Below the pieces are notes generated by a model. It had not been told where the DNA came from and ran no database searches. It worked only from the letters and a program-made list of their open reading frames with translations. This document shows, piece after piece, positions 1-64,000 of a stretch of DNA of 64,000 nucleotides (within the stretch, counting starts at the first letter, position 1; each line of letters starts with the position of its first letter). The stretch lies in sequence record MW650886.1, one strand, 5' to 3'. The position numbers were made by a program, and so were the translations under genes. This stretch comes from Escherichia phage vB_EcoM-ZQ1.

Positions 1-502
1 TCGTTAGTAAGTCTACACCCATAACCTTCTGGGACAAAATGTTAACCGCCTCTTGGATGCTCTTCAGGGACATTGTCTCAACAAGTGACGATGCGTCATT
101 ATGCCGGTCGGTTAGGTACATATTGCGCAGATTGTTGTAGTTCGTGCGGTTGATGCACGCAGTGTTCAGTGCTATATTCAGGATATACATCATCTGTTCA
201 ATGGTTATATCCTTTGGTATAGCGTGGATGTAATAGATCGAGCCTTCAAAATAGACGTCTACCAGTTCATCTGGTATCTTGGCCCCACCACCGGCATAAT
301 CTTCGATCATCCTGAACAGAGACTCTGGTTGCTCGCTGGCGATCTTATGCGTAACAGTCGCCGAAAGACCGTCGCCCGGTTTAACAGGCCTGGTGTATTC
401 GGTAAGGAATACATTATGTCCGCCGCCGATGATGTGCTCGGCGAATTTGGAGGATGCCTGAGCAGCGTTCTCCGCATGGTATGAAACGACGACTGTAAAC
501 AT
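1..502 (-). CDS. hypothetical protein, 5' part only; gene runs off the window start
   Basis: Hand-translated open minus-strand frame from ATG at 502-500 (MFTVVVSYHAENAAQ...) with no stop before position 1; TAATG overlap with the stop of the upstream gene. Not in the ORF track because no stop lies in the window. Confidence 0.45.
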   Translation of the reverse strand, partial: MFTVVVSYHAENAAQASSKFAEHIIGGGHNVFLTEYTRPVKPGDGLSATVTHKIASEQPESLFRMIEDYAGGGAKIPDELVDVYFEGSIYYIHAIPKDITIEQMMYILNIALNTACINRTNYNNLRNMYLTDRHNDASSLVETMSLKSIQEAVNILSQKVMGVDLLT

Positions 503-1056
503 TAGAACTCCAGGGTCAGAGGGGTTTCTGCGGACTTGTCGTAATCCGCACCACCAGAAGCACGCAGACGATTGCGATCGTTCTTGCGTTTGTGTGCCAG
601 TATGTAAGTCTCAATGTCGATCTCCATATAAGAACACGCAGACGACAGGAAGAACATGAGAGTCTCAACGCAAGGATCGTTCATGAATTGCCCAAGGCGG
701 TACGTAACATTGCGATGCCCTACAACACCCAAAGCAGATGGGGTGAATTCGCGATTACTAAGGACTTCAAATTCTTCTTCGATCTCACCTTTGGTGCGGT
801 CCACAAGGATGAAGCACAACATGAAGTGTACCACGTCCACCAGCTCATAAACTGCGTTCGTATGGTCAAACCCGATGTCGTTGCCATAGACCTTCCAGTC
901 ACGGGTGGTTTCATCAAGGAACTCTGCCCACTCACGATAGATAGAGTTGATGACTGCGTTCTGACTCCATACATTCTTCCACTCTTCCCCAAAGTAGGCC
1001 ACGTTAGTGGCCTTTTGGAGTTCGAGCAGGCTTTTGATATGTCCTGCTGTGATCAT
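502..1056 (-). CDS. all-alpha NTP pyrophosphatase, dCTPase/dUTPase-like (T4 gp56-like)
   Basis: 184 aa; YELVDVVHFML resembles the ELVDIFHFVL motif recalled for T4 dCTPase; ATGA overlap with the dNMP kinase gene upstream. Confidence 0.5.
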   Translation of the reverse strand: MITAGHIKSLLELQKATNVAYFGEEWKNVWSQNAVINSIYREWAEFLDETTRDWKVYGNDIGFDHTNAVYELVDVVHFMLCFILVDRTKGEIEEEFEVLSNREFTPSALGVVGHRNVTYRLGQFMNDPCVETLMFFLSSACSYMEIDIETYILAHKRKNDRNRLRASGGADYDKSAETPLTLEF

Positions 1057-1622
1057 TTACGTTCTCCGTAGAATTTAACGAACGGTTCCCAACCATCAAA
1101 TGGATTGAGGAATTCGTAGTCCACTTTCATTTGGTCAATGAAAGCCTCTATATCGTCCTCTATGATACCAGCACGGTCGGCCTTTGAAATACGGGTGATA
1201 GGGCATTTCGTACTCAGCGCCCATTCATATTCCTGAGGGGTACGCAGATCACTCACGATATAATGGACGTGGGGGTTCTGCTCTACCAGAGGAAGCTGGA
1301 AGCGCTTGAAGAATGCCAGGAACAGATCGGGTTGTACGTAACGCAAGCCCGTATCGCTGCCTAGATGAAGCCAGATCTGCCGTGGAGTTAAGCCCTTGGG
1401 ATTATCAGGGTGCACGTAAGGAACGTCCTTCACGGCATCCTCTACCTCCGCTGGGAGCCATGGGTAGATGTAGTTGGCTACACGGCGCAGTTCATCAGAG
1501 AAAGAAAGGCGCTGTATGTCCATATCACCCTGTAAGTGGTGGTAACTGATCAGGGACTCCAAACAGAAGTCCTTACCGGAGCGCTTGCGCCCCGTAAAGA
1601 ATTCAAGATTTGGGTACATCAT
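1053..1622 (-). CDS. deoxynucleoside monophosphate kinase (T4 gp1-like)
   Basis: 189 aa; N-terminal FFTGRKRSGKDF P-loop matches T4 gp1 FLSGVKRSGKDT; YIVSDLRTPQEYEWA resembles YIVPDTRQDHEMDAA; start overlaps the stop of the next gene. Confidence 0.7.
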   Translation of the reverse strand: MMYPNLEFFTGRKRSGKDFCLESLISYHHLQGDMDIQRLSFSDELRRVANYIYPWLPAEVEDAVKDVPYVHPDNPKGLTPRQIWLHLGSDTGLRYVQPDLFLAFFKRFQLPLVEQNPHVHYIVSDLRTPQEYEWALSTKCPITRISKADRAGIIEDDIEAFIDQMKVDYEFLNPFDGWEPFVKFYGERK

Positions 1623-2665
1623 ACTACACCTTCCAGGAACTTAGGATCAATGATCTTGCGGTCAACCGGGGAATGGGTGAGCGCGGTGTTCAAGCCATGA
1701 TCCTGAATCAGGTCCAGGTTAATGAGCTTTTCGTTCAGTTTACAGTGCAGACAGTACGCCATCTGTACAATCAGGCCGCGATCCGCATCGTATTCCTTCA
1801 GGTGAGCAACCACAGTTTCCCACGGGCTACCGATATCACAGTGATGAAGCACACCAGTGAACAGATTGCGGATATGGTTCTGGTTGGTCACGTTCGTGAA
1901 GTGAATCATGGAGTTGATGAACCCAGCTTCTACTTTGGTGTCCTTCGTGATCTTTCCCAGCTGCTTCTGGCTGACTTCATTGTTGTAGTAATGAAGATTG
2001 TTAGAGAATAGCTTGTACTGACCGACATCAACATCCAGCACCCGAGCAATCACTTCCTGAAGAATAGAGAACTCAATGAAGTTAATTGAACTCATCCCCC
2101 ACAGAACATCCTGTGAGCGGTTGATGACCGTCAGGTTCAGACGACCTTCAACGATGGCGAACAACAGAGCCAGGTTACACACCATGTCCTTAGTCTTTGC
2201 TTCGCCGCTCTCGCTGAACTTCGCCAGACCAGCATCCGAATCTAGAGCCGGGTCATAGATGGTGAGGTACGCCTGGCGAGTGTTTGGGTTCTTGCGCAGG
2301 CGGTTGATAACGCTATCCAGCTGGCCATGGGCGTACAGACGCGGACCATAAGCAGCTCGCCATGTTACCCCATCATCCGAAAAGTTAGCAGCGCGAGGCA
2401 ATACGCGTGACAGGAACTTTATGTCGTTGCGACCTGACAACACCCAGAAGGTCTCGCCGATGGCAGCGATAGCCGATGAGTTGCGACCTTCAACGGAGAG
2501 CCAGCGGTCACGAATATCGGAAACAGTGATCGTCACACCATCAAGGAAGCGGGTGCTATCAGTATTGATTTCAGCATTACCAGGATCAGATTCGATCCCG
2601 AATTCACGGATAGCCAAGACAGCCTGCTTCAGCATGTCATTGTTGTTAATTGCTTTGATTTCCAT
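1619..2665 (-). CDS. thymidylate synthase family protein (possible deoxypyrimidine hydroxymethylase)
   Basis: 348 aa; core aligns to ThyA (VCNLALLF..RSQDVLWGMSSINFIEFSILQEV..SNNLHYYNNE versus [43 protein letters not shown]) with about 100 extra C-terminal residues; coupled to the flanking kinase genes. Confidence 0.6.
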   Translation of the reverse strand: MEIKAINNNDMLKQAVLAIREFGIESDPGNAEINTDSTRFLDGVTITVSDIRDRWLSVEGRNSSAIAAIGETFWVLSGRNDIKFLSRVLPRAANFSDDGVTWRAAYGPRLYAHGQLDSVINRLRKNPNTRQAYLTIYDPALDSDAGLAKFSESGEAKTKDMVCNLALLFAIVEGRLNLTVINRSQDVLWGMSSINFIEFSILQEVIARVLDVDVGQYKLFSNNLHYYNNEVSQKQLGKITKDTKVEAGFINSMIHFTNVTNQNHIRNLFTGVLHHCDIGSPWETVVAHLKEYDADRGLIVQMAYCLHCKLNEKLINLDLIQDHGLNTALTHSPVDRKIIDPKFLEGVV

Positions 2666-3324
2666 CAGATACTCCCAAAATCACGACAGAGGAATGCCAT
2701 CACAGCCTGGTCTACTGTTAGGCCGTGAGACTTCATCATACCCGCAGCCACCGTAGGGAACAAGTCTTTATGTCGTTGACGATGGTCATGAACTCTCTCC
2801 CACTTCTCGACCACCAGACTTTCATTGAAGTCCACACCGCCGTTACGTGATTTAACACGAGCGATACACGTTTCAAGAGGAGTGTCCATAAAGAGCACAA
2901 CCAATTCACGTGGTGGGCGTGTCAGACGGGGGATCCAAGAACTCAATAATGTGGATGGAATGATACCTTCGAAAATCACATCATATTTCAAGTATTCTGG
3001 TTGGTCAGCAATAGACAACGCGAACAACATCTGCTCAGTGTCCTTCAGGGAATCAACCCCCTTGGACTTCGACTTGTCATATTTACCGATACAGACCACG
3101 TTGAACGAAGGACAGACAGTCAGCATGACCTTGCCGTTATGGGTCACGACATACGCCTGAGGATCCCTCTCCGCCAGCTGAGACGGCACAGTGGATTTAC
3201 CGCTACCATTGGAGCCTTTGACGTAGTAGATTTGCCCTCGTGCTGGGTAGATCCCCTTTACGACGGGTGGTTTAAAGAATGTGTGGACGGGGCGCTTCAT
3301 CAGCCCCTTCAGGGAGTAGGACAT
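2665..3324 (-). CDS. P-loop kinase (nucleotide or DNA-base kinase candidate)
   Basis: Walker A GSNGSGKST; ATG re-set to MSYSLKG because the listed first codon is TTG and an SD (GGAG) precedes the ATG; its stop overlaps the TS-family gene start. Confidence 0.5.
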   Translation of the reverse strand: MSYSLKGLMKRPVHTFFKPPVVKGIYPARGQIYYVKGSNGSGKSTVPSQLAERDPQAYVVTHNGKVMLTVCPSFNVVCIGKYDKSKSKGVDSLKDTEQMLFALSIADQPEYLKYDVIFEGIIPSTLLSSWIPRLTRPPRELVVLFMDTPLETCIARVKSRNGGVDFNESLVVEKWERVHDHRQRHKDLFPTVAAGMMKSHGLTVDQAVMAFLCRDFGSI

Positions 3325-3333
3325 AAACTGCTC

Positions 3334-3368
3334 CAATAAACAAAAGGAGCTGCTATTATAGCAGCCCC
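3334..3368 (-). terminator. intrinsic terminator
   Basis: GCTGCTA-TTA-TAGCAGC hairpin followed on the minus strand by TTTTGTTTATT. Confidence 0.5.
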
Positions 3369-3399
3369 TTCATCTATTGAACAGTTTCTGAACTTAAAT

Positions 3400-4236
3400 T
3401 TACACAGCTTTCGCTTCAGCCAGAGCCTGTGGAAGCCATTCATTGATCGCCTTAACCAGAGACTCAGCATCAGACTCTTTGATCTTCTGACGTTTGGTGA
3501 AGGACTTGCCGTTCACATACAGACTGAAGCCCCAGCCACCGGAAACGATAGGCGCAACGTCGACATACGTATTGGTGCGGGCGTGAAGGTTTTCAGGGTT
3601 AGCCAGTTCGGTGACCGGGAACTGGAACCAACGCATGTCTGGGTTCACGTAGCTCAGGAACACGCTGGGAACAACACCAGCTTCAATCGCCGCCAAGACC
3701 GGACCGTGATCAGAAGCGCGAGCCACGTCAACCATTTCCTCACGTTTGGTGTGACGGCGTTTACGCTCTACCAGCGCCGCCTGCGGGGTCAGGGTCTTAC
3801 CCTTCGATGCTTCTTTCAACATAGAAGACGCCAAGGAACCGATTTTCGCGTCGGACGGCTGATTGCCTTCTTCCAGCGCCGCGTTGACTGCATCTTCAAC
3901 CGCGTCTACCGGGGCGTCGGACACTGAGGCTTCACATGCATCGGCAGAGATCGGTGCTTCAGCATCAATAGTTTCAGCGACTTTCAGGGATACTTCAGCT
4001 TGGGCTTGCTCTTGGGCTTGCGCCAGAGCCTGCTGAGTTTCTTCCTTCTCTTCGGCGCTCAGACCTTCAATCAGTTCGAAGCCGTTGGCAGCCTGAAGAA
4101 CACCTTCAACCATACGGCGCAGGGTAACGTTTCCGATGATCAGACCTGCTTCTTTGATTTCAGCCTGAATAGCAGCAACGTCTTTGCCTTCAATTTCAAT
4201 TTTGGTTCCAGAATCCACATGAAGAATATATGACAT
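3400..4236 (-). CDS. hypothetical protein (acidic, Ala/Glu-rich)
   Basis: 278 aa ORF with ATG and AAAGGG SD; sigma70-like promoter upstream; hairpin terminator downstream. Confidence 0.5.
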   Translation of the reverse strand: MSYILHVDSGTKIEIEGKDVAAIQAEIKEAGLIIGNVTLRRMVEGVLQAANGFELIEGLSAEEKEETQQALAQAQEQAQAEVSLKVAETIDAEAPISADACEASVSDAPVDAVEDAVNAALEEGNQPSDAKIGSLASSMLKEASKGKTLTPQAALVERKRRHTKREEMVDVARASDHGPVLAAIEAGVVPSVFLSYVNPDMRWFQFPVTELANPENLHARTNTYVDVAPIVSGGWGFSLYVNGKSFTKRQKIKESDAESLVKAINEWLPQALAEAKAV

Positions 4237-4305
4237 AATAAAAAACCCTTTCGTTATTAAGACCGTATCCGCGGCATATTGTTGTTCTGACTGTGTAGTG
4301 AGAAC

Positions 4306-4334
4306 ATAATATACTGCATTTTCATAGATGTAAA
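4306..4334 (-). promoter_or_regulatory. sigma70-like early promoter (-35 TTTACA, 17 nt, -10 TATTAT)
   Basis: Hexamers read directly on the minus strand upstream of the 3400..4236 gene. Confidence 0.4.
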
Positions 4335-4426
4335 CTACTTTTTATTGAAAAGAAAGTTAACACCTTAGTGTTATAAGGTGCGCGACCAAGCGGAGCGCGA
4401 ACTTGCGTGAATATTAACTTTCTACG

Positions 4427-4702
4427 TCAATATAGAAAAACCATTTCCGGCGGCCAACAATTTGTTAGCTCGACTTTTGCGAACCGTGGTTGGCAGTACG
4501 CATCAACCGACTCATCAAACAGACAGTGTTCTACATTTGCAATCATCAGATCATCACCCACCACTTCAACAGAATGGACAATGATCTTGTGGTCATACGT
4601 CAGGCAACCGTCTAAATGCATGTTGTCGGCGCGGAGGTGTTGCATGATGAAATACTCTATTATCGACTCAAGGACAGTCGTCAGCTTCAGATAACGTTTC
4701 AT
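4427..4702 (-). CDS. hypothetical protein
   Basis: Listed ORF starts on GTG; re-set to the ATG (MKRYLKL) preceded by GAGAGGTG. Confidence 0.4.
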   Translation of the reverse strand: MKRYLKLTTVLESIIEYFIMQHLRADNMHLDGCLTYDHKIIVHSVEVVGDDLMIANVEHCLFDESVDAYCQPRFAKVELTNCWPPEMVFLY

Positions 4703-4722
4703 ACACACCTCTCACAGTGGAG

Positions 4723-5472
4723 TTATTTGGACAGATAGAAGTTTGGAACTTCAGGGAAATGCTCTGGTAGATATTCCCCTAGAACATCCTGTTTCACCTT
4801 CCCTTCGATATCTTCGCGGATACGACGAATCACGTCTTCCTGTTGTTCTGCTGCCATCACTTCTTCCATGGCTGAGTACAAGTTTTCTAGAATGACACCT
4901 ACGTAGTTGTGGATGGCACGACAGGAGTTCTGATCATACTCCATATCCGGATGAATCGCCAGGTCGACCTGATCACGCCCTACCAGCAGATGTCCAGACA
5001 CCAGATTTATCGGGTATTTGAATACTTCACTAGATTTGACAGCAACTCCGTCGGCTTGCTTCAGCAGAAATTCGGTTTCAGAGAAGCGTTCAAGCAGTTC
5101 CGATGGGAATACCATATCGAGATTCTGACGCTTGCGACCAAAGAAGTATAGACAATGCGCCAGTTTCAGGCATGCATCGGTGGCCATCTTCATGTGTGCT
5201 TTAGCGTGTTCATAACCAGCGATCACATCACGGACATAATCGTACAGGTCGGAATGACCAAAACGGATGTCCTCTTCGAAGCGGATTGCTGTTTCACTGT
5301 CCGGTTTCACACCCAGAACATCGAAAATATTTTGTTCGCGAACGAATCTGCCGTTTCGATCGAAACCCAGAACACAACCTACTTCGAATCCACTCTTTTC
5401 AAAATTTGGGAGTTTCATATCAAGGCGAGCTGGGGTAAACTCTAACCCGAACATACGATAAATTTGTGACAT
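4723..5472 (-). CDS. hypothetical protein
   Basis: 249 aa; ATG with GAGG SD 8 nt upstream. Confidence 0.5.
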   Translation of the reverse strand: MSQIYRMFGLEFTPARLDMKLPNFEKSGFEVGCVLGFDRNGRFVREQNIFDVLGVKPDSETAIRFEEDIRFGHSDLYDYVRDVIAGYEHAKAHMKMATDACLKLAHCLYFFGRKRQNLDMVFPSELLERFSETEFLLKQADGVAVKSSEVFKYPINLVSGHLLVGRDQVDLAIHPDMEYDQNSCRAIHNYVGVILENLYSAMEEVMAAEQQEDVIRRIREDIEGKVKQDVLGEYLPEHFPEVPNFYLSK

Positions 5473-5534
5473 GTTATAGCCTCATCATTTAGGATTACCT
5501 GTTCACGAATTATCCCTCGGAACGGGTTATAGAA

Positions 5535-6239
5535 CTATTTCTTCTTATGCATACGACGTGCATCTTTCCACACAGACATCTGGCTCTGTTTCTGGAAGCG
5601 GGCAGTGCGCATGAAGAGAACGATCTCCCAGTACTGTGGCTCAATCTCGTAAAGCTGTGAACGGAACTGATCGGCGCGGTACAGCTTCACACAGTGATTG
5701 TACAGCGGATGGTTGGCGAAGCGCTTCAGGGCTTCCCAGGTGAGCTTCAGACGCGTCTTTGAGCGGTATGCCCGTTCGTTACGCAACTTGATCAGATCCT
5801 CAAACACCAACAGCCTGAGCTTCGGTGGCAGGTAGTGCATGTTGAGCCCCCAGAGGTATGTCACACCCTTCTCTCCAAAGGTGATACCATCACCCTTGAC
5901 AAAGTTGAAGAAGAACACCAGAGGGTACATATCCCAGTAGGGTAGTTCATTCTTCGTCAGAGCATCATATTTGAAATAGAACATGCGCCCGACTATATAC
6001 CGCACACCTTGTACCGGACGTTTGTGATCAGCAAACGCCTGTTTCATATGGTTGGGACTCAGGTTGGCGTCCTTAGACACACGCTCCATGAACCACACAT
6101 GCGAACGGCGGATGTTACGCTTCGCCTCTGGACCGAAGTGTTGACGGTACTTGCGGATGTAACGCTTGACCAGCTCGGGGGCGTCCATCTCGGCCGGAAA
6201 CAGCAACGGATCTTCTTCGCCAGCTGCATTCTTTGCCAT
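5535..6239 (-). CDS. hypothetical protein
   Basis: 234 aa; ATG with AGGAG SD. Confidence 0.5.
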   Translation of the reverse strand: MAKNAAGEEDPLLFPAEMDAPELVKRYIRKYRQHFGPEAKRNIRRSHVWFMERVSKDANLSPNHMKQAFADHKRPVQGVRYIVGRMFYFKYDALTKNELPYWDMYPLVFFFNFVKGDGITFGEKGVTYLWGLNMHYLPPKLRLLVFEDLIKLRNERAYRSKTRLKLTWEALKRFANHPLYNHCVKLYRADQFRSQLYEIEPQYWEIVLFMRTARFQKQSQMSVWKDARRMHKKK

Positions 6240-6250
6240 TTGTCAACTCC

Positions 6251-6258
6251 TATAAATA
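6251..6258 (+). promoter_or_regulatory. T4-type late promoter motif TATAAATA
   Basis: Exact TATAAATA 34 nt upstream of the start of the 6293 gene; gp55 is encoded in this window. Confidence 0.5.
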
Positions 6259-6292
6259 ATAACAGTTATTTTATTTAAGTGGAGTCCTCACC

Positions 6293-7237
6293 GTGGAAGA
6301 CTATCGCAATTTTATCACACAGATATTACAGCGGGGCTTGTCGCGCAAGAACCGCTTCAGAGTGACCATCCCTCTACCACCAGGGGTCTTTGACTCCAAC
6401 GCCACTCTGGCTAATGACGGAAAGGCGTACAGAACCAATTCATCTTTTGGTGACTTGTTTAAGCAGTCAGCCCGTATTGTAAACGCTTTCTTTGGAGGGA
6501 CAAACCAGACGTCCCGTTCCCTTCAGATGATGTGTATGGTTGCCTCATTGCCAGGGGTTGGTATCGACACCACTCCAATGACAAACAACGGTAATCACAT
6601 CAAGATGCCAAACAACAAGTCCAACGTCGACCTCGACTTGTCATTCTTATTAGCCAATGACTATTATGAGAAGTCTGTGATGGACAAGTGGAAGAGTCTG
6701 ATCTTTGATCCTCACACCACCAAAATGGGATATTACGAAGACTTCGTGACTGACATATGCATTGAACAGCTTGACACCGAAGATCAAGTGGTCCACCGCG
6801 TCTACATCGTCGAGGCTCACCCAATAAATTTCAGTTCTATTGAGCTGGATAAAGGCGCCACAGACCAGTTCAACCAGTACAACATTTCTTTCTCTTACAA
6901 CAAAGTGCTTTCGGAGACAGAATATGAAACACGCAGCCTTTCCAGCGATTTTCTTCCTCTCGGCATTGCTGACGCTCTTACCAGTGGTGACTGGGAAACT
7001 GCGGCCTCAAAAGCTGGACAGCTTTATCGCAAGGTGAAAGAAGGGAACTTCACAGGGGAGGCTCTCCTGGCTTACAAACAGCTTGACCAACTTGTAAACA
7101 ACCTGGCTGGGATAAGCATACAGGACTTCGAGCGCATCTCGGTAGGTATCTCTCGTGACATCATGGGCAACGATAACCTGACGGCGGCGGAGAAGACAAG
7201 CCTGTTGGGAATATTGCAAGACGTGATGGGAAAATAA
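6293..7237 (+). CDS. hypothetical protein, probable late gene
   Basis: 314 aa plus-strand ORF with GTG start and GGAG SD; TATAAATA late-promoter motif 34 nt upstream. Confidence 0.5.
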   Translation: MEDYRNFITQILQRGLSRKNRFRVTIPLPPGVFDSNATLANDGKAYRTNSSFGDLFKQSARIVNAFFGGTNQTSRSLQMMCMVASLPGVGIDTTPMTNNGNHIKMPNNKSNVDLDLSFLLANDYYEKSVMDKWKSLIFDPHTTKMGYYEDFVTDICIEQLDTEDQVVHRVYIVEAHPINFSSIELDKGATDQFNQYNISFSYNKVLSETEYETRSLSSDFLPLGIADALTSGDWETAASKAGQLYRKVKEGNFTGEALLAYKQLDQLVNNLAGISIQDFERISVGISRDIMGNDNLTAAEKTSLLGILQDVMGK

Positions 7238-7257
7238 AAAGCCATCCGAAGATGGCT
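7229..7257. terminator. intrinsic terminator between convergent genes (gene 32 and the 6293 gene)
   Basis: AGCCATC-CGAA-GATGGCT hairpin with a TTTTTATTTT tract on the minus strand; weaker T tract on the plus strand. Confidence 0.55.
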
Positions 7258-7263
7258 TGTTGA

Positions 7264-8274
7264 TCAGTTAGACTTGAGATACTGCTCGAATTCGTCAATG
7301 GAAGCCGTGTTTCTGGCATTCGGTTGAGCCTGAGCCTGCGACGGCGCGGCCTGTTGCTGTTTCAGGCTGTCTTGAGCAGTTGGCTGATGTGTAGTCTGGG
7401 TGCTAGGAGCATGAGCCATCGTGGCTGCACCACCTTCAACCAGAGGCTGGTCATCAGGGATTGCCAAAACTTTGCGCAGGCGCTTTTCCAGGGAGTCGTA
7501 GTCTTTGAAGTTAGCCGGATTGAAGAATTCAAACAGGCTGTGCTCGCGAGACCAGACGTCTTCCATATACGCTTCGTCATCACTCAGAGGGGCAGGGTTC
7601 TCCCACACCACCTTACTGAAGTTTGCCACCAGACCTTCCCAGTTCCCAAACTTCTTCTGCTCGCCAAAGAGCTTCAGGTTCAGGTTGGCACCTTCCCACA
7701 GATCGAACGGATCGAATTTAGGGTCGGTTGGGAACTTAGGATTCTGCGCCTGATCCAGGATTTTCTTGATGGCGTTACCAAATTCCAGCAGGAAGACCTT
7801 GCCGTTGTTTTCCGGTACGTTGACATCTTTGATCACCAGGATGTTAGCGTAGTATTTGGTGTCGGGTAGACGTTTCTTCAGGATGTCCTTCAGCTTTTCG
7901 TCGTTCGTTTCTTTCTGCTGTGTCCACAGCGGACGGTCATGGTCGCGCACCGGATCGTCGTTACCGAACGTCTGAGGTGAGTTCTCAATGTACCATCCAC
8001 CAGGTCCCTGGAACTGATGTTTCATGATCATGGCACAAGGGGTGAGGATCTGATCTTTATCGATCGTCCCTTCTTCCTGTGCCTTGAGGTCTACCAGCGG
8101 GACTGGCAGGAAGCGGATGATGTTCTCGGAGATACCATCTTTATTCCAAGTCCATTTCCAGATGCGAGGATCCTTCTGGAAACCGGACTTCTGGCCTTGC
8201 TGTGCAAGACGCGCCTGCATAGCTTCAGTTTGCTGGCCACGGGACGCTTTCAGACGATCGAATAAATTACCCAT
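7264..8274 (-). CDS. 32: single-stranded DNA-binding protein (T4 gp32-like)
   Basis: 336 aa; IRFLPVP, WYIE, YANILVIKD..PENNGKVFLLEFG and WEGANL match T4 gp32 (IRFLPS, WYIE, YIANILVVKD..PENEGKVFKYRFG, WEGANF); acidic Gln/Ala-rich C-terminus. Confidence 0.8.
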   Translation of the reverse strand: MGNLFDRLKASRGQQTEAMQARLAQQGQKSGFQKDPRIWKWTWNKDGISENIIRFLPVPLVDLKAQEEGTIDKDQILTPCAMIMKHQFQGPGGWYIENSPQTFGNDDPVRDHDRPLWTQQKETNDEKLKDILKKRLPDTKYYANILVIKDVNVPENNGKVFLLEFGNAIKKILDQAQNPKFPTDPKFDPFDLWEGANLNLKLFGEQKKFGNWEGLVANFSKVVWENPAPLSDDEAYMEDVWSREHSLFEFFNPANFKDYDSLEKRLRKVLAIPDDQPLVEGGAATMAHAPSTQTTHQPTAQDSLKQQQAAPSQAQAQPNARNTASIDEFEQYLKSN

Positions 8275-8342
8275 TTCTTGTTTTCCTATGTTTCCGCCCC
8301 TCAGGGCTATTCTGTTACATGTATTTTCAGTTTTCTACAAAG

Positions 8343-8360
8343 CGGGGTAATTATACCCCG
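8343..8360 (-). promoter_or_regulatory. 5' UTR hairpin of gene 32 (candidate translational operator structure)
   Basis: CGGGGTA-ATTA-TACCCCG hairpin followed on the mRNA by about 35 nt of AU-rich sequence before the SD. Confidence 0.4.
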
Positions 8361-8373
8361 ATCTTATATTGAA

Positions 8374-8613
8374 TTAACCTTTAAGCACTTGATTTGCTGG
8401 GTCAATTTCAATAATGTCGAACACGTCCGAAAACGTCTTCTTACCTTCGTCGTGCGTGTGATACTCAACGACATATGAGCGACCATCAGGGGTAACGTAA
8501 CGAATACGATCCGTCTGGTCGGCATTCTCGTTCAGACTACCCACACGCCAGCGCATGGAGCCAGGAAGGAACTCGGAGGCTTTCATTGCGCTGTAAATTG
8601 ATTCTTTGCTCAT
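8374..8613 (-). CDS. hypothetical protein
   Basis: 79 aa minus-strand ORF in the gene array. Confidence 0.4.
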   Translation of the reverse strand: MSKESIYSAMKASEFLPGSMRWRVGSLNENADQTDRIRYVTPDGRSYVVEYHTHDEGKKTFSDVFDIIEIDPANQVLKG

Positions 8614-8620
8614 AATAGAC

Positions 8621-8866
8621 CTACACTAATTTCTTGGACTTTAGCGCGTCTTTGATCAGGCGCGCATCGGAGCACTCAGCTGTCAATCGTGACAACAATG
8701 GTGCTGTAATCATCTTTTTGACTTTGGTCTCGTCTATGTCGTTCTCTTCACAGACAGATGCCAGAGTCTCAAGGATACTATCCTTGGTTTGGGCGGCGCG
8801 TAGTAGGACGATTTCAGAAAATAATTCTGGTGTCATCACAAGCGCTGGCTGTTTTTCGTCAGACAT
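8621..8866 (-). CDS. hypothetical protein
   Basis: 81 aa minus-strand ORF. Confidence 0.4.
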   Translation of the reverse strand: MSDEKQPALVMTPELFSEIVLLRAAQTKDSILETLASVCEENDIDETKVKKMITAPLLSRLTAECSDARLIKDALKSKKLV

Positions 8867-9104
8867 CGATTGTGTTCCCCTTACCCGAACCCTTCTTTAT
8901 CGTACGCAAGACGTCCTTGAAGCCGTCTGGAGCTGATTGTGGTCCCTTCACCCCAGAGACAATCTTGGGAGCACCCACGATCATTTTAATCTCCCCTCCG
9001 CACTCAGTGCAGGGGTTGGATTCAGGCTCGTGGCGATCTGCAATAGATTTACGCAGAGTCATCGCGTTACCACAGCCCTTGCATTGATAATCATACAGCG
9101 GCAT
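8859..9104 (-). CDS. zinc-ribbon protein (CxxC...CxxC)
   Basis: 81 aa; YDYQCKGCG...CTECGG; ATG with G-rich SD. Confidence 0.45.
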   Translation of the reverse strand: MPLYDYQCKGCGNAMTLRKSIADRHEPESNPCTECGGEIKMIVGAPKIVSGVKGPQSAPDGFKDVLRTIKKGSGKGNTIDV

Positions 9105-9405
9105 GGAACACCCCCACGGTTGTCAGTACGAAACGTACCATAATGATAACCAGCAACATCACTGTAGAAAACACTACACGCTTGATCATTTTATCGCGCA
9201 TGTGGATGAACTGATATGAGAGGATAGCCTCGGCCTGTTGATCGGCACGAACGTTCGTGTCACGATGTGGGGACAGTGTGTAGAAGTTGATCTGGTACAC
9301 ATACGCATGAACCAGAGTGAAGAACGACTTCACCCAGACCAAGACAACCACTAACAACAAAGCGAACGTCAGGAAGTTCGCCAACAACCAATAATCGACC
9401 ATCAT
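9091..9405 (-). CDS. small membrane protein
   Basis: 104 aa with hydrophobic segments at both ends; AGAGGT SD; start overlaps the stop of the upstream gene. Confidence 0.4.
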   Translation of the reverse strand: MMVDYWLLANFLTFALLLVVVLVWVKSFFTLVHAYVYQINFYTLSPHRDTNVRADQQAEAILSYQFIHMRDKMIKRVVFSTVMLLVIIMVRFVLTTVGVFHAAV

Positions 9406-9992
9406 ATACCTCTGTTGAAGTCTGGATTATTCTCAATGAAGTAAGAGCCACAAGCCATTATCGCAAACGAATCCACGAGGTCATCGATTGGCTTGGGATC
9501 CTTAACTTCCAACATATCCATTATACCGCGCATGCTAACATTGAACAGCGACTCGAAGTGAGCGATCATGGCGTGTTTATCCGCGTTGCCCTTGTCGGTG
9601 AACATCTTCTTCACATGGGATGGCGTCACGATCTGGAAGTCGAAATTGTTACGGCGCAGGGCTTGCTTCAATAGTGAGGTATTCTCTGCGGTCTGGCATA
9701 TGTTGTTGGAGTTCTTAGAGTTGCCCATAGCATACCCTTCAAGAGCGATCGCATCCGGCTTCTCAGTCAACAGAACAGCCTCAGCCCATTTACAGATATT
9801 ATAGAAGCGTTCTTCTGGGGTCTCCCACTTCGGTTGCTTCATGATAAGGATGTTCTGACGAATCTGAGTGCAATACTTCTCCACAGTATAATATGCGTAG
9901 AAGCGCAGATGATCAAAATCAAGAGGGTCTTTATCATCCCAGAAGCACAGGGATGGACAGCCATAGGAGTAGTCGATTCCGCAATATTTCAT
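9402..9992 (-). CDS. RuvC-like Holliday junction resolvase
   Basis: N-terminal MKYCGIDYSYG (RuvC GIDPG-like) and C-terminal DDLVDSFAIMACG (RuvC D..AD.LAIA-like); listed start is TTG, re-set to the internal ATG. Confidence 0.5.
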   Translation of the reverse strand: MKYCGIDYSYGCPSLCFWDDKDPLDFDHLRFYAYYTVEKYCTQIRQNILIMKQPKWETPEERFYNICKWAEAVLLTEKPDAIALEGYAMGNSKNSNNICQTAENTSLLKQALRRNNFDFQIVTPSHVKKMFTDKGNADKHAMIAHFESLFNVSMRGIMDMLEVKDPKPIDDLVDSFAIMACGSYFIENNPDFNRGI

Positions 9993-10043
9993 GTAAATAG
10001 CCCATAACAAAGTTTCATTGGTGTATGGGCTATTTACGCTGGG

Positions 10044-10535
10044 TTAACGAGTGATGATTTTGCTGTCAGGCAGGATCAGACCAGGGTGGTCCAGGTTCTT
10101 CTGCATCTGTTGGATACTCTGCAGGATCACGGTAGTGTCGATGTGGCGTTTCACTTTGCGCGCTTCATCACCGTAGGAGATCTGCCCCTGAGGATCGATG
10201 TAGTGGGCTGTCACAACCTGCAGATCATAACCACACTTGATCAGGTACTTAGCAATGTTGCTAACTTCGAGAGACAGGGACTCACCGTCCACACCAATGT
10301 TGGCTGAGTAGACGATTACGCCATTTTCTACTGCTTTCGGTTCAAACAAAACCATACCAGCGATCGTCTGGATCAAAGGAACTCCCTCGGTATCGAAAGC
10401 CACCTGATCGAACGCACCGATGAACTCATCCGGCACTTTACCTTCGGCATCAGAAACTGTGTGTTTCATAAGGTCCAGGACGTGTTGTTGTACTTCCTCA
10501 ATCGGAGCACGTTCAACGGGTTTTTCGTTTTGCAT
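10044..10535 (-). CDS. hypothetical protein
   Basis: Start re-set to MQNEKP, which has a GGAG SD 7 nt upstream; the longer listed ORF overlaps the upstream gene. Confidence 0.4.
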   Translation of the reverse strand: MQNEKPVERAPIEEVQQHVLDLMKHTVSDAEGKVPDEFIGAFDQVAFDTEGVPLIQTIAGMVLFEPKAVENGVIVYSANIGVDGESLSLEVSNIAKYLIKCGYDLQVVTAHYIDPQGQISYGDEARKVKRHIDTTVILQSIQQMQKNLDHPGLILPDSKIITR

Positions 10536-11037
10536 TACTTTTCTCCAGTTCATAATCGCGCTCCACAACGTATTGGTAGACACGCATCTTAATATAGTCA
10601 GCACTGCCTGCTGAAGACAGCACCATCCATCCACTACTAAGGGCATTCATCTTATATTGACCAACACCCTCTTGAAAATAACTTTTAATCTGTTCTAGCT
10701 TTCGAACACGATGATAATACGAGATGAGTTCGCCGATGACAATACAATCTGGATAATGCTTTTCCAATGTATTGATGTTGCGGTGAACATATACGGGTAG
10801 AACTTCTTCATCGTCGATAGGGCTGTAGTATGGGTCTACGATGACCACTTGTAGACCATAACGCAGCAGGTCTTTGACACCCAGCCGACAGAACTTATAA
10901 TCTTCGTGTTTCATTGCCACATGGAGGATATTCTCTTTCTTGGCATAATCGGTCAGGAAGATAAAGAAGTCTGTGTTGGGATCGGGATATTGTATAGACA
11001 GTTCTTTGCCTATTTCACTAAAACAAAATCCGCGCAT
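10513..11037 (-). CDS. hypothetical protein
   Basis: About 174 aa; start MRGFCF chosen for SD spacing; divergent from the plus-strand gene at 11087. Confidence 0.45.
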   Translation of the reverse strand: MRGFCFSEIGKELSIQYPDPNTDFFIFLTDYAKKENILHVAMKHEDYKFCRLGVKDLLRYGLQVVIVDPYYSPIDDEEVLPVYVHRNINTLEKHYPDCIVIGELISYYHRVRKLEQIKSYFQEGVGQYKMNALSSGWMVLSSAGSADYIKMRVYQYVVERDYELEKSNAKRKTR

Positions 11038-11086
11038 TTTCATTCCTCGTTATAATTACTCTTACAATATACCGTGGAGATACATT

Positions 11087-11893
11087 ATGAATTTACCATC
11101 ATTGCCCAGAACAGAAAAGACATATAAAAGCGACTTTTGGCCTACTGTGATCAAATATCGCGCCTTTACTGCAGGGCAACAAACTTTATTACTTCAGGTG
11201 TCAGATCCGCAAACGCCGATTGAAGAACGCGCGGCCATGATGGAGAGTCTCTTTAGCGAGTGTGTAAATGCAGGCGCACCTTTCAGTAAACTGCCAATCG
11301 GCGTTGTTGAGGAAGTGTTCATCCGCATGCGCATGATCTCCATCGGTGAATTGATGAAGATTCGCTATAAATGCAATAATCAGATTGAAGAAACGATCGA
11401 TCTGGGAGATGGTCAAGAAAAGCACCAGATGGTTCCCTGTGAGCAGGAACTGACTCTACCTATCCCGTTGAACAACGTCAAATGCATTGCTCAGGACGGC
11501 TTCCGGGAGACGTTTGACCTGCCAGGTGGATATCACCTCAAGATGCGCCAACCTTCCTTCTCGGACGCTACGGCACTGTCTGATGCTGCAAGCGTTGAGA
11601 TGATGCTGGCCACCTTTATCGACTGCCTGTACGATGATGACGGTCAGGTGTGGAAGGTTGAGAATCCTGAAGAAATCGGAATCACTCCGGAAGAGGCTAC
11701 TGAGCGCCGCCGTGTGAAAGAAGCGTTTGTTGAGTGGGTGAAGGATAACATCGAATCAGATGTTATTGACAGCATTACGAAGAACTTCTTCCACAAAATA
11801 CCGCGCATCCACTACAAGAGTTCGATCAAGTGTCCGAAATGTGGTAAGGATCACAAAATCGAATTCAATAGTATTAATGAAATTTTCATTTAA
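11087..11893 (+). CDS. hypothetical protein with C-terminal zinc ribbon, immediately upstream of the gp5-like spike gene
   Basis: ATG MNLPSLPRTEK preceded by GGAG; C-terminal CPKCGKDHK; the listed ORF starts earlier on a non-ATG codon. Confidence 0.5.
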   Translation: MNLPSLPRTEKTYKSDFWPTVIKYRAFTAGQQTLLLQVSDPQTPIEERAAMMESLFSECVNAGAPFSKLPIGVVEEVFIRMRMISIGELMKIRYKCNNQIEETIDLGDGQEKHQMVPCEQELTLPIPLNNVKCIAQDGFRETFDLPGGYHLKMRQPSFSDATALSDAASVEMMLATFIDCLYDDDGQVWKVENPEEIGITPEEATERRRVKEAFVEWVKDNIESDVIDSITKNFFHKIPRIHYKSSIKCPKCGKDHKIEFNSINEIFI

Positions 11894-12042
11894 TGTTTGA
11901 AACTGATTTATTATCCTACTTCGTGATGTGTGATGAATTGAAGTTACACGGCTATAGCATATTTGAAATCAACGAGTCGATGCCATGGCATCTTGACTTG
12001 TTAACCGAAGCCCTCAAGGTCAGGTTGTCTAAGAAACAGTAA
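11893..12042 (+). CDS. small hypothetical ORF (49 aa)
   Basis: TAATG-coupled to the previous gene (MFETDLLSYFVMCDELKLHGYSIFEINESMPWHLDLLTEALKVRLSKKQ), followed directly by an intrinsic terminator; below the ORF-track size cutoff. Confidence 0.25.
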   Translation: MFETDLLSYFVMCDELKLHGYSIFEINESMPWHLDLLTEALKVRLSKKQ

Positions 12043-12066
12043 TCCCGCTTCGGCGGGATTTTTATT
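12042..12066 (+). terminator. intrinsic terminator
   Basis: ATCCCGC-TTCG-GCGGGAT hairpin followed by TTTTTATT. Confidence 0.6.
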
Positions 12067-12112
12067 GTCTTAACTGCAAAATAGGTTAACACGCGTTCTC
12101 TTTACCTGAAAT

Positions 12113-12121
12113 TGCTATAAT
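12113..12121 (+). promoter_or_regulatory. possible extended -10 promoter (TGcTATAAT)
   Basis: TGCTATAAT in the long non-coding stretch upstream of the gp5-like gene; no clear -35. Confidence 0.25.
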
Positions 12122-12277
12122 GGGCTTGTTCCCGAGTCATTTGTTGGTGTTTGTCTGTTTTGAATCAGATTGTCAGTAAAATACCATTTTTCAAGGAGTG
12201 TTCTGGGGTGTACAGTTATTGCCTCGCCCTTATGCCTCCATGGCATTGGAATGGTGCTGCCCGCATAGGGCGGTTTG

Positions 12278-12296
12278 ATGAGCGAAGCGAATAGGA
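12278..12296. repeat. 19-mer shared with 54425..54443 in inverse orientation
   Basis: ATGAGCGAAGCGAATAGGA is the exact reverse complement of TCCTATTCGCTTCGCTCAT; each copy is flanked by ATAAAACAAATA. Confidence 0.55.
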
Positions 12297-12363
12297 TCGA
12301 ATAAAACAAATAAAATGAACGGAAGCAGAGCTTCCTATAGTATATAAGGCAAAATCAGCTGCG

Positions 12364-12371
12364 CATAAATA
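12364..12371 (+). promoter_or_regulatory. late-promoter-like motif CATAAATA
   Basis: 7/8 match to TATAAATA, 34 nt upstream of the gp5-like ATG; same spacing as the motif at 6251. Confidence 0.4.
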
Positions 12372-12405
12372 CCTTCAAATCCTTGTTTGACAACCGGAAC
12401 TCAAT

Positions 12406-14016
12406 ATGTTAGACAATATGAGATGGTTTTACGGCACCGTTGAAGATGTCAACGATCCAGACCAAAACGGGCGAGTTGCTGTTCGCATATATGGCGTACA
12501 CACCGACGATCCCGTCCTCCTGCCTACGGACAAACTCCCATGGGCGAAGGTACTGATGCCTGCTTCAAACGCCTCCTCTGCTGGTTTAGGTTGGTCTCCA
12601 ACGGGTATCATTCCTGGTACTGAGGTTATGGGGTTCGCCCTTGACGAAGCATACCAGAATTTACGCATCACCTGGACTTGGACTGGTTCAAGTCCTACTG
12701 ATGGTGCCGACACAAACCCACTGGCTCTCGGGCAGGTCGTTCAATCTGTGGAACGTCAGGCGTACAACGCCGTCACTGACGTTCCTGTGAAACAAGAAGA
12801 CGAACCACAACCAGATCCACAACCACCTGTTGGCGGGTATGATCCAGAGAAGTGGATGACAATCGCTCGTGGCGAATTGGGTATCAAGGAGTACGCTGGA
12901 AAGTTCAACAACAACCCGCGCATTATAGAATATCACAAGACAACCTCCCTTGGTGCTTCTGAAGATGAAGTGTCGTGGTGTGCGGCGTTCGTGGGTTGGG
13001 TTATGATACAGGCTGGATACACGTCTACACGCTCCGCTCTTGCCCGATCTTACCTTACATGGGGCACTCCACTGTCAGCACCACAATATGGCGCTATCGT
13101 AGTCTTCCGGCGTGGTAACAACCCTACATTTGGACACGTAGCGTTTGTGCAGAAGTTCGATGCAAACTATGTCTGGTGTATTGGTGGCAACCAATCCGAT
13201 TCAGTGAAGGTTAGTCGTTTCAGACGTTCTTCGGTCTTGGGATATCGTTGGCCTGGTCCTGCTAACACAGCCACAGCCGTGCCTGCGCAGCAGAATGGTA
13301 AATGGTCAGAACCTATCCCAGATCGTACTCCAAAGGAACAACCGACTCCGGCTCCTACTGGGCGAGTACAGGATATTGACAACACTGGAGAAACCATGGT
13401 TCCGGCTGCGGGTGGCTCCAAATACCCGTACAATAACGTCATGGTGTCCCGAGCTGGGCATATTATGGAAGTGGATGACACCCCTGGTGGTGAACGTCTT
13501 CATTGGATGCATAAGTCTGGGTCTTACAAGCAAATGTTGCCGGATGGTGATGTGGTCAACAAGTCCGTCAAAGACCACTATGACCTGACGATGTTCAACA
13601 AGCGTTATTATGTCGGCGGGGACCACAACCTGACGGTCAAAGGAACTGAAGTTCAGCGCAAGACAGGTGAGGTCTATCATTTGCATTCCAACAACTACTC
13701 AAATGTGGTTGCGGGCACAGCGCTGATGAAATTCAGTGACCTAGCGGAAATGCAAGCGCAGAATATTCTGCGCATTATCTGCGAGACTCTGGAGGTCGGC
13801 GGGACATTGAAGGTTCCTAAGATTCTAACGACTGAGATCATCGCTGACAAACTGACTGTCGCTCAGACGATCAATGGTAACATCATATATGCCGAAGGTG
13901 CTGGTCGCGCTTCTTCTCTGTCAGGTGCAACCCCTGCATCCCCTACGGGTCCGGGTGAGATTGACATCAAGGCAGAATTAAAAGACAATGGTGGTAATTT
14001 CGGCACCAAAGAGTAA
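12406..14016 (+). CDS. baseplate central spike protein (T4 gp5-like N-terminal OB domain) with cysteine peptidase (CHAP/NlpC-P60-like) domain
   Basis: WFYGTVEDVNDPDQNGRVAVRIYGVHTDDPVLLPTDKLPWAKVLMP matches the T4 gp5 N-terminus; internal SWCAAFVGWV...GHVAFVQ gives the Cys/His peptidase signature; Gly/Ser-rich C-terminus. Confidence 0.8.
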   Translation: MLDNMRWFYGTVEDVNDPDQNGRVAVRIYGVHTDDPVLLPTDKLPWAKVLMPASNASSAGLGWSPTGIIPGTEVMGFALDEAYQNLRITWTWTGSSPTDGADTNPLALGQVVQSVERQAYNAVTDVPVKQEDEPQPDPQPPVGGYDPEKWMTIARGELGIKEYAGKFNNNPRIIEYHKTTSLGASEDEVSWCAAFVGWVMIQAGYTSTRSALARSYLTWGTPLSAPQYGAIVVFRRGNNPTFGHVAFVQKFDANYVWCIGGNQSDSVKVSRFRRSSVLGYRWPGPANTATAVPAQQNGKWSEPIPDRTPKEQPTPAPTGRVQDIDNTGETMVPAAGGSKYPYNNVMVSRAGHIMEVDDTPGGERLHWMHKSGSYKQMLPDGDVVNKSVKDHYDLTMFNKRYYVGGDHNLTVKGTEVQRKTGEVYHLHSNNYSNVVAGTALMKFSDLAEMQAQNILRIICETLEVGGTLKVPKILTTEIIADKLTVAQTINGNIIYAEGAGRASSLSGATPASPTGPGEIDIKAELKDNGGNFGTKE

Positions 14017-14089
14017 GTTGGTATAAGTTTGGTGGTAGAGGGGCAGCACGTCTCTCTGCTCCTTATAGGCATCCTGAGAGGATCGCGAA

Positions 14090-14470
14090 ATGAAAGAGTA
14101 TAAAGATGTCGATCTGAAGTTCGGCATGCATCCAGTGACCAAAGATGTCACCATGAAATCAGGTGTGTATGCTGTCTTACAATCCGTGCGGAATATCGTC
14201 ATGTCTTCAGTCGGGGACTGGCCCACTTATCCTGGGATCGGCGCGGGGCTTTATGGGCTGCTGGGTGAAAACACGACACCGACTATCCAGGTAGATGTGA
14301 AGAACAAAGTAGAGGACGCCATCGCCCTGTATGAACCCAGAGCAGAGGTAGAAGAAGTCACGGTGAGTCTGTCAGAGGATTACCACTCTCTGGGCGTGAC
14401 CATCACATTCTATGTGGTCAACAATCCAGATCCAATAACAGACACCGTGTGGTTGAAAAGGACGAATTAG
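14090..14470 (+). CDS. baseplate wedge protein (T4 gp25 / GPW family)
   Basis: 126 aa; YEPR and NPDPI motifs and size match gp25; directly downstream of the gp5-like gene. Confidence 0.7.
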   Translation: MKEYKDVDLKFGMHPVTKDVTMKSGVYAVLQSVRNIVMSSVGDWPTYPGIGAGLYGLLGENTTPTIQVDVKNKVEDAIALYEPRAEVEEVTVSLSEDYHSLGVTITFYVVNNPDPITDTVWLKRTN

Positions 14471-14557
14471 AATTTCTTCCTGAATGCCGGAGCCACGACT
14501 AACATGAAGTGGGGACTGCCAGCTGCATGCCCAGCTCTTTGTAATCTTGCATGAGGA

Positions 14558-15019
14558 CTACTCCGCCAGGGTGATCACAACCATATTTAAGACTGTGTCG
14601 ATAGCTCGGCCTGTTTCCTCTTCATGGAGGGTTTCGGCGCGGAGGTGCACGTCGGTGATGAAATTGTCGATGTGCATTGAAGTCAGGTACGGGCGGTGCT
14701 GGGATAATGGACGGTTGGCCATCACATAATTGCGCAGTGTGTTGAAGTCCTGATGAGAGCATTCTGTGGTATCGATACGGAGGAAGCGTTCGTTGTGTCT
14801 TGTCTTCAACTCAGTTGCTTTCCCGAGGTAGACCAGAGGTCCATTGCGACCGATACGGAACATGACATCAACAACAGACTTGAAGATTTCGCGTTCAATC
14901 AGTGCGGTGGGTGACCAGCAGATCTCTTCTTTGTCGTCGGCGTACAGGGTGTCGATCACCAGAGGAAGCTGAATGTAACCGAAGTTGTGCAGTGGGTTGG
15001 TAAGTACCTTGTTTGTCAT
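14558..15019 (-). CDS. hypothetical protein (possible GIY-YIG endonuclease, EndoII-like)
   Basis: 153 aa; PLVYLGKATELKTRHNE resembles T4 EndoII ELVYIGKTKNLRKR; weak call; carries the conserved leader/start motif. Confidence 0.3.
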   Translation of the reverse strand: MTNKVLTNPLHNFGYIQLPLVIDTLYADDKEEICWSPTALIEREIFKSVVDVMFRIGRNGPLVYLGKATELKTRHNERFLRIDTTECSHQDFNTLRNYVMANRPLSQHRPYLTSMHIDNFITDVHLRAETLHEEETGRAIDTVLNMVVITLAE

Positions 15020-15068
15020 GATATAGTTCCCGCTTTCAATTTGTGGCGAATGCCAATGAATTACTGGG

Positions 15069-15097
15069 AAGTATAAGCGCAGGGATTATAGAAGTAA
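15069..15097 (-). promoter_or_regulatory. early promoter (-35 TTTACT, 17 nt, -10 TATACT) abutting a hairpin
   Basis: GGGGCTTTACTTCT...TATACTTC; same architecture as the cassettes at 27987 and 61083. Confidence 0.5.
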
Positions 15098-15117
15098 AGC
15101 CCCTCAATGAGGGGCTT
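15095..15117 (-). terminator. hairpin after nrdH (terminator element of a promoter-hairpin cassette)
   Basis: AAAGCCCCTCATTGAGGGGCTTT inverted repeat immediately followed by the TTTACT -35. Confidence 0.45.
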
Positions 15118-15124
15118 TGGCTTG

Positions 15125-15349
15125 TCAGCGTTTAAGGCTGGCGGCGAGTCCATTAACGTCGGTCACGGTCTGGTCAGCGAGAACGATTACAGGCATCGAC
15201 ACGCGCGGCTTACCTGTCAACTGCTGAAGTTCTTCCAGCCGGTAATCTTTGTCCAGCTTGAGGATCTTGTGTTCCAGCCCTTTCATTTTGCACAGATTTT
15301 CGGCTGTTACACACTGAGCGCAACCTTGTTTGGAATAGATCGTAATCAT
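15125..15349 (-). CDS. nrdH: glutaredoxin-like protein (NrdH-like)
   Basis: 74 aa; CAQC redox motif near the N-terminus; sits just downstream of nrdB; AAGGTG SD. Confidence 0.7.
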   Translation of the reverse strand: MITIYSKQGCAQCVTAENLCKMKGLEHKILKLDKDYRLEELQQLTGKPRVSMPVIVLADQTVTDVNGLAASLKR

Positions 15350-15358
15350 TTCTCACCT

Positions 15359-16462
15359 TTAAGCGAATTTGAGGCCATCGGATACCGAACCAGTCAGTAC
15401 ACCCATCAGATAATCAGGAGCTTCCGCTTCCTGCAACGCGTACTGCATTGCCTTATTATCTAGCCAGTCATTAATCCATGGGACTGGGTTCTCCTTGCGA
15501 GGTTCACCGGGATATGGATGCCCGATAGCGCCCATCCGGTGGGTTGCCAGCCAGTCTACCATCTGATGAAGGATCTTGGCGTTCAGCCCCAGGATGGAAC
15601 CGTCTTTGAATAGGTAGTTCGCCCACTCCTTCTCCTGATGGACCACGTCCAGGAACATCTGGGTCATCTCACCACGCAGTTCCTCACGGATGATTGCAAA
15701 GTCGGGGTCCATACCAGGCAGGCGGTTTAGAAGCGTCTGGGTCAGGATCAGGTGATCCTGCTCATCACGGGCGATCTGTCGAATGATTTTGGCATTGCCT
15801 TCCATCTTCTTCTGGAACTGTGTGAATGCCCAAGAGCATGCAAAGGACACGTAGAAGCGGATGCCTTCCAGTGTGTTGGCAGCAAACAGAGCACGCCAGA
15901 ATGCGCGTTTGGCATTCATCAGATCTTCTCGGGTGAAGATGCGTCCGGCCATACGCATGCCACTGTACTGTACCATGTCATCGTAGTACACACTGATCTG
16001 GTGAGCACAGTCCACGATCTCCACAACATCCAGTACGTGGTCAAACACGATACCTGGATCGTTCACAGTATTGCGCAAAATGTGGGTGTACGATAAAGAG
16101 TGAATGGCTTCCTGGCGCGTCCATTCAAGGACAGCAAACTGCATTTCAGGGGTAGACGCCCATGGACCAAACGCCTCGAACGGAGCCGCACCCTGGATAG
16201 AGTCCAGCATGGTCTGGCGCTTCAGGTTGCTGAAGTAGACATGTTTCTCTGCTTCGTTCAGAGTAGCGAAGTCTGCCTTGTCCTTGGTGATGTCCACCTC
16301 TTCAGGACGCCAGAACTGGCTGAGACCTTTCTCATACCACTTCTGTACGAATGGCCAGGCCACGACATCGTAACGCTGGATGCTCACTGGGTCACCGAAG
16401 AACGGTAGACCAGTGTTGTCCGAGCTTGGGTCGAATACGGAGAATTGTTTCTGTTCGCTCAT
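15359..16462 (-). CDS. nrdB: ribonucleotide reductase class Ia small subunit
   Basis: 367 aa; ferritin-like diiron protein with EAIHS-type motif; adjacent to nrdA. Confidence 0.85.
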   Translation of the reverse strand: MSEQKQFSVFDPSSDNTGLPFFGDPVSIQRYDVVAWPFVQKWYEKGLSQFWRPEEVDITKDKADFATLNEAEKHVYFSNLKRQTMLDSIQGAAPFEAFGPWASTPEMQFAVLEWTRQEAIHSLSYTHILRNTVNDPGIVFDHVLDVVEIVDCAHQISVYYDDMVQYSGMRMAGRIFTREDLMNAKRAFWRALFAANTLEGIRFYVSFACSWAFTQFQKKMEGNAKIIRQIARDEQDHLILTQTLLNRLPGMDPDFAIIREELRGEMTQMFLDVVHQEKEWANYLFKDGSILGLNAKILHQMVDWLATHRMGAIGHPYPGEPRKENPVPWINDWLDNKAMQYALQEAEAPDYLMGVLTGSVSDGLKFA

Positions 16463-16532
16463 GTTTCTTTCCTGATTAATAAGGGGTGATCTCTCACCCC
16501 TGATGATATAACGGTAGTAGGTTTAGACCAAT

Positions 16533-18815
16533 TTATACAATACAACTATCACAACCAGGTTCCTCAGCCTGCTTCAGCTCTTCGTCTTCCTTGGCGTCCT
16601 TGTTTGTGTTATAATACAGAGTCTTGCCACCCCACATATAGAACGACAAGATATCCTGCATCATCTTGGCGCGAGGGATCTTGCTGTCAGGATACTTCTC
16701 TGGGTCATACCACGTGTTGGTACTGATGGACTGGTCAACCCAGCGCTGGATGACAGCAGCGGTCTTCAGGTACTCAATACAGTCCAGGTCCCACTTGAGG
16801 TCATACATCGGCCCAAGGGTCTCAACGTCCGGGACGACCTGCTTATAAGTGCCGTCCTTGCTACCCTTGATGCTCACCAAGCCCTTCGGTGGCTCAATGC
16901 CGTTCGTTGCGTTGAGGACCTGTGAGGAGCTTTCGGTAGGGGCTACTGCCAGCAGGGTGGCGTTGCGGATACCATAGGTCTTCAGATTGTCCTTCAACTC
17001 ATCCCAATCCAGCCCATATGCCATCCCTTCTGGCTTCTTGCCATTTGGTAGGATATCAAGTGGAAGCGGCTGAAGGTCGGCGGTGACCTGCCCATTATTG
17101 TGGATGGTTCTGCGTTTACACGCCCCGAACTTCATAGCCAGACGGTTGGACGCCTTGACCAGATAGAAGTGCAGGTGTGCCATCCACGCATCTAGCATTT
17201 CAAGACCAGCTGGTGAGCCATAGCCCGTGAAGTTCTTGGCCAAGAAGTGAGCCACGTTCACGATACCAACACCCAGAGGACGATAGTCTTCAACAGCCTT
17301 GCGAGCCTGAATCGCTGGATAGTCCTGATATTCCAACAGCATGTCCAGCGCAGATACCAACACGAACGCCACGTCTTCCATTTCCGTAGGATCTTCGAAC
17401 GCCGTCAGGTTGAAGGAAGCCAGGGTGCACAGAGCCACGCGCCCGTTTTCATCGTTGTACTGCTCAAACTCACGGGTCGGCAGGGCGATTTCTAAACAAA
17501 GATTTGAAGAATAAATCGTGTCTAGGTTGAATGGACTGTATTCATTCATGTGATCGACAAACGCGATGTAGATGCGGCCTGTGTCTGAACGCTGGTCTAA
17601 CAGCATCTGGAACACCTCTTCTGCCTGCAACTTTTTAGCACGAACCAAACCAGCATCAGCGGCCTTGATCATGTTCTCATACAGAGTACGGAACTTGTCA
17701 ACGTCAGCGAAGTATGCTTCATACATTTCGCGGTTGTCTTTCGGGTCGAACAGATACAGAGGCTGCTTGGCAACAAGGCGCTCAAACATCACGCGGTTGA
17801 TCTGAATGCCATAGTCGATACGGCGTTCGCGGTTTTCTTCAGTACCACGGTTGTTCTTCAGAACAACGACGTCATCGAACTGGTAATGCCACAGAGGGAT
17901 GTACGCTGTTGCTGCACCACCACGAATGCCGCCCTGAGAGCACGATTTGAGTGCCCCAGTGAGATACTTGATGAACGGGATCAGGCCTGTGTGAACCATC
18001 TCTCCGCCGCGAATAGGACTACCAATCCCACGGATTGCCCCGACATCGAAGCCGATACCCGCACGTTTGGACACATAGTCAACGATGGTCTTGGCTGTTG
18101 CGTTGATAGAGTTCAGGGTGTCATCAGTCTTGATTAACACACAGGAACTGAACTGACGGGTAGGAGTACGAACACCTGCCATAATCGGGGTGGGAAGACT
18201 GAACTTGCCTGTGCTGGCATATTCATAGAACTTTTTCACCATCTCCAGGCGGCTGTCTTTGTCCCAGTTAGAGAACAACGCCATGGCGATGCCCATGTAC
18301 ATGACCTGAGGGGTTTCGTAGAAGATCTTGCTGTCTTTCTTGGAACGGTCGCGCAACAGGTACTTCTCAGTCAGCTGACCCATGGCCGCCCACGTGAAGT
18401 TCTTATCGCGTTTGTGATTGATAACATCGTTCAGCTCGTTGAACTCTTCGATCGTGTAGAGATCAAGGAACTCACGATCATACACGCGCTGTTTGATGTT
18501 CTTGATGAAGATGTCCAGCAGGTGAGGCGGCTTGTACTGGCCGTAGACAGCCTTGCGCAGATCATACGACTTCAGACGAGCAGCCACATATTGGTAATTG
18601 GGTTTGTCTACAGAGATCAGTGAAGCCGCAGCCTGGATGAGGATATCCTGAATGCGATCTGTTCTCATGTTGTCGGTGAACTGAATCTTCGATGCAGCGA
18701 TCACCTCTGACATTGACACACCAGACAGGCCATCACATGCGCGGTCTACGACCGTGTGTGGTTTCTCAATATCAAATGGGACAGAAGATCCGTCACGTTT
18801 TATAACGTTAATCAT
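16533..18815 (-). CDS. nrdA: ribonucleotide reductase class Ia large subunit
   Basis: 760 aa; ATP-cone-like N-terminus (VIKRDGSSVPFD), C-terminal redox Cys pair (CDSC). Confidence 0.9.
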   Translation of the reverse strand: MINVIKRDGSSVPFDIEKPHTVVDRACDGLSGVSMSEVIAASKIQFTDNMRTDRIQDILIQAAASLISVDKPNYQYVAARLKSYDLRKAVYGQYKPPHLLDIFIKNIKQRVYDREFLDLYTIEEFNELNDVINHKRDKNFTWAAMGQLTEKYLLRDRSKKDSKIFYETPQVMYMGIAMALFSNWDKDSRLEMVKKFYEYASTGKFSLPTPIMAGVRTPTRQFSSCVLIKTDDTLNSINATAKTIVDYVSKRAGIGFDVGAIRGIGSPIRGGEMVHTGLIPFIKYLTGALKSCSQGGIRGGAATAYIPLWHYQFDDVVVLKNNRGTEENRERRIDYGIQINRVMFERLVAKQPLYLFDPKDNREMYEAYFADVDKFRTLYENMIKAADAGLVRAKKLQAEEVFQMLLDQRSDTGRIYIAFVDHMNEYSPFNLDTIYSSNLCLEIALPTREFEQYNDENGRVALCTLASFNLTAFEDPTEMEDVAFVLVSALDMLLEYQDYPAIQARKAVEDYRPLGVGIVNVAHFLAKNFTGYGSPAGLEMLDAWMAHLHFYLVKASNRLAMKFGACKRRTIHNNGQVTADLQPLPLDILPNGKKPEGMAYGLDWDELKDNLKTYGIRNATLLAVAPTESSSQVLNATNGIEPPKGLVSIKGSKDGTYKQVVPDVETLGPMYDLKWDLDCIEYLKTAAVIQRWVDQSISTNTWYDPEKYPDSKIPRAKMMQDILSFYMWGGKTLYYNTNKDAKEDEELKQAEEPGCDSCIV

Positions 18816-18840
18816 GGTGTTCCTCGGGTTTGTTTACGCA

Positions 18841-18879
18841 GGTTTTATTATACGCCGCCCTCGTAGATTGAAGGCGGCG
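18841..18879 (-). terminator. hairpin after phoH
   Basis: CGCCGCC...GGCGGCG stem followed by TATAATAAAACC on the minus strand. Confidence 0.4.
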
Positions 18880-18898
18880 GGGAGGGTTGGTGAGTTAC

Positions 18899-19741
18899 TT
18901 AAATGTCGTACAGATCGTTGACTTCCAGCATCAGGCGGGTGAAGTCGCCGCGCCCGTTGCGGTCAGACTTGTCGAACTCGATGATACTGAAAGGCTGAAC
19001 CCATTCAGGGTACTCATCACCGACGCCAACACCATCGATCTTCAGGGTTCCGGCCTCCAGCTTGGCGTTGAAGTCGCGGAAGGAACTGACGTACTTTTCA
19101 AGGGCGCTGTCGCGCAGGCGCTTGTTGGACTGTTTGATGTCACCGTTGACAAAGATGTAAGTCGAGTCAGATGCGCGGGTCAGTAGGTTCTTCAGCTGCT
19201 CCATATCACATTCCTGCGCTTCTTCAATGATCAGGAAGGTGTCGTCGAAGGTCATCCCCTTGATGGTCTCCAGATCCTGGATCTCAATGATCCGCTTCTC
19301 CCACAGATAGTTGAAGAAACCGTCGCTACCTGTGTCAGTCTTCAGCACCTTCTTCAGCGTCTGAATCAGGGGCATCAGATATGGCATCAGTTTTTCGTAT
19401 GTGTCGCCAGGGCGGAAGCCTGCAGTCTGGCCTGTTGGCAGCGGAGAGCGCGTGATGACGATCTTACTGACCACTTTATCGATCAGGAGCTTGGCGGCGG
19501 CTGAGGCACCACAATACGATTTACCTGTGCCTGCCGGACCGATTGCGATGGTGAGGTTTTCTTCAAGAGCAGATTGATACGCGAGGTTCTGATTTTCTGA
19601 GAGGCCATTGAACGGAGCGATTCTGAAGTCACCTTTAGAGAACTTCATCCAGTCATCTTCTTTCTGGATTGTCTCTTTCTTGCGTGCTGACTTGGTCTTG
19701 CCCGCTGGCTTCTTACTTACAACTTTGGTGGCAGATTGCAT
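18899..19741 (-). CDS. phoH: PhoH-like ATPase
   Basis: 280 aa; Walker A GPAGTGKSY and overall PhoH architecture. Confidence 0.8.
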   Translation of the reverse strand: MQSATKVVSKKPAGKTKSARKKETIQKEDDWMKFSKGDFRIAPFNGLSENQNLAYQSALEENLTIAIGPAGTGKSYCGASAAAKLLIDKVVSKIVITRSPLPTGQTAGFRPGDTYEKLMPYLMPLIQTLKKVLKTDTGSDGFFNYLWEKRIIEIQDLETIKGMTFDDTFLIIEEAQECDMEQLKNLLTRASDSTYIFVNGDIKQSNKRLRDSALEKYVSSFRDFNAKLEAGTLKIDGVGVGDEYPEWVQPFSIIEFDKSDRNGRGDFTRLMLEVNDLYDI

Positions 19742-19810
19742 GGGAACCTTCCTATATCTCAGGGTGTCATCACCTCTAATTAAGGTGACAACCCCAGCAT
19801 ACCTGAGGAT

Positions 19811-19840
19811 TGGATAAAGAAAAGGCCGTTTCCGGCCTTT
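19811..19840 (-). terminator. intrinsic terminator after the endolysin gene
   Basis: AAAGGCCG-TTTC-CGGCCTTT hairpin followed by TTCTTTATCC. Confidence 0.5.
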
Positions 19841-19843
19841 GAG

Positions 19844-20638
19844 TTAACTGAAACTCTTGTATGCTGCTGCGAGCTTCTTGTCGTACTGGTTCTTGGCATA
19901 CGCCGGACCATTATAGCGCCGTGCAAATTCAGACCAGTTCTTGTCCTTCAGAGCCTTCCAGAGCTTGGCGTCAGCCTTGATGAACTTCACGAATGCCATC
20001 AAATGAGCACGTTCTCCTGTCAGGAAGTCGTTGAACATCTCCTTGGCGTTGGCATATCCACAGACCTGGCAGTTGAATCCCATGATCTGGAAGAGACCGT
20101 AAGAGGCGCTCTCGTACGCACAATCCTCATCGATGTTGATGGCCGCATGAAGTCGATCCAACTCCGCGTCGCCTCCCGTGTACCCGCCTGCGGAAGGACT
20201 GACCAACGTCGGGTACATATGTCCCATGGCATTCGCCCGAGCCTGTCCGAACTTCGCCATCAGCTTCTTATACATGATGTGACGCTCAAATAATGTCTTG
20301 ATCTTACCTGACTTGGTGAAGCCCGTGCCGCGCGACTCAACCTGATTCACCGCCTTGACAGAGGCAAGGTCAACACCCAGATCATTAGCAGCATCAATCA
20401 GGTCTGACTCAGTTAAATGATCCTGATGGGCGTCTCCGGCGTTGCGAATAGCATAGGAGGTCTTTGGACCCACGATACCATCAATGACAAGCCCCGCACC
20501 CGCCTGAACAGTCTTGACGGCGTTCTCTGTTGCCTTACCAAAGATGCCGTCAGCGACGAGGGTGAAGCCGATTTTGTTGAGGCTATCCTGAAGTGCCTTC
20601 ACTTCAGTACCACGGTTGCCAAATTTTAGAATGGCCAT
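19844..20638 (-). CDS. endolysin (N-terminal peptidoglycan-binding domain, C-terminal muramidase-like domain)
   Basis: PG_binding_1-like N-terminus (GNRGTEVKALQDSLNKIGF...DGIFGKATENAVK); listed start is TTG, re-set to ATG MAILKFG with GGAGG SD. Confidence 0.55.
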   Translation of the reverse strand: MAILKFGNRGTEVKALQDSLNKIGFTLVADGIFGKATENAVKTVQAGAGLVIDGIVGPKTSYAIRNAGDAHQDHLTESDLIDAANDLGVDLASVKAVNQVESRGTGFTKSGKIKTLFERHIMYKKLMAKFGQARANAMGHMYPTLVSPSAGGYTGGDAELDRLHAAINIDEDCAYESASYGLFQIMGFNCQVCGYANAKEMFNDFLTGERAHLMAFVKFIKADAKLWKALKDKNWSEFARRYNGPAYAKNQYDKKLAAAYKSFS

Positions 20639-20700
20639 AAGAAAATACCTCCACAATGAATGTAGAGGTATTTAAAGTGAAAGTGAACTGACTTTGAGGA

Positions 20701-21000
20701 TTACATGGTTTCCAGCATAGAATTCAGCTTAACGATCTGCATTTCAATATTTTTCTTTAGACTCAGATACGCTTCAACTGGGGAAGCGGTTGGGCCAGTC
20801 TGATATTTTCCTGCTTGAGCTGACCAACACCGAGTGGCTTTCCAATAAAAGAGGAATACAGTGGATTCAACGCTTTCTATTTCGATAGCACCAACACCGA
20901 GTGGGCAATATTTGCGTATACCGTATCTCCACTGCTTACCAGTCTCTTTTTCCAGGGCTTGGCAAGCAACTGAACCAATTTGTTCTAGAGTAAGTTTCAT
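20701..21000 (-). CDS. hypothetical protein
   Basis: 99 aa ORF. Confidence 0.4.
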   Translation of the reverse strand: MKLTLEQIGSVACQALEKETGKQWRYGIRKYCPLGVGAIEIESVESTVFLFYWKATRCWSAQAGKYQTGPTASPVEAYLSLKKNIEMQIVKLNSMLETM

Positions 21001-21185
21001 CGCACTACCACCACTGGCATGATTTCTCTGAATGACTCGCGCACCTCAGTGTCGTACCCGTATTTCTCAAGGATTGCCATCATCGCCTGCTCAAGTTCCT
21101 CTTGGAACTGAGGAAAGACTTTGTTCGGGATGCGTTCAACAACCCAGAGAGCGCCCGCAGACGCCTGAATGACTGCTCGTGCCAT
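20997..21185 (-). CDS. hypothetical protein
   Basis: 62 aa; stop overlaps the start of the downstream ORF. Confidence 0.35.
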   Translation of the reverse strand: MARAVIQASAGALWVVERIPNKVFPQFQEELEQAMMAILEKYGYDTEVRESFREIMPVVVVR

Positions 21186-21244
21186 GAGGATGGCCTCCTA
21201 CCAAAAACCTGAAAGGAGGGGAGTTGCCTCCCCCTTGCTACCGC

Positions 21245-21733
21245 TTATGCCAGTTTGCTCACCAGAGCTTCAACTGCGTCGGCGCTCAGTTTACCCATTT
21301 TGACGTACTGAGCTTTTGCTTCGCCACCAACAGCTTTCACGATGTCGGTGTTGTCGTACCCCTTCTTAGGGAAGACCATCACAGAGAAGGAACCGTTGTT
21401 CAGCGGGTTCAGCTGGATGCGACCTTTACCGACTACGATGGTGCCGTAAGTTTCGGTGCTTGCTTCGACAATGTGGATGTCGTGACCCAGGTTTTTCAGC
21501 ATACCAACTTTGTCGGCAGTCTTAGCAACCACAGCTTTATCAACCACAACCTGCTCTACCAGGGTGAAGCCGTTAGTCACTTTCACTTTACCGTTCAGCA
21601 GGTTCATGAAGGAAGTTTTACCACCAGTGAAGCCAGCTGCCTGAGCGATGCGGAACATTTCAACTTTAGCAACTTCGGTGTTCAGTTCGAAAGAGATGGT
21701 GCCGTTGGTGATCAGAGTTTTGGTAGTAGCCAT
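21245..21733 (-). CDS. hypothetical protein
   Basis: Start re-set to MATTKTL with AGGA SD; strong sigma70-like promoter upstream. Confidence 0.5.
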   Translation of the reverse strand: MATTKTLITNGTISFELNTEVAKVEMFRIAQAAGFTGGKTSFMNLLNGKVKVTNGFTLVEQVVVDKAVVAKTADKVGMLKNLGHDIHIVEASTETYGTIVVGKGRIQLNPLNNGSFSVMVFPKKGYDNTDIVKAVGGEAKAQYVKMGKLSADAVEALVSKLA

Positions 21734-21806
21734 GATGTAATTCCTCATAATGTAGTTGGTGCGTTTCACTTTTCATTCGGCGGTGTGTTGCCGCCCTATG
21801 TGAACT

Positions 21807-21835
21807 ATAATAGTGCATCATTATTGAAGAGTAAA
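21807..21835 (-). promoter_or_regulatory. early promoter (-35 TTTACT, 17 nt, -10 TATTAT)
   Basis: TTTACTCTTCAATAATGATGCACTATTAT upstream of the 21245..21733 gene. Confidence 0.45.
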
Positions 21836-21867
21836 GTCTTTTTCAATAATTTTTAAAAATTATTTTT

Positions 21868-21901
21868 GAAGTATTTTAAAAGGCCTCGTCGAATGAGGCC
21901 T
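21868..21901 (-). terminator. intrinsic terminator
   Basis: AGGCCTC-GTCGAAT-GAGGCCT hairpin followed by TTTTAAAATAC on the minus strand. Confidence 0.5.
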
Positions 21902-21929
21902 GGAGGGAAGTAATGTGAAGTAAAAAGTT

Positions 21930-22136
21930 TTAGTTCGGGCGAAATCTTACAAACTCGCGAGCCAATTCGGCTTGCTCATCACTGATGGGAACCCCATGGA
22001 AGTCCGCCTGACCATTCTTCCAGCCGTGGATGAAACTCGGAGATTCTTCCCCAGATAAGACATACCCCTCACGAGATTTCAAGTACCCCCGCACGATCTC
22101 TCCGTCGTCCAGTTTGTTCAGTTCTTCTAACGTCAT
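21930..22136 (-). CDS. hypothetical protein
   Basis: 68 aa; ATGA-coupled to the primase gene stop. Confidence 0.4.
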   Translation of the reverse strand: MTLEELNKLDDGEIVRGYLKSREGYVLSGEESPSFIHGWKNGQADFHGVPISDEQAELAREFVRFRPN

Positions 22137-23191
22137 CGCACTTTCCTCAGTTCAGCGAATTGTAATGATGCGGCCATACCTTGGTAAACGTTCTTGGCGA
22201 TCAGCTTCAGGAGGTCTTGTATGGACATGTTGCCCTTTGATGGCATGACCATGTCGTTGATATCCTTCCAAGGAACGTCTGGTGGGAACAGTACAACCTT
22301 GACACCTTTATCTATCATCTTCTGAATACCGTCACACACCTGCGGGTTCCGGTACTGATTATCAGGGATATAAATGTCACCCTTCACGCTCAGTAGATCA
22401 GCGTCGGCCGATGCAAGACAGTTGGGTAGGAACAGGCTGTCAATCGGACCTTCCACAACCAGCTTGGTCTTGTGAATGTTCACCCGGTCTTCACCATACA
22501 CCTTAGTGTCTTCATCCTTGGGCTTGACTGTTGCGTAGCGTAGTGCCGCATTCTTGTCGAATGCACGCCCCTGAACGATCTTCATGCGACCATCCTGAGT
22601 CCAGAACGGAATCACCAGCCGCTCGTCATCGGGGATCTTCAGCTGCTTCTCAGGGTTCGTTTCGAACTGGAGTAGATCCTGGCGGAAGTGTTGTGTGTAA
22701 TACAGGAGGGACAAAGTGCTCTCCGGCAGTCCACGCCACTGTACGTACTGTCGAGCCTTATGGTCAGGCGGTAGCAGATCAAGCCGTAGCATATTGCCGA
22801 GGAGGCTCTCGTCGCGTTTCGCCGCCACTGAGCCAATACGGGCGGTCTGTGTCAGCTTTGGCAGCGGCTTCAGGGAAGGAAGTGGTCTGCCCGACGTATC
22901 ACCCAGCAGACGGAACTTCTCCATGTTGTACTCTGTTGAGAGGCGTTCGTCGAACTTCTTCAGCCAGAACTCAAATGACCAGCCATTCATGTTATGGCAA
23001 TTGTGACATTTAAACCGGAAGCAGTCATTATCTCGATCGAAGAAAAAATAACCTCGTCGCTTATTAGCACTTTTGAGAGAATCTCCACACAGGGGACAAC
23101 GGAAGTTTGCGACAGCACCAACGCGCTCCCACTTGAATTTATCGAGTCTGGGAGCAACGTAATTTATGAATTGTTCATCAAGAAATTTCAT
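22133..23191 (-). CDS. 61: DNA primase (T4 gp61-like)
   Basis: RCPLCGDSLKS..FKCHNCH zinc ribbon matches T4 gp61 RCPVCGDSKTD..IHCYNC; TOPRIM VVEGPIDSLF matches VLEGPIDSLF. Confidence 0.85.
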   Translation of the reverse strand: MKFLDEQFINYVAPRLDKFKWERVGAVANFRCPLCGDSLKSANKRRGYFFFDRDNDCFRFKCHNCHNMNGWSFEFWLKKFDERLSTEYNMEKFRLLGDTSGRPLPSLKPLPKLTQTARIGSVAAKRDESLLGNMLRLDLLPPDHKARQYVQWRGLPESTLSLLYYTQHFRQDLLQFETNPEKQLKIPDDERLVIPFWTQDGRMKIVQGRAFDKNAALRYATVKPKDEDTKVYGEDRVNIHKTKLVVEGPIDSLFLPNCLASADADLLSVKGDIYIPDNQYRNPQVCDGIQKMIDKGVKVVLFPPDVPWKDINDMVMPSKGNMSIQDLLKLIAKNVYQGMAASLQFAELRKVR

Positions 23192-23435
23192 TAGATCTTC
23201 TGCCTCTGGAACACTTCGGTCACAGTATAGTCTACATCACGACTTTGAGCTATACACAGTGCTCGACAAGCCCTCTATACAAAATATTTGTTTACCAGCC
23301 GTGTTGTGTTCGAAGTGGGCGAAGCTGTCCAAGAGATTCATGTAGCTGCGCATGTGACGGGGTAAAGATTTTGCTCATTGTCCTTTCCTTTCGGTGGATA
23401 ATGAGCAAAATTATATGCCTTTATTTTGTATTGAC

Positions 23436-23789
23436 TTACGACAGCTGCTTCAGTTTGTAGATCGTCTGATAGCACAGCGTCTTGATTTCATCAAGTGTGT
23501 TCTGAAGGTGGGAGTCACACTGCTTGTAGATGCCATCTACGTCTATCACCACACTGTTAATATAGGAGATAGGGTCTGGGTTGTACAATTTGATATTCTC
23601 GAATGATGGAACATACTGGCCACCCGCACCGATGTATGCTTCGGTAAACGTGTCCAGCAAGTCCTCTAGATCCCCGTAGAACTCCCCGAGTGCCTTGTGC
23701 TTGGCATAGGACGTTGTAACGAAGTGTAAGGCATGAGAGTGGGCTATAGCAAGCAGTCCACGGTTGATGAAAATACTCGCATTGACCAT
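23436..23789 (-). CDS. hypothetical protein
   Basis: Listed start is GTG; re-set to ATG MVNASIF with GAGGA SD; terminator hairpin upstream. Confidence 0.45.
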   Translation of the reverse strand: MVNASIFINRGLLAIAHSHALHFVTTSYAKHKALGEFYGDLEDLLDTFTEAYIGAGGQYVPSFENIKLYNPDPISYINSVVIDVDGIYKQCDSHLQNTLDEIKTLCYQTIYKLKQLS

Positions 23790-23799
23790 GATGTTGTCC

Positions 23800-23834
23800 T
23801 CAGAAAAAGAAATCCCCCTGTATTTAAGGGGGAT
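23800..23834 (-). terminator. intrinsic terminator
   Basis: ATCCCCC...GGGGGAT hairpin followed by TTCTTTTTCT. Confidence 0.5.
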
Positions 23835-23874
23835 TGTAATCACTGCTTGACAAGAACCATCTTGATGGTTTCAC

Positions 23875-24180
23875 TTAGTCTTTGTCGGCAGACTTGCCAA
23901 AGAAGAATTCGAAACCGTCATGGACAGCAACGACTTCCTGACCTTGGGAGATACCGTGAGTCTGGTCTGGGGTCAGCTTCACCTTGATGGTGTTGCCATC
24001 GGTTAACTCCAGGTTGTAGACATCCGCCTGATTGTCAGGAGTGATCTGGGTCACGGTAGCGCCGGAACACCACTGAGTGCCATCAGCTTGTTTGGTGATG
24101 GATACGGTCTTACCCTGGACACCAGCATGGGTCTGAGGTTTAGCGGCTTGTTCTTTAAAATATTCGATAAACGGTTTCAT
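23875..24180 (-). CDS. hypothetical protein, probable late gene
   Basis: 101 aa; TATAAATA 24 nt upstream of the ATG plus GAGGAG SD. Confidence 0.45.
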   Translation of the reverse strand: MKPFIEYFKEQAAKPQTHAGVQGKTVSITKQADGTQWCSGATVTQITPDNQADVYNLELTDGNTIKVKLTPDQTHGISQGQEVVAVHDGFEFFFGKSADKD

Positions 24181-24204
24181 CTTAATCTCCTCGGGGATTT
24201 AAGT

Positions 24205-24212
24205 TATTTATA
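24205..24212 (-). promoter_or_regulatory. T4-type late promoter motif TATAAATA (minus strand)
   Basis: Reverse complement of TATTTATA, 24 nt upstream of the 23875..24180 ATG, directly after a terminator hairpin. Confidence 0.45.
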
Positions 24213-24229
24213 AGCCCCCGAAGGGGCTT
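24212..24229 (-). terminator. hairpin after the 1096-aa gene
   Basis: AAGCCCC-CGAA-GGGGCTT stem-loop 8 nt past the stop; followed by the late-promoter motif. Confidence 0.45.
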
Positions 24230-24236
24230 TTGATGA

Positions 24237-27200
24237 TCAGATCTTAATCTGCATGTTGCCACCCAGGGACTGCTCGTACTCGCTGTATGCGCCTTCCCCG
24301 TAGTCTCGTGCCCACTGGTCAGACTGCTGGGCGCTATCCAGAGTCATCAGGTTTGGTTCAGTCGGGTTGTAACCCTTGGACTTCGCATCCCGGTACAGAG
24401 TCTGCAGGTACTGGTTGGCGCGGTCAATCTGAGCTTTGAACTCGCGATATGCCCCTTCAGTTGTGTTGCGGCGGAAGGTGATATCCCAGTCCACGTTCAG
24501 AGTCTGACCATCACGGCTTGCATAGATCTGCCAATCCAGGTCGCGGCCTTTTGGTGCGTTGTCGCGGATGGAGTCGGCGTATGCCGCAAGGTCGTCCTTC
24601 GGATTGTGCGACGTGCTTTTCAGAAGTAGTGCATGACCCATACCACCGTTTGGCTCAAGAGACCATTTTCCTGTTTCTCTTCCCAGGCGTTCTATGTTGT
24701 TGAGTTGGTTTATCGACAATTCAGAAGAGTCAAATAATACCACATCACGTTTTTTGGGGGTTCTCACATAAGGGGTGAGATCAATGTCGATCATCCGGTT
24801 TATAAATTCTACCACTTCAGCTTGTTTCTTTGGCAATGTGGTATTGATATCCGGCTTGTTTGCCACTTTCTCTAGGCGTTTATTTTCTGCGCTTATCATG
24901 GACAGCATAATTTGTGTAACTTTGCCGTCAGACAAGTTGTAATCATTCCAAATCACTTCACCTTTATCCGTGATGGTTATATCGTTCAAGAACACCTGGT
25001 TTGGGTTGTATGACTGACTTTTCAACTGTTGGAGGTTTCTGGAAAGATATACCATTTTTGATGAAATCTCATCAATCACACTCTGGACCATATCTTTGTT
25101 TAAAGGAAGTTCATATGTCTTCGGATTGTTCAGGGTACGCCCTTTCTGAGAGACAATTGGGGTGAATGCAACTTTACCTTTGTCGTAGTAATAGGTCACG
25201 TTGGTTATCATAGAAGTACCGGCGTATTTTCCCGTTTCGGGGAAATTGACATCCCACCGAATGGACATGCCGTTGACAGTCTCACCAAACACCATGGCGT
25301 TGCTTGGTATCTTCAGGGTTCCAGAGTTGACCAGATCAGCGCCTTGGGCATTCAGGTCGATAGAACCATAGATAGCCCCGGTAATACGATCTTTCAACAT
25401 CAGGGTCTTGTCGCCCTTCTCTGGGATGATTTCCAGCGGGTGCTTGCCACGCGGAGGTTCTTTGATGAGTTCCAGTAGAGCAGTTTTCCCTGGTTTCACA
25501 CGATTCAGGACAGCGTCGGACACTGTCAGAGTCCAGTTTGCGGTTTCCACATAACCCCAGCCCCGAGAACGGCGAATGGCTTTGATAGGATATGGAGCGC
25601 TTGTTGGCACTGCGCTAATTTCCCATTTGCCAGTGTACTGGGTCTTGGCAACCTCAAAGATGGACGCAATTACTGCATTGGCGACGTCACGGGCGCTACC
25701 TTTGGCCACGTTCTCCTCTTCAGCAATTTCGCTGAAAACTGAGTATTGAACGAAACCAGCGAGGACGTTTGTGAAGTTGACAACGATAACCAACCCGCCT
25801 GCTGTCGTGTAACGACCAGCGCCCACACGACGGATGTTTTCACCAGGAAGAATAGAAGTGTCCAACCCAACGTTGGTATCAATGATACCCAGAACACGAG
25901 CGATGAAACCACTGTCACGTAATTGATCAACACTGGTTGCACCCTCGGTCGAATCCGATGCGGATTTAGACACTTTGTTCAACTTGATAGAGACAAGGGT
26001 TTCCCCGTTGACACCGATGATATCCCATTCAGTACCCTGCTCGTTCGAGGTGCGGGCAATCTTGCGCTTTGAATTGATGGCACCTTCGTAACGCCCGTTC
26101 TTGACCACAACAGAGGCAGTAGCAGCATCAGTCGCACTTGCTGCATTTGAAAAGTCTGGGTCAGAAATACTGATGTCGACGTCACCGTTTTGAGAACGCA
26201 TGCGAACACCGTTTTTGAATCGTTCAACGTTTACTTCTCGAGCACCAAGTCGTTTGGCATCAATAACAGCAGTTCCAGAACCGATAATGTTGGCTGGGTT
26301 ATTTCTGTCTGAACTGTTTTGAGAACCTTTCCAAAATTTTGTAGACGCCATGGTGAAATCATTCAGGATATTGATAGGGACTTGCGGTAATTTCAACTGA
26401 CGAGCAATGAAATCAGCACTTTGCCCACGCACAGGTTTCTCATTCATGTATGCGCCAACATACACGCCCGGCTCATTGTAGTGGGGAGCGATATTTGCCG
26501 TGTTCGTGCGGCCTCTCTCCTTACCAGCCCATAACAACATGGGCTGATCCCCGTTTGAAGTTAATTTCCATCCGTTGCCATTGCTGGTGTCATTGCTGGT
26601 GTCATTGCTGGTGTCAACGTCCACCACCAGAATTATCTGAGCACCTTTCTTGAAAGTGTACTGATCGTACATACCTTTCTTCTGTTTGGTCATGGACGCA
26701 CCGACCAAGTCTTGGTTGGTGAAGCCGCGCTTCATATTCCAAGATACCTCAGTCCCGTCTGGATATTTGTCAAAATCATAACCATAGAATGTGGCTACTT
26801 CTTTCGAACCGCTTATCAGACGGACGTAATTTCCACGAATCGGGTCTCGCCCGCTCTTCAACTCCAGACCAGTGTCCGAGCTGTTGTACCACTCGCGGTT
26901 GACTTCTATTTCAGAAGAACCAGCCCCAACTCCCACATCCGGAGTATTGTTCTGAACCGGAACGTCACCGACTTTGTCTGGATCATCCCAGGTGATACCC
27001 TGCATCTTCGGACCGTCGAATACCTGAGCCGGATCTTTACCCTTACGAACTAGCCACACATAACCACGGTCAGGAACAGGCGCGTAGGTCAGGTCCATGA
27101 CGTTCAGTTTCTGCTTCAGGCCGGACTGGCGGATGATCTTAGGAATCAGGGTCATACCGCGATCCAGCGCTTTCTTAGAGAAGTTGACAGCAAAGCCATC

Positions 27201-27527
27201 GATGGTCTTACCCAGAGGGGTCGCCATGAATTGTTTGGTCGCTTCGATCATGGAAGCGATAACGCGCATTGGGTTCTTGAAGCGAGCGATGGCGTCAGGA
27301 TAGACGGAGCCGCGCTTCTGGCCGATGAAAACCTGACGAACGCTCTTGCCCAGCCCCTGAGGAGTATAGAACTGAATGCGGTATTCCTTATCATCTTCGT
27401 CGACGAAGGTAAAGAACACATCGCCTGCGTTCTTCTTACCCATGGTCAGCTCATACGGAGCGGAGTTGAACGCTTCGTCTAACTGATCTCTTTCCTGCAT
27501 GAACTGGAGGAAACTTAGCTTTGACAT
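24237..27527 (-). CDS. large hypothetical protein (1096 aa) with internal (DTSN)x3 repeat
   Basis: Long uninterrupted ORF with AGGAGA SD; no family recognised. Confidence 0.6.
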   Translation of the reverse strand: MSKLSFLQFMQERDQLDEAFNSAPYELTMGKKNAGDVFFTFVDEDDKEYRIQFYTPQGLGKSVRQVFIGQKRGSVYPDAIARFKNPMRVIASMIEATKQFMATPLGKTIDGFAVNFSKKALDRGMTLIPKIIRQSGLKQKLNVMDLTYAPVPDRGYVWLVRKGKDPAQVFDGPKMQGITWDDPDKVGDVPVQNNTPDVGVGAGSSEIEVNREWYNSSDTGLELKSGRDPIRGNYVRLISGSKEVATFYGYDFDKYPDGTEVSWNMKRGFTNQDLVGASMTKQKKGMYDQYTFKKGAQIILVVDVDTSNDTSNDTSNGNGWKLTSNGDQPMLLWAGKERGRTNTANIAPHYNEPGVYVGAYMNEKPVRGQSADFIARQLKLPQVPINILNDFTMASTKFWKGSQNSSDRNNPANIIGSGTAVIDAKRLGAREVNVERFKNGVRMRSQNGDVDISISDPDFSNAASATDAATASVVVKNGRYEGAINSKRKIARTSNEQGTEWDIIGVNGETLVSIKLNKVSKSASDSTEGATSVDQLRDSGFIARVLGIIDTNVGLDTSILPGENIRRVGAGRYTTAGGLVIVVNFTNVLAGFVQYSVFSEIAEEENVAKGSARDVANAVIASIFEVAKTQYTGKWEISAVPTSAPYPIKAIRRSRGWGYVETANWTLTVSDAVLNRVKPGKTALLELIKEPPRGKHPLEIIPEKGDKTLMLKDRITGAIYGSIDLNAQGADLVNSGTLKIPSNAMVFGETVNGMSIRWDVNFPETGKYAGTSMITNVTYYYDKGKVAFTPIVSQKGRTLNNPKTYELPLNKDMVQSVIDEISSKMVYLSRNLQQLKSQSYNPNQVFLNDITITDKGEVIWNDYNLSDGKVTQIMLSMISAENKRLEKVANKPDINTTLPKKQAEVVEFINRMIDIDLTPYVRTPKKRDVVLFDSSELSINQLNNIERLGRETGKWSLEPNGGMGHALLLKSTSHNPKDDLAAYADSIRDNAPKGRDLDWQIYASRDGQTLNVDWDITFRRNTTEGAYREFKAQIDRANQYLQTLYRDAKSKGYNPTEPNLMTLDSAQQSDQWARDYGEGAYSEYEQSLGGNMQIKI
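26579..26614. repeat. in-frame 12-nt x3 perfect tandem repeat inside the 1096-aa gene
   Basis: CATTGCTGGTGT x3 on the plus strand, encoding DTSNDTSNDTSN on the minus strand. Confidence 0.7.
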
Positions 27528-27602
27528 TTTATATCTCCTGATTGAATTAATGGCGGTTTCTTCTAATTAGCGAAACCAAAAGGGAGCGTCAGCCCCCTTA
27601 TC

Positions 27603-27938
27603 TTATTTTTGAACTTGGGCTACAGACATCGCCCAGAGCGGGAGGGTGTGGGGGTCCAGGGCTTCCAGTAGATATTCGACGCGCTCTGACATGATACCTT
27701 CAGGGAAGTTTACTTCTTCTGGTTCGTTGTTGGCCGTCCAACCCAATGTCAGTCCTTCAGCGTGATGGATGATATAAACGAAGTCGTCTGGTTCGTAGTC
27801 CTTTTCCATCAGGGCGAAGAAATCTTCCATTTCTTCGTCGGAGAAGTAGTAGATGCGAGGTACAGAGCCGTCAGCAAAGTGCTCAGCACCCTGGAAGGCA
27901 AACATGTCATCGGCGGTGAAGTTCTTGAGTTGTGTCAT
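27603..27938 (-). CDS. hypothetical protein
   Basis: Start MTQLK preceded by the conserved leader TTGAAAAGCAGGAACTATATCATG. Confidence 0.45.
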   Translation of the reverse strand: MTQLKNFTADDMFAFQGAEHFADGSVPRIYYFSDEEMEDFFALMEKDYEPDDFVYIIHHAEGLTLGWTANNEPEEVNFPEGIMSERVEYLLEALDPHTLPLWAMSVAQVQK

Positions 27939-27986
27939 GATATAGTTCCTGCTTTTCAAGTTGGTGTCGTACTGCTTATGGAATGA

Positions 27987-28015
27987 AGTATAGGAAAGGA
28001 TATTGAAGAAGTAAA
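27987..28015 (-). promoter_or_regulatory. early promoter (-35 TTTACT, 17 nt, -10 TATACT) within a promoter-hairpin cassette
   Basis: TTTACTTCTTCAATATCCTTTCCTATACTTCATTCCATAAGCAG, near-identical to the cassette at 61083. Confidence 0.5.
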
Positions 28016-28031
28016 GGGGCGAAAGCCCCTT
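28014..28031 (-). terminator. hairpin (terminator element of a promoter-hairpin cassette)
   Basis: AAGGGGC-GAAA-GCCCCTT; T-rich on both sides. Confidence 0.45.
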
Positions 28032-28044
28032 TTATTGAATTATT

Positions 28045-28683
28045 TTACGGCGTCGGATTCACAACCGGAATGTGGGATCGAATACCTGCGATGATGTCCT
28101 TCAGCCGAGGATTCCATCCACCCACCAAACGGGGGAGAGCGATAGCGCCAGGCTGGACCAAAATGATGTCGCTGCCTGTGATATTGTGCTGAGGGAACTG
28201 AGCAAGGTACTGCTCCATGGCGACACCCTCATCAATCAGAACAGGACCGACATCAGATGACGCGTAGGTTGCACCCAGACCGTCAACGCCCCATGCCAAG
28301 ATACCCCAGTCAGGGATGTTGGCTTCAGATGTGATGGTGAATCCAAACACGGTGTTCAGCGAAGTAAAGGAATAGACATCGTGGGTGATGTCATACACCA
28401 GATACCCCTTGGCCAGCATATCGGCAAAGATCGCGTCCGTATCGCCAACAGCCGGAGTCGGCACAGTAAACAACAGCTCGCCATCAGGAGGAGCAGGATA
28501 CGTGCCGAGGGCATAGAGGCACCATGCATCAATGCACTTCTTAATGAACGCCTCTGGCGCGACATAATCAGCAAGGCGAACCGTACCTGAGTACTCTGAT
28601 ACGATAATGCCTTCCTTCGCACCCTGTAGAGCAATGAAGACCAAGATATGTTCATATCCGGCCTGAGATGGAGTGATGTTCAT
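28045..28683 (-). CDS. hypothetical protein
   Basis: Start re-set to MNITPSQ (TAATG overlap with the upstream gene). Confidence 0.45.
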   Translation of the reverse strand: MNITPSQAGYEHILVFIALQGAKEGIIVSEYSGTVRLADYVAPEAFIKKCIDAWCLYALGTYPAPPDGELLFTVPTPAVGDTDAIFADMLAKGYLVYDITHDVYSFTSLNTVFGFTITSEANIPDWGILAWGVDGLGATYASSDVGPVLIDEGVAMEQYLAQFPQHNITGSDIILVQPGAIALPRLVGGWNPRLKDIIAGIRSHIPVVNPTP

Positions 28684-29297
28684 TATCTTGTCCTCTTCAG
28701 TTTCTCTATTGTGTGCTTGTTCATGGCGATCACCTGAGGATCTACCTCGGAGATGGTCCGGCCTTCGAAAGACACACATTTCTGAAGATATTTAGCTTTC
28801 TTCACGACGTCGGCAGCATAAGCGTTCGATGCAGGATTACGGGCGAAGCCAGCATTGTAAGAGGAGAGGGATTTGCGGATATTCTGATTGTGATAGGTCA
28901 GCCAGAACTGCATCTCATCGAGGGCGGCTTGCGCGGCATATTCTTGGTCGGTCAGCAACTTTATGGCGACATTGGCATAGCACTTGCGATTCTTACAACC
29001 TTCGCGATCACCAACTGTCTTCACCTTGTTCTGAAAGGCTCCCATGTTGGCCGCCTTGAGACCGTATCGCATTGACACTACATCTTCACCAGCGCGGCTC
29101 TCTCGCCAAGATATGGCGGCCAGAGTGTAGCCAAGATCTTGTGTCTTGCCTACGTGATAGGCGGTTGCCATCGTATTAAGTTGTTGCTCGGAGAAATTAT
29201 AAACACATTGACTTGTATTTTGGGAAGCGTGCACATTCCCGCTGGCAATGGTAAAGGTCACGGACAAGGCCATGGCCTTCAACGTTGTCATCGTCAT
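28683..29297 (-). CDS. secreted lytic transglycosylase-like protein (SLT domain)
   Basis: Signal peptide MTMTTLKAMALSVTFTIASGNVHA; AISWRESRAG...GAFQ resembles the SLT catalytic ES...GLMQ motif. Confidence 0.45.
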   Translation of the reverse strand: MTMTTLKAMALSVTFTIASGNVHASQNTSQCVYNFSEQQLNTMATAYHVGKTQDLGYTLAAISWRESRAGEDVVSMRYGLKAANMGAFQNKVKTVGDREGCKNRKCYANVAIKLLTDQEYAAQAALDEMQFWLTYHNQNIRKSLSSYNAGFARNPASNAYAADVVKKAKYLQKCVSFEGRTISEVDPQVIAMNKHTIEKLKRTR

Positions 29298-29393
29298 GAT
29301 GGCGTTCCTTATGTTTGTCGACTTGCAGCTCGATTGAGCCTCCTGACAGGGGTTAAAAGATAAAGGGCACGTGATATTTAGTGCCCTTCAGCC

Positions 29394-29678
29394 TCATTCG
29401 TAGATGAGGTGGTAGGATTCCTCGATACACTCCAGCCAGCCATAGACGAACTGTAGAGGGTCATCCCATGCCGTCTTGGTCGCGACGGTAAAGTTGCCGT
29501 CCAGGATCTGCATATCTTGGTACTTGTTGAAAGCGAGTACAGCATCAACCACAATCAGGCCGCCCTGCTCAAGATAACGATTCGGAGTGACGGCCACTTG
29601 GTAACGAGGATTCCTGTGATTCCATATCTCCACAGCAATGTCACAGGAATCCTGAATTTCATCTTTGGTTTCTGACAT
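29394..29678 (-). CDS. hypothetical protein
   Basis: 94 aa ORF at the end of the gp55-gp47-gp46 operon-like array. Confidence 0.4.
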   Translation of the reverse strand: MSETKDEIQDSCDIAVEIWNHRNPRYQVAVTPNRYLEQGGLIVVDAVLAFNKYQDMQILDGNFTVATKTAWDDPLQFVYGWLECIEESYHLIYE

Positions 29679-29988
29679 ACGTTTGTCTCAGGTGTTCAGT
29701 AAAGGATTTACCCAGCTTGCGGAATAGTTTAATACGACCAATGACTTTGACGTAAACATCTCCGTGGCAGGGGCGTGGCTTACACCAGCACCCCAATACC
29801 TTCCCGTCAAGCTCAAGGAGTTCATCCTCGGTGATATCCCCTTCAATCAGGCGCACATACAGGTCTTCTTCAAACAGTTCGATACAGACGCCTCGTCCAT
29901 GGTCTTTGACCTCAAATGGGTTCCCCCATTTACCAGGCCGACCAATGTAGACGTCATATGGCTCCTTCTTGAAGTGGACGACTTTCAT
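29659..29988 (-). CDS. hypothetical protein (DUF4326-like, GNPF / CWCKP..CHGD motifs)
   Basis: 109 aa; YIGRPGKWGNPF and LGCWCKPRPCHGD; family name recalled from memory. Confidence 0.4.
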   Translation of the reverse strand: MKVVHFKKEPYDVYIGRPGKWGNPFEVKDHGRGVCIELFEEDLYVRLIEGDITEDELLELDGKVLGCWCKPRPCHGDVYVKVIGRIKLFRKLGKSFTEHLRQTYVRNQR

Positions 29989-30149
29989 TTCAGGATTTGA
30001 CCTGCAAGTAGATAACAGAACCAGACAGAGAACCCGAGATACCCCAGTGCTTTCAGGTAGTTTTTCCTTTCGACTTCACGAGAAAATGCAATGATGTCAA
30101 TGATGCATGCAAAGACCAGGATTGCGAGTTTAATTTGTTCGTAGTTCAT
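29985..30149 (-). CDS. small membrane protein (54 aa), not in ORF track
   Basis: Hand translation MNYEQIKLAILVFACIIDIIAFSREVERKNYLKALGYLGFSVWFCYLLAGQILK; starts 2 nt after the gp46-like stop and ATGA-overlaps the next gene. Confidence 0.4.
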   Translation of the reverse strand: MNYEQIKLAILVFACIIDIIAFSREVERKNYLKALGYLGFSVWFCYLLAGQILK

Positions 30150-30151
30150 GA

Positions 30152-32497
30152 TCAATCCTTCTTGATAACTTCAGTCAGGCCGTTTCGCAGGCCGTAGCGA
30201 ATGTTGTGTTGGAAGTATTCCTGGAACTCCTGTTCGCGCTGGCTAATAACAAACAGGTTGTTCCCGCCGAACTTATGCTTCAACATCTCAACCGATTCCT
30301 GCACCCCGCGCTCGCTCATGTTCTCAAGGATCTCGTCCAGCACGAACAGGTTACATTGTACAGACGCCTTGAGGTTAGCCACATCGCGCAGAGCTAATGT
30401 CACAGCCAGGTTCAGACGACTGCGCTGGCCAGTAGACAGGGAGAAGATACTCTGTCCTTTGCGGCCTGCTGCGCTCATGGTGATCTCAAAGGTATCGTCA
30501 ACAACGATGTCCAGGAACATGTTGAGGGCTTCAAGATACTCGTTGATCTTGCTATTGAGGAATGGCAGATACAGGGCGATGATACGCGCCTTGGTCTGGT
30601 CATCTTTCAAGAAGAACAGCAGGTGCTGTAAGTCCTGGAGTTCTTGGTCGGCATCCTCGCGGCGCTGGTATAGATCCTCCAGTTCACCTTCCAACGCAGC
30701 GATGGAGTTCTCCAGGTCGGTGGTAGGTGTTGGCTTTACAGCCAGTTTACGCTCCAGATCGGCAATAGACGCCACGAGAGGAGCACGACGGGCTTTCAGC
30801 TCGGCGATCTTATCATCGACGGCTTTAATCCCGCTAACGGCATTCTCTCGCGTCTGTTGCAGCGACGCAGTGATGTCTTCAAAACGAACGTTCATTGCCT
30901 TACGGATGTCAAGGATCTTCTGTTGGCATTCACGGTTCAGCGAATTACACTCAATCGTGGCGACATCATGAAAACCTTGAATATCACGGCGCAGCTGCTT
31001 GATGTTGTCAACGATTTCGTCGGCCTGCTTGCGCATTGCATCAAGTTCAGCATCCAACACAGCAATGTCAGCAACCAGCTTGTCGTCCTGGGCTTTGTGG
31101 TCATCGATCAACACAGTGACTTCGGCGGTGACTTTATCCAGCTGGTCCAGCTTCGCCTGTAGATCCTGAATCCGAGGATTGTACTCGCTTTCAATGCGCG
31201 CCTTGGTATCGTCGGACACCAGTTGGGTACATGTTGGGCAAGTCCCCATGTCGTGGAAGCGCTTGATGGCCGACTGATGCCCCTCCATTTCAGTCTGGAA
31301 CTTGATACGGAAGTTCTCACCCTGCTGGCGGCGCTGAATAGCAGCGTTCAGGGTGTCCAGGTTTGTGTTGCGCTTGGTGAGCAGGGTGTTCTTGCGTTCG
31401 GCCACTGTAAAGGCGCGGTCACGCAAGACCTGAAGTTCATGCTCCGCAGTAGACACTTCGATGCGCTCATAATCATCGGCCTTTTCCTGAGCGGCATCCT
31501 TCACCGCCTGGATCTTGGCATCAAAGTCTTTCTTGACAGCCTCGATCTCTACCATGGATTCATCATGCAGGCGGCTTTCCACCGTCTTCATTTCCTGGGT
31601 GGCTTCAAACTCCACAGCCGTGAGGCGGGTGCGCTCCTCATTCTGCGCGGCAATGTCAGCATCCAGGGAATTCAGGGCTTCCTGTTGCTGTACAAGGATA
31701 TCGGCCGACTGCTGTTGGATCAGGGCGTTGGATTGCTCGATCTGCTGAAGCTGCGTCTTCTTGTTGGTGTGGTCAACAACCTTCAGTGCGCATTCGTTAG
31801 ATATAGAGTCCAGAGTTGCATTTGTCCTTTTGATGGCGGCCTTGACATCTTCGTTCATCAGGCTGAAGAAGCCCAAGTCCCAGATAGTCTCCACCATGGC
31901 GCGGCGGTCGGCTGTGTACATCTCCGTGAACGGAATGAACTTCTCTTTACCCAACACCAGAGAGTTCTCAAACATCTTCTGGTCTACACCGATGAGGTTC
32001 ACGATGTACTTGTTCATGTCGGCTTTGGCTGCTTCGTTATCGATCTGCAACCACTTGCCGTCCACCATCTGGTAGACTTCAACAAAGTCAGGTTTAATGC
32101 CACGGCGAACCTTCCATTCGCTACCACGGCAGGCAAACTCCACCTCACCCACACATTCCTTGCGGCTCTGTGAGTTAACCAGGCCTGCCTTCTTCTCCTT
32201 CTTGCTGTATGTGTCGTTGTACAGTACGAAAAACAGCAGCCATACCAGCATCGTGGATTTACCCGCGCCGTTGTCATCAGACGTGACAAGGGTGGCCGGG
32301 TTGCGCTGATAATCAATCTCCATGAACTGATTGCCGATGGAGCGGAAGTTCTTGGCGCGGCCTTTGCGGAAGGTCAGTTTGTGTGTAACAACGTTACGCA
32401 CTTCAAATGGGACTTCAACCTCGACCGGGGCGTCGGCTTCCTTCAAAAGATTACCAAATTTGGTCAAGATATCTGTGCTCTGAGTCATGTTATGCAT
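30152..32497 (-). CDS. 46: recombination nuclease ATPase subunit (T4 gp46 / SbcC-Rad50-like)
   Basis: Walker A GAGKSTML; long coiled-coil with CPTC zinc hook (MGTCPTCTQL versus T4 GGLCPTCLSQ); the start could instead be the ATG 9 nt downstream. Confidence 0.8.
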   Translation of the reverse strand: MHNMTQSTDILTKFGNLLKEADAPVEVEVPFEVRNVVTHKLTFRKGRAKNFRSIGNQFMEIDYQRNPATLVTSDDNGAGKSTMLVWLLFFVLYNDTYSKKEKKAGLVNSQSRKECVGEVEFACRGSEWKVRRGIKPDFVEVYQMVDGKWLQIDNEAAKADMNKYIVNLIGVDQKMFENSLVLGKEKFIPFTEMYTADRRAMVETIWDLGFFSLMNEDVKAAIKRTNATLDSISNECALKVVDHTNKKTQLQQIEQSNALIQQQSADILVQQQEALNSLDADIAAQNEERTRLTAVEFEATQEMKTVESRLHDESMVEIEAVKKDFDAKIQAVKDAAQEKADDYERIEVSTAEHELQVLRDRAFTVAERKNTLLTKRNTNLDTLNAAIQRRQQGENFRIKFQTEMEGHQSAIKRFHDMGTCPTCTQLVSDDTKARIESEYNPRIQDLQAKLDQLDKVTAEVTVLIDDHKAQDDKLVADIAVLDAELDAMRKQADEIVDNIKQLRRDIQGFHDVATIECNSLNRECQQKILDIRKAMNVRFEDITASLQQTRENAVSGIKAVDDKIAELKARRAPLVASIADLERKLAVKPTPTTDLENSIAALEGELEDLYQRREDADQELQDLQHLLFFLKDDQTKARIIALYLPFLNSKINEYLEALNMFLDIVVDDTFEITMSAAGRKGQSIFSLSTGQRSRLNLAVTLALRDVANLKASVQCNLFVLDEILENMSERGVQESVEMLKHKFGGNNLFVISQREQEFQEYFQHNIRYGLRNGLTEVIKKD

Positions 32498-33605
32498 CCA
32501 GTTTGTTCAGGCGTTGTTGGGCAGCATTATAGAAGTGCTCTGCCAGTTTACAGACATTGTCGGGGCGCTGAATGTTGTTCCCTGCGCGGATATCCTTCTT
32601 CAGGACTTCCACCGCATCGGTCGCCACCATCTCTTCGGTGACCTCAACCTTCTCGGCAGCAACAGTAATCGTCCGGTCGATGAAGTTGTAGTCGATACAC
32701 TTGCAGCGCTTCATGGCATCACAGAACTTTTCATAATGCTTAGCATTGTCGCGGTTCTGTACAATAACCTTAACGATTTGCCCTTCAATACCCAAGCCTG
32801 TGTTCAACCATTCCGGGTCGATCCAATTACCTTCTTCATCAGAGGACAACTTGGTGTAATCATATTCCACATAGCGGAACAGCGTCTGGTGCTCGGCGTT
32901 CGGGATAAAGATCTCACCACCACGCATGTCGTCTACATAGAAGCCACGGTTAGTGCCGTCTTTGTAGTCTTCCCAGTTCAGGTGATATGGAGTCCCAATA
33001 TATTGAATGTTACCTTCCATCGAACGGGTATGGAAATGCCCCGTGTCGACCCTGGTAAACTTGGAAAGCAGAGCAACGTCGATCTGACCGTGATCACAAG
33101 TAGAAGACTGGTACATTTTGAACCCCGCCAGCTCCAGATGCGCAAAACAGTACTCGGCGTCTGTATCTTGTATCGCTTTAATAGACGCATCATAGTTCTC
33201 CTTGTTGATCCAAGGTAGCAGTAGAGTCTTGACACCCTCGATCATCACTTCGGTCGGTTCGCTGTAATAGCAGTACACATCCGGGTCGAGTTCGTTCAGG
33301 TAGGATGGCCAGTTGATGCGGTTGGACTCTTCCAGGGTGATGTCATGGTTGCCCACGATGCCATTCCACTTGATACCAGCCGCTTTCAATGCAGGGGTGA
33401 GTTCATCCTTCAGCCAGTCTTTGTCACGACCGTACATGAATTTGCGGACATCAAACGTATCACCGAACTGCCAGACCTCTTTGATATCAGAGTCGGCAAG
33501 TTCAGGAATGAAATAATTGATGAGATAGTTCTTGATGAAGTCGCGAACGTATCGAGAACCATTACGGCTCCCGATATGCAGATCACCAATTTTAGCAATC
33601 GCCAT
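32490..33605 (-). CDS. 47: recombination nuclease subunit (T4 gp47 / SbcD-Mre11-like)
   Basis: GDLHIG, GDTFDVRK and IVGNHD phosphoesterase motifs match T4 gp47 (GDWHLG, GDIFDVRK, IVGNHD). Confidence 0.85.
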   Translation of the reverse strand: MAIAKIGDLHIGSRNGSRYVRDFIKNYLINYFIPELADSDIKEVWQFGDTFDVRKFMYGRDKDWLKDELTPALKAAGIKWNGIVGNHDITLEESNRINWPSYLNELDPDVYCYYSEPTEVMIEGVKTLLLPWINKENYDASIKAIQDTDAEYCFAHLELAGFKMYQSSTCDHGQIDVALLSKFTRVDTGHFHTRSMEGNIQYIGTPYHLNWEDYKDGTNRGFYVDDMRGGEIFIPNAEHQTLFRYVEYDYTKLSSDEEGNWIDPEWLNTGLGIEGQIVKVIVQNRDNAKHYEKFCDAMKRCKCIDYNFIDRTITVAAEKVEVTEEMVATDAVEVLKKDIRAGNNIQRPDNVCKLAEHFYNAAQQRLNKLDA

Positions 33606-34333
33606 TATTCTGTTTCTCCTTCGGTTTCGTCTAGGCCGAATTGGGTATTGCCGAAGTCCTGATCTAAATTTTCTTCGGCCTGCGCTGGTGTCGTATTCTT
33701 AGCCTGCGCCATGTATTGAAGTATACCTTTCGCAATCTTTTTATTCGATTCTGCGAGACGAGCTGCCTCCACCTTCTCTCGTTCCTTCTGCCTTTGAGCG
33801 TCCTTTTTGTTCTCAAAGTTGCCGATACGTTCACGGAAGTCCATGCCAATTCCTGTAGCATCAACAAAGATCTCTTGTTGGAAGTCGGGGTCATCTGCCA
33901 GGCCTGCGAACCCACCCGCCTCTTCAAATGAGCGCAATTTAATGTACGTGTGCTCTTCTTCGATGTTCAGTTTACGAGCAAATGAGCGATCAGCACACAT
34001 GGTCACCCAAGAAAAGAAGTTGATCTTCCCTTTCTTACCGATGTGGTCGACGTCAAAGGTGTGGAGGTAACGCAGGATGTTGACGATTGCTTCAGAGACC
34101 ATGTCTTCACGGAAGGGATAATCGCGATAGTTGTAGCGGGTACTCATCTTGGTGATGATGCGCTGGACCTGCAGAGCAACATAGTTGGGGATCTTTGGAA
34201 GCCTGGTGCCCTCAGCAAGTGCTTTCTTGCGGGCGGGGATCCAATCACGAAGGATACTAATGACACGCTCGTTGTCTTCGTCCGTGAAATATTTGACGAC
34301 ATTCTCCCCTCTGTCCACGAAGTTCATTCCCAT
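33605..34333 (-). CDS. 55: late-transcription sigma factor (T4 gp55-like)
   Basis: RYNYRDY..EDMVSEAIVN..YLHTFD resembles T4 gp55 RFNFSGY..EMIADGIEA..GLHNFD; directly upstream of gp47/gp46 as in T4; acidic C-terminal extension. Confidence 0.6.
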   Translation of the reverse strand: MGMNFVDRGENVVKYFTDEDNERVISILRDWIPARKKALAEGTRLPKIPNYVALQVQRIITKMSTRYNYRDYPFREDMVSEAIVNILRYLHTFDVDHIGKKGKINFFSWVTMCADRSFARKLNIEEEHTYIKLRSFEEAGGFAGLADDPDFQQEIFVDATGIGMDFRERIGNFENKKDAQRQKEREKVEAARLAESNKKIAKGILQYMAQAKNTTPAQAEENLDQDFGNTQFGLDETEGETE

Positions 34334-34344
34334 TATGATAGCCC

Positions 34345-34872
34345 TCAGATACCGATAAATTCATCAAAAGATCCAACAACCTTCTTCACCGAGATCTTGT
34401 CATTCTCAATCAGGAAGTTGCTGTCGTTTTTGGCTGCTGTAGCCCAGTCATCGGCAAGTTCGTTGCCTTCGTGCCCCGCATGACCCTTAACCCATTTTAG
34501 TTCAACATCACAAATTGAACAAACGAGATCATAGATTCTGAACAGATCTTTGATGAGTTCAACGTTCTTTTCTGGGAAACCCTGATACTCCCACTTCGTT
34601 CGCCATTCAGTGACACTCTTGATGGCATATTGACTGTCAGACCAAATTGTTGCCTTTGGTATTCTGCGCTCACCCTTTCCTGAGAATGCCCACAGTAGCT
34701 TCAATGCGTTGGTCACACCCAACAACTCGGCGATATTGTTAGTGGACGGGGGAGGTAGATGACCGAAGAACACCTTCCATTGCATACCCGTTATTGGCCT
34801 GATGACAAATGCCCAGCCTGCGGCCTGGTTGGTCTTCGGGTTAGAACCCCCGTCAGAATAAATTTCTATCAT
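34345..34872 (-). CDS. rnhA: ribonuclease HI (bacterial RnhA-type)
   Basis: IEIYSDGGSNP...AGWAFVI and C-terminal WVKGHAGHEGNELADDWA match the RNase HI catalytic core; start re-set to MIEIYSD. Confidence 0.8.
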   Translation of the reverse strand: MIEIYSDGGSNPKTNQAAGWAFVIRPITGMQWKVFFGHLPPPSTNNIAELLGVTNALKLLWAFSGKGERRIPKATIWSDSQYAIKSVTEWRTKWEYQGFPEKNVELIKDLFRIYDLVCSICDVELKWVKGHAGHEGNELADDWATAAKNDSNFLIENDKISVKKVVGSFDEFIGI

Positions 34873-34874
34873 GA

Positions 34875-34882
34875 TATAAATA
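34875..34882 (+). promoter_or_regulatory. T4-type late promoter motif TATAAATA
   Basis: Exact TATAAATA 35 nt upstream of the ATG at 34918. Confidence 0.5.
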
Positions 34883-34917
34883 TCCCAAACTGGTTTTATA
34901 GAAAGAGGAATGAAACT

Positions 34918-35685
34918 ATGGCACCCCGCGCATATCGTTTCAGTCTCACCGCCCCGCAGATTGAGCAATTGCTCCTCTCTATCTATGATGCTATCAAGTC
35001 AGAAGATATCATCTATGATTATGCTGCAGGTGGGACTGCTGGACAAGTCGCAGCAGCGTCTGCTGTCAAGAACATGTGGTTGAAGCTCAACGAGATGGTG
35101 ACAGGCCAAGGTCTCAAAGATGCCATCAACGATGCAGAAGACAGCAACGTGTTCACCGACTATTATAAGTCTTTACTGGATCGCGAAGGCTGGAAATTTA
35201 TTGGATCGCCAGCAGATGAACTTCAGCGAGGCGACATCGATACCTCGAACTTCAAAGGTGGTGAGGTCATTCTACTTCAGAAGAACGCTTCGGGCAACCC
35301 AGAATTCCAATACTGGAAGCGAACCCCTGTTGCTGGGGGTGATCCTACCTTTGCATGGGCTTCGGTCTATGAAGGGAACTCCAATGATTCCAGCATAGAG
35401 ATTCCCGTGGTTGGCACCAGCGTACTCAAGGACATCCCCAAGGCACTCTTCCATATGATCGAGTTCAGAGTACATGTCTACGATGAGACACTGGGTCATT
35501 GGCAAGACACCGACGGGAAGGTAGGGTATCGTGGCGAGGATCTGATCTACAGTGTCTACAACCATATTCAGACCAAACCTCTCGCCACCATTGACTTCAG
35601 CCAAGATACGGACAATATGACGGTTTCTGTGACGTCGTTGGAACCGAATGTCAAGTGCCGTCTGTCCTTCGTTGCGGGTTACTAA
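34918..35685 (+). CDS. hypothetical protein, probable late gene
   Basis: ATG MAPRAYRF with AAGAGGAA SD; TATAAATA 35 nt upstream; the longer listed ORF begins inside the divergent RNase H gene. Confidence 0.5.
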   Translation: MAPRAYRFSLTAPQIEQLLLSIYDAIKSEDIIYDYAAGGTAGQVAAASAVKNMWLKLNEMVTGQGLKDAINDAEDSNVFTDYYKSLLDREGWKFIGSPADELQRGDIDTSNFKGGEVILLQKNASGNPEFQYWKRTPVAGGDPTFAWASVYEGNSNDSSIEIPVVGTSVLKDIPKALFHMIEFRVHVYDETLGHWQDTDGKVGYRGEDLIYSVYNHIQTKPLATIDFSQDTDNMTVSVTSLEPNVKCRLSFVAGY

Positions 35686-37400
35686 ACCTCAAACACGGCA
35701 TCAGTGAACCAAGCGGGGAAGAACTCTGGGTTGCGCATCATCAGTGATTCAAAAGAAGAATCAAGGATGTACGTCGCAGCCCAGTCATTCACGCCCCTGA
35801 CCGAACGCCCACACATCTGAACGATACGCAGTACCGCCATCCTGAAGTACGCCGATGGGTCCACACTGTTGACGTGGGCCACCAGAGGATCACCAAGGTA
35901 ATCGTATGGCACCTTGATCAAGATCTGAAATCGACTATAATCGCCTTTGAAGTCATACCCCTCTTCCATGGCCGGACTGGCGATGACACAAGGCGTCTTC
36001 GTCCTGAACGCGTGTTCCATGATGTCCATCAGAGCCTTACGAGTACGAGGAACGTGAATCATATTCCGGTACTTACTGAACTTTTGTAGAGCCAGGGCGC
36101 GGTCATAACTGACTGTGTGAATGATGCCAGACTGTCCAGGGTGGAACGCGATAATTTCATCCACGTATTCAGCCAGCTTCTTCATCTCGTAGTCACCCAT
36201 GTTCGCTGTCATCTTCATGATGGGCATGTAGTTGACTTTCCGGTTCTCAATCGGGATAGGGTTGCCGATCTGTATCTTGTGGTACTCACCCTCGCGGATA
36301 CCCAGTGACCGGGCGTACGAGTCAATCCCACAAATGGTAGCCGACATGTGAACGTGGTAGTCACCCTTGCGGAACAGGCCGAACTGGGATACATCAGAGG
36401 CGATGACAGGCTTGAACTGAATCATACCCTTGTCCTTCTCCTGTACGATGAAAGTGCTGGCGTTGGTCTGCCCCATGATACCGCAGTAGTCACTGAGGTT
36501 GTGAAGAGTATCAATAATATCAGACAGCTTCATCACCTGGGCTTCAGTCAGGCGCTCGTCCTCTACCAGTTCCTCAAGAGTTTCCAACAGGGCTTCAACC
36601 TTGCCGTGCAGTTCATCAAATATCGCATGCATCTCACCAGACAGGGAATACAGCTTGCCCAATTCATAGTTCTCTGTGCGGATGATGATATCCTTGATGG
36701 TCTCCACGATAGACACTCCCTCGGGGATCGTAAGCAACCCTTCCACAGCCTTTATGTTGTATTCCATGATAGTATGCTCTAGGAGCGTAGAGGGCATTTT
36801 ATGACACTCGTCAAGGATCAGCATATCGGCGCGGTTTTCCGGCTTCATACAGATCGTCGTGCACATCTCCACCATCATGGCGGCGTTGGTGCAGCGCAGG
36901 GAGGAGACGTCGGTCCACTGTCGACGCGCCTGAACATATGGGCAACGATTCTTACTACAGTGGCCATCACGGCATGCCATACGGCACTGAATGGCGTTGT
37001 AGTATAGGTCGGGACTGATGTGGCAACGATAGTTCTTCTTGCCCTTCAGGATGTCTATCGCCACGGCTTTCTCTGCTGCATACTGATCCTGTAAACCTTT
37101 GGTCGGCGTCGTGATAGACGTGCGGAACTGACCATACGGGTTGTGCTCAAGAACCAAATGGCGAAGCACGTTATGGATGGTAGTGCCGATGAGGGATTTA
37201 CCTACACCAGTCGGAGCCTCGATGATCACGTGTTTGAATTTCTTATTCACAAGGGCATCAATGGCTTCAACGATGCATTCCATCTGGCCGGGGTTGGCGG
37301 TGTCATACGGGAAGAACTCAGTGGCAAGAGACTTGATGCGGTCTATGCTGACTGGTCCGACGCCGTCAAGCGCCTTGGTATATTGGTTGAATGCTGTCAC
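35682..37400 (-). CDS. DinG/XPD-like (Rad3 family) DNA helicase with Fe-S cluster cysteines
   Basis: Walker A PTGVGKS, DECH box (LILDECHKM), four-Cys cluster CRMACRDGHCSKNRC; GTG start with strong SD AGGAGGAAG. Confidence 0.7.
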   Translation of the reverse strand: MTAFNQYTKALDGVGPVSIDRIKSLATEFFPYDTANPGQMECIVEAIDALVNKKFKHVIIEAPTGVGKSLIGTTIHNVLRHLVLEHNPYGQFRTSITTPTKGLQDQYAAEKAVAIDILKGKKNYRCHISPDLYYNAIQCRMACRDGHCSKNRCPYVQARRQWTDVSSLRCTNAAMMVEMCTTICMKPENRADMLILDECHKMPSTLLEHTIMEYNIKAVEGLLTIPEGVSIVETIKDIIIRTENYELGKLYSLSGEMHAIFDELHGKVEALLETLEELVEDERLTEAQVMKLSDIIDTLHNLSDYCGIMGQTNASTFIVQEKDKGMIQFKPVIASDVSQFGLFRKGDYHVHMSATICGIDSYARSLGIREGEYHKIQIGNPIPIENRKVNYMPIMKMTANMGDYEMKKLAEYVDEIIAFHPGQSGIIHTVSYDRALALQKFSKYRNMIHVPRTRKALMDIMEHAFRTKTPCVIASPAMEEGYDFKGDYSRFQILIKVPYDYLGDPLVAHVNSVDPSAYFRMAVLRIVQMCGRSVRGVNDWAATYILDSSFESLMMRNPEFFPAWFTDAVFEV

Positions 37401-37449
37401 TTTCTTCCTCCTATGGGATTCGCCTATAGTTTACCCGATCCCCAAGAAC

Positions 37450-37478
37450 GAAAAAGCCGGAGCATTGTACTCCGGCTT
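37450..37478 (-). terminator. intrinsic terminator after the HU gene
   Basis: AGCCGGAG-CATTGTA-CTCCGGCT hairpin followed by TTTTTC. Confidence 0.55.
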
Positions 37479-37529
37479 TCTCTTTTGCCATGCCCTGTAA
37501 TGCAGAGCCTGGCCGCGCGTCAGATAGAA

Positions 37530-37808
37530 TTACTTGCCGTTGGCAGCGTTCTTCAGACCTTCGCCCACTTTGAATTTCACAACGTTTTTCGCCGCGATCT
37601 GAATGGTCTGGCCATTCAGAGGGTTGCGACCTTCACGCGCTTCTTGGTGTTTCACTTCGAACGCACCGAAGCCGACCAGCTGTACAGATGCGCCTGCAGC
37701 AACTGCAGTTTTAACACCGTCGATAAAGGATGCCACTACTTTCTCCGCTTCGCCTTTGGTGATGTTCTGGGTCGAAGCAATGTGGGCAACAAATTCAGTA
37801 CGATTCAT
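37530..37808 (-). CDS. HU/IHF-family DNA-binding protein
   Basis: 92 aa; GFGAFEVKHQEAREGRNPLNGQTIQIAAKNVVKFKVG is typical of HU. Confidence 0.8.
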   Translation of the reverse strand: MNRTEFVAHIASTQNITKGEAEKVVASFIDGVKTAVAAGASVQLVGFGAFEVKHQEAREGRNPLNGQTIQIAAKNVVKFKVGEGLKNAANGK

Positions 37809-37933
37809 CTGGATTTCTCCGTTGAGTTAATGTTTACTTTCATGTTCACTACAAGAGGACTACATCTTACCTAACAAAACATATTGAATAAAGCGAAATT
37901 ATTAGCCTTTCACCACGATTACAGTCTTTGTGC

Positions 37934-38374
37934 TCATATTTGCTCCGTTTGTTTCTCAACGCCCAGTGCGGCGGCATAGATACCACGAGCCATGCGATCA
38001 TCACAAAATCCATGCGTGAATAATCCAGCAATGGCATCAAGGCGTTCCTGTGTTGGTGTGACAGGCACAGACACCGTTTGAACTTCAGTCTTTTCGGTGC
38101 CTTCCGGCTTCATCAAGACCTCCATTTCTTGACGGCTAACAATAATGGTTTCTACCTTATCTTCATCGATCAACATTTCGTTCAGAAGATCGTATCCCAA
38201 CACTTGTGTATCGCCGATATATGTCTTCGCGTTCAGTTGTGCTTCGATACTTAACACCCTCTGAGCTGTAAGACCACCAGAGGAGAACGGTACTGGATAG
38301 AAGGCGGAACGCACTTGGGCACACCCATTTACGCTGTAACGAACCAGCAAGACATCACACCATACGCCAGCCAT
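37934..38374 (-). CDS. hypothetical protein
   Basis: 146 aa; GGAGGTG SD. Confidence 0.45.
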   Translation of the reverse strand: MAGVWCDVLLVRYSVNGCAQVRSAFYPVPFSSGGLTAQRVLSIEAQLNAKTYIGDTQVLGYDLLNEMLIDEDKVETIIVSRQEMEVLMKPEGTEKTEVQTVSVPVTPTQERLDAIAGLFTHGFCDDRMARGIYAAALGVEKQTEQI

Positions 38375-38375
38375 A

Positions 38376-39038
38376 TTACACCTCCACCGCGTGAGACTTC
38401 AGGAGTTCATCAATCTCTTTCTGTCCCATGTATGAGAACGGGGTGCGCTGGTAGAACGCCCAGAGTACTAACTGGACAACAGCACGGGAACGGGTTTCGG
38501 CCGTCATCACCAGGCCACTGAAATGAGGAGACTCAGCTGTCCATTGTATATCTTCGCCCAGGTCTTGATTACAGGTCACCGAGATGCGGAACTTGTTGCA
38601 CAGATTGTCGACTTCTTTGTACGCATCGGTAGACACACGAAGTTGTTCCGCATGTACCCACGGAGTTGTGATGATTCTTTCACCCAACGTCTTTTCTGAA
38701 ACGAACCAATCAATAGATTGGGTAAACTCGCTGAAATGGTCGATACGATAAATGCAGTCTCCCCCTTCCATAGAACGCATGGCATGATAGCGAGCGTCGA
38801 TTTCGTTGTTGTGCATCGCGTTGAAGTCGATGAACACGCGACGCGCCAGCACAACATCTTCTGGTTGAAGTGCCAGGAAATCGTTCAGGCGGCTATAATG
38901 GAGGATATTGGAACCGTCGTGGCCACGTGTGCAATATGCGTAATGGCTACCGATACGGGCGTGGGCAATATAAGACAACGGGGCGAAGAATAATCCGTCA
39001 GGATCAGGACCGACGATAATAGAATAAAGTTTTTCCAT
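38376..39038 (-). CDS. hypothetical protein
   Basis: Start re-set to MEKLYSII, preceded by the conserved ACTATATCATG start context. Confidence 0.45.
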   Translation of the reverse strand: MEKLYSIIVGPDPDGLFFAPLSYIAHARIGSHYAYCTRGHDGSNILHYSRLNDFLALQPEDVVLARRVFIDFNAMHNNEIDARYHAMRSMEGGDCIYRIDHFSEFTQSIDWFVSEKTLGERIITTPWVHAEQLRVSTDAYKEVDNLCNKFRISVTCNQDLGEDIQWTAESPHFSGLVMTAETRSRAVVQLVLWAFYQRTPFSYMGQKEIDELLKSHAVEV

Positions 39039-39094
39039 GATATAGTCACTCAAATGAAAGGGCAGCTTTATGATAAGCCGCCCGAGGTTATTGA

Positions 39095-39964
39095 TTATTG
39101 GAAATCGCCAACATACATGTTCAGCTTGTCGTCCCAATTCAGAACGACACGGATCGTTCCGGTATCTTCTGGGAAGGTCAGTTTGTCGCACATGGCGCGA
39201 TTAACATAAGTCCCACTCTGGTTCACGTTGTAGTCCTTGCCTTGCATGATACCGAAACGCTTGAAGTCGCGAGTGACCATCATGTTCAGAGTTGTCCAAG
39301 GGATTGCATCGCGCAGGGCTTTGCACAGGACGATCTTGCCATCCGACCTGAACGACACAAACAGCTCGTTGGCGACACGACGGCGAGTAGGCGGTTCAAG
39401 TTCACGCAGGGAAATGAATTGTGAATTCTTTACCTTTTCTGCCAGCGCCTGTACTTCTGTTGGATCCGGCTTGAACGGCTCCACTGAAGAGTCAGACTTC
39501 ATCACAACGTCACCCTTGCGCTTCTCAACCAATTGCTCCACAGCCTTTTGACTCACGGGCGGGAGGTATTTGGACTCAGGAACAACCGCTGGCTTGATGA
39601 CAGGGCTTGCATCTGGTTTCGCCTTTGGGGTACTCCGAGCCGCACGCAGCTTTTCCTGGGCTTCCAGAATGCGCTCTTGACGAGAAAGTGGAGCCTTTGG
39701 GGTGATCTTCGTACTGAAGTCAGAAACGCCGACCCAGTCACCCTGGTCATTACGCTTGGCGACCAGAGTCAGTTTGTGAATGATACCCTGAAGTTTGCTC
39801 TCACGTAAGTTGTCGGCATACCAGAACTTCGCGCCCATCTCGAACTTCTCGGCGAAGATCACGCGAGCGTCTTCGTGTACCAACATAACTTTGGCTGCGT
39901 TGGGGGCAAAAGCCTTATTCTTTTCGATAATCGCCGCAGCGATTGTTTTGGTCAGGAGCATCAC
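39095..39964 (-). CDS. hypothetical protein
   Basis: 289 aa ORF. Confidence 0.5.
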   Translation of the reverse strand: MMLLTKTIAAAIIEKNKAFAPNAAKVMLVHEDARVIFAEKFEMGAKFWYADNLRESKLQGIIHKLTLVAKRNDQGDWVGVSDFSTKITPKAPLSRQERILEAQEKLRAARSTPKAKPDASPVIKPAVVPESKYLPPVSQKAVEQLVEKRKGDVVMKSDSSVEPFKPDPTEVQALAEKVKNSQFISLRELEPPTRRRVANELFVSFRSDGKIVLCKALRDAIPWTTLNMMVTRDFKRFGIMQGKDYNVNQSGTYVNRAMCDKLTFPEDTGTIRVVLNWDDKLNMYVGDFQ

Positions 39965-40000
39965 GGTGTATTCCTTCAGTTCACAATGTAGGGCTAAATT

Positions 40001-40330
40001 TTAACCCGAAACTTTATTTTGAAATCCGACAAAGTCCTGGGCAATCCCCCGGCAATACATCAGGTCTTTCTTCGTTTGTGGACTGTTGTCAGCCGCAGTC
40101 AGCATCATGGGAAGGTCCAGCGCATTCTCTATCTGATCAACACTGAACAGATCAAGGCGCTTCAGCTCTCCCTCGAAGTCAGACAGTAGGATAGATGTGT
40201 CTTTGTCATCTGGGTGGAACTGCTGATACGTCTCCATCCATGCCACACATGTGTTCAGTTTGGACGGTGGCGCGGCGTTTACACACCCGGCTATCAGTAC
40301 CAACAAGAGCAGGATTTTACATTTCATCAC
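40001..40330 (-). CDS. lipoprotein
   Basis: N-terminal MMKCKILLLLVLIAGC lipobox; ATGA-coupled to the upstream gene. Confidence 0.5.
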   Translation of the reverse strand: MMKCKILLLLVLIAGCVNAAPPSKLNTCVAWMETYQQFHPDDKDTSILLSDFEGELKRLDLFSVDQIENALDLPMMLTAADNSPQTKKDLMYCRGIAQDFVGFQNKVSG

Positions 40331-41013
40331 TCGTTCTCCTTCATCATATTGTCGCAGTCAACACGAGTCTGCTGGAGTTCGCGCGACATGCGGGGATCAT
40401 CAAGGTTCACGCTCAGATTCGTGGCCAGGTCTTTCAGACCGTTCTGAACCCTGTCTTCAAAGTAATAATCGTTCTCAACCAGCCAGGCTCTGAGACCAAG
40501 AGCGCGGGTGCGCCATTCCTTCTTCAGGACGCGATCAGAGGTCTGCGTAGCGCTGTATTCGAATACTTTGACGCACTGGTTGCCATCGTTGATGAGGTTC
40601 AGGTGGCGGCGACCAACCTGCACACCCTTCTGTAATGCCGGAGAAGGGAGCGAACGGCACTGTCTTACGGTCATTCGGCCTTGGGTGCCCATTCGGCCAG
40701 TCATGATTAAATCGCCAGCCTCCATGCCTCCACGGTTAAATTCGTCGTCATTGAGGTAGCCCTTGAGGTTATAGGCTCCCTGTTTGTAACGGTTGAACTC
40801 AATTCCGGCATTGACGACAGCAGTGGAGACGTTGCCTGTGTTCCAGAGTTCAGCGAAGTTCTCTATGGAACCAGACTTGTCGATGGCAACCGCCTGGGAG
40901 AACCCAGCACAATAGGAAAGGTCGGACCACAGTTTATCACCTGTGGAGTTCAGCTTGGCAGCGGCGGGTAATGCCAGACCAGCCAGCACAACCCCGAGGA
41001 TTAAACGTTTCAT
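40327..41013 (-). CDS. secreted protein (signal peptide)
   Basis: Start re-set to MKRLILGVVLAGLALPAAA with AGGAGA SD. Confidence 0.5.
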   Translation of the reverse strand: MKRLILGVVLAGLALPAAAKLNSTGDKLWSDLSYCAGFSQAVAIDKSGSIENFAELWNTGNVSTAVVNAGIEFNRYKQGAYNLKGYLNDDEFNRGGMEAGDLIMTGRMGTQGRMTVRQCRSLPSPALQKGVQVGRRHLNLINDGNQCVKVFEYSATQTSDRVLKKEWRTRALGLRAWLVENDYYFEDRVQNGLKDLATNLSVNLDDPRMSRELQQTRVDCDNMMKENE

Positions 41014-41092
41014 GGCGATTCTCCTTATTTCATTGGATGAAATGATAGGCGGCTCACCATGATGAGTAAAGGGATTCAATAAACTATCGTAT

Positions 41093-41542
41093 TCAGAAAC
41101 GGGTATCGCTGACCGTTCTGTATCGCACACCCTGAAACTGTTTAGCGAGTCTAACAAATTCCATCGCTGGTAAATCAACTTTGTAGACCTTCATGCGCTG
41201 TTTGCCGTCCATGTTCAACGCAGCGACAAATCGGTGAGAACCGTCAACAACGTAATTGTCAGAAGACACCCAAACTCGACCCATAGGTTTCTTATTTCTG
41301 ATCTGCTTCATAATCTTCCAGACCTTCATTTTATTGATTTCGTTCTGGGTAAGACGAAGCATTTTGATGGGCACTTGCGCAGCATCTATGGACACGCCGT
41401 TGTCTTCAAGATATTTGTGAAAATCTTCTTGTTTGTCGGCATCGATTTGCGGCATAGAAGAACGAGAAAGCCCGAGGTTCCCAACAGGGATCCTCAGGCC
41501 GTTAATGATGTTCAACCAGTCAATAAAGGATGTAAGGAACAT
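41093..41542 (-). CDS. ParB/sulfiredoxin-like nuclease domain protein
   Basis: 149 aa; NYVVDGSHRFVAA resembles the ParB-like DGxHR motif; GAGGTG SD. Confidence 0.4.
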   Translation of the reverse strand: MFLTSFIDWLNIINGLRIPVGNLGLSRSSMPQIDADKQEDFHKYLEDNGVSIDAAQVPIKMLRLTQNEINKMKVWKIMKQIRNKKPMGRVWVSSDNYVVDGSHRFVAALNMDGKQRMKVYKVDLPAMEFVRLAKQFQGVRYRTVSDTRF

Positions 41543-41574
41543 GACACACCTCGGGATATAGGGTTATCCCTTAG

Positions 41575-41766
41575 TTAGCGCATCCATCGATCCTTTCTCT
41601 CTTTCTCCTTGCGTTCGCGACGTTTCTGGTCGGATCGGAATAACCAATAGAAGAAGTTCCCACCCAAGATGAAAACCACCGCGATTATTACTAGGACACC
41701 CTTCACAATTTCCCAAACCAATTCTTTATCCAAATTATACCTCGTCTTCTTCAGGTCCACCGTCAA
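41575..41766 (-). CDS. small membrane protein
   Basis: 63 aa; one hydrophobic helix followed by a basic tail. Confidence 0.35.
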   Translation of the reverse strand: MTVDLKKTRYNLDKELVWEIVKGVLVIIAVVFILGGNFFYWLFRSDQKRRERKEKERKDRWMR

Positions 41767-42022
41767 TCAGGATACGAGCGGTGTCGAAAGTTTCCCCGCC
41801 CGTGTTCAGCAGCTTGGTTAGATCATCAAGAGTACCGACAGGGCCAAGATCAGATGACCGCGATATAAACTCCAGCATGCCATACAACGCTGTTTGGAAT
41901 CGGCTGTTGTCGATATCGTTCTTTATTACCATCAGGCGCAAGATGTTCTCTGACTGAGTATGGCCAACACACGCCTTGTCTCTGATCATCTCCTTGATAG
42001 AACTTCTCTCTGATGGTGTCAT
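41735..42022 (-). CDS. hypothetical protein
   Basis: 95 aa ORF. Confidence 0.35.
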   Translation of the reverse strand: MTPSERSSIKEMIRDKACVGHTQSENILRLMVIKNDIDNSRFQTALYGMLEFISRSSDLGPVGTLDDLTKLLNTGGETFDTARILIDGGPEEDEV

Positions 42023-42393
42023 AACGTACCCCCGACAGAGATCAAGAACTCTTCTTGCATGGTCTTGACCGGGTGGTGGTTGCGGGTTTCGAACATGAAG
42101 CCCCAGCCACCGTCGGCGACGTTACCAAAGGTCTTGACACCAAAGGACTTCGTCCCGTTGGAGCAGGAATAGATGTCCAGGACGTATGGGCTACCCTGAT
42201 TGTCGATCCCACGATTCACGTCGTCTGATACACAGCGCTCAATCATCTTCCCGTTCTTATACAGAACGAGGTCTTGACCATACGCCTTGAAAGCATAAAC
42301 ACCGTTGGTAGACACTCCGGTGATGACAGGAGGGGCGGAAACAGCAGCAAAGGAAGCGCCTAGCAGGGCAACAGCGAGGATTAACTTTTTCAT
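42019..42393 (-). CDS. secreted protein (signal peptide)
   Basis: Start MKKLILAVALLGASFAAVSA preceded by the conserved leader motif. Confidence 0.45.
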   Translation of the reverse strand: MKKLILAVALLGASFAAVSAPPVITGVSTNGVYAFKAYGQDLVLYKNGKMIERCVSDDVNRGIDNQGSPYVLDIYSCSNGTKSFGVKTFGNVADGGWGFMFETRNHHPVKTMQEEFLISVGGTL

Positions 42394-42445
42394 GATATAG
42401 TCTCTTGGTTTCAAATGGGCGGGGTATGATTACCCCGCCGTGGGT

Positions 42446-42952
42446 TTATAGGGTAACAAGTGATACGGTAAAAACCATCGTCCCGTCTGTTGCCATTTTT
42501 CTTGAAACTGGTATGACGCGAGGCTGGCAGAATATCCATTCTTTCTCCATGGACGCCAAGTCCAGCATATCCATTTCTGATTCATCGCCTTTGTTCACAA
42601 ATTTTTCTAGAGAACCATAGACATTAAGCCCCTCCGGGAGTCTGTTTCGATGTTTGTAACAAATGCGGGCAACAGCTTTGGTTCCGTACGATTTAGAAAA
42701 TTTTTTGGCCACATGCTTCAGTTCACTGAAGCTAAGACAAGAATCCCATGTCTGGAACATGTCGCCTCGTTCAAACATCATCTCTAAACGCGCAACGTCC
42801 TCTTTAGGCAGCCCGCGATAAAGTGTGGTCGTCTGTGGTTCGCGCAATTCTTGCACCAGATCACGGACGGCAGGGGAAACAGTACCGGGGCGCATGATGT
42901 GGGACTTATCATGGACGAGGTAAAATAAATCTTGAATTTGTTGATCAGTCAT
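42446..42952 (-). CDS. hypothetical protein
   Basis: Start MTDQQIQ with AGGAACTATATCATG context. Confidence 0.45.
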   Translation of the reverse strand: MTDQQIQDLFYLVHDKSHIMRPGTVSPAVRDLVQELREPQTTTLYRGLPKEDVARLEMMFERGDMFQTWDSCLSFSELKHVAKKFSKSYGTKAVARICYKHRNRLPEGLNVYGSLEKFVNKGDESEMDMLDLASMEKEWIFCQPRVIPVSRKMATDGTMVFTVSLVTL

Positions 42953-43011
42953 GATATAGTTCCTGCATTTCAAATAGACGGGGTAATCATACCCCGCCCA
43001 AAGTTATAGAA

Positions 43012-43251
43012 TTAGCTGATATGCTTCAGAAGAGCGAAGAGGATCACGGCCTTGGCCTTTACCTTTCCTACGATGCCTGTCTCGACATCAACTTCTTCAG
43101 CAACCCACTCTTTTCCCTTCTTGCTGATGATAACGTCACGACGCTGTGCGTAGACTTCTTTGGTCGCATACACACGACGGAACCCTTTAGCGCGGAGCAA
43201 TCCCCAATTGCGATCAATCTCTACTGAAGTTTCGACCATTTTGTTCTTCAT
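43012..43251 (-). CDS. hypothetical protein
   Basis: 79 aa; promoter-hairpin cassette upstream. Confidence 0.4.
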   Translation of the reverse strand: MKNKMVETSVEIDRNWGLLRAKGFRRVYATKEVYAQRRDVIISKKGKEWVAEEVDVETGIVGKVKAKAVILFALLKHIS

Positions 43252-43302
43252 GATATAATCTTACCTTTCAACCCGGTGAACCCATCGTTCGCCAGTTATT
43301 GA

Positions 43303-43331
43303 ATAATAGGACATTCCTTAGAGGAAGTAAA
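43303..43331 (-). promoter_or_regulatory. early promoter (-35 TTTACT, 17 nt, -10 TATTAT) after a repeat hairpin
   Basis: GGGGTTTACTTCCTCTAAGGAATGTCCTATTAT. Confidence 0.45.
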
Positions 43332-43367
43332 CCCCTAAAAGTAAAAATCCCCAACGTTTGTTGGGGA
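43324..43367. repeat. 44-bp direct repeat, copy 1 (contains an 11-bp-stem hairpin)
   Basis: GAAGTAAACCCCTAAAAGTAAAAATCCCCAACGTTTGTTGGGGA, identical to 43683..43726. Confidence 0.7.
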
Positions 43368-43384
43368 TTTAATAAAAGTTATGC

Positions 43385-43609
43385 CTATTTAATTTCTCGG
43401 CTTGAATTTTCTAGTTCTAATTTTCTTATAGCAGAAATTCTGCCTTCATCAGTTGCGGGAAACTCCCAAACAGCACGACGCCCGTTGTTGGTATCACAAC
43501 TTGCCAGCCAGCAGAAATTAGAGGGGTCCTTAAACAAGACCAATTTAGGGTTAGCAATATTGTTCAGGCAAAATGGGGTGAGGTCAACAACACATGATAT
43601 AGCAGACAT
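43385..43609 (-). CDS. hypothetical protein
   Basis: 74 aa; promoter-hairpin cassette upstream. Confidence 0.4.
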   Translation of the reverse strand: MSAISCVVDLTPFCLNNIANPKLVLFKDPSNFCWLASCDTNNGRRAVWEFPATDEGRISAIRKLELENSSREIK

Positions 43610-43668
43610 AATATATACCTTCTTTCAATGAACGGGAACGCCCCGCTCTATGAATTCAATAATACGCA

Positions 43669-43697
43669 TTTACATTATAGAAGTAAACCCCTAAAAG
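43669..43697 (-). promoter_or_regulatory. early promoter (-35 TTTACT, 17 nt, -10 TATTAT) after a repeat hairpin
   Basis: GGGGTTTACTTCTATAATGTAAATGCGTATTAT. Confidence 0.45.
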
Positions 43698-43726
43698 TAA
43701 AAATCCCCAACGTTTGTTGGGGACTT
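43683..43726. repeat. 44-bp direct repeat, copy 2
   Basis: Identical 44-mer 359 bp downstream of copy 1; each copy precedes a small gene. Confidence 0.7.
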
Positions 43727-43729
43727 CTG

Positions 43730-44053
43730 TTATTTGCGCAGGGCAACCACGAGTTCAGCGAGTTCACCCATGGTCGGGTCATCGCCTTTACTACCCAGCC
43801 AACCGTCGTCGATTTCGACCTGAAACTCTTCTTCTAGTTCCATTACGATTTCGATGGCATCCAGTTCGTCACCACCGAGGTCTTTCTTGGTACGGAGGCC
43901 AGCCAGCTTGTCCAGGGCGTCCTCGTTCTGAGATGCCACGTCGTCCAGCAATTTGCGCTTGTCATCGTCACGCCACAGATCCATATTCAGATTGTCAGTG
44001 GCGTACTGAGCCAGATGACGCATGACTTCAACATATGTTGGTTTACTGCTCAT
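43730..44053 (-). CDS. acyl carrier protein-like protein with Ser-to-Glu at the phosphopantetheine site
   Basis: DLGGDELDAIEIVMELEEEFQVEIDD aligns with E. coli ACP [26 protein letters not shown]; the DSL serine is Glu here. Confidence 0.55.
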   Translation of the reverse strand: MSSKPTYVEVMRHLAQYATDNLNMDLWRDDDKRKLLDDVASQNEDALDKLAGLRTKKDLGGDELDAIEIVMELEEEFQVEIDDGWLGSKGDDPTMGELAELVVALRK

Positions 44054-44060
44054 GTTATTA

Positions 44061-44086
44061 CTCCAAAGAAAGGCGGGTTGCCCCGC
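44061..44086 (-). terminator. hairpin after the vWA gene
   Basis: GGCGGG-TTGC-CCCGCC followed by TTTCTTTGG. Confidence 0.45.
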
Positions 44087-44094
44087 CCGTTGGA

Positions 44095-46296
44095 TTAGAT
44101 TTTGATTTCTTTCTCTGTCAGTTCGGCAGTGACCTTGTACTTCACGCCATCCACTTCAACTTCCATGGTGGACTCTTCCAGGTCGAGATCGGTGAACCAG
44201 CCATGGCCAGCAACGATACCATAAACCACTTTAGACAGCGTCTTGTTCAGGGCACGGACTTCGGTGATGGCCGCCTTGGCAGCAGCGTCGATCCAGTTTT
44301 CGATCAGCTGTTTCTGTAAGGCTTCAGGCACGGCAGTGATCATAGGAGACTTCACGAATGCTTCGTACTCCTTCAGCGCATTGGCGATGAACAAGTCACC
44401 AGCATTGAGTTTCTTGTTCTCGGCAATCTTCTTCTGTACCGCTGCGATAGACGGTAGAGATGAAGCGCCAGCGATCTTCACGTTCAGCTCACGGCTCATG
44501 TAGAAGTCGGTAGACTCTTTGGTCTCAGTCTTCGGTGAGAATCCGTAATCGCGGATGCCGTAGGAGGACAGGAACTCGGCCGCCTCAGCGCCGTACTGTA
44601 CTGCCAGGCCTTTGGCGTTACCCTTACCAACCAGGGCGTCTCGATAGAACTTCAGCACCTTCTGCTTGCCTTTCAGGGCTTCCAGACGGACATTATCCGC
44701 AAAGAACTGAGCAGCACTGATGTTCTTGACCATGGCGCGGTTGACCAGCGGTACGCTTTCCAGGTTCAGGACAAACACTTCCGGACCACCAAACACGTGG
44801 ACGCCCATTTCGATCAGCTTCTGTACAACTTCGATATCAGCCTTGAACGGTAGAGTCTTCACGTTAATGATACCGTCTTTGACGATGGTGTAGTTGCGCC
44901 ACTGGAAAGTATCCAGTTCTTCAGGCAGGCCAAACTTCTTCTGTGCGAATTCAGGCACAGCCACAGTACCGTGTTGAATTGTACGCACGCTGATGTTCGG
45001 GCGCTCGGAGTTATAGACCAAATCGCTGATTGGCACAACACCCAGGTCGTTGGTAGGTTCGAACGTCGGGTTCCACTCTTCGTGTTCTGCCAGCTTGAGA
45101 GCCAGGGCTTTACGCTCTTCTTTGGACTGAGCATTCGCGATCTGTTCTGCCAGCTTGTCTTCGGTGTCGTCGGTTTTCTGCACAGTACCGCGCCCGATGC
45201 TCTTATAGGAGAACATCGGATGCTTGGTAGCAACAGGCACACCAGCTTCAGCCAGGTACGTCAGCACGTCAACGACGGTCGTCGCATCTTCAGCCGGAAC
45301 CAGGTCATAGTCAATACCGTCAACGCCGCGCAGCTGGTCATCAACGATGGCCTGGGTCAGATCGTTCTTGATGTTGGAGTAGTCCTGCTTGGTGAAGCAG
45401 TTGCTGTACTGTTTGATGAAGCGAACGTCGCCCGTCTTCTTCAGCGCAGCCCAAACCAGATCTGCGTCCATAGTGTGTACGCCGTAGAACGCCAGCACAT
45501 ATGCCGCCTGGATGTCCGTCAGGCTATCCATCTGGTCGATCATGTTGGGGTTTACAACCCACAGCTTGGTGACGCTCTCAGGGATGCTCACGTGGCCGAT
45601 AGGATGGTCTTCATCCGGCTGTACCGCCAGCACAGTTGCTACGCCGTTTTCAACATAGATGGCGTGGGTGTATAGCAGAGGCACATCAACAACCACCTTC
45701 GGCACTGATGACTTCAGCACGTTTTCCAGTTCGGTCTGGTATTCGGTCTGACCTTCGGCAAACACGTGAGTTGCGCCAGAGCGCTCGGACATCTGCGCCA
45801 GCAGTTCACGGTTACAGTGCCAGCCGTATTCGATGAAAGTAATGTTATCGAACGCGGAAGGAAGTTTTTCGGCGGTATCCAGGATTTCATTGGAGTGCCA
45901 GCAGTTGTCATAACCATCGGTCATGAATGCCAGGTTGTTGACGTAGCCAGGTTTCTTCAGGTCACGCGCAGTATCCATCGCCAGTTTCAAAGGCTCAACA
46001 AAGCCAGTACATCCGGACGGTTGCAGGAAGCGATCGATCAGTTTGTTCAGCTCGCTCAGGTCAGACGCAGCACTAACCTGGCGGCCAGCGAACACAGTAC
46101 CAAAGTCTCCTTTGGAGGAGAAATACAGAACGCTCACAGTGTCTTCCGGTTTCACCAGGGAAGGCAGGTTCTCCTTCAGATGCTTACGGACTTCAGGGAG
46201 CGCACGGTACATAGAGCCGGAAATGTCTACAACGATTACATGGTTGGACGGAGCAGCAGTCGCAACCGCATTCTTAAATTCTAATGATTCAATCAT
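44095..46296 (-). CDS. von Willebrand factor A (vWA, MIDAS) domain protein
   Basis: N-terminal VIVVDISGSMY (DxSxS MIDAS) ... MTDGYDN; start re-set to MIESLEF. Confidence 0.6.
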   Translation of the reverse strand: MIESLEFKNAVATAAPSNHVIVVDISGSMYRALPEVRKHLKENLPSLVKPEDTVSVLYFSSKGDFGTVFAGRQVSAASDLSELNKLIDRFLQPSGCTGFVEPLKLAMDTARDLKKPGYVNNLAFMTDGYDNCWHSNEILDTAEKLPSAFDNITFIEYGWHCNRELLAQMSERSGATHVFAEGQTEYQTELENVLKSSVPKVVVDVPLLYTHAIYVENGVATVLAVQPDEDHPIGHVSIPESVTKLWVVNPNMIDQMDSLTDIQAAYVLAFYGVHTMDADLVWAALKKTGDVRFIKQYSNCFTKQDYSNIKNDLTQAIVDDQLRGVDGIDYDLVPAEDATTVVDVLTYLAEAGVPVATKHPMFSYKSIGRGTVQKTDDTEDKLAEQIANAQSKEERKALALKLAEHEEWNPTFEPTNDLGVVPISDLVYNSERPNISVRTIQHGTVAVPEFAQKKFGLPEELDTFQWRNYTIVKDGIINVKTLPFKADIEVVQKLIEMGVHVFGGPEVFVLNLESVPLVNRAMVKNISAAQFFADNVRLEALKGKQKVLKFYRDALVGKGNAKGLAVQYGAEAAEFLSSYGIRDYGFSPKTETKESTDFYMSRELNVKIAGASSLPSIAAVQKKIAENKKLNAGDLFIANALKEYEAFVKSPMITAVPEALQKQLIENWIDAAAKAAITEVRALNKTLSKVVYGIVAGHGWFTDLDLEESTMEVEVDGVKYKVTAELTEKEIKI

Positions 46297-46459
46297 CGTT
46301 ATTGCCTTCTTCAGGGTTGTCTTCGGCCTCACCTTCCGGCTTGGCCAGCATATATTCAAGGAAGTCGCGATTGAGTTCAATCTGACTCATCAGCGTTTCG
46401 CTCGGTTTAAAGCTGAGGTCGATGGTGTCTAGACCAGCTTTCTTGAATGGTTCTGTCAT
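46289..46459 (-). CDS. small acidic hypothetical ORF (56 aa)
   Basis: Hand translation MTEPFKKAGLDTIDLSFKPSETLMSQIELNRDFLEYMLAKPEGEAEDNPEEGNNDD; stop overlaps the vWA start; below the ORF-track cutoff. Confidence 0.25.
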   Translation of the reverse strand: MTEPFKKAGLDTIDLSFKPSETLMSQIELNRDFLEYMLAKPEGEAEDNPEEGNNDD

Positions 46460-46552
46460 GGTTAGTCGACCTTCACTTCAGTAACACCAGGTATTTCACG
46501 GACATGGGCCAGGCCTCTGTTTGTTAGTCATGGCGTATTATACTGCGAAGGG

Positions 46553-46798
46553 TTAATTGAAACGCCCAGCATTTACGCTGGACGTTATTGATATTGAAAA
46601 GGTTTTGACAAACTCAGGATTTGGAGGAAGCACCCTTCCATGTCTGCCGTCGCCATGGGCATGGCAACCGACACGGGCATCACATGGAGTGCACACCCAG
46701 AACTTCAGATTGCGGAGGTCAGGGCGATGAGGGTAGAGAACATCACCACCGACGAATTCGGCTGGGAGGCCACAGTAATCACATATAACAGGTTTCAT
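46553..46798 (-). CDS. zinc-ribbon protein
   Basis: CDYCG...CTPCDARVGCH; start MKPVICDY chosen because the longer listed ORF begins inside the upstream terminator hairpin. Confidence 0.4.
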   Translation of the reverse strand: MKPVICDYCGLPAEFVGGDVLYPHRPDLRNLKFWVCTPCDARVGCHAHGDGRHGRVLPPNPEFVKTFSISITSSVNAGRFN

Positions 46799-46804
46799 AT
46801 TCTT

Positions 46805-46836
46805 TGTCCAAAAGAAACCCCGCACATGGCGGGGTT
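46805..46836 (-). terminator. intrinsic terminator
   Basis: AACCCCGC-ACATG-GCGGGGTT followed by TTCTTTTGG. Confidence 0.5.
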
Positions 46837-46858
46837 GCTCAGGCCGAGGCCAACAGGG

Positions 46859-47230
46859 TTATTTCAGCAGCGCTTCCAGTTCTTCAACAGATTTGCTTTC
46901 CAGCTCTTGCTGTTTCTTACGCTGGATCAGCTCCAGGATAATCTGGTTGTTCGCCTTACGCTCTGCCGCTTCTCTGCTGTCGTCACGTTCTTTCAGCTTA
47001 ACGCCGATGATGTGCTTGACAACGTCGAAGCGCAGCTGCAGTTCGGAGTCAACGTTGCTTTTGGTGCCAATGAAATCTTCTTCATCGGTTTCTGCTGCTT
47101 TCACCTGACGGCTCAGACCTTTCGCCATTTCGTTCAGGGCAGTCAGGCTCAGGTCCCAGACCTGCTCAACAGACAGCAGACCTTTGTTAGACTCGAAGCG
47201 CAGTTTCATACGGGTTGCTTTATCAAACAT
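46859..47230 (-). CDS. hypothetical protein
   Basis: 123 aa charged helical protein; GAGGA SD. Confidence 0.5.
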   Translation of the reverse strand: MFDKATRMKLRFESNKGLLSVEQVWDLSLTALNEMAKGLSRQVKAAETDEEDFIGTKSNVDSELQLRFDVVKHIIGVKLKERDDSREAAERKANNQIILELIQRKKQQELESKSVEELEALLK

Positions 47231-47274
47231 TTTACTATCCTCAATGATGAATGGGTTACAATTTCAAATCAGGT

Positions 47275-49293
47275 TTAGAACACAACTTTCACAGTGCGGT
47301 TGAACGAACCGCTCACCTTCACGAACACGTGGTTGCGTTGGGTGGTAGAGAAGCCCAGACCGGACAGCTGCTCAGTGCTTGGCTGTACTTTAATCTTACC
47401 ACCTAACATTTCAAAAACCTTGCGGTGTTTATCAAGTTCCGGCTTCAGATATTCGTTATAGAAACCACGGGTGCCGACAGGGTTAGCACAACCTTCCAGG
47501 ATGAAGAACACGTGCTTGTTGCCAGTCTGCTCGCCGTCCCAATGGTTTGGTGAGTTCAGAACCAGCTGTACCTTCTGGAAGACGGAGGTCTTGATACCCC
47601 AGATTTCCTGAGAGCGAGCGTCGTCTTTCAGGGTAGAACTGATGTCAACCACCTGACCAGCGCGAACCTGAACCACAACAGCCAACGTGCGATCTTTGTT
47701 ACCCAGGCCAGGGTGTGAGAAGCGCTTAGTCTGACCTTTGTATTCAACTTCGATTTCGAAACCAACGTCACAGGTTTCACGCTTGTTGAAGTTGGTGACA
47801 TAGAACTCATAATTCCCGTCGCGCAGCTTGCTTTCATCGCTAAAGAAGATGTTCTCCACCGGACGGCGGTTTGGATCAATGCCGTCCATACCGTTCATGT
47901 CGATGTCCAGAGTTGCGCCAGTTGACGAACGACGGTTGCGAAAATATACGTGGTTGTGAAGAGGATCGTTCATGCTCAGATCCAGGTCGTCGTTGTTATG
48001 CCAAGCCAGTGACACGCGGAGGAAGCTGTCGACATTGCCGCCTGCGGTCTTCACGCGCTCTTTGATGGAGTCGGCCACTTCGCCATTGTACGACCAGCTG
48101 AAGCCGTTGTTCCACTTGAACAGGTTAGGAGCGCCTGCGGTAGCCGGAGCGATCAGGGACATCAGGTTGCCAATGTGAGAGTTTTCAACCAGTACTTCCA
48201 GGGAATGCGCCTTTGGCAACACGTTGGTCAGGAAGTCGTCGATCGTGATCTCTTCAACCTTGTCCAGGGACTTGGTCGGAGTCTTCACTTCAGACGCCAG
48301 CTGAGCAAACGGGTCCATCTTCTTCTGAGCTGCCAAATCGGCGAACAGAACGTTGTTGATGGTCAGATCGTCATACACGGCATAACGGCGACCCAGTGAA
48401 TCAGTCAGACCCAGCGCTTCGACTTCTTTCTGCGCGTTTTCAATCATCGACTTCGTGACCAGCGCGGTTGGGCGCTTGTAGTTCGTCGGAGCGACTTTGG
48501 CTTCAAAGGACTTCACGGCGGTTTCCAGATCCCGGCCTTCATTGAGGTCTACCAGCAGAGAGCCAATCACGGTATTACGAATGCCGTGAGGGATATGACC
48601 GTTTGCACGGTAGCCAGTGCGCCAAGCCCACAGAGCGCGTTTCTCTTCTGCAGTTTGTTCGTACAGGGTCTTGTTCACCACGAACGCCTGCACTGCCGCT
48701 TTGTGCTCTTCACCGCGATACAGAGAATTCTGGTCAATCAATTCCAGAACGATTTCAGCCGATTCCAGAGACAGTTCACGCAGGCCGCGCTCAAACACTT
48801 CAATCGCCTGGCGGATTTCACCCTTCTTAGAAGCGATGGTATCTGCCCGCAGAACATAGCTACCCAGCAGGTCGGTGTGGAAGTGGTTGTAGGTGCGGAC
48901 AATACCGTCTTTCATTTCGTGATTCGACCCAACACCAACTTTCTTGGTGTCGTTGAAGTACACATCGACGATTGCGTGCTGCTTAACATATGCTGACAGC
49001 GCCGCAGCGACAACGTCGTATTCGTTACCCAACTGAATGTTATCCCAGATAGAGATCACGTTCAGGTCGGAGTCGATGGTGACCACACCGCCGATATTAC
49101 GGATGAATTGTTTACAGCAGGTACAGTCGTGCTCGGTACGCTCACGATAAAGCGGGTTAGTGCCAGCAGGGAAAGAAGACAGATACAGATCCCACAGAGC
49201 ATCTTTATCGATGTTGGTCATGAACAGACCAGTTGCTGACATGGCCAGCACGTTATTGTTGACAGCTACTGCGAAGGGCTTAAAATCTGACAT
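47275..49293 (-). CDS. large hypothetical protein (672 aa)
   Basis: Long ORF with GGAAG SD; no family-B polymerase motifs (DxxSLYPS, YGDTDS) seen on inspection. Confidence 0.6.
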   Translation of the reverse strand: MSDFKPFAVAVNNNVLAMSATGLFMTNIDKDALWDLYLSSFPAGTNPLYRERTEHDCTCCKQFIRNIGGVVTIDSDLNVISIWDNIQLGNEYDVVAAALSAYVKQHAIVDVYFNDTKKVGVGSNHEMKDGIVRTYNHFHTDLLGSYVLRADTIASKKGEIRQAIEVFERGLRELSLESAEIVLELIDQNSLYRGEEHKAAVQAFVVNKTLYEQTAEEKRALWAWRTGYRANGHIPHGIRNTVIGSLLVDLNEGRDLETAVKSFEAKVAPTNYKRPTALVTKSMIENAQKEVEALGLTDSLGRRYAVYDDLTINNVLFADLAAQKKMDPFAQLASEVKTPTKSLDKVEEITIDDFLTNVLPKAHSLEVLVENSHIGNLMSLIAPATAGAPNLFKWNNGFSWSYNGEVADSIKERVKTAGGNVDSFLRVSLAWHNNDDLDLSMNDPLHNHVYFRNRRSSTGATLDIDMNGMDGIDPNRRPVENIFFSDESKLRDGNYEFYVTNFNKRETCDVGFEIEVEYKGQTKRFSHPGLGNKDRTLAVVVQVRAGQVVDISSTLKDDARSQEIWGIKTSVFQKVQLVLNSPNHWDGEQTGNKHVFFILEGCANPVGTRGFYNEYLKPELDKHRKVFEMLGGKIKVQPSTEQLSGLGFSTTQRNHVFVKVSGSFNRTVKVVF

Positions 49294-49407
49294 GATGTAA
49301 TCTTCCTGTTTCAGTTCAAATGTGCGCCCCGTTTGCCAGGGCGCTTCGTTTAAGTGAGGTCAATATACGCTGGATTGAGTTATTGAAGAACGAAGTAAAG
49401 GGAATCT

Positions 49408-50628
49408 TTATTCAGGTTTCTTCAAACGGTCCAGCAAATTGACGGAACCACGTTTGAGCACGACTTCATCACAGCGCTTTTTGTATTCCCCACCGCCGTC
49501 ATATCCAACCTTCCCGCGCGGTTTTTTACCTTGCTGTATGGCCTCTACACAACGAGTATATTTCGACAATTCACAAAAGTGGTTTTCTAATTGTTGAACA
49601 TTCATACACTGATCCCAAGGCTCTTCCGCAGACCAAAATTCTTCCCTGTTATACCCAAGAGGGCCATAAACCGCGTCCTGATTGTCCCGCAACCAGAAGA
49701 TGCATTCTTCATGCGTCATGCCATCTTTGTCCTGGAACATCAGGTCGATCCCTGCGCGACAGCCTGGTCCAGCAACCGTGAAGTGGTTCTCACTGAAAGG
49801 ATATTCAGGAATGTAAGTGAAGTCAACCCATATCTGATAGGCCAGGAATGGGCCAAGCCCTTCGATGTCGTCATACATGCGCTGGTATACTTCCAAAGGA
49901 GTACCAAGGCGCAGCAGGTCATGGAAATAATTTGGATACTTGTTGACGAATGCCTTCAGGGAGCGGATGACACGCATTGGCATGTACGGTTCCCAACCTT
50001 CGATGGTGTAGAAGTCCGGCTCTGCTTCGGCTATCGCCTTGGCTTCTTTATAATCCATGTTCTGGGTTGAACCGTCTTTACAGATCAGATTCACCATCAT
50101 CCCACCGAAGCGCTGCTCCTTGTGGTTGACAACCATCTCAGGGAAAGCCAGGCATTGCTTCAGGCCGCCCGTGTTGAAGGCATTGGTGAATACCTTACCA
50201 CCGTCGGCCTCGAACTTCTGAAGTCGTTCGCGGGTTGCATCGAGGTTGATCTCGGCGAATTCTTTGATCGTCATCGCGCCGCCGATAGCCTGGATTGGAT
50301 CCCAGAGGTTGAACATGCGGAACAACACGCAGTTGAACATCTTGTCGGCCATACCCAGAGCATCATTCTTGGCGATGTTGTTGATCAGGTTGAGAGACTG
50401 CCTGTCGTGCTCTCTCCGGACGTTACAGAATTTAACCTGGCGTAGTATGGGATTATCAGTCCAAGGAGCAGGAAGGCGCTGGACGTCCTTCTTGACGTGG
50501 ATCTGATAACGATCGCGCATCCATTCGTAAGACAGGCGGGTATGGGTCGGGCTGAGAACCGGTTTGGCCGACTTTATCTTTTCTTCACGGACACCGCAGT
50601 ACGGGACGTCCAGGGCTTTATCTTTCAT
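49408..50628 (-). CDS. hypothetical protein (406 aa)
   Basis: AAGAGGA SD; terminator hairpin just upstream. Confidence 0.55.
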   Translation of the reverse strand: MKDKALDVPYCGVREEKIKSAKPVLSPTHTRLSYEWMRDRYQIHVKKDVQRLPAPWTDNPILRQVKFCNVRREHDRQSLNLINNIAKNDALGMADKMFNCVLFRMFNLWDPIQAIGGAMTIKEFAEINLDATRERLQKFEADGGKVFTNAFNTGGLKQCLAFPEMVVNHKEQRFGGMMVNLICKDGSTQNMDYKEAKAIAEAEPDFYTIEGWEPYMPMRVIRSLKAFVNKYPNYFHDLLRLGTPLEVYQRMYDDIEGLGPFLAYQIWVDFTYIPEYPFSENHFTVAGPGCRAGIDLMFQDKDGMTHEECIFWLRDNQDAVYGPLGYNREEFWSAEEPWDQCMNVQQLENHFCELSKYTRCVEAIQQGKKPRGKVGYDGGGEYKKRCDEVVLKRGSVNLLDRLKKPE

Positions 50629-50640
50629 GGTATCCTCTTA

Positions 50641-50673
50641 GAATACGAAAACAGAGGCCATTATAGCCTCTGT
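50641..50673 (-). terminator. intrinsic terminator (loop contains TATAAT)
   Basis: ACAGAGGC-CATTATA-GCCTCTGT followed by TTTTCGTATTC. Confidence 0.5.
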
Positions 50674-50696
50674 TGTTTAGTGAATAACCGTATATC

Positions 50697-51569
50697 TTAA
50701 TCGATACGGGTCAGTTGGGTGATAGATGATTGCACTGGGCTGGCCACATAGATACGGACGTTGGCTTTCCATTCACCCCAGATCAACGGTAGAGTTGGGA
50801 AGTTGTCTTCATTGAAAACAAACACGGGAATGTAGCTCTCGACTGTTTCGCCAGAGAACGCCTGGAAGCCCATCTTGGTGTATCCCATGATCTCGTCAAT
50901 AAAATCGAACGGCGCGTAGGCAACACCAGCATGTTCGTTGCATCCGAGTCGACCTGGGGTAGCCGTGCCTGTCAGAATGATTTCGGTGATCTGGCGCTTA
51001 GGCTCGGTGGTCAACATATCAGAGAAGTCAGGCTCTTTGAAGGTTGCCATGTTCTTCAGGAACTTGCCAGCCGGGTATTCTTTACCGTCGACGGTGATGG
51101 TGTCTACTACTTTGATGCACGCCTGAGGGAATTCCCCTTCGATGCGCAGACTTTCGCGTGGGAAGCCTTTGTTGTAGTAGTAATCCAGTGCTGGCACAAC
51201 TTCACCTTCATTACGGATGAACTTGCTCATGTTAGAGGCATACACGCGCTGTAGGCATTCGTCACCGTCGAAACCAGCAATATGAGCCACGCCGTCGTTG
51301 ACTGTTGTGATGTCACCCTGGGCATCCATGATCTGGCGCATAATGTCTTTGATGTCGACAACAACGGGTTCTTTCAGGACTCGCGGAGATGCAGTGAACT
51401 CAATTTTCACCTCGTGGTCGAAATACGCCGCTTCCAGCAGTTCACGGGTTTCTTCCAGCACCAGTTTCGCCTGATTGCGGATCTTACCAAAGTCGGGCGA
51501 TGTGACGTCGCCCTTTGCATTACCGAAAGCCAGATTCAGATTCACGTTCTTGGAAAATGTAGTTGTCAT
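50697..51569 (-). CDS. hypothetical protein (290 aa)
   Basis: GGAG SD; directly downstream of regA, where T4 carries gene 43. Confidence 0.5.
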   Translation of the reverse strand: MTTTFSKNVNLNLAFGNAKGDVTSPDFGKIRNQAKLVLEETRELLEAAYFDHEVKIEFTASPRVLKEPVVVDIKDIMRQIMDAQGDITTVNDGVAHIAGFDGDECLQRVYASNMSKFIRNEGEVVPALDYYYNKGFPRESLRIEGEFPQACIKVVDTITVDGKEYPAGKFLKNMATFKEPDFSDMLTTEPKRQITEIILTGTATPGRLGCNEHAGVAYAPFDFIDEIMGYTKMGFQAFSGETVESYIPVFVFNEDNFPTLPLIWGEWKANVRIYVASPVQSSITQLTRID

Positions 51570-51585
51570 GATTTAGCGACTCCAG

Positions 51586-52050
51586 TTATTCGCTTTTTGC
51601 CTTCGTAGGCCGGATGATGTATTTTGGAACCAGTTTCCATTCAGGAACCTGATCGTGTTTAACCACTTTAATGCGAGACATATCGGCTGCTTCAGTGACC
51701 TGCTCAGGATGAATGACCTTCACCATGTTCCACTGCTCCAGCAGCTTGATGATGCGGTTCATCCTCAGGACATCTTCGCGGTTAAATCCGTTGTAATGCC
51801 CGTCCAGCATAAATAGATGCTTAAAGTGGACGATATAATACTTACCACACTTATGAAGAATATGGCAAGTCTGATACAGAGTATTCGGCTCTTGGCGCGT
51901 GTTTACCCCAATTCGACTCAGTGTTTCCTTGATCCCCAGGAATATACCTGGCCGATCTTGGTTCAATTGAACTTCAACCATACAATCAACGATGCTGGCC
52001 TCATCGTTGACTGCTGAAATATTCAATATGTCTAGCGTATTACGCGCCAT
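51586..52050 (-). CDS. regA: translational repressor RegA
   Basis: LYQTCHILHKCGKYYIVHFKHLFMLDG and EWKLVPKYII match T4 RegA (LYQSCHILQKKGLYYIVHFKEM, EWKLVPKYTI); the start may be the internal MVEVQL. Confidence 0.7.
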   Translation of the reverse strand: MARNTLDILNISAVNDEASIVDCMVEVQLNQDRPGIFLGIKETLSRIGVNTRQEPNTLYQTCHILHKCGKYYIVHFKHLFMLDGHYNGFNREDVLRMNRIIKLLEQWNMVKVIHPEQVTEAADMSRIKVVKHDQVPEWKLVPKYIIRPTKAKSE

Positions 52051-52079
52051 GACTCATTCCCCTTTTACAATAGTTTGAA

Positions 52080-52502
52080 CTATTTAGCCTTGCGCGGTTT
52101 CGCTTTGGCGTTCAGCTCAGTGCGTCTCATCTTCTCGCGTATCTCGGCCAGGACTTCCTTCGGCAAGAAACGGACGTACTCCGATGCCTTCTCCATGCTG
52201 ATGTAGAAGTACTCTGAGAGTAACTTCACGTCAGGATCAATCGGACCTTTCTTAGACCATTTGTCGTAGCGTTTCCGAGCCGGAATGGTGTAAAAGGCAT
52301 ATGACCATTGCATCCATGGAGTGATAGCATGTAGCTTATTCATCTGTTGCGCAGCCACTAGAGTGTCTTTGCTCTGAGCTAAACCACGCCGCGTCATAAA
52401 CGGGTCGAATCCTTTCAACACTTCTGGGTCATCAGACCGCAAAAGGTTTTCTTTGCTGCTGTTCAGAGCAGCCAGGTAATCGAACAATCCAAGGGCGGCC
52501 AT
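52080..52502 (-). CDS. 62: clamp loader small subunit (T4 gp62-like)
   Basis: PARKRYDKWSKK resembles T4 gp62 PRGKRYGKWAK; sits between gp44 and regA as in T4; start re-set to MAALGLF with GGAAGTGA SD. Confidence 0.6.
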   Translation of the reverse strand: MAALGLFDYLAALNSSKENLLRSDDPEVLKGFDPFMTRRGLAQSKDTLVAAQQMNKLHAITPWMQWSYAFYTIPARKRYDKWSKKGPIDPDVKLLSEYFYISMEKASEYVRFLPKEVLAEIREKMRRTELNAKAKPRKAK

Positions 52503-52506
52503 AATA

Positions 52507-53493
52507 TCACTTCCACTTGATGTTGAGCATGACATTGGTCAGGAAAAACACAGCATGCAGCCAGACATCGCCGACTTGACGGTGTTCAATCTGAGACTGA
52601 CCACATACGCATACCAGATCCGGGATAGACTCATTCTGAACCAACATTTGCTTCTCTTTATCCTGTGGTACACAGAACTGGAAGAAGCGGGAATAGAAGT
52701 CTTCAGTGATATAGTTCTGGTTGTCGGTCACCCACTGCTTCATCCCAGCCCAGTCATTATCCTTCAACATATTCACCAACATACCCATATCGGCCGATTT
52801 TAACACAGCCAGTGCACGTTCGTCGATCTTGCCGTAAGTGGTGACGTTATCCTGTAGAACACCCATGATGCGGCGGTTATCAGGGAAATGGCGCTTGACA
52901 ATAGCAGCCAACACAGGAGGGTCATACTCAACACCTTCGCAGCGAAGGATTTCAGCACAGCGGCGCATGAACTGAAGTTTTACCTCATCAGCCTCAGCCT
53001 CATTCCAGATAAAGTCGATTTCACGGCAACGAGAGCGCAGAGGTTCGTTCACACGTTGCTTGGCGTTGGTGGTCAGGATGAATGAACAGTTCTTGGAGAC
53101 CTTCTCCACAATACCCTTCAGCGACTCCTGTGCCGCCATAGACAGACGCTCTACTTCGTCGAGGATAACGACTTTGCGACCACCGAATACGCTCACACCA
53201 GTAGAGTACTGAATCACGCGGTCACGGATAACGTCGATGCTGTTGTCCAGGGATGCGTTGATCATCAGTGGTTGCTTACAACCGATTTCATTACACACGG
53301 CCAGGGCGGAGGTAGTCTTGCCAGTACCAGGCTGAGGGGAGTAGAACAGCATAGACGGGATGTTGCCGTTGCCGCTGGTGATGTAGCCATGGATTTTAGC
53401 GCGGACGTCTTGAGGGATGATAATCTCGTCCAGGTTGTCAGGGCGGTACTTGTTTTCCCATGCGTACTGGTCGGAAACGATAGTAATATTAGA
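52507..53493 (-). CDS. 44: clamp loader ATPase subunit (T4 gp44-like, AAA+)
   Basis: ENKYRPDNLDEII, PGTGKTT, ILDEVERL and SRC motifs match T4 gp44; start re-set to MSNITIV. Confidence 0.85.
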   Translation of the reverse strand, partial: SNITIVSDQYAWENKYRPDNLDEIIIPQDVRAKIHGYITSGNGNIPSMLFYSPQPGTGKTTSALAVCNEIGCKQPLMINASLDNSIDVIRDRVIQYSTGVSVFGGRKVVILDEVERLSMAAQESLKGIVEKVSKNCSFILTTNAKQRVNEPLRSRCREIDFIWNEAEADEVKLQFMRRCAEILRCEGVEYDPPVLAAIVKRHFPDNRRIMGVLQDNVTTYGKIDERALAVLKSADMGMLVNMLKDNDWAGMKQWVTDNQNYITEDFYSRFFQFCVPQDKEKQMLVQNESIPDLVCVCGQSQIEHRQVGDVWLHAVFFLTNVMLNIKWK

Positions 53494-53576
53494 CATTTCA
53501 GCCTCGTGTAGAAGAATCATTTCAAATAGGCGGGGAACGCCCCGCCCACACATTATAGCATCAGGCTGGAGATTGA

Positions 53577-54245
53577 TTACTCAATCTGTGCGCCGACGAA
53601 GTAATTGATCGTCGCGTCGGATGATTGGAAGTTCACCATCTGTAGATCAGCACAGGCACGCAAAGTGTAGTTGCCTTCGATCATTTTCAGGTTGGCAACA
53701 TCCAGCGGCATTACGAAGTCCGGCAGCGCGGTTTCGCCCAGCTCAACAGTGTAGTTGTTGGAGTTGTCCAGGGTAGTAGTGGTTGCAACCAGGCGAGTTT
53801 TGCCACCCTGAGCAACCAGGCGCACAGTCTTATGTCCGAGGGTAGAACAGGCGCGGGTCAGTTCTTTCATCTTCTCTGGAGTGATGATCGCTTCAAAGTC
53901 GACAGACGGCAGTTCAATAGTATCAGCCGGGACAACCGTGAGTTCTTTAGCAGAACGCCAGAATTGCAGCTGAGAACTTTCGCCCTTCAACAGGATGTAG
54001 TCCTGATGGAATTCGGCTTTGGCACCTTTAAAGGAAGGTAGGCGCTGGATAGCCAGAAGTTTGGTCAGGTCCAGAATCGGGAACTCAAACGGGAAGTCTT
54101 CTTCGATCTGCGCCACGGCGATCACAGTAGAAGAATCATTAATACTGCGCAGCATCTTGCCCGGTGTCAGAACGATAGATGGGTTGATGGTCTCAAAGTT
54201 GGCCAGCAACTGAAGTGTACGTTCGGAGAGAGTGATCTCTTGCAT
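53577..54245 (-). CDS. 45: sliding clamp (T4 gp45-like)
   Basis: 222 aa, the size of gp45; two-domain beta-rich protein directly upstream of gp44/gp62/regA in T4 order. Confidence 0.8.
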   Translation of the reverse strand: MQEITLSERTLQLLANFETINPSIVLTPGKMLRSINDSSTVIAVAQIEEDFPFEFPILDLTKLLAIQRLPSFKGAKAEFHQDYILLKGESSQLQFWRSAKELTVVPADTIELPSVDFEAIITPEKMKELTRACSTLGHKTVRLVAQGGKTRLVATTTTLDNSNNYTVELGETALPDFVMPLDVANLKMIEGNYTLRACADLQMVNFQSSDATINYFVGAQIE

Positions 54246-54377
54246 TTGTATGTATCCTCAAAATATAGTGGGGGTTCAAGTCATGTTTGACGCAATCTAG
54301 TATCGCTGTGTTTTGCTTATAGAACAAGTGGCAAATTGCGCTACGCGTTATTAATAAATGCCTTCGGCATTTATGGA

Positions 54378-54424
54378 CTTTATTAAAGATAATAACCTTT
54401 ATTAAAGATAATAATCTTTATTAA
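54378..54424. repeat. tandem repeat, about 2.5 copies of a 19-bp AT-rich unit
   Basis: CTTTATTAAAGATAATAA(C/T) repeated in the divergent gp45 upstream region. Confidence 0.6.
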
Positions 54425-54443
54425 TCCTATTCGCTTCGCTCAT
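54425..54443. repeat. 19-mer TCCTATTCGCTTCGCTCAT
   Basis: Exact match to the reverse complement of 12278..12296. Confidence 0.55.
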
Positions 54444-54457
54444 AAAACAAATACTCG

Positions 54458-54487
54458 TTGTTCGCTAACGCTCACAACTCGTATAAT
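54458..54487 (+). promoter_or_regulatory. sigma70-like promoter (-35 TTGTTC, 18 nt, -10 TATAAT)
   Basis: Read directly on the plus strand upstream of the 54607 gene. Confidence 0.4.
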
Positions 54488-54606
54488 ACCACGCCATTGT
54501 TCAACAAGAAAGCAGTTTTTATTCAACAGCAAAATTAATTTATTTGGTCTAAACATGCACGCGAAATAATATGTATGTCATGTTAACCAACATACGAGAG
54601 TAATAT

Positions 54607-54978
54607 ATGAAACAGTTCGTAGGATTATACGCAGTTGGGTGTAGTAAACCAGACGCCAAGCTCACCACAGATCAATTTACCACAGGCACCCCAGTTTATC
54701 TGACACAGCTGGCGTCAGACAAGAACTTACCATCGGAGCCGCGATTTGTCCCTCTGGGGTTGATGACAGGTCTGAAAGTTGGTCTGTATGTCGGTGTGGT
54801 GACGTTTGAAAATGGCGTCGAAGCGAAAGTTCTGCCATTCAAATTGGGCAGCGAAGAAATGCTGAAGGATACGATCAGTGAACACCTGAACTCACAATGT
54901 CTGGCTTCTCTGGACAAATTGTTCGGTGTAGTAACTGATGAAGGCGAGGCCACCCCCGCCTATGTGAATCAAGATTAA
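54607..54978 (+). CDS. hypothetical protein
   Basis: 123 aa plus-strand ORF, divergent from gene 45; sigma70-like promoter about 120 nt upstream. Confidence 0.45.
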   Translation: MKQFVGLYAVGCSKPDAKLTTDQFTTGTPVYLTQLASDKNLPSEPRFVPLGLMTGLKVGLYVGVVTFENGVEAKVLPFKLGSEEMLKDTISEHLNSQCLASLDKLFGVVTDEGEATPAYVNQD

Positions 54979-56483
54979 TCGTGATTACCCAGCGCCACCT
55001 TCATGAACTCCACAGGGTGGCGCTCTGCCAGGTAAAACTTGTAACGCTCGTGAGAGTGCCTAAGAGCGTGGTTCGTGCTGGCGTTGTACGATGCATCATC
55101 CACTAAGTCCCATATCCACGCGACGTCCTTAGAGGAGTGCTGACGCATCAGACGACCCAATGTCTGTATGACGCGGATATATGACTTGCTCGGGTGTGCC
55201 AGTACAAGGTGGTGTAGCTTCTTGATCGACACTCCCTGCTGCATTGTCCCGTATGAAGCCAACAACGTGATATCTTCTCCATCCTCCATCGCTTTCTGTA
55301 TGCGGCGGCGGTCTTCGATCTTCACTTCCCCGTTGATGACAAACACGTTGGGCTTGACTGCGCTCAGCATATCGTACACAACCATCATGTGGGCGTCAAT
55401 ACGCTCGAACATGATGGCCACGTTCCCTTTCAGATTCAGTGCCATCTTGGCGATCAGTTCGTTGCGGGACTGGTGTGTGATAAGGTATTCTATTTCCTTG
55501 GAATAATCCCCGTCCAGACCAACAGCATCCGCCGGAGTGTGCTTCAGCTGAATCATCTTCACTTTGATGTCAGTGGCGTATCCGAGATTGATAAGATCGC
55601 GAGCCGTGATGATCTTATGGTACGCCCCGAAGTGAGCCACCACCTGAAGCCCGGCAACTTTGGTATTCGCCAGCGTACCTGTAACCCCCAAGCGCTGGTC
55701 GGCATAGATGCAGTTGTTTAGGATGTAAGACAGTTTCTCAGACTTGGAGGTGTGCACTTCATCCACCACGATATCACCGAACTGGTGGAACCATTCCTTC
55801 GGTTGATCTTGAATGCCTTGCCATGTACTGATGACGATTGGTTTGCTGATCTCCTTTGTCGCGCCCTCAAAAATCAGCTGGGTGTTAACAACGGGCTTCC
55901 AATCACTGCCATGCGCATACTCTTCGAAGTTGTCGTACAGCTGAGTGACTAAGTGGATTGACGGCACCACGATAAGCGTCTTCAGAGGACTTTCGAGAGC
56001 TTCTCTGCGCCGCCTGTAGTACCGCGCCATGACATACAGAATAAAGGACTTACCGGCACTCGTAGCCAGTTCACAGACGCATCTGGTTTGACGCATAGCC
56101 TTGGCGATGGTGTCGTACTGGTAGTCACGAGTCTCGGCATCGATATATTCGTGATTTTCGGTGCGGATCTTTGGATGCAGACTGTCGATGAAGTCACGGA
56201 TTTCTTCATCTGGGATGTCCTGAATGTACTTCAGCGCCGGATCCAGTTCAATGGTGTATCCGTTGTTCTTACAGAACTTAAATACCTCAAACAGCAGACC
56301 GATATCGATTAGACCAGATGACTTGGTAAATAGGCGGACAACCCCGTCCCATTTAGAGAAGGGGTTGGGAACGAAGTTCGGGTCTTCGAATTTGAAGTAG
56401 TCATTAAGTTCTTCCCTGATAGAAAGATCTGCGATGCAACGCATGCGGACTTCGTTAACCTTAACAATCTGAATGTCTGCCAT
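54975..56483 (-). CDS. uvsW: UvsW-like SF2 helicase
   Basis: N-terminal VKVNEVRMRCIADLSIREELNDYFKFEDPNF..WDGVVRLF and ATSAGKS resemble T4 UvsW; length about 502 aa from ATG MADIQ (GGGAGA SD). Confidence 0.8.
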   Translation of the reverse strand: MADIQIVKVNEVRMRCIADLSIREELNDYFKFEDPNFVPNPFSKWDGVVRLFTKSSGLIDIGLLFEVFKFCKNNGYTIELDPALKYIQDIPDEEIRDFIDSLHPKIRTENHEYIDAETRDYQYDTIAKAMRQTRCVCELATSAGKSFILYVMARYYRRRREALESPLKTLIVVPSIHLVTQLYDNFEEYAHGSDWKPVVNTQLIFEGATKEISKPIVISTWQGIQDQPKEWFHQFGDIVVDEVHTSKSEKLSYILNNCIYADQRLGVTGTLANTKVAGLQVVAHFGAYHKIITARDLINLGYATDIKVKMIQLKHTPADAVGLDGDYSKEIEYLITHQSRNELIAKMALNLKGNVAIMFERIDAHMMVVYDMLSAVKPNVFVINGEVKIEDRRRIQKAMEDGEDITLLASYGTMQQGVSIKKLHHLVLAHPSKSYIRVIQTLGRLMRQHSSKDVAWIWDLVDDASYNASTNHALRHSHERYKFYLAERHPVEFMKVALGNHD

Positions 56484-56511
56484 ACAAAATCTCCCAAGGA
56501 TTATGGGGTAT

Positions 56512-57258
56512 TTAGTGATCCGGCCAGACTCCGTTTTGTTCTTTATCCATGCGATGATACAGACGAACACGCTCAAACATCTTTGTCAGAATGTCATCAC
56601 GGTTGAACTCAATGACGGTTGGTAGAGGGGAAGACTCGTTGGCAATCACGTTGATGAGGCGGGTGATCTTGACGCCGAACATCTGCTGGAACATGACCGA
56701 ATATAAGCACAGCTGGATACTGTAATCCTCGATCATGCCCCGCGTCTTCATGGTGTTCGATGTCTTGAAGTCGATGACAGCAGGTTTACCCTCATAAACC
56801 CCGATAAGGTCTACACGACCTGCAAGACCAAGCACCTCGCTATATAATGGGATCTCCTGAGCATAGATCTTTGTCATCTTGTTCAGGTAAGGGAACAGCT
56901 GCTTGAACATGAACATGTATTCGCCAGCCGCTTCCAACACTTCTTTCATTGGGCGGTTCTTTAGATACAGTTCACACGCAAGGTGCAGCTTCTCCCCTCG
57001 GTCAGCACAGCGCATGGTCTCAAGGTCAGCGGCTTCTGCGCCCAGCTTCTTCCTCCAAGACTCAAGCCATTCATGATCTCCAGTGCGTCCCAGCATAGTC
57101 GTGACGGATGTCAGTTTAACACCAGACGGTGAAACATAATGACGACCATTCTCCGTCGTAACACATTCCAGTTCCTTATGAGGAAGTTCGTATTGCTGGA
57201 ATGTGTAATGGCGGTTTTCGAAGTCATTCAGCTTGCGTAGATCCTGGAGAGATGCCAT
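56512..57258 (-). CDS. PD-(D/E)xK family nuclease (RecB/Cas4-like)
   Basis: VDLIGVYEGKPAVIDFKTS and QLCLYS resemble the D...E.K / QxxxY nuclease core. Confidence 0.45.
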   Translation of the reverse strand: MASLQDLRKLNDFENRHYTFQQYELPHKELECVTTENGRHYVSPSGVKLTSVTTMLGRTGDHEWLESWRKKLGAEAADLETMRCADRGEKLHLACELYLKNRPMKEVLEAAGEYMFMFKQLFPYLNKMTKIYAQEIPLYSEVLGLAGRVDLIGVYEGKPAVIDFKTSNTMKTRGMIEDYSIQLCLYSVMFQQMFGVKITRLINVIANESSPLPTVIEFNRDDILTKMFERVRLYHRMDKEQNGVWPDH

Positions 57259-57273
57259 TATGTGTGATCCTCG

Positions 57274-57726
57274 TTATACACCATCAATATATTTTCTCCA
57301 CTCAATAGCATTTTTCACTTCGTATCCCAGTTTGTTCAGGCGATCCAAACAAGTCTCTATGAACTTGACTTTTGCTTTTTGTTCTTGTAACAGAACAGAC
57401 AACTCCACATAGTCATCGTCTGCTTTGACCCATGTATCTAGGTCAGACTTCAGGGGGCGAACCTTCAGGGGGCGCTCTGCGTAGATGTTAGGGGGTAACT
57501 CCCCTGCATAGTAGCGGCGCAGATAGAGATCGATCTGGCGGAAGCGCCCGTTGAGAAATTCAAGATAACGTCCCTCGCGCAGATAATGCCGCTGTACAGC
57601 CATCCAAGAGCGCCCGATTTTCAGTGAGATCTGGTCAAGGTTCATGTCTTCTGGGTCCACTGTGATCAGCGGCTCCAGTTCGTTCATGATGTCCTCGGTA
57701 GCCATTGTCTGTAGTTGTTCTTTCAT
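57274..57726 (-). CDS. hypothetical protein (possible UvsY-like recombination mediator)
   Basis: 150 aa, next to uvsW as in T4; weak resemblance only (LRRYYAGE versus LDYYSG). Confidence 0.3.
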   Translation of the reverse strand: MKEQLQTMATEDIMNELEPLITVDPEDMNLDQISLKIGRSWMAVQRHYLREGRYLEFLNGRFRQIDLYLRRYYAGELPPNIYAERPLKVRPLKSDLDTWVKADDDYVELSVLLQEQKAKVKFIETCLDRLNKLGYEVKNAIEWRKYIDGV

Positions 57727-57768
57727 AAAATATCCCAGCTTGTCAATGTCATAGAATTATACCGCATT

Positions 57769-58269
57769 TCATGGATTAGAATCAATCGCCTTCCCACCAG
57801 ATAGTGGAACCAGCTGTTGGAACTTGAAGGTCACTGTTGTCACCAGCTGAGGTACAGCCGCGTCTACGTCCACCAGTACGTTGTCCAAAGCAGTCGGGCG
57901 GGCTTCCTCCAGCACGAGAGTGAGGCCAATCGGTCGGTTGAGGTTATCCAGCAATTCAATGGTAATGTCCTTGCTGACAGGCAAATCCTTGCCGACGTTG
58001 CTGGTAATCCATTGGTGGATCTGTAACCATGATTTCCAGTCCTCGTCTATAACGAAAGTAAATACGACGGGATCATAGGTTAAACGCTCTGAAGGTATAG
58101 AAACCAACACGTCACCAGGAGACGGACCATCGATGCCTTCGGAGTACACTCCTGGTATACTGAAGTCGTGGATGTTACGGGTTAGGAGTACAAGGTCTCC
58201 GATAGTCAGACGCCACTTATCGGACGCCGCGAAATTAGGGTTTTCGTTCTTGAATTGTACGTTGGACAT
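57769..58269 (-). CDS. hypothetical protein (possibly tail-tube/baseplate-tube family)
   Basis: Start re-set to MSNVQFKNE with AAAGGTG SD; 166 aa, close to T4 gp19 size; DEDW...HQW pattern weakly resembles it. Confidence 0.3.
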   Translation of the reverse strand: MSNVQFKNENPNFAASDKWRLTIGDLVLLTRNIHDFSIPGVYSEGIDGPSPGDVLVSIPSERLTYDPVVFTFVIDEDWKSWLQIHQWITSNVGKDLPVSKDITIELLDNLNRPIGLTLVLEEARPTALDNVLVDVDAAVPQLVTTVTFKFQQLVPLSGGKAIDSNP

Positions 58270-58468
58270 AATAGCACCTTTGCTGTGGAGATATTTTGTG
58301 ACCCTGATGCGCGGGATCAGTAGATTGTTGTTGGCATGCTCGATGCTCTTGTTTACGAGCTGTCGAATCTTTGTCACGCCAATAATTTCTGTTTCCGAAT
58401 TCTGGAACCCAGAAGTGCGCACTGTACCTGTGACGTTGTCGGCCAGCGTTCCCACTTGTAACAAGGGT

Positions 58469-58948
58469 ATGCTGGACATCATCGTGCAAGAGTTCCAGCC
58501 CTTCCAGAAGCTCGTACCTTTAGGTTGCTTTGATGAGAACATGAGCACCCTCAAGCCATACTGGAAGACCACAATTCCTCTCCTGCGGCATGGCGATGAA
58601 GGGAAGATTCCATACATTTCAGCAAGTATTTATTACTCTCAGAACAACAGCATCATTATCACTTTTAATCCATCATTCTACGCCAAGCTGAAGCAACAAA
58701 TGGTTGGACGATTGGGTGCAACATCGGATATAATCGTGACGTTCAAGATCATGAATGACACAGATAAACCAGTACGAATCGCAACTCAGAGTGTGTTCGT
58801 CAACAATGACGCGGTTGGAAATGGGATGAGCATCTTTGAAGTTAACCCAGGGGGAACGATCTTGATCAGACTGAGTAATGTGGGTGTGAACTCCCTGCTG
58901 TTGGATGGCATCGAACCAGTGGGAGTTCTTCCGGCGCGGGAGCACTGA
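58469..58948 (+). CDS. hypothetical protein (coding strand uncertain)
   Basis: Plus-strand ORF in a gap between minus-strand ORFs; convergent stop with the downstream minus-strand gene; weak SD. Confidence 0.3.
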   Translation: MLDIIVQEFQPFQKLVPLGCFDENMSTLKPYWKTTIPLLRHGDEGKIPYISASIYYSQNNSIIITFNPSFYAKLKQQMVGRLGATSDIIVTFKIMNDTDKPVRIATQSVFVNNDAVGNGMSIFEVNPGGTILIRLSNVGVNSLLLDGIEPVGVLPAREH

Positions 58949-59674
58949 TTACTTCAGCGCGTTCTTCAGATTATCGGAACCGATGCTGTTGATGACACCT
59001 CCGGCGCAGATATCTTTCGCCCACTCTGAGATCACGTTGGCAAAAGAGAAGTTAAGACACTTACCAACCATGTCTTGGATATGGGCTAACTCTGCTGCAA
59101 TACCGTTCGTGATGTCTTGAGCAATAGAGGCTACTGATGCGACAGCAGTGTCGATGGCTTGAGTAACTTCAGCAGCCAGTGCCCGAATAGCATCAAGACC
59201 AGCACTGACACCCTGAGCTACCAACTCAGCCAGCTCATTCATCTTGTTTGTGATAGTTGTGAGAACACTTTGCATGGTGTTGATCCACTGTTTGCCGAGG
59301 TTCTGAATAACCCCAAATGCATTATTGATCAGATCACAGTTGTTCGGTTCTCGACCTATAGACTTCAGGGCGGACTTATAAGACACAGATGTACCGATGC
59401 GGGAATATGCCTCGTTCACTGACTGGTCGCCATAGTTGTTCAAAGTAGTGATGCTGTTGTTGGCTGAGTTGAACATTGCTGTAGATTCGTTGAGTTTGGC
59501 TGTAGTCAACCCACCTGCCGTCAGCGCTTCCTGAATCTGCGCATTTCCGGTGTTAGCCAGTGACGCTGTAGTCGCCTTACCACTGGTGATTAACCCCTGT
59601 GAGGCGCTGCTGAGGGACGGGAGAGGATTGGTAAATGCGTTGCCCTGCGATAGGGCGTCATAGATCTGTGCGTT
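58949..59674 (-). CDS. hypothetical protein (Ala/Asn/Thr-rich)
   Basis: Start taken at MNAQIYD, downstream of an 11-bp-stem hairpin; the listed longer start lies inside that hairpin. Confidence 0.4.
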   Translation of the reverse strand, partial: NAQIYDALSQGNAFTNPLPSLSSASQGLITSGKATTASLANTGNAQIQEALTAGGLTTAKLNESTAMFNSANNSITTLNNYGDQSVNEAYSRIGTSVSYKSALKSIGREPNNCDLINNAFGVIQNLGKQWINTMQSVLTTITNKMNELAELVAQGVSAGLDAIRALAAEVTQAIDTAVASVASIAQDITNGIAAELAHIQDMVGKCLNFSFANVISEWAKDICAGGVINSIGSDNLKNALK

Positions 59675-59676
59675 CA

Positions 59677-59705
59677 TAAGAAAATACCCCCATGGATGAT
59701 GGGGG
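59677..59705 (-). terminator. hairpin with 11-bp stem
   Basis: AAATACCCCCA-TCATCCA-TGGGGGTATTT followed by TCTT. Confidence 0.4.
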
Positions 59706-59715
59706 TATTTAGGGA

Positions 59716-59925
59716 TCATGGTAGTTTGTAAACGAAGTTGGACCAGAACTTACGAACAAACTTCTTGACATAAACCATTCGGTTGGCGTATTCCCCATCC
59801 TTCAGGTCATTGTAGGTCTCGATCCCTACCGCGCCCAAGAAGTACGCCGTGAAGATATAGCAGAACAGATTGATGACGACAAACATGATGTATCTCCGCT
59901 GTGTGTTGAGTTTAATAAATACCAT
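59716..59925 (-). CDS. small membrane protein
   Basis: 69 aa hydrophobic ORF; uncertain. Confidence 0.3.
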   Translation of the reverse strand: MVFIKLNTQRRYIMFVVINLFCYIFTAYFLGAVGIETYNDLKDGEYANRMVYVKKFVRKFWSNFVYKLP

Positions 59926-59966
59926 ACAATGTTTTCCGCGAACCAGAAGCCGAACGGGTAGTCACA

Positions 59967-60350
59967 CTACAGGTGTCCCTCCGGAGCTTTCTTGCAACGG
60001 TTGATCATGTCCAGGGTGCCAGTGGACGAACCATCCCACATCGCAATCGGATACACTTCCAGCTTGGTCTGTCTGACGAGATCCAATGCCTTGTCTAACA
60101 TGTCCTGATTGCGTTTGTTGCCCATCCCTTTCCCATACTTTTCATAATAGCTCGGAGGGATCGGCATGGGGGTGATATGAACATAATTGATTTCAGCCCA
60201 GTCACGGCAAATCTTGTCTACACCAGAGGCTTCACCCTCAATCAGTGTATAGACTTCATGAGGATCGAGGAGTTCGTCCAGCTTGGCGAATACCTTATCC
60301 CGCTCGGTGATTGAGCGGGAACCCGTAATGAGAACGATATACTTCTTCAT
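59967..60350 (-). CDS. hypothetical protein (possible SLOG/DUF2493-like Rossmann protein)
   Basis: MKKYIVLITGSRSI N-terminus resembles the GSR motif of SLOG-family proteins. Confidence 0.3.
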   Translation of the reverse strand: MKKYIVLITGSRSITERDKVFAKLDELLDPHEVYTLIEGEASGVDKICRDWAEINYVHITPMPIPPSYYEKYGKGMGNKRNQDMLDKALDLVRQTKLEVYPIAMWDGSSTGTLDMINRCKKAPEGHL

Positions 60351-60355
60351 AGAAC

Positions 60356-60700
60356 TCACAGCGCCCCAAGATTGCCGATTACGTACAGGGAGCACAGAGG
60401 AGTGCCTGACGAACGCGGTTCGATCGTCATCCCGCTCAGGCGGATCAGTTCCAGTAAGCCGTCAGTGGTCTGATACGCGCGTGTCGAGCCGTTCGGTCGA
60501 TATAGCTCCAGCTCAGTTCGCCCTTCCTTTATTGCATTTCGAATGCGAGTGAACACGCTGTGGTCGCCGAACTTCTGTTTCAGAATATCCAGTTTGGTGG
60601 TCAGGCAGCGCGTTTTGCGTGGCTTGCGCTCACTCGGCTTTTCGAATTTGACGATGTGGGGGATCTCCACGGATTTGTTCAGTTTGGTGTCTGCTGCCAT
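60356..60700 (-). CDS. hypothetical protein
   Basis: 114 aa; GAGGA SD. Confidence 0.4.
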   Translation of the reverse strand: MAADTKLNKSVEIPHIVKFEKPSERKPRKTRCLTTKLDILKQKFGDHSVFTRIRNAIKEGRTELELYRPNGSTRAYQTTDGLLELIRLSGMTIEPRSSGTPLCSLYVIGNLGAL

Positions 60701-60759
60701 GGTAAAGTCCTCTATTTGTAGGGGATAGGGTATGCGGTTAACATACCCCGTTCAAAGGT

Positions 60760-61041
60760 TTAGAACAAATGCTCGCCTTCCACATGGTATGCTAACACGC
60801 CGTCAGAACATTCAAAATACATGTTATCATATTCCCACAGAGCGGTGATTTCTTCACCCTGGCAAACCACCGAAAACTTCGGCTGGCTGGCCTTAACTGG
60901 AAATTTTTCAGGGGAAGAGATTGGGGTGAATTTGGCATTTCTGACGGCCATACCAACAAATTGCTGCAATGTTACTTTGTAACGAGAGTGGGTGATAGTG
61001 CCAGCATTCAGGGCTTCGATCAATTGCGCTTTAGTTGTCAT
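60760..61041 (-). CDS. hypothetical protein
   Basis: 93 aa; conserved leader/start motif and promoter-hairpin cassette upstream. Confidence 0.4.
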   Translation of the reverse strand: MTTKAQLIEALNAGTITHSRYKVTLQQFVGMAVRNAKFTPISSPEKFPVKASQPKFSVVCQGEEITALWEYDNMYFECSDGVLAYHVEGEHLF

Positions 61042-61082
61042 GATATAGTTCCTTCATTTCAGAGTCAGTGTTGTGCTGCTTA

Positions 61083-61110
61083 TGGAATGAAGTATACGGG
61101 GTTTATTGAA
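61083..61110 (-). promoter_or_regulatory. early promoter (-35 TTTACT, 16 nt, -10 TATACT) embedded in a hairpin
   Basis: ACGGGGTTTACTTCTTCAATAAACCCCGTATACTTCATTCCATAAGCAG. Confidence 0.5.
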
Positions 61111-61143
61111 GAAGTAAACCCCGTATTCAACTTTTTATTGAAT

Positions 61144-61380
61144 TTATTTAAAACGGTCAGGAAGGGTGTCGTGAACCTCGGCGCTCAGCACCAGAAACTT
61201 ACCATCCGTCGTTGGGAAGCAATAGTCTTTCTTGATGTGACGCAAGTGTTCAGCTACAGCTGCCACGCAGTCATCTGTCACGTCGGTCTTCTCACCAACC
61301 CACATGCTGGTTTTGGTGTTCAACCTGCCCTGGAATATAGTACCAGTGAGAGGACTTGCGCCGATCTTTTTGATAATCAT
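61144..61380 (-). CDS. hypothetical protein
   Basis: 78 aa; GAGG SD. Confidence 0.4.
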   Translation of the reverse strand: MIIKKIGASPLTGTIFQGRLNTKTSMWVGEKTDVTDDCVAAVAEHLRHIKKDYCFPTTDGKFLVLSAEVHDTLPDRFK

Positions 61381-61388
61381 GTTTGACC

Positions 61389-61829
61389 TCAGTTGTTAAC
61401 GCGGAATGCCGCCGGATACCCACCTGGATGCCCTTCTCCGGTCACGAAGACCTCGTACCGGGCACCTTTAACCAAACCGGGCAAATTGCCTGAGTCGAGT
61501 AGATATCGGATTTTATCCATAGTCTCCATCCAGGACTTAGCAGGTTCAGCTTCAGCCTCCCCACGGTTGATTTTGATCACACCCTCTGAATAATACTTCC
61601 CACTGTCCTTCATGTAGTACAGCTTGACGTCGATAAACTGTGGGGATGGAACTTCTGTCCAACCCTCATCGTTCAAATCCTGGCGATCATTGTCGAAACT
61701 CTGAAAATCAACATCACCGCATGCCAGGCGATAATCTTTGAATTTACGGAAACCTTCCGCCTTGTCCCCAACGGAGCTACGGAAGAACTGTTTCTTGGCG
61801 GGACTAATGAAAATGAAATTCTTGTCACA
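61389..61829 (-). CDS. hypothetical protein
   Basis: Start MCDKNFIF with AGGATCTATATCATG context. Confidence 0.45.
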   Translation of the reverse strand, partial: CDKNFIFISPAKKQFFRSSVGDKAEGFRKFKDYRLACGDVDFQSFDNDRQDLNDEGWTEVPSPQFIDVKLYYMKDSGKYYSEGVIKINRGEAEAEPAKSWMETMDKIRYLLDSGNLPGLVKGARYEVFVTGEGHPGGYPAAFRVNN

Positions 61830-61849
61830 CATGATATAGATCCTTCCTT

Positions 61850-62074
61850 TCAAAGAATGTTGTGTTCGTCGATATCGGACTGCGTTGCAATCTCCCAGCG
61901 GACGATGTTCTCGGTTGTGATGAAATCACGGTTCAGGTGAGAGGCTGGAACATACACCATCGTGTCGACCATGAAGTAACACTGCTCATTGTTACAAGAA
62001 TCAACGTAAACCTCGATGAGGCACACCTCGGCAACACCGGCTTTCGGCTTCTTCACGATCTTTTTCAAGTACAT
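61850..62074 (-). CDS. hypothetical protein
   Basis: Start MYLKK with GAGGG SD. Confidence 0.4.
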   Translation of the reverse strand: MYLKKIVKKPKAGVAEVCLIEVYVDSCNNEQCYFMVDTMVYVPASHLNRDFITTENIVRWEIATQSDIDEHNIL

Positions 62075-62137
62075 GGTACAACCCTCGGATAGTAGACGGG
62101 GCAATAATACCTCTCGCCCCGTTATTGAAATGTTCTT

Positions 62138-63610
62138 TTAGTTCAAGACATATTTGATCAGTCCACAATTCCAAATCCTGACCAACCCGGCTTCGGTTGC
62201 TAACTGGCTTTCTGTTTTGCCTTCTACGTCATACCCCATGCGAGCAAATGAACCTTTTCTGAAACCGAATTTGTGCTCACGCATAAATGTGCCAGGCTTG
62301 TGATATTTGTAGTCTGGCTTCTGTACTTCCTCTTCTACGAATCCGTGGGATAGGTAAATGTTGGACAACCTGCTTACAACACACCTATCCCCAAAGGAAT
62401 AGATTTTGGTGTCGGCAAATTTTCTTCTGAAGTGTGAAAGAAGTTTACTGAATGCCCCGTGGCAATCATTAGAGGCAAATCTGACTAATTCCAGGCCATC
62501 TTTCCTTTTAGTGAATAGCATCACGGCTTGTATGACCTCACTCTTGTCAATTAACGACAAATGGTGGGTAGAAGAAACGGAACCTTGTATGTGGTGGTTG
62601 TCTAAAAACTCCCTCAAGCCGCTTATATTCCCCCAAACGACTTTGTGTTGGCGAGCATATGACGCAGGCGTTTTAATGCCAAGTTTAGCTTTCAGAAGAG
62701 ATTTTACCACTTCCTGTTTCTCAACCCATTCATCTTCCCAGATGTGGACCAACTGGATACCCTGAGATTCACATATTTCAGTCTTTTCCAGGTGATAATG
62801 TTTCTCTTTAAAAACTTCTGAATGCCAGTACAGGCCATTAAATTCAATCGCCAATTTGTGTTCAGGGCAATAGATATCCAGTTGTTTACCGGATAATATA
62901 CTGTAATCAGAAACAGTGTTTACAACTCCCATTGAGGTGAGAAACTCGGATATTTCCTTTTCATAAGAAGATTTCTTGTTCCTGATAGAACCATTGCTGA
63001 ACAACGCACGTTTTAGTATGTTCGAGTTTTTCATAGGGTTGTCAACACCATAACGTTCTTGTAACGTTGCCAACGCCTTCTCCCTCACACCAGGTAATTG
63101 TAGTGTGGAGCAGCTTCCGTATTTGGATATATTCGAAGTCTCTATGGCTTTCCGACCAATACCACCTTTACACATAGAAACCTGATAACATTCTTCAGAA
63201 CAATATGTTCTGTAATCTTTATTATTGATGTAAAAGTTGGTTTCCTTGGAACACACCGGGCATATTTTCACGGTTCTATTGTACATCCAAGCTGTGACTT
63301 TACAAGCCAAATCTTGTAGGGTGTTGTGGGCATTGGCGAACACTAAAAGGTCTACATTGATGTGCTTCATAAGCAGTTCAGATTTGCATTTTTGGATATC
63401 CAATTTGTTGTTCTTGGTAAACATATATTTGTAGAAAAATTGGCGATATGATTCCTCGTCAGACAATTCATTCACTGCTTCAAGGAAACCTTCCGGGAGG
63501 TTCTTTAGGGTGTTCGATGCGAAGGTCTTGCAAGCATCTGAACAAAATTTCTTATCTTTCCTGGATGCTTTGAACTGTTCATGGCAGACACTACAGATTA
63601 CCTGATACAT
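62138..63610 (-). mobile_element. putative freestanding homing endonuclease gene (zinc ribbons plus Vsr/DUF559-like nuclease domain)
   Basis: 490 aa; two CxxC pairs (CSVCHEQ..CSDAC and CPVCSKE..CSEEC); KLAIEFNGLYWHSE resembles the Vsr-like AIFVDGCFWH core; the gene looks more AT-rich than its neighbours. Confidence 0.4.
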
Positions 63611-63660
63611 AATTATTCTCCTCCATATGGTATCTAGTATAACCTGTTCGATAATATGAA

Positions 63661-63689
63661 CAAATAAAAACCCCGCCGAAGCGGGGTTT
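63661..63689 (-). terminator. intrinsic terminator
   Basis: AAACCCCGC-CGAA-GCGGGGTTT followed by TTTTTATTTG on the minus strand. Confidence 0.55.
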
Positions 63690-63715
63690 GTTTAGGGTTA
63701 AGGACAACTGTTCTA

Positions 63716-64000
63716 TTAGAACAGGCCTTTGATCAGCCCTTTACGGAAATATACGTTGGTGTCCTTGGCGATACCATCCGCAGTCACATAGACCTGTGGA
63801 TCCTGGTTCGCTGGGATCTGAACGAATGGGTTAGCACAAATCCCGTAGCGGGTCTTGAATGCCATACGTGGTGCGAAGGTGGTTTCACCCTGGGTGCGGT
63901 ACATTTCCAGCGGTACATACGGTGCGAAGAAGATACCAGCGTCCAGTGCGGTTGCGCCTTTGTATGCTAGGGTGATGTATTCTGCTACTGCATACGGGTC
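63716..64000 (-). CDS. hypothetical protein, 3' end only; gene starts beyond the window end
   Basis: Open minus-strand frame continues to the window edge; the listed 62-aa ORF is its C-terminal tail. Confidence 0.45.
   Translation of the reverse strand, partial: DPYAVAEYITLAYKGATALDAGIFFAPYVPLEMYRTQGETTFAPRMAFKTRYGICANPFVQIPANQDPQVYVTADGIAKDTNVYFRKGLIKGLF

Follow-up and report, generated by a model that had tools for sequence, protein, structure and literature searches.

A small, apparently dispensable membrane protein gene in a polymorphic slot between gp46 and DUF4326 in the Agtrevirus-like phage vB_EcoM-ZQ1

The closest described counterpart of the small gene treated here is orf00117 of Shigella phage Ag3, which is the same gene (phrog_34593) and whose record text reads "hypothetical membrane protein, two TM" (a Phobius/TMHMM note). 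Its product is alike in length and in slot (gp46 to NrdA.1/DUF4326) and shares 96% amino acid identity with the vB_EcoM-ZQ1 protein, the two amino acid differences between them amounting to nothing substantive. The 2011 Ag3 paper placed gene 117 (54 aa) among five small membrane proteins that "could" be the holin, with neither holin nor lysin detected in that phage (PMC3121705). No holin is known for ViI-like phages in general (PMC3184105; PMC9686305), so that any small membrane protein encoded by them becomes a tempting candidate. A second described family, phrog_35473 (Maynard gp106, MK-13 gp129, and EP75), goes by the name "holin" and shares with the vB_EcoM-ZQ1 gene the slot, the ATGA overlap with DUF4326, the two transmembrane helices, and nearly the length (53 aa), but has no detectable sequence similarity to it, and its name is a putative label. 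Class II holins and pinholins such as S21-68 of phage 21 resemble the small protein in size and in having two transmembrane helices. The nearest functional analogy is to T4 Imm, a small early inner-membrane superinfection immunity protein with two hydrophobic segments that is non-essential. The vB_EcoM-ZQ1 protein likewise appears to be a small, non-essential, early inner-membrane protein with two hydrophobic segments, but it is shorter (54 aa versus 83 aa) and has no sequence similarity to Imm, which belongs to phrog_1039 (PMC9409062).

We analyzed a 64,000-nucleotide stretch of the Escherichia phage vB_EcoM-ZQ1 record MW650886.1, referred to below as the window. The source phage is an Agtrevirus-like member of the Ackermannviridae (ViI-like): the 1.4 kb around the small ORF shares 97.7% identity with Escherichia phage A221 and 97.6% with AV101, and the same 1.4 kb matches 270 phage records, which are Ackermannviridae except for a few odd ones. 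Two phage records, OR844944.1 (filed as Enterococcus phage Efm 3-10, 38.5 kb) and MN871475.1 (filed as Pseudomonas phage Pa-sanjiao, 158 kb), carry an Enterobacteriaceae Kuttervirus-type locus at 94-100% protein identity and are probably mislabelled or contaminated submissions. The small ORF is labelled "putative membrane protein" in both A221 and AV101, and 25 phage records carry it intact at 92-98% amino acid identity. A preliminary description, made from the letters of the window, had called it an unlisted gene; this is true of the ORF list on which that description drew and untrue of the databases, where relatives have annotated the gene ever since Ag3. As such, it is already known as an uncharacterised Ackermannviridae membrane protein. 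The features of the locus are as follows.

29985..30149, minus strand: 54-aa ORF plus stop, MNYEQIKLAILVFACIIDIIAFSREVERKNYLKALGYLGFSVWFCYLLAGQILK, slot allele A (translation; phrog_34593 match; annotated in Ag3, A221, and AV101)
30156..30160, minus strand: Shine-Dalgarno AAGGA, 6 nt 5' of the small-ORF ATG, within the final gp46 codons (read from the sequence)
29985..29988, minus strand: ATGA overlap of the small-ORF stop with the DUF4326 start, a junction common to all six allele types
30152..32497, minus strand: gp46-like (SbcC-like) recombination nuclease subunit, upstream gene (annotations in relatives)
29659..29988, minus strand: DUF4326 (T4 NrdA.1-like), 109 aa, downstream gene (PF14216, E 1.6e-23)
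29394..29678, minus strand: 94-aa gene (phrog_4165), final member of the overlapping chain
30084..30128, minus strand: predicted transmembrane helix 1, residues 8-22, LAILVFACIIDIIAF (hydropathy 2.95; AlphaFold helix 3-27, pLDDT about 90)
30051..30083, minus strand: polar loop, residues 23-33, SREVERKNYLK, four K/R, net +2 (cytoplasmic side predicted from the positive-inside rule)
30006..30050, minus strand: predicted transmembrane helix 2, residues 34-48, ALGYLGFSVWFCYLL, with an invariant FCYLL motif (hydropathy, alignment, and AlphaFold)

The family to which the product belongs is narrow. The small protein matches phrog_34593 with E 1.3e-40, residues 1-54 falling on profile positions 1-54, and a PHROG search returned no other family, while Pfam and NCBIfam scans of all slot alleles described below gave sub-threshold noise only. 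A word search of 5.8 billion proteins retrieved five clusters at 90% identity, all of the same small family and in the same slot, and an HMM search run in full against 1.84 billion representatives retrieved four 50%-identity representatives, the most distant of which again sits between DUF7175 and DUF4326. With Foldseek, the AlphaFold hairpin had one significant match among viral structures, the allele-B protein of phage heyday; the remaining matches were generic helical hairpins and uninformative.

The junctions agree with the preliminary description, whose 54-aa minus-strand translation at 29985-30149 is identical to ours. The start codon ATG occupies 30149-30147 and the stop codon TGA 29987-29985. 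The gp46-like gene ends in a TGA at 30154-30152, two nucleotides (TC) ahead of the small-ORF ATG, and the DUF4326 ATG (29988-29986) is overlapped by the small-ORF stop, so that both the start 2 nt past the gp46-like stop and the ATGA overlap are seen in the sequence. The proposed overlapping chain of gp55, gp47, gp46, the small ORF, DUF4326, and the 94-aa gene proved correct when all of its junctions were measured, with overlaps of 1 nt (gp55/gp47), 8 nt (gp47/gp46), 4 nt (small ORF/DUF4326), and 20 nt (DUF4326/94-aa gene). The position of the ORF implies that it is translated from a polycistronic gp55-gp47-gp46 message via its own Shine-Dalgarno sequence, and the other slot alleles have an AAGGA or GAGGA at identical spacing. 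The SD-like AGG ahead of the DUF4326 start is weak and poorly spaced, and it is therefore plausible, judging by this geometry, that DUF4326 is translated by reinitiation after the small ORF (translational coupling). We would also point out a TTG two codons 5' of the ATG (30147-30155, minus strand) that overlaps the gp46 stop and would yield MIMNYEQ...; allele E likewise starts with MIM. The resemblance to the dual-start motif of holins is superficial, the extra codons add no charged residue, and the feature is probably not meaningful.

As regards timing, the coding strand from 29900 to 35500 contains no match with one or fewer mismatches to TATAAATA, the T4-type late promoter motif, and there is no sigma-70-like site directly upstream of the small ORF. 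The gene therefore looks co-transcribed with gp55/47/46. Its operon position and the missing motifs suggest early or delayed-early expression together with the recombination nuclease operon, not late expression. No relevant transcriptome or study of temporal expression in Ackermannviridae came up in a literature search.

The product is predicted to be a 54-aa hairpin of two hydrophobic helices of membrane-spanning length, in line with the small membrane protein originally proposed, and its gene is a genuine conserved one. AlphaFold2, given an eight-sequence alignment of alleles A and B, returned a hairpin whose helices span residues 3-27 and 31-53, at a mean pLDDT of 89. The loop SREVERKNYLK holds four of the six K/R residues of the protein, and the C-terminus past the second helix consists of six residues (AGQILK, with one Lys). 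By the positive-inside rule, the loop would be cytoplasmic and both termini periplasmic. In the A/B family, the invariant residues are E4, K7, A9, F13, I16, D18, F22, A34, Y37, G39, F44-C45-Y46-L47-L48, and I52. D18 is an acidic residue inside the first transmembrane helix; the Asp is retained in P0007 and P0008, the remotest relatives that we found, and allele D also has an Asp in its first helix.

A 54-codon open frame by itself would be weak evidence of a gene, since random sequence stays open over that length with a probability of (61/64)^54, or about 0.075 (our own calculation), and it is conservation that settles coding. The preliminary description had named conservation of the frame in relatives as one of the points on which its claim would stand or fall, and the ORF is indeed intact across relatives. 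Among GenBank phages, allele A differs by 3-4 synonymous and 2-5 non-synonymous changes, counts too small for dN/dS, and single allele-A comparisons, with few substitutions each, give values as high as 0.87. We settled this question via a more divergent metagenomic copy (L099) together with alleles B and D.

vB_EcoM-ZQ1 versus metagenomic copy L099: 83% amino acid identity, 9 synonymous and 10 non-synonymous changes, dN/dS 0.26
Flanking genes, vB_EcoM-ZQ1 versus L099 (reference): dN/dS 0.03-0.12
Allele B, heyday versus Kamild: 72% nucleotide identity, dN/dS 0.23
Allele D, SS9 versus L018: 83% nucleotide identity, dN/dS 0.085
Allele A versus allele B: 52% nucleotide identity, dN/dS not computable (pS 0.82, saturated; pN 0.38), mostly third-position changes

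These sequence comparisons indicate purifying selection on the small gene, with dN/dS of 0.09-0.26 in the informative comparisons; relative to the flanking genes, the L099 pair shows the constraint to be relaxed. The other two same-strand frames are full of stops. A chance or decaying open frame without function could draw on the roughly 7% chance of 54 open codons in random sequence, on the few substitutions within allele A and the single-comparison dN/dS of up to 0.87, and on the dispensability of the gene discussed below. However, none of the 25 allele-A records breaks the frame or alters its length or junctions, the Shine-Dalgarno sequence is conserved, every allele keeps the two-TM architecture, and the informative dN/dS values are those just given. 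A functionless frame is thus hardly credible, conservation effectively refuting it, and we rejected the chance ORF.

The similar ORFs to which the preliminary description had pointed elsewhere in the window both exist and match full-length PHROG families, but they encode hydrophilic proteins and not membrane proteins. The 49-aa ORF at 11893-12042 (plus strand), 3' of a gp26-like hub gene, matches phrog_9633 over its full length (E 3e-39) and weakly matches a "baseplate hub assembly catalyst", and the 56-aa ORF at 46289-46459 (minus strand) matches phrog_8656 over its full length (E 1e-31). Separately, the 244-aa ORF at 28045-28779 (minus strand) probably starts at the internal Met33 (MNITPSQ...), which abuts the stop of an SLT-like gene; the DUF7270 profile covers residues 33-244, and the protein annotated in relatives has 212 aa.

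Reading the interval from the gp46 stop to the DUF4326 start in GenBank relatives and IMG/VR contigs, we found at least six allele types of 52-57 aa, each with two hydrophobic segments, a short loop, and an ATGA end. In tblastn searches, each allele was placed once per record.

Allele A, MNYEQIK..., 54 aa: vB_EcoM-ZQ1, Agtrevirus, and some Kuttervirus (25 tblastn records)
Allele B, MIPEPYK..., 54 aa: Kuttervirus and Dickeya Limestonevirus, with a 102-aa DUF7175 gene before it (12 tblastn records)
Allele C, MTNVLIAT..., 53 aa: Maynard, Marshall, EP75, and MK-13 (9 tblastn records)
Allele D, MNWDHLW..., 57 aa: SS9, Det7, and many Salmonella Kuttervirus (40 tblastn records)
Allele E, MIMESEAL..., 53 aa: Klebsiella Taipeivirus and Serratia IME250 (11 tblastn records)
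Allele F, MKVVVAIT..., 56 aa: Klebsiella phage May (4 tblastn records)

In shuffle-controlled alignments, homology is clear for A and B (z 22) and marginal for A and D (p about 0.005), and alleles C, E, and F show no detectable relation to the others, with A versus C at z 2.1 falling within the shuffle range. Annotation of these genes is uneven: the small ORF is left unannotated in 3HA11 (L015, 1492-1656) and in Klebsiella phage 0507-KN2-1 (2325-2483), and in the SS9 RefSeq record (L005, 1330-1830) the DUF4326 CDS is extended upstream to 131 aa across an unannotated allele-D ORF.

The slot can also be without a small gene. In K751 and L028-30, gp46 is followed directly by DUF4326, and in L020 and L025 DUF7175 stands alone in the slot. 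In the LIMEstone type (Ds20CZ, which is L009, 1500-1773; and L031), a deletion that covers both the small gene and the 5' part of DUF4326 joins the first ~9 codons of DUF7175 to mid-DUF4326, and in the PhaxI type (PhaxI, which is L098, 1493-1613; and L040-42), an independent deletion of the same kind left the last ~43 codons of DUF4326. As two independent deletions truncated it, DUF4326 is dispensable too in PhaxI- and LIMEstone-type phages. In our IMG/VR sample, the small two-TM gene is present in 10 genomes of the family and absent from 9. The slot is polymorphic, and with so many viable relatives lacking the small gene, we infer that it is dispensable.

Allele A also appears to have moved between genera. 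Its DNA is 95-98% identical wherever it is present, including in the Kuttervirus phages allotria and pertopsoe. In those two phages, the 3' 900 nt of gp46 is only 72% identical to vB_EcoM-ZQ1, and DUF4326, which is alignable in allotria, is 87% identical. Synonymous divergence there is 0.08 for the small ORF, versus 0.47 for DUF4326 and 0.70 for gp46, and a 50-nt sliding comparison places a local identity peak of 92-100% across 30151-29951. The simplest reading of this pattern would be a recent cassette exchange between genera; less probably, allele A has so few synonymous changes because of a constraint at the nucleotide level.

Two further genes bear on a role in lysis.

19844-20656, minus strand: probable endolysin with a PG-binding N-terminus and a muramidase-like C-terminus ("putative peptidoglycan binding protein" in AV101)
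28683-29297, minus strand: SLT-like protein, 204 aa; hydrophobic, signal-like segment at the N-terminus, MTMTTLKAMALSVTFTIASGNVHA (phrog_600; T4 vs.1 homologue; weak match to SLT lytic transglycosylases)

The endolysin-like gene, flanked by phoH and by small genes for soluble proteins, stands by itself, and there is no classical lysis cassette there. The 28683-29297 gene is named variously in relatives as "RegB site-specific RNA endonuclease", "MltF-like transglycosylase", or "Vs.1", and the RegB name looks wrong.

If the small protein were the missing holin of ViI-like phages (class II or pinholin-like, with two transmembrane segments) or another component of lysis timing, it would accumulate in the inner membrane and then trigger to release or activate a muralytic enzyme. 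Its small size and two transmembrane helices, by hydropathy and in the AlphaFold hairpin, would suit that role, as would the want of an identified holin in these phages (PMC3184105; PMC9686305), the listing of gene 117 among the five Ag3 candidates (PMC3121705), the secreted SLT-like protein encoded three genes downstream (0.7 kb), and the dual-start-like MIM... form from the upstream TTG. It is typical of holin slots that unrelated sequences share one conserved position, and because holins, too, are typically encoded by small, polymorphic membrane protein genes that keep their place, the pattern counts against a conflict role of the kind proposed below. Allele C moreover bears the name "holin" in Maynard, RefSeq, and phrog_35473. 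We traced this label to the Maynard GenBank record, from which it was propagated to the RefSeq entries of MK-13, Marshall, and EP75 and to phrog_35473; the Maynard paper contains no supporting statement and offers no basis for it, and we do not accept it. S21 holins have a hydrophilic, highly charged cytoplasmic C-terminal domain, whereas the small protein has six residues after its second helix and no charged cytoplasmic tail, and its predicted topology, N-out/C-out, would be unlike that of S21-type holins. Also unlike class II holins, it has no adjacent endolysin, the endolysin-like PG-binding/muramidase gene being about 9.3 kb away with no adjoining TM gene, and the motif search found no late promoter within 5 kb upstream. 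The putative upstream start brings no charged residue, the selective constraint is relaxed compared with the flanking genes, and the slot is without a small TM gene in lysis-competent relatives (PhaxI, the LIMEstone-type Ds20CZ and L031, and K751) as well as in L040-42, L028-30, L020, and L025; with each allele placed once per record by tblastn, a copy elsewhere in those genomes is unlikely. Taken with these points, a holin or lysis-timing role is doubtful, and we infer that the small protein is not the holin of this phage.

Two other roles fit the membrane location. A host-takeover factor would inhibit a host inner-membrane process (division, transport, or a protease) to aid replication, and the probably early operon, the membrane hairpin with a conserved intramembrane Asp suited to binding a partner helix, and a dispensability and variability like those of many early phage accessory genes all speak for it. 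This role is nevertheless unlikely, there being no homology to known inhibitors, and unrelated alleles in phages of the same hosts are hard to square with one conserved host target. Less probable again, and in our judgment quite unlikely, is a membrane partner or anchor that localises the coupled DUF4326 enzyme, or gp46/gp47, to the inner membrane. The ATGA overlap with DUF4326 is kept in every allele, and the PhaxI-type and LIMEstone-type deletions each extend from the small gene into the 5' part of DUF4326, but simple adjacency also predicts such co-deletion, and the unrelated alleles would all need to bind the same highly conserved DUF4326. What led us to set the anchor aside is that DUF4326 often stands alone, be it directly after gp46 (K751, L028-30), after DUF7175 (L020, L025), or in many phages outside the Ackermannviridae.

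The reading that we favor, tentatively and with a probability of roughly 45%, is that the small gene encodes an accessory factor of the inner membrane, early and dispensable, that serves in conflict with the host or with other phages, and not a holin. We propose it because the gene is small, membrane-embedded, probably early, dispensable, replaced by other alleles, exchanged horizontally, and confined to a single phage family. The protein would bind a membrane component of host or phage by helix-helix contact within the inner membrane, its helices packing via the conserved intramembrane Asp18 and the FCYLL face. Binding might then alter an envelope property, with Imm-like superinfection exclusion or immunity as one example and protection from a host defence that acts on the membrane as another, and different family members would fill the cassette slot with different small two-TM proteins or leave it empty. 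The neighborhood is of a similar kind, with DUF7175 present or absent in the same slot beside DUF4326, and a role in virus-host conflicts, in which it would process ADP-ribose-derived phosphates, has been predicted for DUF4326 (PMC9503650). PHROG, Pfam, and NCBIfam searches found no sequence similarity to T4 Imm or to known exclusion or anti-defence proteins. A more far-reaching version, which we regard as a long shot, is that the slot is a diversity-generating cassette whose alleles form a new exclusion/immunity class, each with its own specificity, or that the alleles are the long-sought holin/antiholin components of ViI-like phages, with other genes substituting where they are absent.

For annotation, the present case confirms an ORF of fewer than 60 codons as a real gene. 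ViI-like phages encode many uncharacterised small membrane proteins and have no identified holin, and what is added here to the existing record is the documentation of the slot polymorphism, the dispensability of the small gene, and the case against the propagated "holin" label. Being polymorphic, exchangeable, and dispensable, the slot between gp46 and DUF4326 offers a well-defined locus for questions of exclusion, host range, or lysis timing in these phages.

Follow-up and report, generated by a model that had tools for sequence, protein, structure and literature searches.

A conserved ribonuclease HI gene set back-to-back with a late virion-protein gene in an Agtrevirus-like Ackermannviridae phage

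The window analysed here, by which we mean the whole stretch of 64,000 nucleotides from Escherichia phage vB_EcoM-ZQ1 (MW650886.1), carries two genes that point away from each other across a very short spacer. One of these, which we call rnh, encodes an RNase H-like protein, and the other a virion protein. Together with their minus-strand neighbours they make up the following locus:

33605-34333, minus strand: gp55-type late sigma factor gene (PHROG 234, E=1e-51), directly downstream of rnh and followed by gp47 and gp46
34345-34872, minus strand: rnh, 175 aa plus stop (stop codon 34345-34347, ATG 34870-34872); the protein begins MIEIYSDGG
34873-34917, between the divergent genes: spacer of 45 bp separating rnh from the late virion-protein gene
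34918-35685, plus strand: late virion-protein gene, 255 aa, MAPRAYRFSL... (PHROG 3833, function not assigned)
35682-37400, minus strand: gene for a DinG/Rad3-type DNA helicase, lying upstream of rnh in the same orientation

The start of rnh is the conserved ATG at 34872, and the coordinate 34917 given for it in a preliminary description of this DNA is the last base of the spacer, outside the gene. The gene belongs to an extended block of minus-strand genes (clamp loader ... helicase, rnh, gp55, gp47, gp46 ...) that is broken by a single plus-strand gene, and the synteny of this block around rnh is kept throughout the family, Vibrio phages included.

A megablast search with 33000-37500 returned 256 related phage records. 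Over the whole query, Escherichia phages LHE287, YX22, PC3 and PH4 match best, with 98% identity. Every related record that was inspected in detail falls within the Ackermannviridae, formerly known as the 'ViI-like' phages, and the genera represented are Agtrevirus, Limestonevirus, Kuttervirus, Taipeivirus, Miltonvirus and Vapseptimavirus. Judged by its sequence matches, the phage is an Agtrevirus-like member of the Ackermannviridae and not a T4-type phage (Straboviridae). The annotation of the close relative P46FS4 lists a T4-like replication set consisting of gp43, gp45, gp44/62, gp41, gp61, gp32, gp59, ligase and UvsWXY, several of which are located in the window. Many of the related records listed, out of the 256 found, already name the gene ribonuclease HI or RNase H. 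As a side observation on its downstream neighbour, the gp55 ORF is 242 aa long in the window and in Dickeya phage LIMEstone1, and is annotated with 263 aa (792 bp) in P46FS4 and FEC14. The C-terminus of gp55 from P46FS4 differs from that in the window, a sign that the genera differ by frame or by an indel at the 3' end of this sigma factor gene.

The product of rnh matches Pfam PF00075 over residues 3-147 with 88.7 bits (gathering score 25.8; E=5.3e-25) and PHROG 531 'Rnase H' with E=3e-59, and phmmer retrieves wild-type and mutant E. coli RNase HI from the PDB sequences (E of about 1e-11). In the active-site alignment, D7, E49, D79 and D141 correspond to D10, E48, D70 and D134 of the E. coli enzyme, and H131 corresponds to H124. 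Across 26 aligned homologues, spanning 28-91% identity, D7, E49, D79, H131 and D141 as well as the TNN and DSxY motifs are invariant, and H131, the counterpart of the flexible-loop histidine, falls within VKGHAGH. The AlphaFold2 model of the protein reaches a pLDDT of 95.2 and a pTM of 0.91, and at least the 40 top matches of this model in a Foldseek search against the PDB are E. coli-type RNase HI (E of about 1e-12, TM 0.67-0.79, rmsd 2.8 Å). Sequence and model together show the rnh product to be a type-1 RNase H in which no active-site residue is missing and for which the RNase HI fold is predicted with confidence, and the invariance of that site strongly supports the catalytic competence of the predicted enzyme.

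Within the RNase HI family, the protein stands at some distance from its bacterial counterparts. Its identity to bacterial RNase HI is approximately 32-36%, and against NCBIfam NF001236, the bacterial rnhA equivalog, it scores 76.4 bits, which is below the cut-off of 160. By this NCBI criterion, the sequence is to be placed in a divergent phage clade and is not an rnhA equivalog. Helix C with its Trp residues is retained, whereas the basic protrusion loop is six residues shorter than in E. coli RNase HI and nearly neutral instead of strongly basic; a direct residue count gives 4 K/R and 5 D/E in this segment, versus 7 K/R in E. coli. Unlike the E. coli enzyme, the phage protein also carries insertions behind strand 3 and helix A, and it ends in about 25 additional, ordered residues that form a strand (160-165) and a helix (169-173). 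This C-terminal extension is common to the phage clade in the form K-V-V-G-S-F-x-x-F-I in the 26-sequence alignment. The possibility that the C-terminal tail KVVGSFDEFIGI serves as a disordered clamp- or SSB-binding peptide was considered and rejected, the AlphaFold2 model showing a strand and a helix packed on the domain with a pLDDT above 90. The C-termini of the phage's polymerase and gp33 hold no motif resembling this tail. Taken together, the identity of only 32-36%, the score below the equivalog cut-off, the short protrusion and the C-terminal extension argue for a distinct, old phage clade rather than a recent capture from the host. Homologues of RNase HI are present in 707 of 50,697 phage records, including those of ICP1 and of jumbo, Geobacillus and Proteus phages.

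In T4, the gene named rnh is annotated as a 5'-3' exonuclease of the FEN family that processes Okazaki primers. We searched for such a nuclease among 1916 stop-to-stop ORFs from the window and from the complete 158.7-kb genome of P46FS4, using as queries T4 rnh, the 5'-nuclease domain of E. coli Pol I, T7 gp6 and a small three-seed profile. It should be noted that the sensitivity of this search is limited, with the seeds detecting each other at 10-13 bits. Among these 1916 ORFs the single seeds never exceeded 6 bits for a FEN-type nuclease, and the best score of the profile was 8 bits, on an ORF of 65 aa. The only other annotated exonuclease genes are those of DexA and of a PD-(D/E)XK protein next to UvsY/UvsW; the latter was considered as the missing FEN nuclease and rejected, as it belongs to PF12705 and not to the FEN family. 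The preliminary description had taken the rnh product for a true enzyme of the RNase HI fold that carries the catalytic motifs, and had contrasted it with the FEN-type enzyme of T4. The domain annotation (PF00075 and PHROG 531), the structural matches and an alignment on which all four DEDD carboxylates are present bear out the first of these statements, and since no FEN-type enzyme was detected in the window or in P46FS4, the contrast with T4 stands as well, within the sensitivity of the search.

So what would such an enzyme do in the infected cell? RNase HI requires about four ribonucleotides in a row and does not remove the one at the junction, and pentaribonucleotide primers of the T4 type are marginal substrates for it. 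The gene context of rnh and the fact that no FEN nuclease is detectable suggest a role in replication, where the enzyme would cut the RNA strand of RNA-DNA hybrids, be it Okazaki primers or R-loops, during synthesis of the phage DNA. As RNase HI leaves the junction ribonucleotide, the phage would still need another 5' nuclease to deal with it, probably host Pol I. Furthermore, if the gp61-type primase makes T4-like primers of 5 nt, primer removal may not be the main role of the enzyme, and RNase HI may then matter more for R-loops than for primers. The shortened, near-neutral protrusion could in addition lower the binding of hybrids. For T4 itself, Hobbs and Nossal (cited in PMC12571901) showed that one of two enzymes has to be present, the phage RNase H or Pol I of the host. 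In the viable genome-reduced Ackermannviridae mutant selz_4t3 (139 kb, compared to 154.8 kb in the wild type) rnh is intact, which is compatible with its importance and is no proof of essentiality.

An alternative that has to be weighed here is that the phage retains RNase HI for something other than removing lagging-strand primers, such as the processing or removal of R-loops at origins, the relief of conflicts between transcription and replication, counter-defence against hybrid-dependent host systems, or a structural role that is independent of nuclease activity. The altered substrate-binding protrusion and the additional C-terminal strand and helix of the clade would fit with such a role, as would the poor quality of short T4-type primers as substrates and the occurrence of homologues in many unrelated phages (the 707 records mentioned above). 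Moreover, phiKZ155 of the jumbo phage phiKZ is essential independently of its nuclease activity (PMC12571901), so that it cannot be taken for granted that selection acts on catalysis. However, the catalytic residues are invariant across the clade, which argues for selection on catalysis, rnh is embedded among replication and recombination genes in a synteny kept family-wide, and a defence-related context is absent. On balance we consider a role apart from primer removal unlikely, though worth keeping in mind, and favor the replication role given above.

On the other side of the spacer, the product of the late gene finds no match in Pfam or NCBIfam. It is 91.8% identical to ORF093 of LIMEstone1, annotated as 'confirmed structural protein', and mass spectrometry of purified LIMEstone1 virions identified ORF 93 with 40.8% coverage and 8 unique peptides (Table 2 of Adriaenssens et al. 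2012, PMC3296691). The AlphaFold2 model of this product is poor (pLDDT 60), with a C-terminal beta domain at approximately 85-90. A likeness to T4 gp9, the baseplate tail-fibre connector, was rejected: it came as the single significant Foldseek hit in the PDB (E=3.8e-7, TM 0.34) and found no support from hhalign or HMM comparison. The two proteins do have a short R-x-D-I-D-T-S segment in common, at comparable positions. The 3' ends of the late gene and of the convergent helicase gene overlap by 4 nt (35682-35685) with no terminator between them, so that late transcription can be expected to continue into the helicase gene in the antisense direction.

Within and next to the spacer, three further elements can be read:

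34875-34882, plus strand: late-promoter core TATAAATA, extended to 34886 as ATAAATATCCC, 2 nt from the rnh start codon
34883-34886, minus strand: GGGA, the sole Shine-Dalgarno-like element available to rnh, whose AUG follows 10 nt downstream (direct reading)
34905-34909, plus strand: GAGGA, Shine-Dalgarno sequence 8 nt before the ATG of the late gene

Two promoter motifs of the family have been described in the published literature, CTAAATAcCcc for late and TTCAAT-N14-TATAAT for early promoters, and ATAAATATCCC fits both the former and the T4 late consensus. The core TATAAATA is placed 35 nt before the ATG of the late gene, within the approximately 25-40 nt that characterize a -10 element of the T4 late type, and is followed on the plus strand by a leader of about 28 nt and the Shine-Dalgarno sequence. 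The window holds three copies of TATAAATA where 0.83 are expected, and at least three were reached in 2 of 100 shuffles; by itself this count is weak evidence, and the case for a promoter therefore rests on position and conservation. In seven Ackermannviridae lineages, Vibrio phages included, only 1-2 nt separate the late core from the rnh start codon, while the remainder of the spacer diverges. Read from that codon, the window and LIMEstone1 have CAT-ga-TATAAATA, Kuttervirus has CAT-g-TATAAGTA, Taipeivirus CAC-ga-TATAAATA and Miltonvirus CAT-g-TATAAATA, and the two Vibrio phage lineages have CAT-t-CTAAATA and CAT-a-CTAAATA. The length of the spacer ranges from 33 to 47 bp across the seven lineages (33-36 bp in the Vibrio phages), and the distance from the core to the late ATG varies.

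The motif is also found where late promoters are to be expected elsewhere in these genomes. In P46FS4, 14 of the 29 [CA]TAAATA sites have a Shine-Dalgarno-plus-start 15-60 nt downstream, compared to a background of 5.9% (p=2e-10), and in the window this holds for 6 of 12 [CA]TAAATA sites; the same late motif is seen ahead of the genes for capsid, portal, sheath and baseplate. Exact TATAAATA has five copies in the P46FS4 genome, four of which pass a scripted test for a Shine-Dalgarno-plus-start downstream. The fifth is the rnh spacer itself, where a start follows too and the script chose another ATG. The factors on which gp55-dependent transcription relies are encoded in the window as well, with gp55 at 33605-34333, gp33 at 8624-8866 and gp45 at 53580-54245. 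Finally, the LIMEstone1 record (HE600015.1, from 2012) annotates ORF092 as 'putative ribonuclease HI', a 'putative late promoter' -10 signal in the spacer, ORF093, and a terminator upstream of the helicase gene. Motif, conservation and this published annotation together show the spacer to hold only a predicted gp55-type late promoter and the leader of the virion gene. With the elements of both strands counted, no part of it is left unused. A G-rich element equivalent to the GGGA of rnh is present in other genera. As GGGA lies beyond the promoter core, the core itself forms the stretch between the Shine-Dalgarno element and the AUG in rnh mRNA, and the strict abutment of core and start codon across the family may reflect genome compaction under two simultaneous constraints.

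How, then, is rnh transcribed? The preliminary description was right about the gap to the divergent gene at 34918, the spacer measuring exactly 45 bp, and in calling that gene late, given the late-promoter motif upstream and the 92%-identical homologue confirmed by mass spectrometry in the LIMEstone1 virion. Its further claim, that this short spacer has to accommodate overlapping early and late promoters, found no support: no sigma-70-like site and no early motif of the family are found there, and LIMEstone1 has a late promoter only marked at this position. A sigma-70 scan of 34873-34917 returned nothing, with 8 sites in the region compared to 7.0 +/- 2.4 in shuffles, and TTCAAT-N14-TATAAT is absent both from the spacer and from the minus strand of 34873-37400. 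Over the window as a whole, this early motif has 22 matches where 4.7 are expected, mostly on the minus strand. Several of the minus-strand matches at 9520, 18847, 39070, 42986 and 62104 share a GGGCGG-like element just upstream of the -10, which suggests that the early-promoter consensus of the family may be longer than the published one. Within rnh, a possible early-type promoter for gp55 (TTCAAT-N14-TAAAAT, 34519->34494 on the minus strand, one mismatch) was rejected as probably due to chance or specific to the genus: it lies about 150 nt upstream of the gp55 start and is kept in the close relatives checked, Limestonevirus among them, and is absent in Miltonvirus.

From its position inside the long minus-strand block, rnh does not appear to need a promoter of its own. 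The LIMEstone1 record has no promoter for RNaseHI or for the helicase, and the nearest minus-strand promoter annotated there is about 7.7 kb upstream. In the simplest reading of the gene order, transcription of rnh probably begins further upstream and crosses the late gene in the antisense direction. In this reading, rnh would be expressed along with the helicase, gp55, gp47 and gp46 from minus-strand promoters further upstream, and the transcripts would pass antisense through the single plus-strand gene of the block. One element upstream of the helicase gene bears on this:

37453-37479, no strand assigned: G+C-rich hairpin AAAGCCGGAG...CTCCGGCTTT with T-runs on both strands, between the DNA-binding-protein and helicase genes; annotated in LIMEstone1 as a factor-independent terminator

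The hairpin looks like a bidirectional terminator, which would end late antisense transcripts and attenuate minus-strand read-through into helicase and rnh. Due to this hairpin, read-through from further upstream is not guaranteed. The literature searched contained no enzymatic work on proteins of this family and no usable transcriptome study of the Ackermannviridae or of Kuttervirus.

If read-through is attenuated, transcription might start again within the block, and the hairpin thus argues for internal re-initiation somewhere. A promoter for rnh could be embedded in the coding sequence of the late gene, on the opposite strand, with the following candidate giving a leader of about 280 nt:

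35162-35167, minus strand: candidate internal -10 element TATAAT (35167->35162), inside the late gene and antisense to codons T-D-Y-Y-K-S; speculative

This hexamer is the same in five enteric genera, two synonymous Tyr positions included, and identity at synonymous codons is 0.70 in codons 71-95 of the late gene versus 0.49 overall. However, two synonymous sites are weak evidence with many codons tested, the hexamer has no recognisable -35 element or extended -10, and it is not kept in the Vibrio members of the family despite the same gene arrangement. Promoter-like sites in the region are no more common than in the shuffles, and even if real, this TATAAT would leave expression of the helicase gene unexplained. 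An internal promoter is therefore a possibility that we rate as unlikely. Sigma-70-like sites also occur on the antisense strand of the late gene, at 35046->35018 and 35297->35269. They were rejected: counts of such sites are no higher than in shuffles, and the hexamers of 35046->35018, the only one of the two that was checked, are not conserved.

Transcription of rnh from upstream would also place it in the path of late transcription. Conceivably, the family-wide placement of the late core within the translation-initiation region of rnh serves as a switch in time and does more than save space: firing of the gp55-dependent promoter would collide head-on with minus-strand transcription into rnh, gp55, gp47 and gp46 and shut it down. 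We regard such a temporal switch as rather doubtful; if true, it would amount to negative feedback on the late sigma factor, with RNase HI turned off late in infection.

Less probable still is an early promoter of rnh inside the 45-bp spacer that physically overlaps the late one, as had first been proposed from the closeness of the two start codons. Direct reading does show a TATAAA on the minus strand, where it precedes the rnh ATG by 22 nt, but it has neither a -35 partner nor a TG extension and is not kept in Miltonvirus or Kuttervirus. Moreover, a -35/-10 promoter followed by a leader with a Shine-Dalgarno sequence takes about 50-55 bp where the spacer offers 45 bp, and the spacer of the Vibrio phages is shorter still, at 33-36 bp. 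Together with the scans without a match and the choice of the LIMEstone1 curators to put a late promoter only at this position, these points make an overlapping early promoter improbable.

That the rnh ORF is a decayed or inactive RNase H-like remnant, which its sub-cut-off equivalog score and its protrusion shorter by six residues might bring to mind, is hardly credible with DEDD and His invariant in 26 homologues of 28-91% identity, a model pLDDT of 95 and a gene that is intact in hundreds of genomes. As a whole, the locus is best explained by a conserved RNase HI of the Ackermannviridae that has a role in replication and is transcribed from upstream, next to a spacer with a late promoter only, and we consider this likely to be correct.

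Beyond correct annotation, the finding matters little: the original observation was correct, its interpretation was partly right, and neither is new. What retains some interest is how Okazaki fragments are completed by a T4-like replisome in which no FEN nuclease is detectable, and whether an RNase HI with a truncated protrusion acts there or on R-loops. The same goes for the point at which the helicase-rnh-gp55 transcript starts. The strict family-wide abutment of the late core with the rnh start codon is mildly interesting.

Several known systems can be set beside this locus. The phiKZ155 protein (Nlp2) of phiKZ likewise has a PF00075 domain, and its RNase H activity has been demonstrated and linked to genome amplification (PMC12571901). 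It carries an additional large C-terminal domain and acts in the phage nucleus, whereas the protein described here has a single domain and a predicted role. T4 rnh and the RNase HI of this phage are unrelated in fold and mechanism and have no sequence similarity; all they have in common is the presumed task of processing primers on the lagging strand of a T4-type replisome. It so happens that T4 (149787-150809) also has its rnh divergent from a late gene, gene 34, at a distance of about 100 bp, so this phage is not alone in placing a nuclease of replication and a late gene back-to-back. With E. coli RNase HI (rnhA; PDB 1RNH, 2RN2), at about 32% identity, the phage protein shares the fold, the DEDD carboxylates, His124 and the TNN and DSQY motifs. 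The closest parallel for the locus itself is LIMEstone1 (HE600015.1), which has gp46, gp47, gp55, RNaseHI, the divergent ORF093 and the helicase in the same order as the window, and a 45-bp spacer of identical sequence. The RNase HI of the window is about 90% identical to that on a 152,427-bp contig equal in length to the LIMEstone1 record, and LIMEstone1 differs by its genus and some sequence divergence only, with no structural difference at the locus. The arrangement of RNase HI, late promoter and virion gene is thus an ordinary and already known one, annotated together in LIMEstone1 since 2012.

Follow-up and report, generated by a model that had tools for sequence, protein, structure and literature searches.

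An overlapping pair of exported-protein genes in the early region of an Ackermannviridae phage, and an argument against its spanin label

Genes and export signals between 40001 and 42414

The window analysed here is a 64,000-nucleotide stretch of Escherichia phage vB_EcoM-ZQ1 (sequence record MW650886.1), an Ackermannviridae phage of Agtrevirus/Kuttervirus-like type, and every gene of the cluster at 40001-42414 is carried on its minus strand, as are the other genes described below. The original prediction saw here a group of exported and membrane proteins inside the replication-gene region and outside the lysis cassette, and this description stood: the genes lie among replication and early genes, approximately 20 kb from the endolysin gene (19844-20638), which stands alone and encodes a peptidoglycan-binding domain and a muramidase with no signal peptide. 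We letter the genes A to G by increasing coordinate. Export was called for A, B, D and F by rule-based analysis together with conservation. A rule-based scan of the window gave export or membrane signals in approximately 6-8 of 89 non-overlapping ORFs, and a permutation analysis put the occurrence of four such genes within six consecutive ones at p of about 0.005-0.02.

Gene A (40001-40327) encodes a small all-alpha exported protein of 108 aa, labelled o-spanin or Rz-like spanin in relatives, and is preceded by an AAGGAG ribosome-binding site. Its N-terminus, MKCKILLLLVLIAGC|VNAAPP, has the features of a lipoprotein signal (MKCK-ILLLLVL-IAGC), with a basic n-region, an h-region and a canonical lipobox of the form [LVI][ASTVI][GAS]C within about 25 residues, followed by Val at +2. 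The lipoprotein with a LIAGC lipobox announced earlier for this gene is thus borne out in the sequence, and from the lipobox and the +2 Val the window's A is predicted to be an outer-membrane lipoprotein. A competing signal peptidase I site (VNA|A) is found three residues downstream of the lipobox, and the mature protein carries two conserved cysteines, C27 and C92.

Gene B (40327-41013), annotated as i-spanin in phage Marshall, has a strong AAGGAG ribosome-binding site and encodes 228 aa, a Sec signal peptide followed by a two-domain all-alpha periplasmic protein. The signal peptide, MKRLILGVVLAGLALPAAA|KLN, has a hydrophobic core of about 12 residues and then an invariant P-A-x-A|K; among 15 homologues L-P-A-x-A is invariant while the h-region itself varies, and AXA signals are present in all distant homologues at 31-36% identity. 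We infer that B is cut by signal peptidase I and becomes a soluble periplasmic protein, and its mature part contains four conserved cysteines. Directly upstream of B lies a sigma-70-type promoter-like site (41042-41070, minus strand) reading TTTACT-N17-TATCAT. The motif was matched five times in the window against 0.03 expected, always on the coding strand, and in its strict form it precedes B in the window and in 15 related loci. Six Taipeivirus-like loci keep TTTACT together with a variant -10 box, TACTAT, and in locus L012, where an HNH gene has been inserted, the promoter-like site still adjoins B.

Gene C (41093-41542), always immediately upstream of B, encodes a basic cytoplasmic protein of 149 aa. 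It had been called a ParB-like nuclease-domain protein, and of this a weak ParB/Srx-like resemblance stood, with a match to phrog_1033 at E=0.002, a weak match to Pfam ParBc_2 (E=0.08) in one of six members, and invariant LRLTQ and DGSHR motifs; a search against PDB gave no match. Gene D (41575-41733) encodes a bitopic membrane protein with a strongly basic C-terminus, which the positive-inside rule predicts to be oriented N-out/C-in. The single membrane helix claimed for D was found, and its length had to be corrected from 63 aa to 52 aa, the TTG start picked at 41766 being an overcall: the conserved start at 41733 is ATG in locus L007 and GTG in L017, and stop codons lie just upstream of it in L012, L013 and L016. 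A holin was considered for D and rejected, since nothing beyond Pfam Phage_holin_2_4 (E=0.06) was matched and many relatives have no D.

Gene E (41735-42022) encodes an acidic protein of 95 aa with no export signal, and its start overlaps the stop of F (ATGA); it is detectable in most loci and strongly divergent, with identities down to 25%. Gene F (42019-42393) encodes a periplasmic protein of 124 aa with two conserved cysteines, which by its sequence is probably beta-rich. Its N-terminus is MKKLILAVALLGASFAAVS|APPV, with a cleavage site ..AAVS|APPV, and the signal is kept in homologues; the cleavable signal peptides proposed for the genes starting at 41013 (B) and 42393 (F) were both upheld by rule-based analysis and homologue conservation. 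Next to the cluster, gene G (42446-42952) encodes a small ADP-ribosyltransferase-like early protein of 168 aa (PHROG label 'RNA polymerase ADP-ribosylase'). No significant match was obtained for A, B, C, F or G in Pfam, NCBIfam or the PDB sequences.

The SLT/lysozyme-like exported protein that had been grouped with the cluster is encoded 11 kb away (28683-29297) and belongs to phrog_600, T4 Vs.1-like (PMC9409062). Its signal peptide (..GNVHA|SQ) is present as predicted, its match to Pfam SLT (E=4e-4) is below the gathering cut-off, and its counterpart in AV101 has been annotated as T4 Vs.1-like.

Core block and accessory cassettes

Comparison with related loci shows that the 2.4-kb stretch consists of three adjacent units of the early-gene region rather than a single system. 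The block C-B-A forms the core and occurs in every one of the 27 loci compared; within it C is linked to the B-A pair by synteny only. The pair was found in 270 phage records at an identity of at least 80%, and it is listed among 114 Vi01-like core genes (PMC10892097). F, D and G are found only in subsets of relatives: F is accessory, being present in 104 of approximately 270 Ackermannviridae records, D occurs in about half of the relatives, and among the 27 loci D and G were each detected in roughly a quarter to a half (seven for G). F-E-D and G are variable accessory cassettes.

The part around G was marked as variable because G has on both sides a repeated stem-loop, an element of a type known to mediate modular shuffling (PMC2839356). 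The 50-nt repeat D2 (42390-42439 and 42949-42998), with one copy on either side of G, consists of the stem-loop GGCGGGGTA..TACCCCGCC and a gene-start region. Further on, a 73-nt repeat pair is found at 43298-43370 and 43654-43726, promoters of the form TTTACT-N-TATNAT lie inside repeat D1, and a 356-bp unit is missing from AV101 and fGh-Ecl02. Around D1 and D2 we find the arrangement that defines the PeSL type, a repeated stem-loop and an early promoter flanking variable ORFs. In the PeSL cassettes of T4-type hyperplastic regions, too, repeats of stem-loop and early promoter or gene start flank small variable ORFs (PMC2839356, PMC4122927), and the flanked genes here are present or absent among close relatives. 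However, PeSLs have been described in Straboviridae whereas the repeats reported here are in an Ackermannviridae genome, and unlike a PeSL the 50-nt pair has no obvious -35/-10 promoter.

The B-A pair and its spanin annotation

In each of the 27 loci the stop codon of B overlaps the start codon of A (TGA and ATG in the window), the overlap being 1 or 4 nt. Sec signals are present on both proteins, and there is one conserved Cys pair per domain in B and A. The AF2 model of B (pLDDT 84, pTM 0.73) has ten helices of 5-31 residues, with residues 1-21 disordered, and these short helices are packed into a bundle and do not form a coiled coil. Complex formation was addressed by modelling mature B joined to mature A through a 30-aa Gly-Ser linker, with a genome-paired alignment as input. 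The model (pLDDT 63, pTM 0.36) showed no confident docking and B's own confidence fell, while the A part (residues 240-329) had five helices with a pLDDT of 62-88 by 10-residue block. Because the fusion model did not dock, it is translational coupling alone that suggests a complex.

No relatives of known function were found for A or B by sequence or by fold. An exhaustive profile HMM search with B of 1.84 billion representatives returned 11 matches, all Ackermannviridae-like or fragments, and by this sequence search the B family is restricted to Ackermannviridae. Fold searches with the B model gave no informative match, Foldseek against BFVD returning B's own family only, and Foldseek of the fusion model against PDB gave nothing below E=1. 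When A and B were aligned with each other by hhalign, the signal peptides aligned and nothing else did.

The lipobox of A turned out to be a minority feature. The lipobox Cys is present in 7 of the 27 loci and in 6 of 36 cluster representatives, and it is missing from the other 20 loci and 30 representatives, which include Vi01-type phages and phages of Klebsiella, Dickeya and Serratia. These homologues have AXA signal peptides instead, reading VHA|A, VLA|A, ALA|V or AQA|A, and near-identical A alleles occur whose sole difference is Cys versus Ser. From this distribution we infer that the lipobox was gained in the lineage of this phage and that A is soluble in most relatives.

Marshall gp95 and gp94, which are listed as a spanin, share 99% identity with A and B of the window. 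Public labels follow suit, as i- and o-spanin in Marshall and PP35, as 'Rz-like spanin' in PHROG 3843, and in SpaninDB, where 'Marshall' is a singleton family whose periplasmic length, 300 aa, exceeds all others. These labels imply a lysis function, which the original prediction did not mention for A and B. We traced the annotation to an undergraduate-course genome announcement, and it has no experimental basis. Moreover, the same group lists Maynard, whose A and B sequences are identical, as well as Vi01, CBA120 and SFP10, as spanin-less (PMC6139136). In the literature we found no experimental report of a need of the pair for outer-membrane disruption or of complementation of lambda RzRz1, and nothing experimental on Ackermannviridae transcriptomics or lysis genetics.

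Using the spanin criteria of Kongari et al. 2018 (PMC6139136), only part of the picture fits. The i-spanin gene should lie immediately upstream of the o-spanin gene or overlap it, which is seen in 27 of 27 loci, and an o-spanin should have a lipobox Cys with no Asp at +2, which is seen in the window and fails as a feature of the family. By rule-based analysis B does not have the uncleaved N-terminal transmembrane domain of an i-spanin, its uncharged stretch being 16 residues long, Pro included, and ending at the invariant AXA; nor does its model show an extended coiled-coil periplasmic domain. The T4 spanins served as controls: in the i-spanin PseT.3, 19 uncharged residues with no AXA are followed by a charged coiled coil, and the o-spanin PseT.2 has the lipobox LVGC.

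Two-component spanins (lambda Rz/Rz1 and T4 PseT.3/PseT.2, the latter of separated architecture) do share with B-A an order in which the upstream gene is the larger one and encodes a hydrophobic segment at the N-terminus while a small export or lipoprotein gene follows, overlapping start and stop codons, periplasmic cysteines and, as in T4, a location among early genes. They differ in that B has a short cleavable-type AXA signal where a spanin has a 19-20-residue anchor, and a periplasmic part of 209 aa modelled as a helical bundle, not a coiled coil; and A is a folded helical domain of 90 aa rather than short and Pro-rich, with no lipobox in most of the family. Rz and Rz1 bridge and fuse both membranes. 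Since B would have no inner-membrane anchor and A no lipid anchor in most of the family, B-A would not be able to bridge and fuse membranes in this manner, and on sequence and model we argue against the spanin label for the B-A family. The only such label in the family rests on a lipobox of one sublineage, from which it has spread through PHROGs and RefSeq to lipobox-less homologues. Relabelling sets the pair apart as periplasmic proteins that are specific to the family, highly conserved and without structural relatives, and it re-opens the question, raised by Kongari et al., of how outer-membrane disruption is achieved in these phages.

Possible roles of the B-A pair

With the label undermined, a role in the periplasm other than lysis, for example exclusion, is possible. 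Our best explanation of the locus as a whole combines the three units with a co-translated, exported B-A core, and we give it somewhat less than an even chance; the protective role proposed below for the pair has a distinctly lower one. B and then A would be co-translated from early infection onwards, driven by their own sigma-70-type promoter. B would be released into the periplasm after cleavage of its signal by signal peptidase I, and A of this lineage would receive its lipid through Lgt/LspA and be delivered by the Lol pathway to the periplasmic side of the outer membrane. The pair would constitute a soluble, disulfide-bonded periplasmic module that lies close to the outer membrane and has a lipid tether in this lineage alone. 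By binding to a conserved component of the envelope or a conserved peptidoglycan hydrolase, it might protect the envelope of the infected cell or seal it, as in exclusion or in resistance to lysis from without.

The function itself, a periplasmic binding module that protects the envelope in the manner of T4 Spackle, is put forward tentatively and by analogy. Spackle (gp61.3), an alpha-helical protein of the periplasm, acts in superinfection exclusion and inhibits the tail lysozyme gp5. Like A it is small, acidic and Sec-exported with two cysteines near the ends of the mature chain, it is encoded among replication and early genes, and its signal has a lipobox-like LASC followed by a signal peptidase I site, as in A. 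Spackle acts alone, however, whereas A is coupled to a partner of 228 aa, and we found no sequence or fold similarity of A or B to Spackle, Imm, RI or lysozyme inhibitors. Using hhalign, the A profiles A4 and A3 aligned with T4 Sp in the signal peptides only (probability 3.6% and 21%), as did B; profile searches of PDB for Spackle-type homology gave no match, and no Spackle structure was among the Foldseek PDB matches of the fusion model. Members of the Ackermannviridae (Vi01, CBA120, Kuttervirus, Agtrevirus, Taipeivirus, Limestonevirus) find wide use in the biocontrol and therapy of Salmonella, E. coli O157, Klebsiella and Dickeya, and if the pair is an exclusion or protection module this bears on how cocktails that mix them are designed.

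B is 82-100% conserved across enterobacterial genera and is a core gene, a pattern that would suit a housekeeping step such as lysis better than an arms-race exclusion gene. An alternative is that the anchor-less pair performs or regulates the last, outer-membrane step of lysis or times lysis, and that, after removal of the peptidoglycan, it might attack a tether or component of the outer membrane. We consider this unlikely, though worth weighing: the pair is core to a family recorded as spanin-less (PMC6139136), the endolysin has no signal peptide, and the lipid anchor that A has acquired in one lineage suggests action close to the outer membrane. On the other hand A and B, both helical bundles of acidic or neutral character, show no cationic amphipathic segment and no enzymatic or membrane-active signature, no fold match was obtained, nothing ties the pair to the endolysin or a holin, and a soluble factor made from early infection would need some form of restraint. 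The more specific proposal, that B-A supplies the outer-membrane step otherwise missing in the 'spanin-less' Ackermannviridae, as an anchor-less and optionally lipid-tethered device that breaches or detaches the outer membrane without fusion of the Rz/Rz1 type, has in our view a rather small chance.

Lower still we place the original prediction that A, B, D, F and the SLT-like protein form one coordinated envelope-remodelling programme for exclusion, lysis inhibition or receptor masking, which we regard as improbable. The clustering of four export or membrane proteins in six genes on a single strand of an early-type region with sigma-70-like promoters, and the export of the SLT-like protein, speak for it. 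It was not supported by the 27-locus comparison, which shows a mosaic: B-A is universal while F, D and G come and go, G lies between repeats that indicate modular shuffling (PMC2839356), C and E are not exported, and the distant SLT-like gene belongs to a family also present in T4, which has no B-A. Receptor masking by A of the Llp/Cor type was judged unlikely and set aside because the lipid anchor is not conserved. Like T5 Llp and Cor-type proteins, A is a small phage-encoded lipoprotein whose gene is expressed away from the lysis genes and which is predicted to reside in the outer membrane in this lineage; it differs in showing no homology to them and in not being encoded beside a receptor-binding protein gene, and Ackermannviridae use O-antigen or capsule tailspikes, not a protein receptor.

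Finally, a canonical two-component spanin as annotated, in which the pair bridges the periplasm and fuses the membranes after the endolysin has removed the peptidoglycan, would account for the gene order and overlap, which resemble those of the separated T4 spanins, the window's lipobox, the periplasmic cysteines, the existing labels and the lack of any other known spanin in the family (PMC6139136), and is nevertheless very improbable in view of the absent lipobox Cys in most relatives, the AXA-terminated signal and short helices of B, and the origin of the annotation and the spanin-less listing described above. The early promoter and early-region location had also been considered as an argument against a spanin; this argument was dropped, as the T4 spanin genes are found among early genes too.

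Exported and membrane proteins among the replication genes

All genes of the region are carried on the minus strand, in surroundings of T4-like genes for replication and recombination (helicase, HU, RNase H, gp55, gp46/47, clamp loader, UvsW/UvsY). The seven reading frames considered here are called A to G. Gene A (40001-40327) has an AAGGAG ribosome-binding site and an ATG overlapped by the TGA of gene B, and its product begins with MKCKILLLLVLIAGC-VNAAPP, a canonical lipobox with Val at +2. B (40327-41013) begins with MKRLILGVVLAGLALPAAA-KLN and F (42019-42393) with MKKLILAVALLGASFAAVS-APPV; both start codons had been chosen correctly, as the N-termini are conserved and the ribosome-binding sites are strong or acceptable. 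C (41093-41542) and the acidic E (41735-42022) are without signal, and G (42446-42952) matches the PHROG 'RNA polymerase ADP-ribosylase' with E=1e-15. D encodes a single hydrophobic helix followed by a very basic C-terminus. Its length of 63 aa was an overcall; relatives have ATG or GTG at 41733, and three loci carry stop codons just upstream, so that D is 52 aa. A ParB-like match for C exists but is weak.

As claimed, the SLT-like protein (28683-29297) is exported; it belongs to phrog_600, the T4 Vs.1 family. A rule-based scan found export or membrane signals in approximately 6-8 of 89 ORFs, and the occurrence of four such genes among six consecutive ones (permutation p ~0.005-0.02) means that the cluster of exported and membrane proteins, with the gene calls corrected, is real and modestly non-random. 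The original prediction had gone further and read the cluster as a unified remodelling of the host envelope, which is only partly supported; it had also overlooked that a spanin annotation already existed. Over their first 31 nt (40984-41014 and 42364-42394) the coding sequences of B and F are 77% identical, with N-termini MKRLILGVVL and MKKLILAVAL, which suggests that a signal-peptide module was shared or copied.

The spanin annotation of the A/B pair

In Kuttervirus Marshall the A and B proteins, 99% identical to those of the window, are annotated as o-spanin and i-spanin, respectively, and the family of A (PHROG 3843) is labelled 'Rz-like spanin'. The Marshall pair was given a singleton spanin family of its own, at 300 residues the longest in periplasmic length (Kongari et al. 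2018, PMC6139136). Maynard, Vi01, SFP10, CBA120, ECML-4, PhaxI, AG3 and a Dickeya relative are 'spanin-less' according to PMC6139136. A of Maynard (KF669654) is identical to that of Marshall (KF669653), yet is annotated 'lipoprotein', with B 'hypothetical'. One survey (PMC6139136) counted identical pairs once as a spanin and once as 'spanin-less'. The Marshall annotation originated in an undergraduate-course genome announcement without a lysis experiment, and was carried on in later papers through PHROGs. The A homologue of SFP10 (NC_016073) is without a lipobox and is still 'Rz-like spanin' in RefSeq; on such homologues the label is an annotation propagated without the defining feature.

Taking the defining features of spanins from PMC6139136, we found the lipobox Cys in only 6 of 36 representatives of A (full length, clustered at 90% identity), all six with 96% identity or more to the window, and in 7 of 27 genome loci; one near-identical allele has Ser instead. 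The remaining representatives have ordinary signal peptidase I ends (VHA-A, AYA-A, VLA-A, VMA-S, ALA-V, AQA-A) directly preceding a conserved mature N-terminus (A/T)PxxKLNxC, and AXA signals are also present in the Serratia-phage type and in the two homologues that have diverged furthest (32-33% identity). The uncharged stretch of B is 16 residues and ends in P-A-x-A; L15, P16, A17 and A19 never change, unlike the h-region, and the signals of distant homologues end AWS-E, ASA-A and ANA-G. This is unlike T4 PseT.3, a genuine separated i-spanin, where 19 uncharged residues without a cleavage motif are followed by a charged coiled coil, and T4 PseT.2 has its LVGC. The AlphaFold2 model of B (18-sequence alignment; pLDDT 84, pTM 0.73) predicts residues 1-21 as disordered, followed by ten helices, each 5-31 residues long, that make up two bundles with a conserved Pro-rich loop between them, and five helices are predicted for mature A.

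Spanin-type gene order and overlap are seen in all loci. With both anchor features and the architecture failing, however, the pair is not to be filed as a canonical spanin: the lipobox is mostly absent from the A family, B has a cleavable-type signal in place of a type II anchor, and the B model is not a coiled coil. The annotation thus fails its own defining tests family-wide. Genomic location was left out of the reasoning, since in T4 the spanin genes likewise lie among early genes.

Conservation, putative promoter and candidate function of the pair

B is found in 270 phage records, never truncated and never below 80% identity, and a profile search run exhaustively over 1.84 billion proteins gave only 11 matches. 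The two full-length distant matches lie on Ackermannviridae-like contigs with the C-B-A order and the overlap unchanged. In Serratia-type phages B has a short form with the N-terminal helical bundle only (106 aa mature), and A still follows it, pointing to the N-terminal domain of B as the presumed partner of A. On two such contigs (3986-4366 of each locus) B is 126 aa, and the A homologue overlaps its end. Modelled as a fusion with a paired alignment (pTM 0.36), A was not docked confidently on B; an A:B complex is a possibility suggested by translational coupling. Each B bundle has one pair of conserved Cys, as do A and F each, which would fit DsbA-dependent periplasmic folding.

The B start is preceded, 29 nt upstream, by a sigma-70-type site (TTTACT-N17-TATCAT) that is kept upstream of B in relatives; the window has five such motifs against 0.03 expected, every time on the coding strand. 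No late-type motif TATAAATA was found near B. One related locus (L012) carries an inserted HNH gene that separates C from B, and the sigma-70-type site still adjoins B. The C/B insertions in this locus (3072-3900) and in L021 are 815-923 nt, and the L012 product is an HNH/NUMOD-type homing endonuclease.

The pair has export signals, translational coupling, helical folds, strong conservation and a lipobox gained in one lineage. B would be released into the periplasm, as would A in most phages, while in this lineage A would be tethered to the outer membrane on its inner face; that such a tether is tolerated suggests a site of action near this membrane. We tentatively favour a protective or exclusion role like that of Spackle (Sp), the T4 periplasmic exclusion protein, although the odds are clearly below even. 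Like A, Sp (2759-3052 of the T4 sp locus) is small, exported, has two Cys in its mature part and is encoded among replication genes; its signal MKKFIFATIFALASCAAQPAMA-G has a lipobox-like LASC upstream of the signal peptidase I site, an ambiguous arrangement common to Sp and window A (LIAGCVNA-A). Homology between Sp and the pair was looked for and none was detected. A non-canonical lysis role is less probable, roughly a one-in-several chance, and is favoured by the pair being strongly conserved core genes and by the fact that there is no other spanin candidate. The result is a correction of the spanin annotation, and it makes the pair a clearly testable candidate in the lysis and exclusion biology of Ackermannviridae.

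Variable genes, repeat cassettes and mosaicism

Megablast of 39000-44000 matched 275 phage records, all Ackermannviridae, the top matches being Enterobacter phage fGh-Ecl02 and Escherichia phage AV101 (each ~97.6% identity); Salmonella phage vB_CECAV_050 (Agtrevirus) showed 100% query coverage. F occurs in 104 of ~270 records with identity falling to 39%, D and G each in subsets of loci, the ADP-ribosyltransferase-like G in 7 of 27. G is bracketed by 50-nt direct repeats (42390-42439 and 42949-42998) directly upstream of the F and G ATGs, each with a perfect 9-bp stem-loop and neither with a clear -35/-10 or a clear T-run; the element may act in RNA processing, as a translational operator or as a recombination site. 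Upstream of the G region, a Cys-rich 74-aa ORF (43385-43609) lies between two 73-nt direct repeats (43298-43726; 84% identical), in both of which a stem-loop terminator precedes TTTACT-type promoters. AV101 and fGh-Ecl02 are without this ORF and are shorter at this place by exactly 356 bp, the repeat spacing, which fits gain or loss of a 356-bp unit by recombination between PeSL-like cassettes. The architecture is shared with the PeSL elements described for T4-type hyperplastic regions (PMC2839356, PMC4122927), where stem-loop/promoter repeats flank variable ORFs. Since F, D and G are patchy and G is repeat-flanked, the cluster consists of a conserved C-B-A core next to a variable accessory region, and the two together are not one operon-like system.

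Compared with Marshall, 39095-43251 is a mosaic: B, A, D, a 289-aa downstream gene and a 79-aa gene (43012-43251) are 97-99% identical, and the interleaved C, E, F and acyl carrier protein genes 71-82%. This indicates that short modules have recombined recently between genera. Elsewhere in the window, on the opposite (plus) strand, a 123-aa ORF at 54607-54978, a member of phrog_4255 (unknown function), has the N-terminus MKQFVGLYAVGC-SKPD with a lipobox-like AVGC following a short hydrophobic stretch, and may encode a second lipoprotein.
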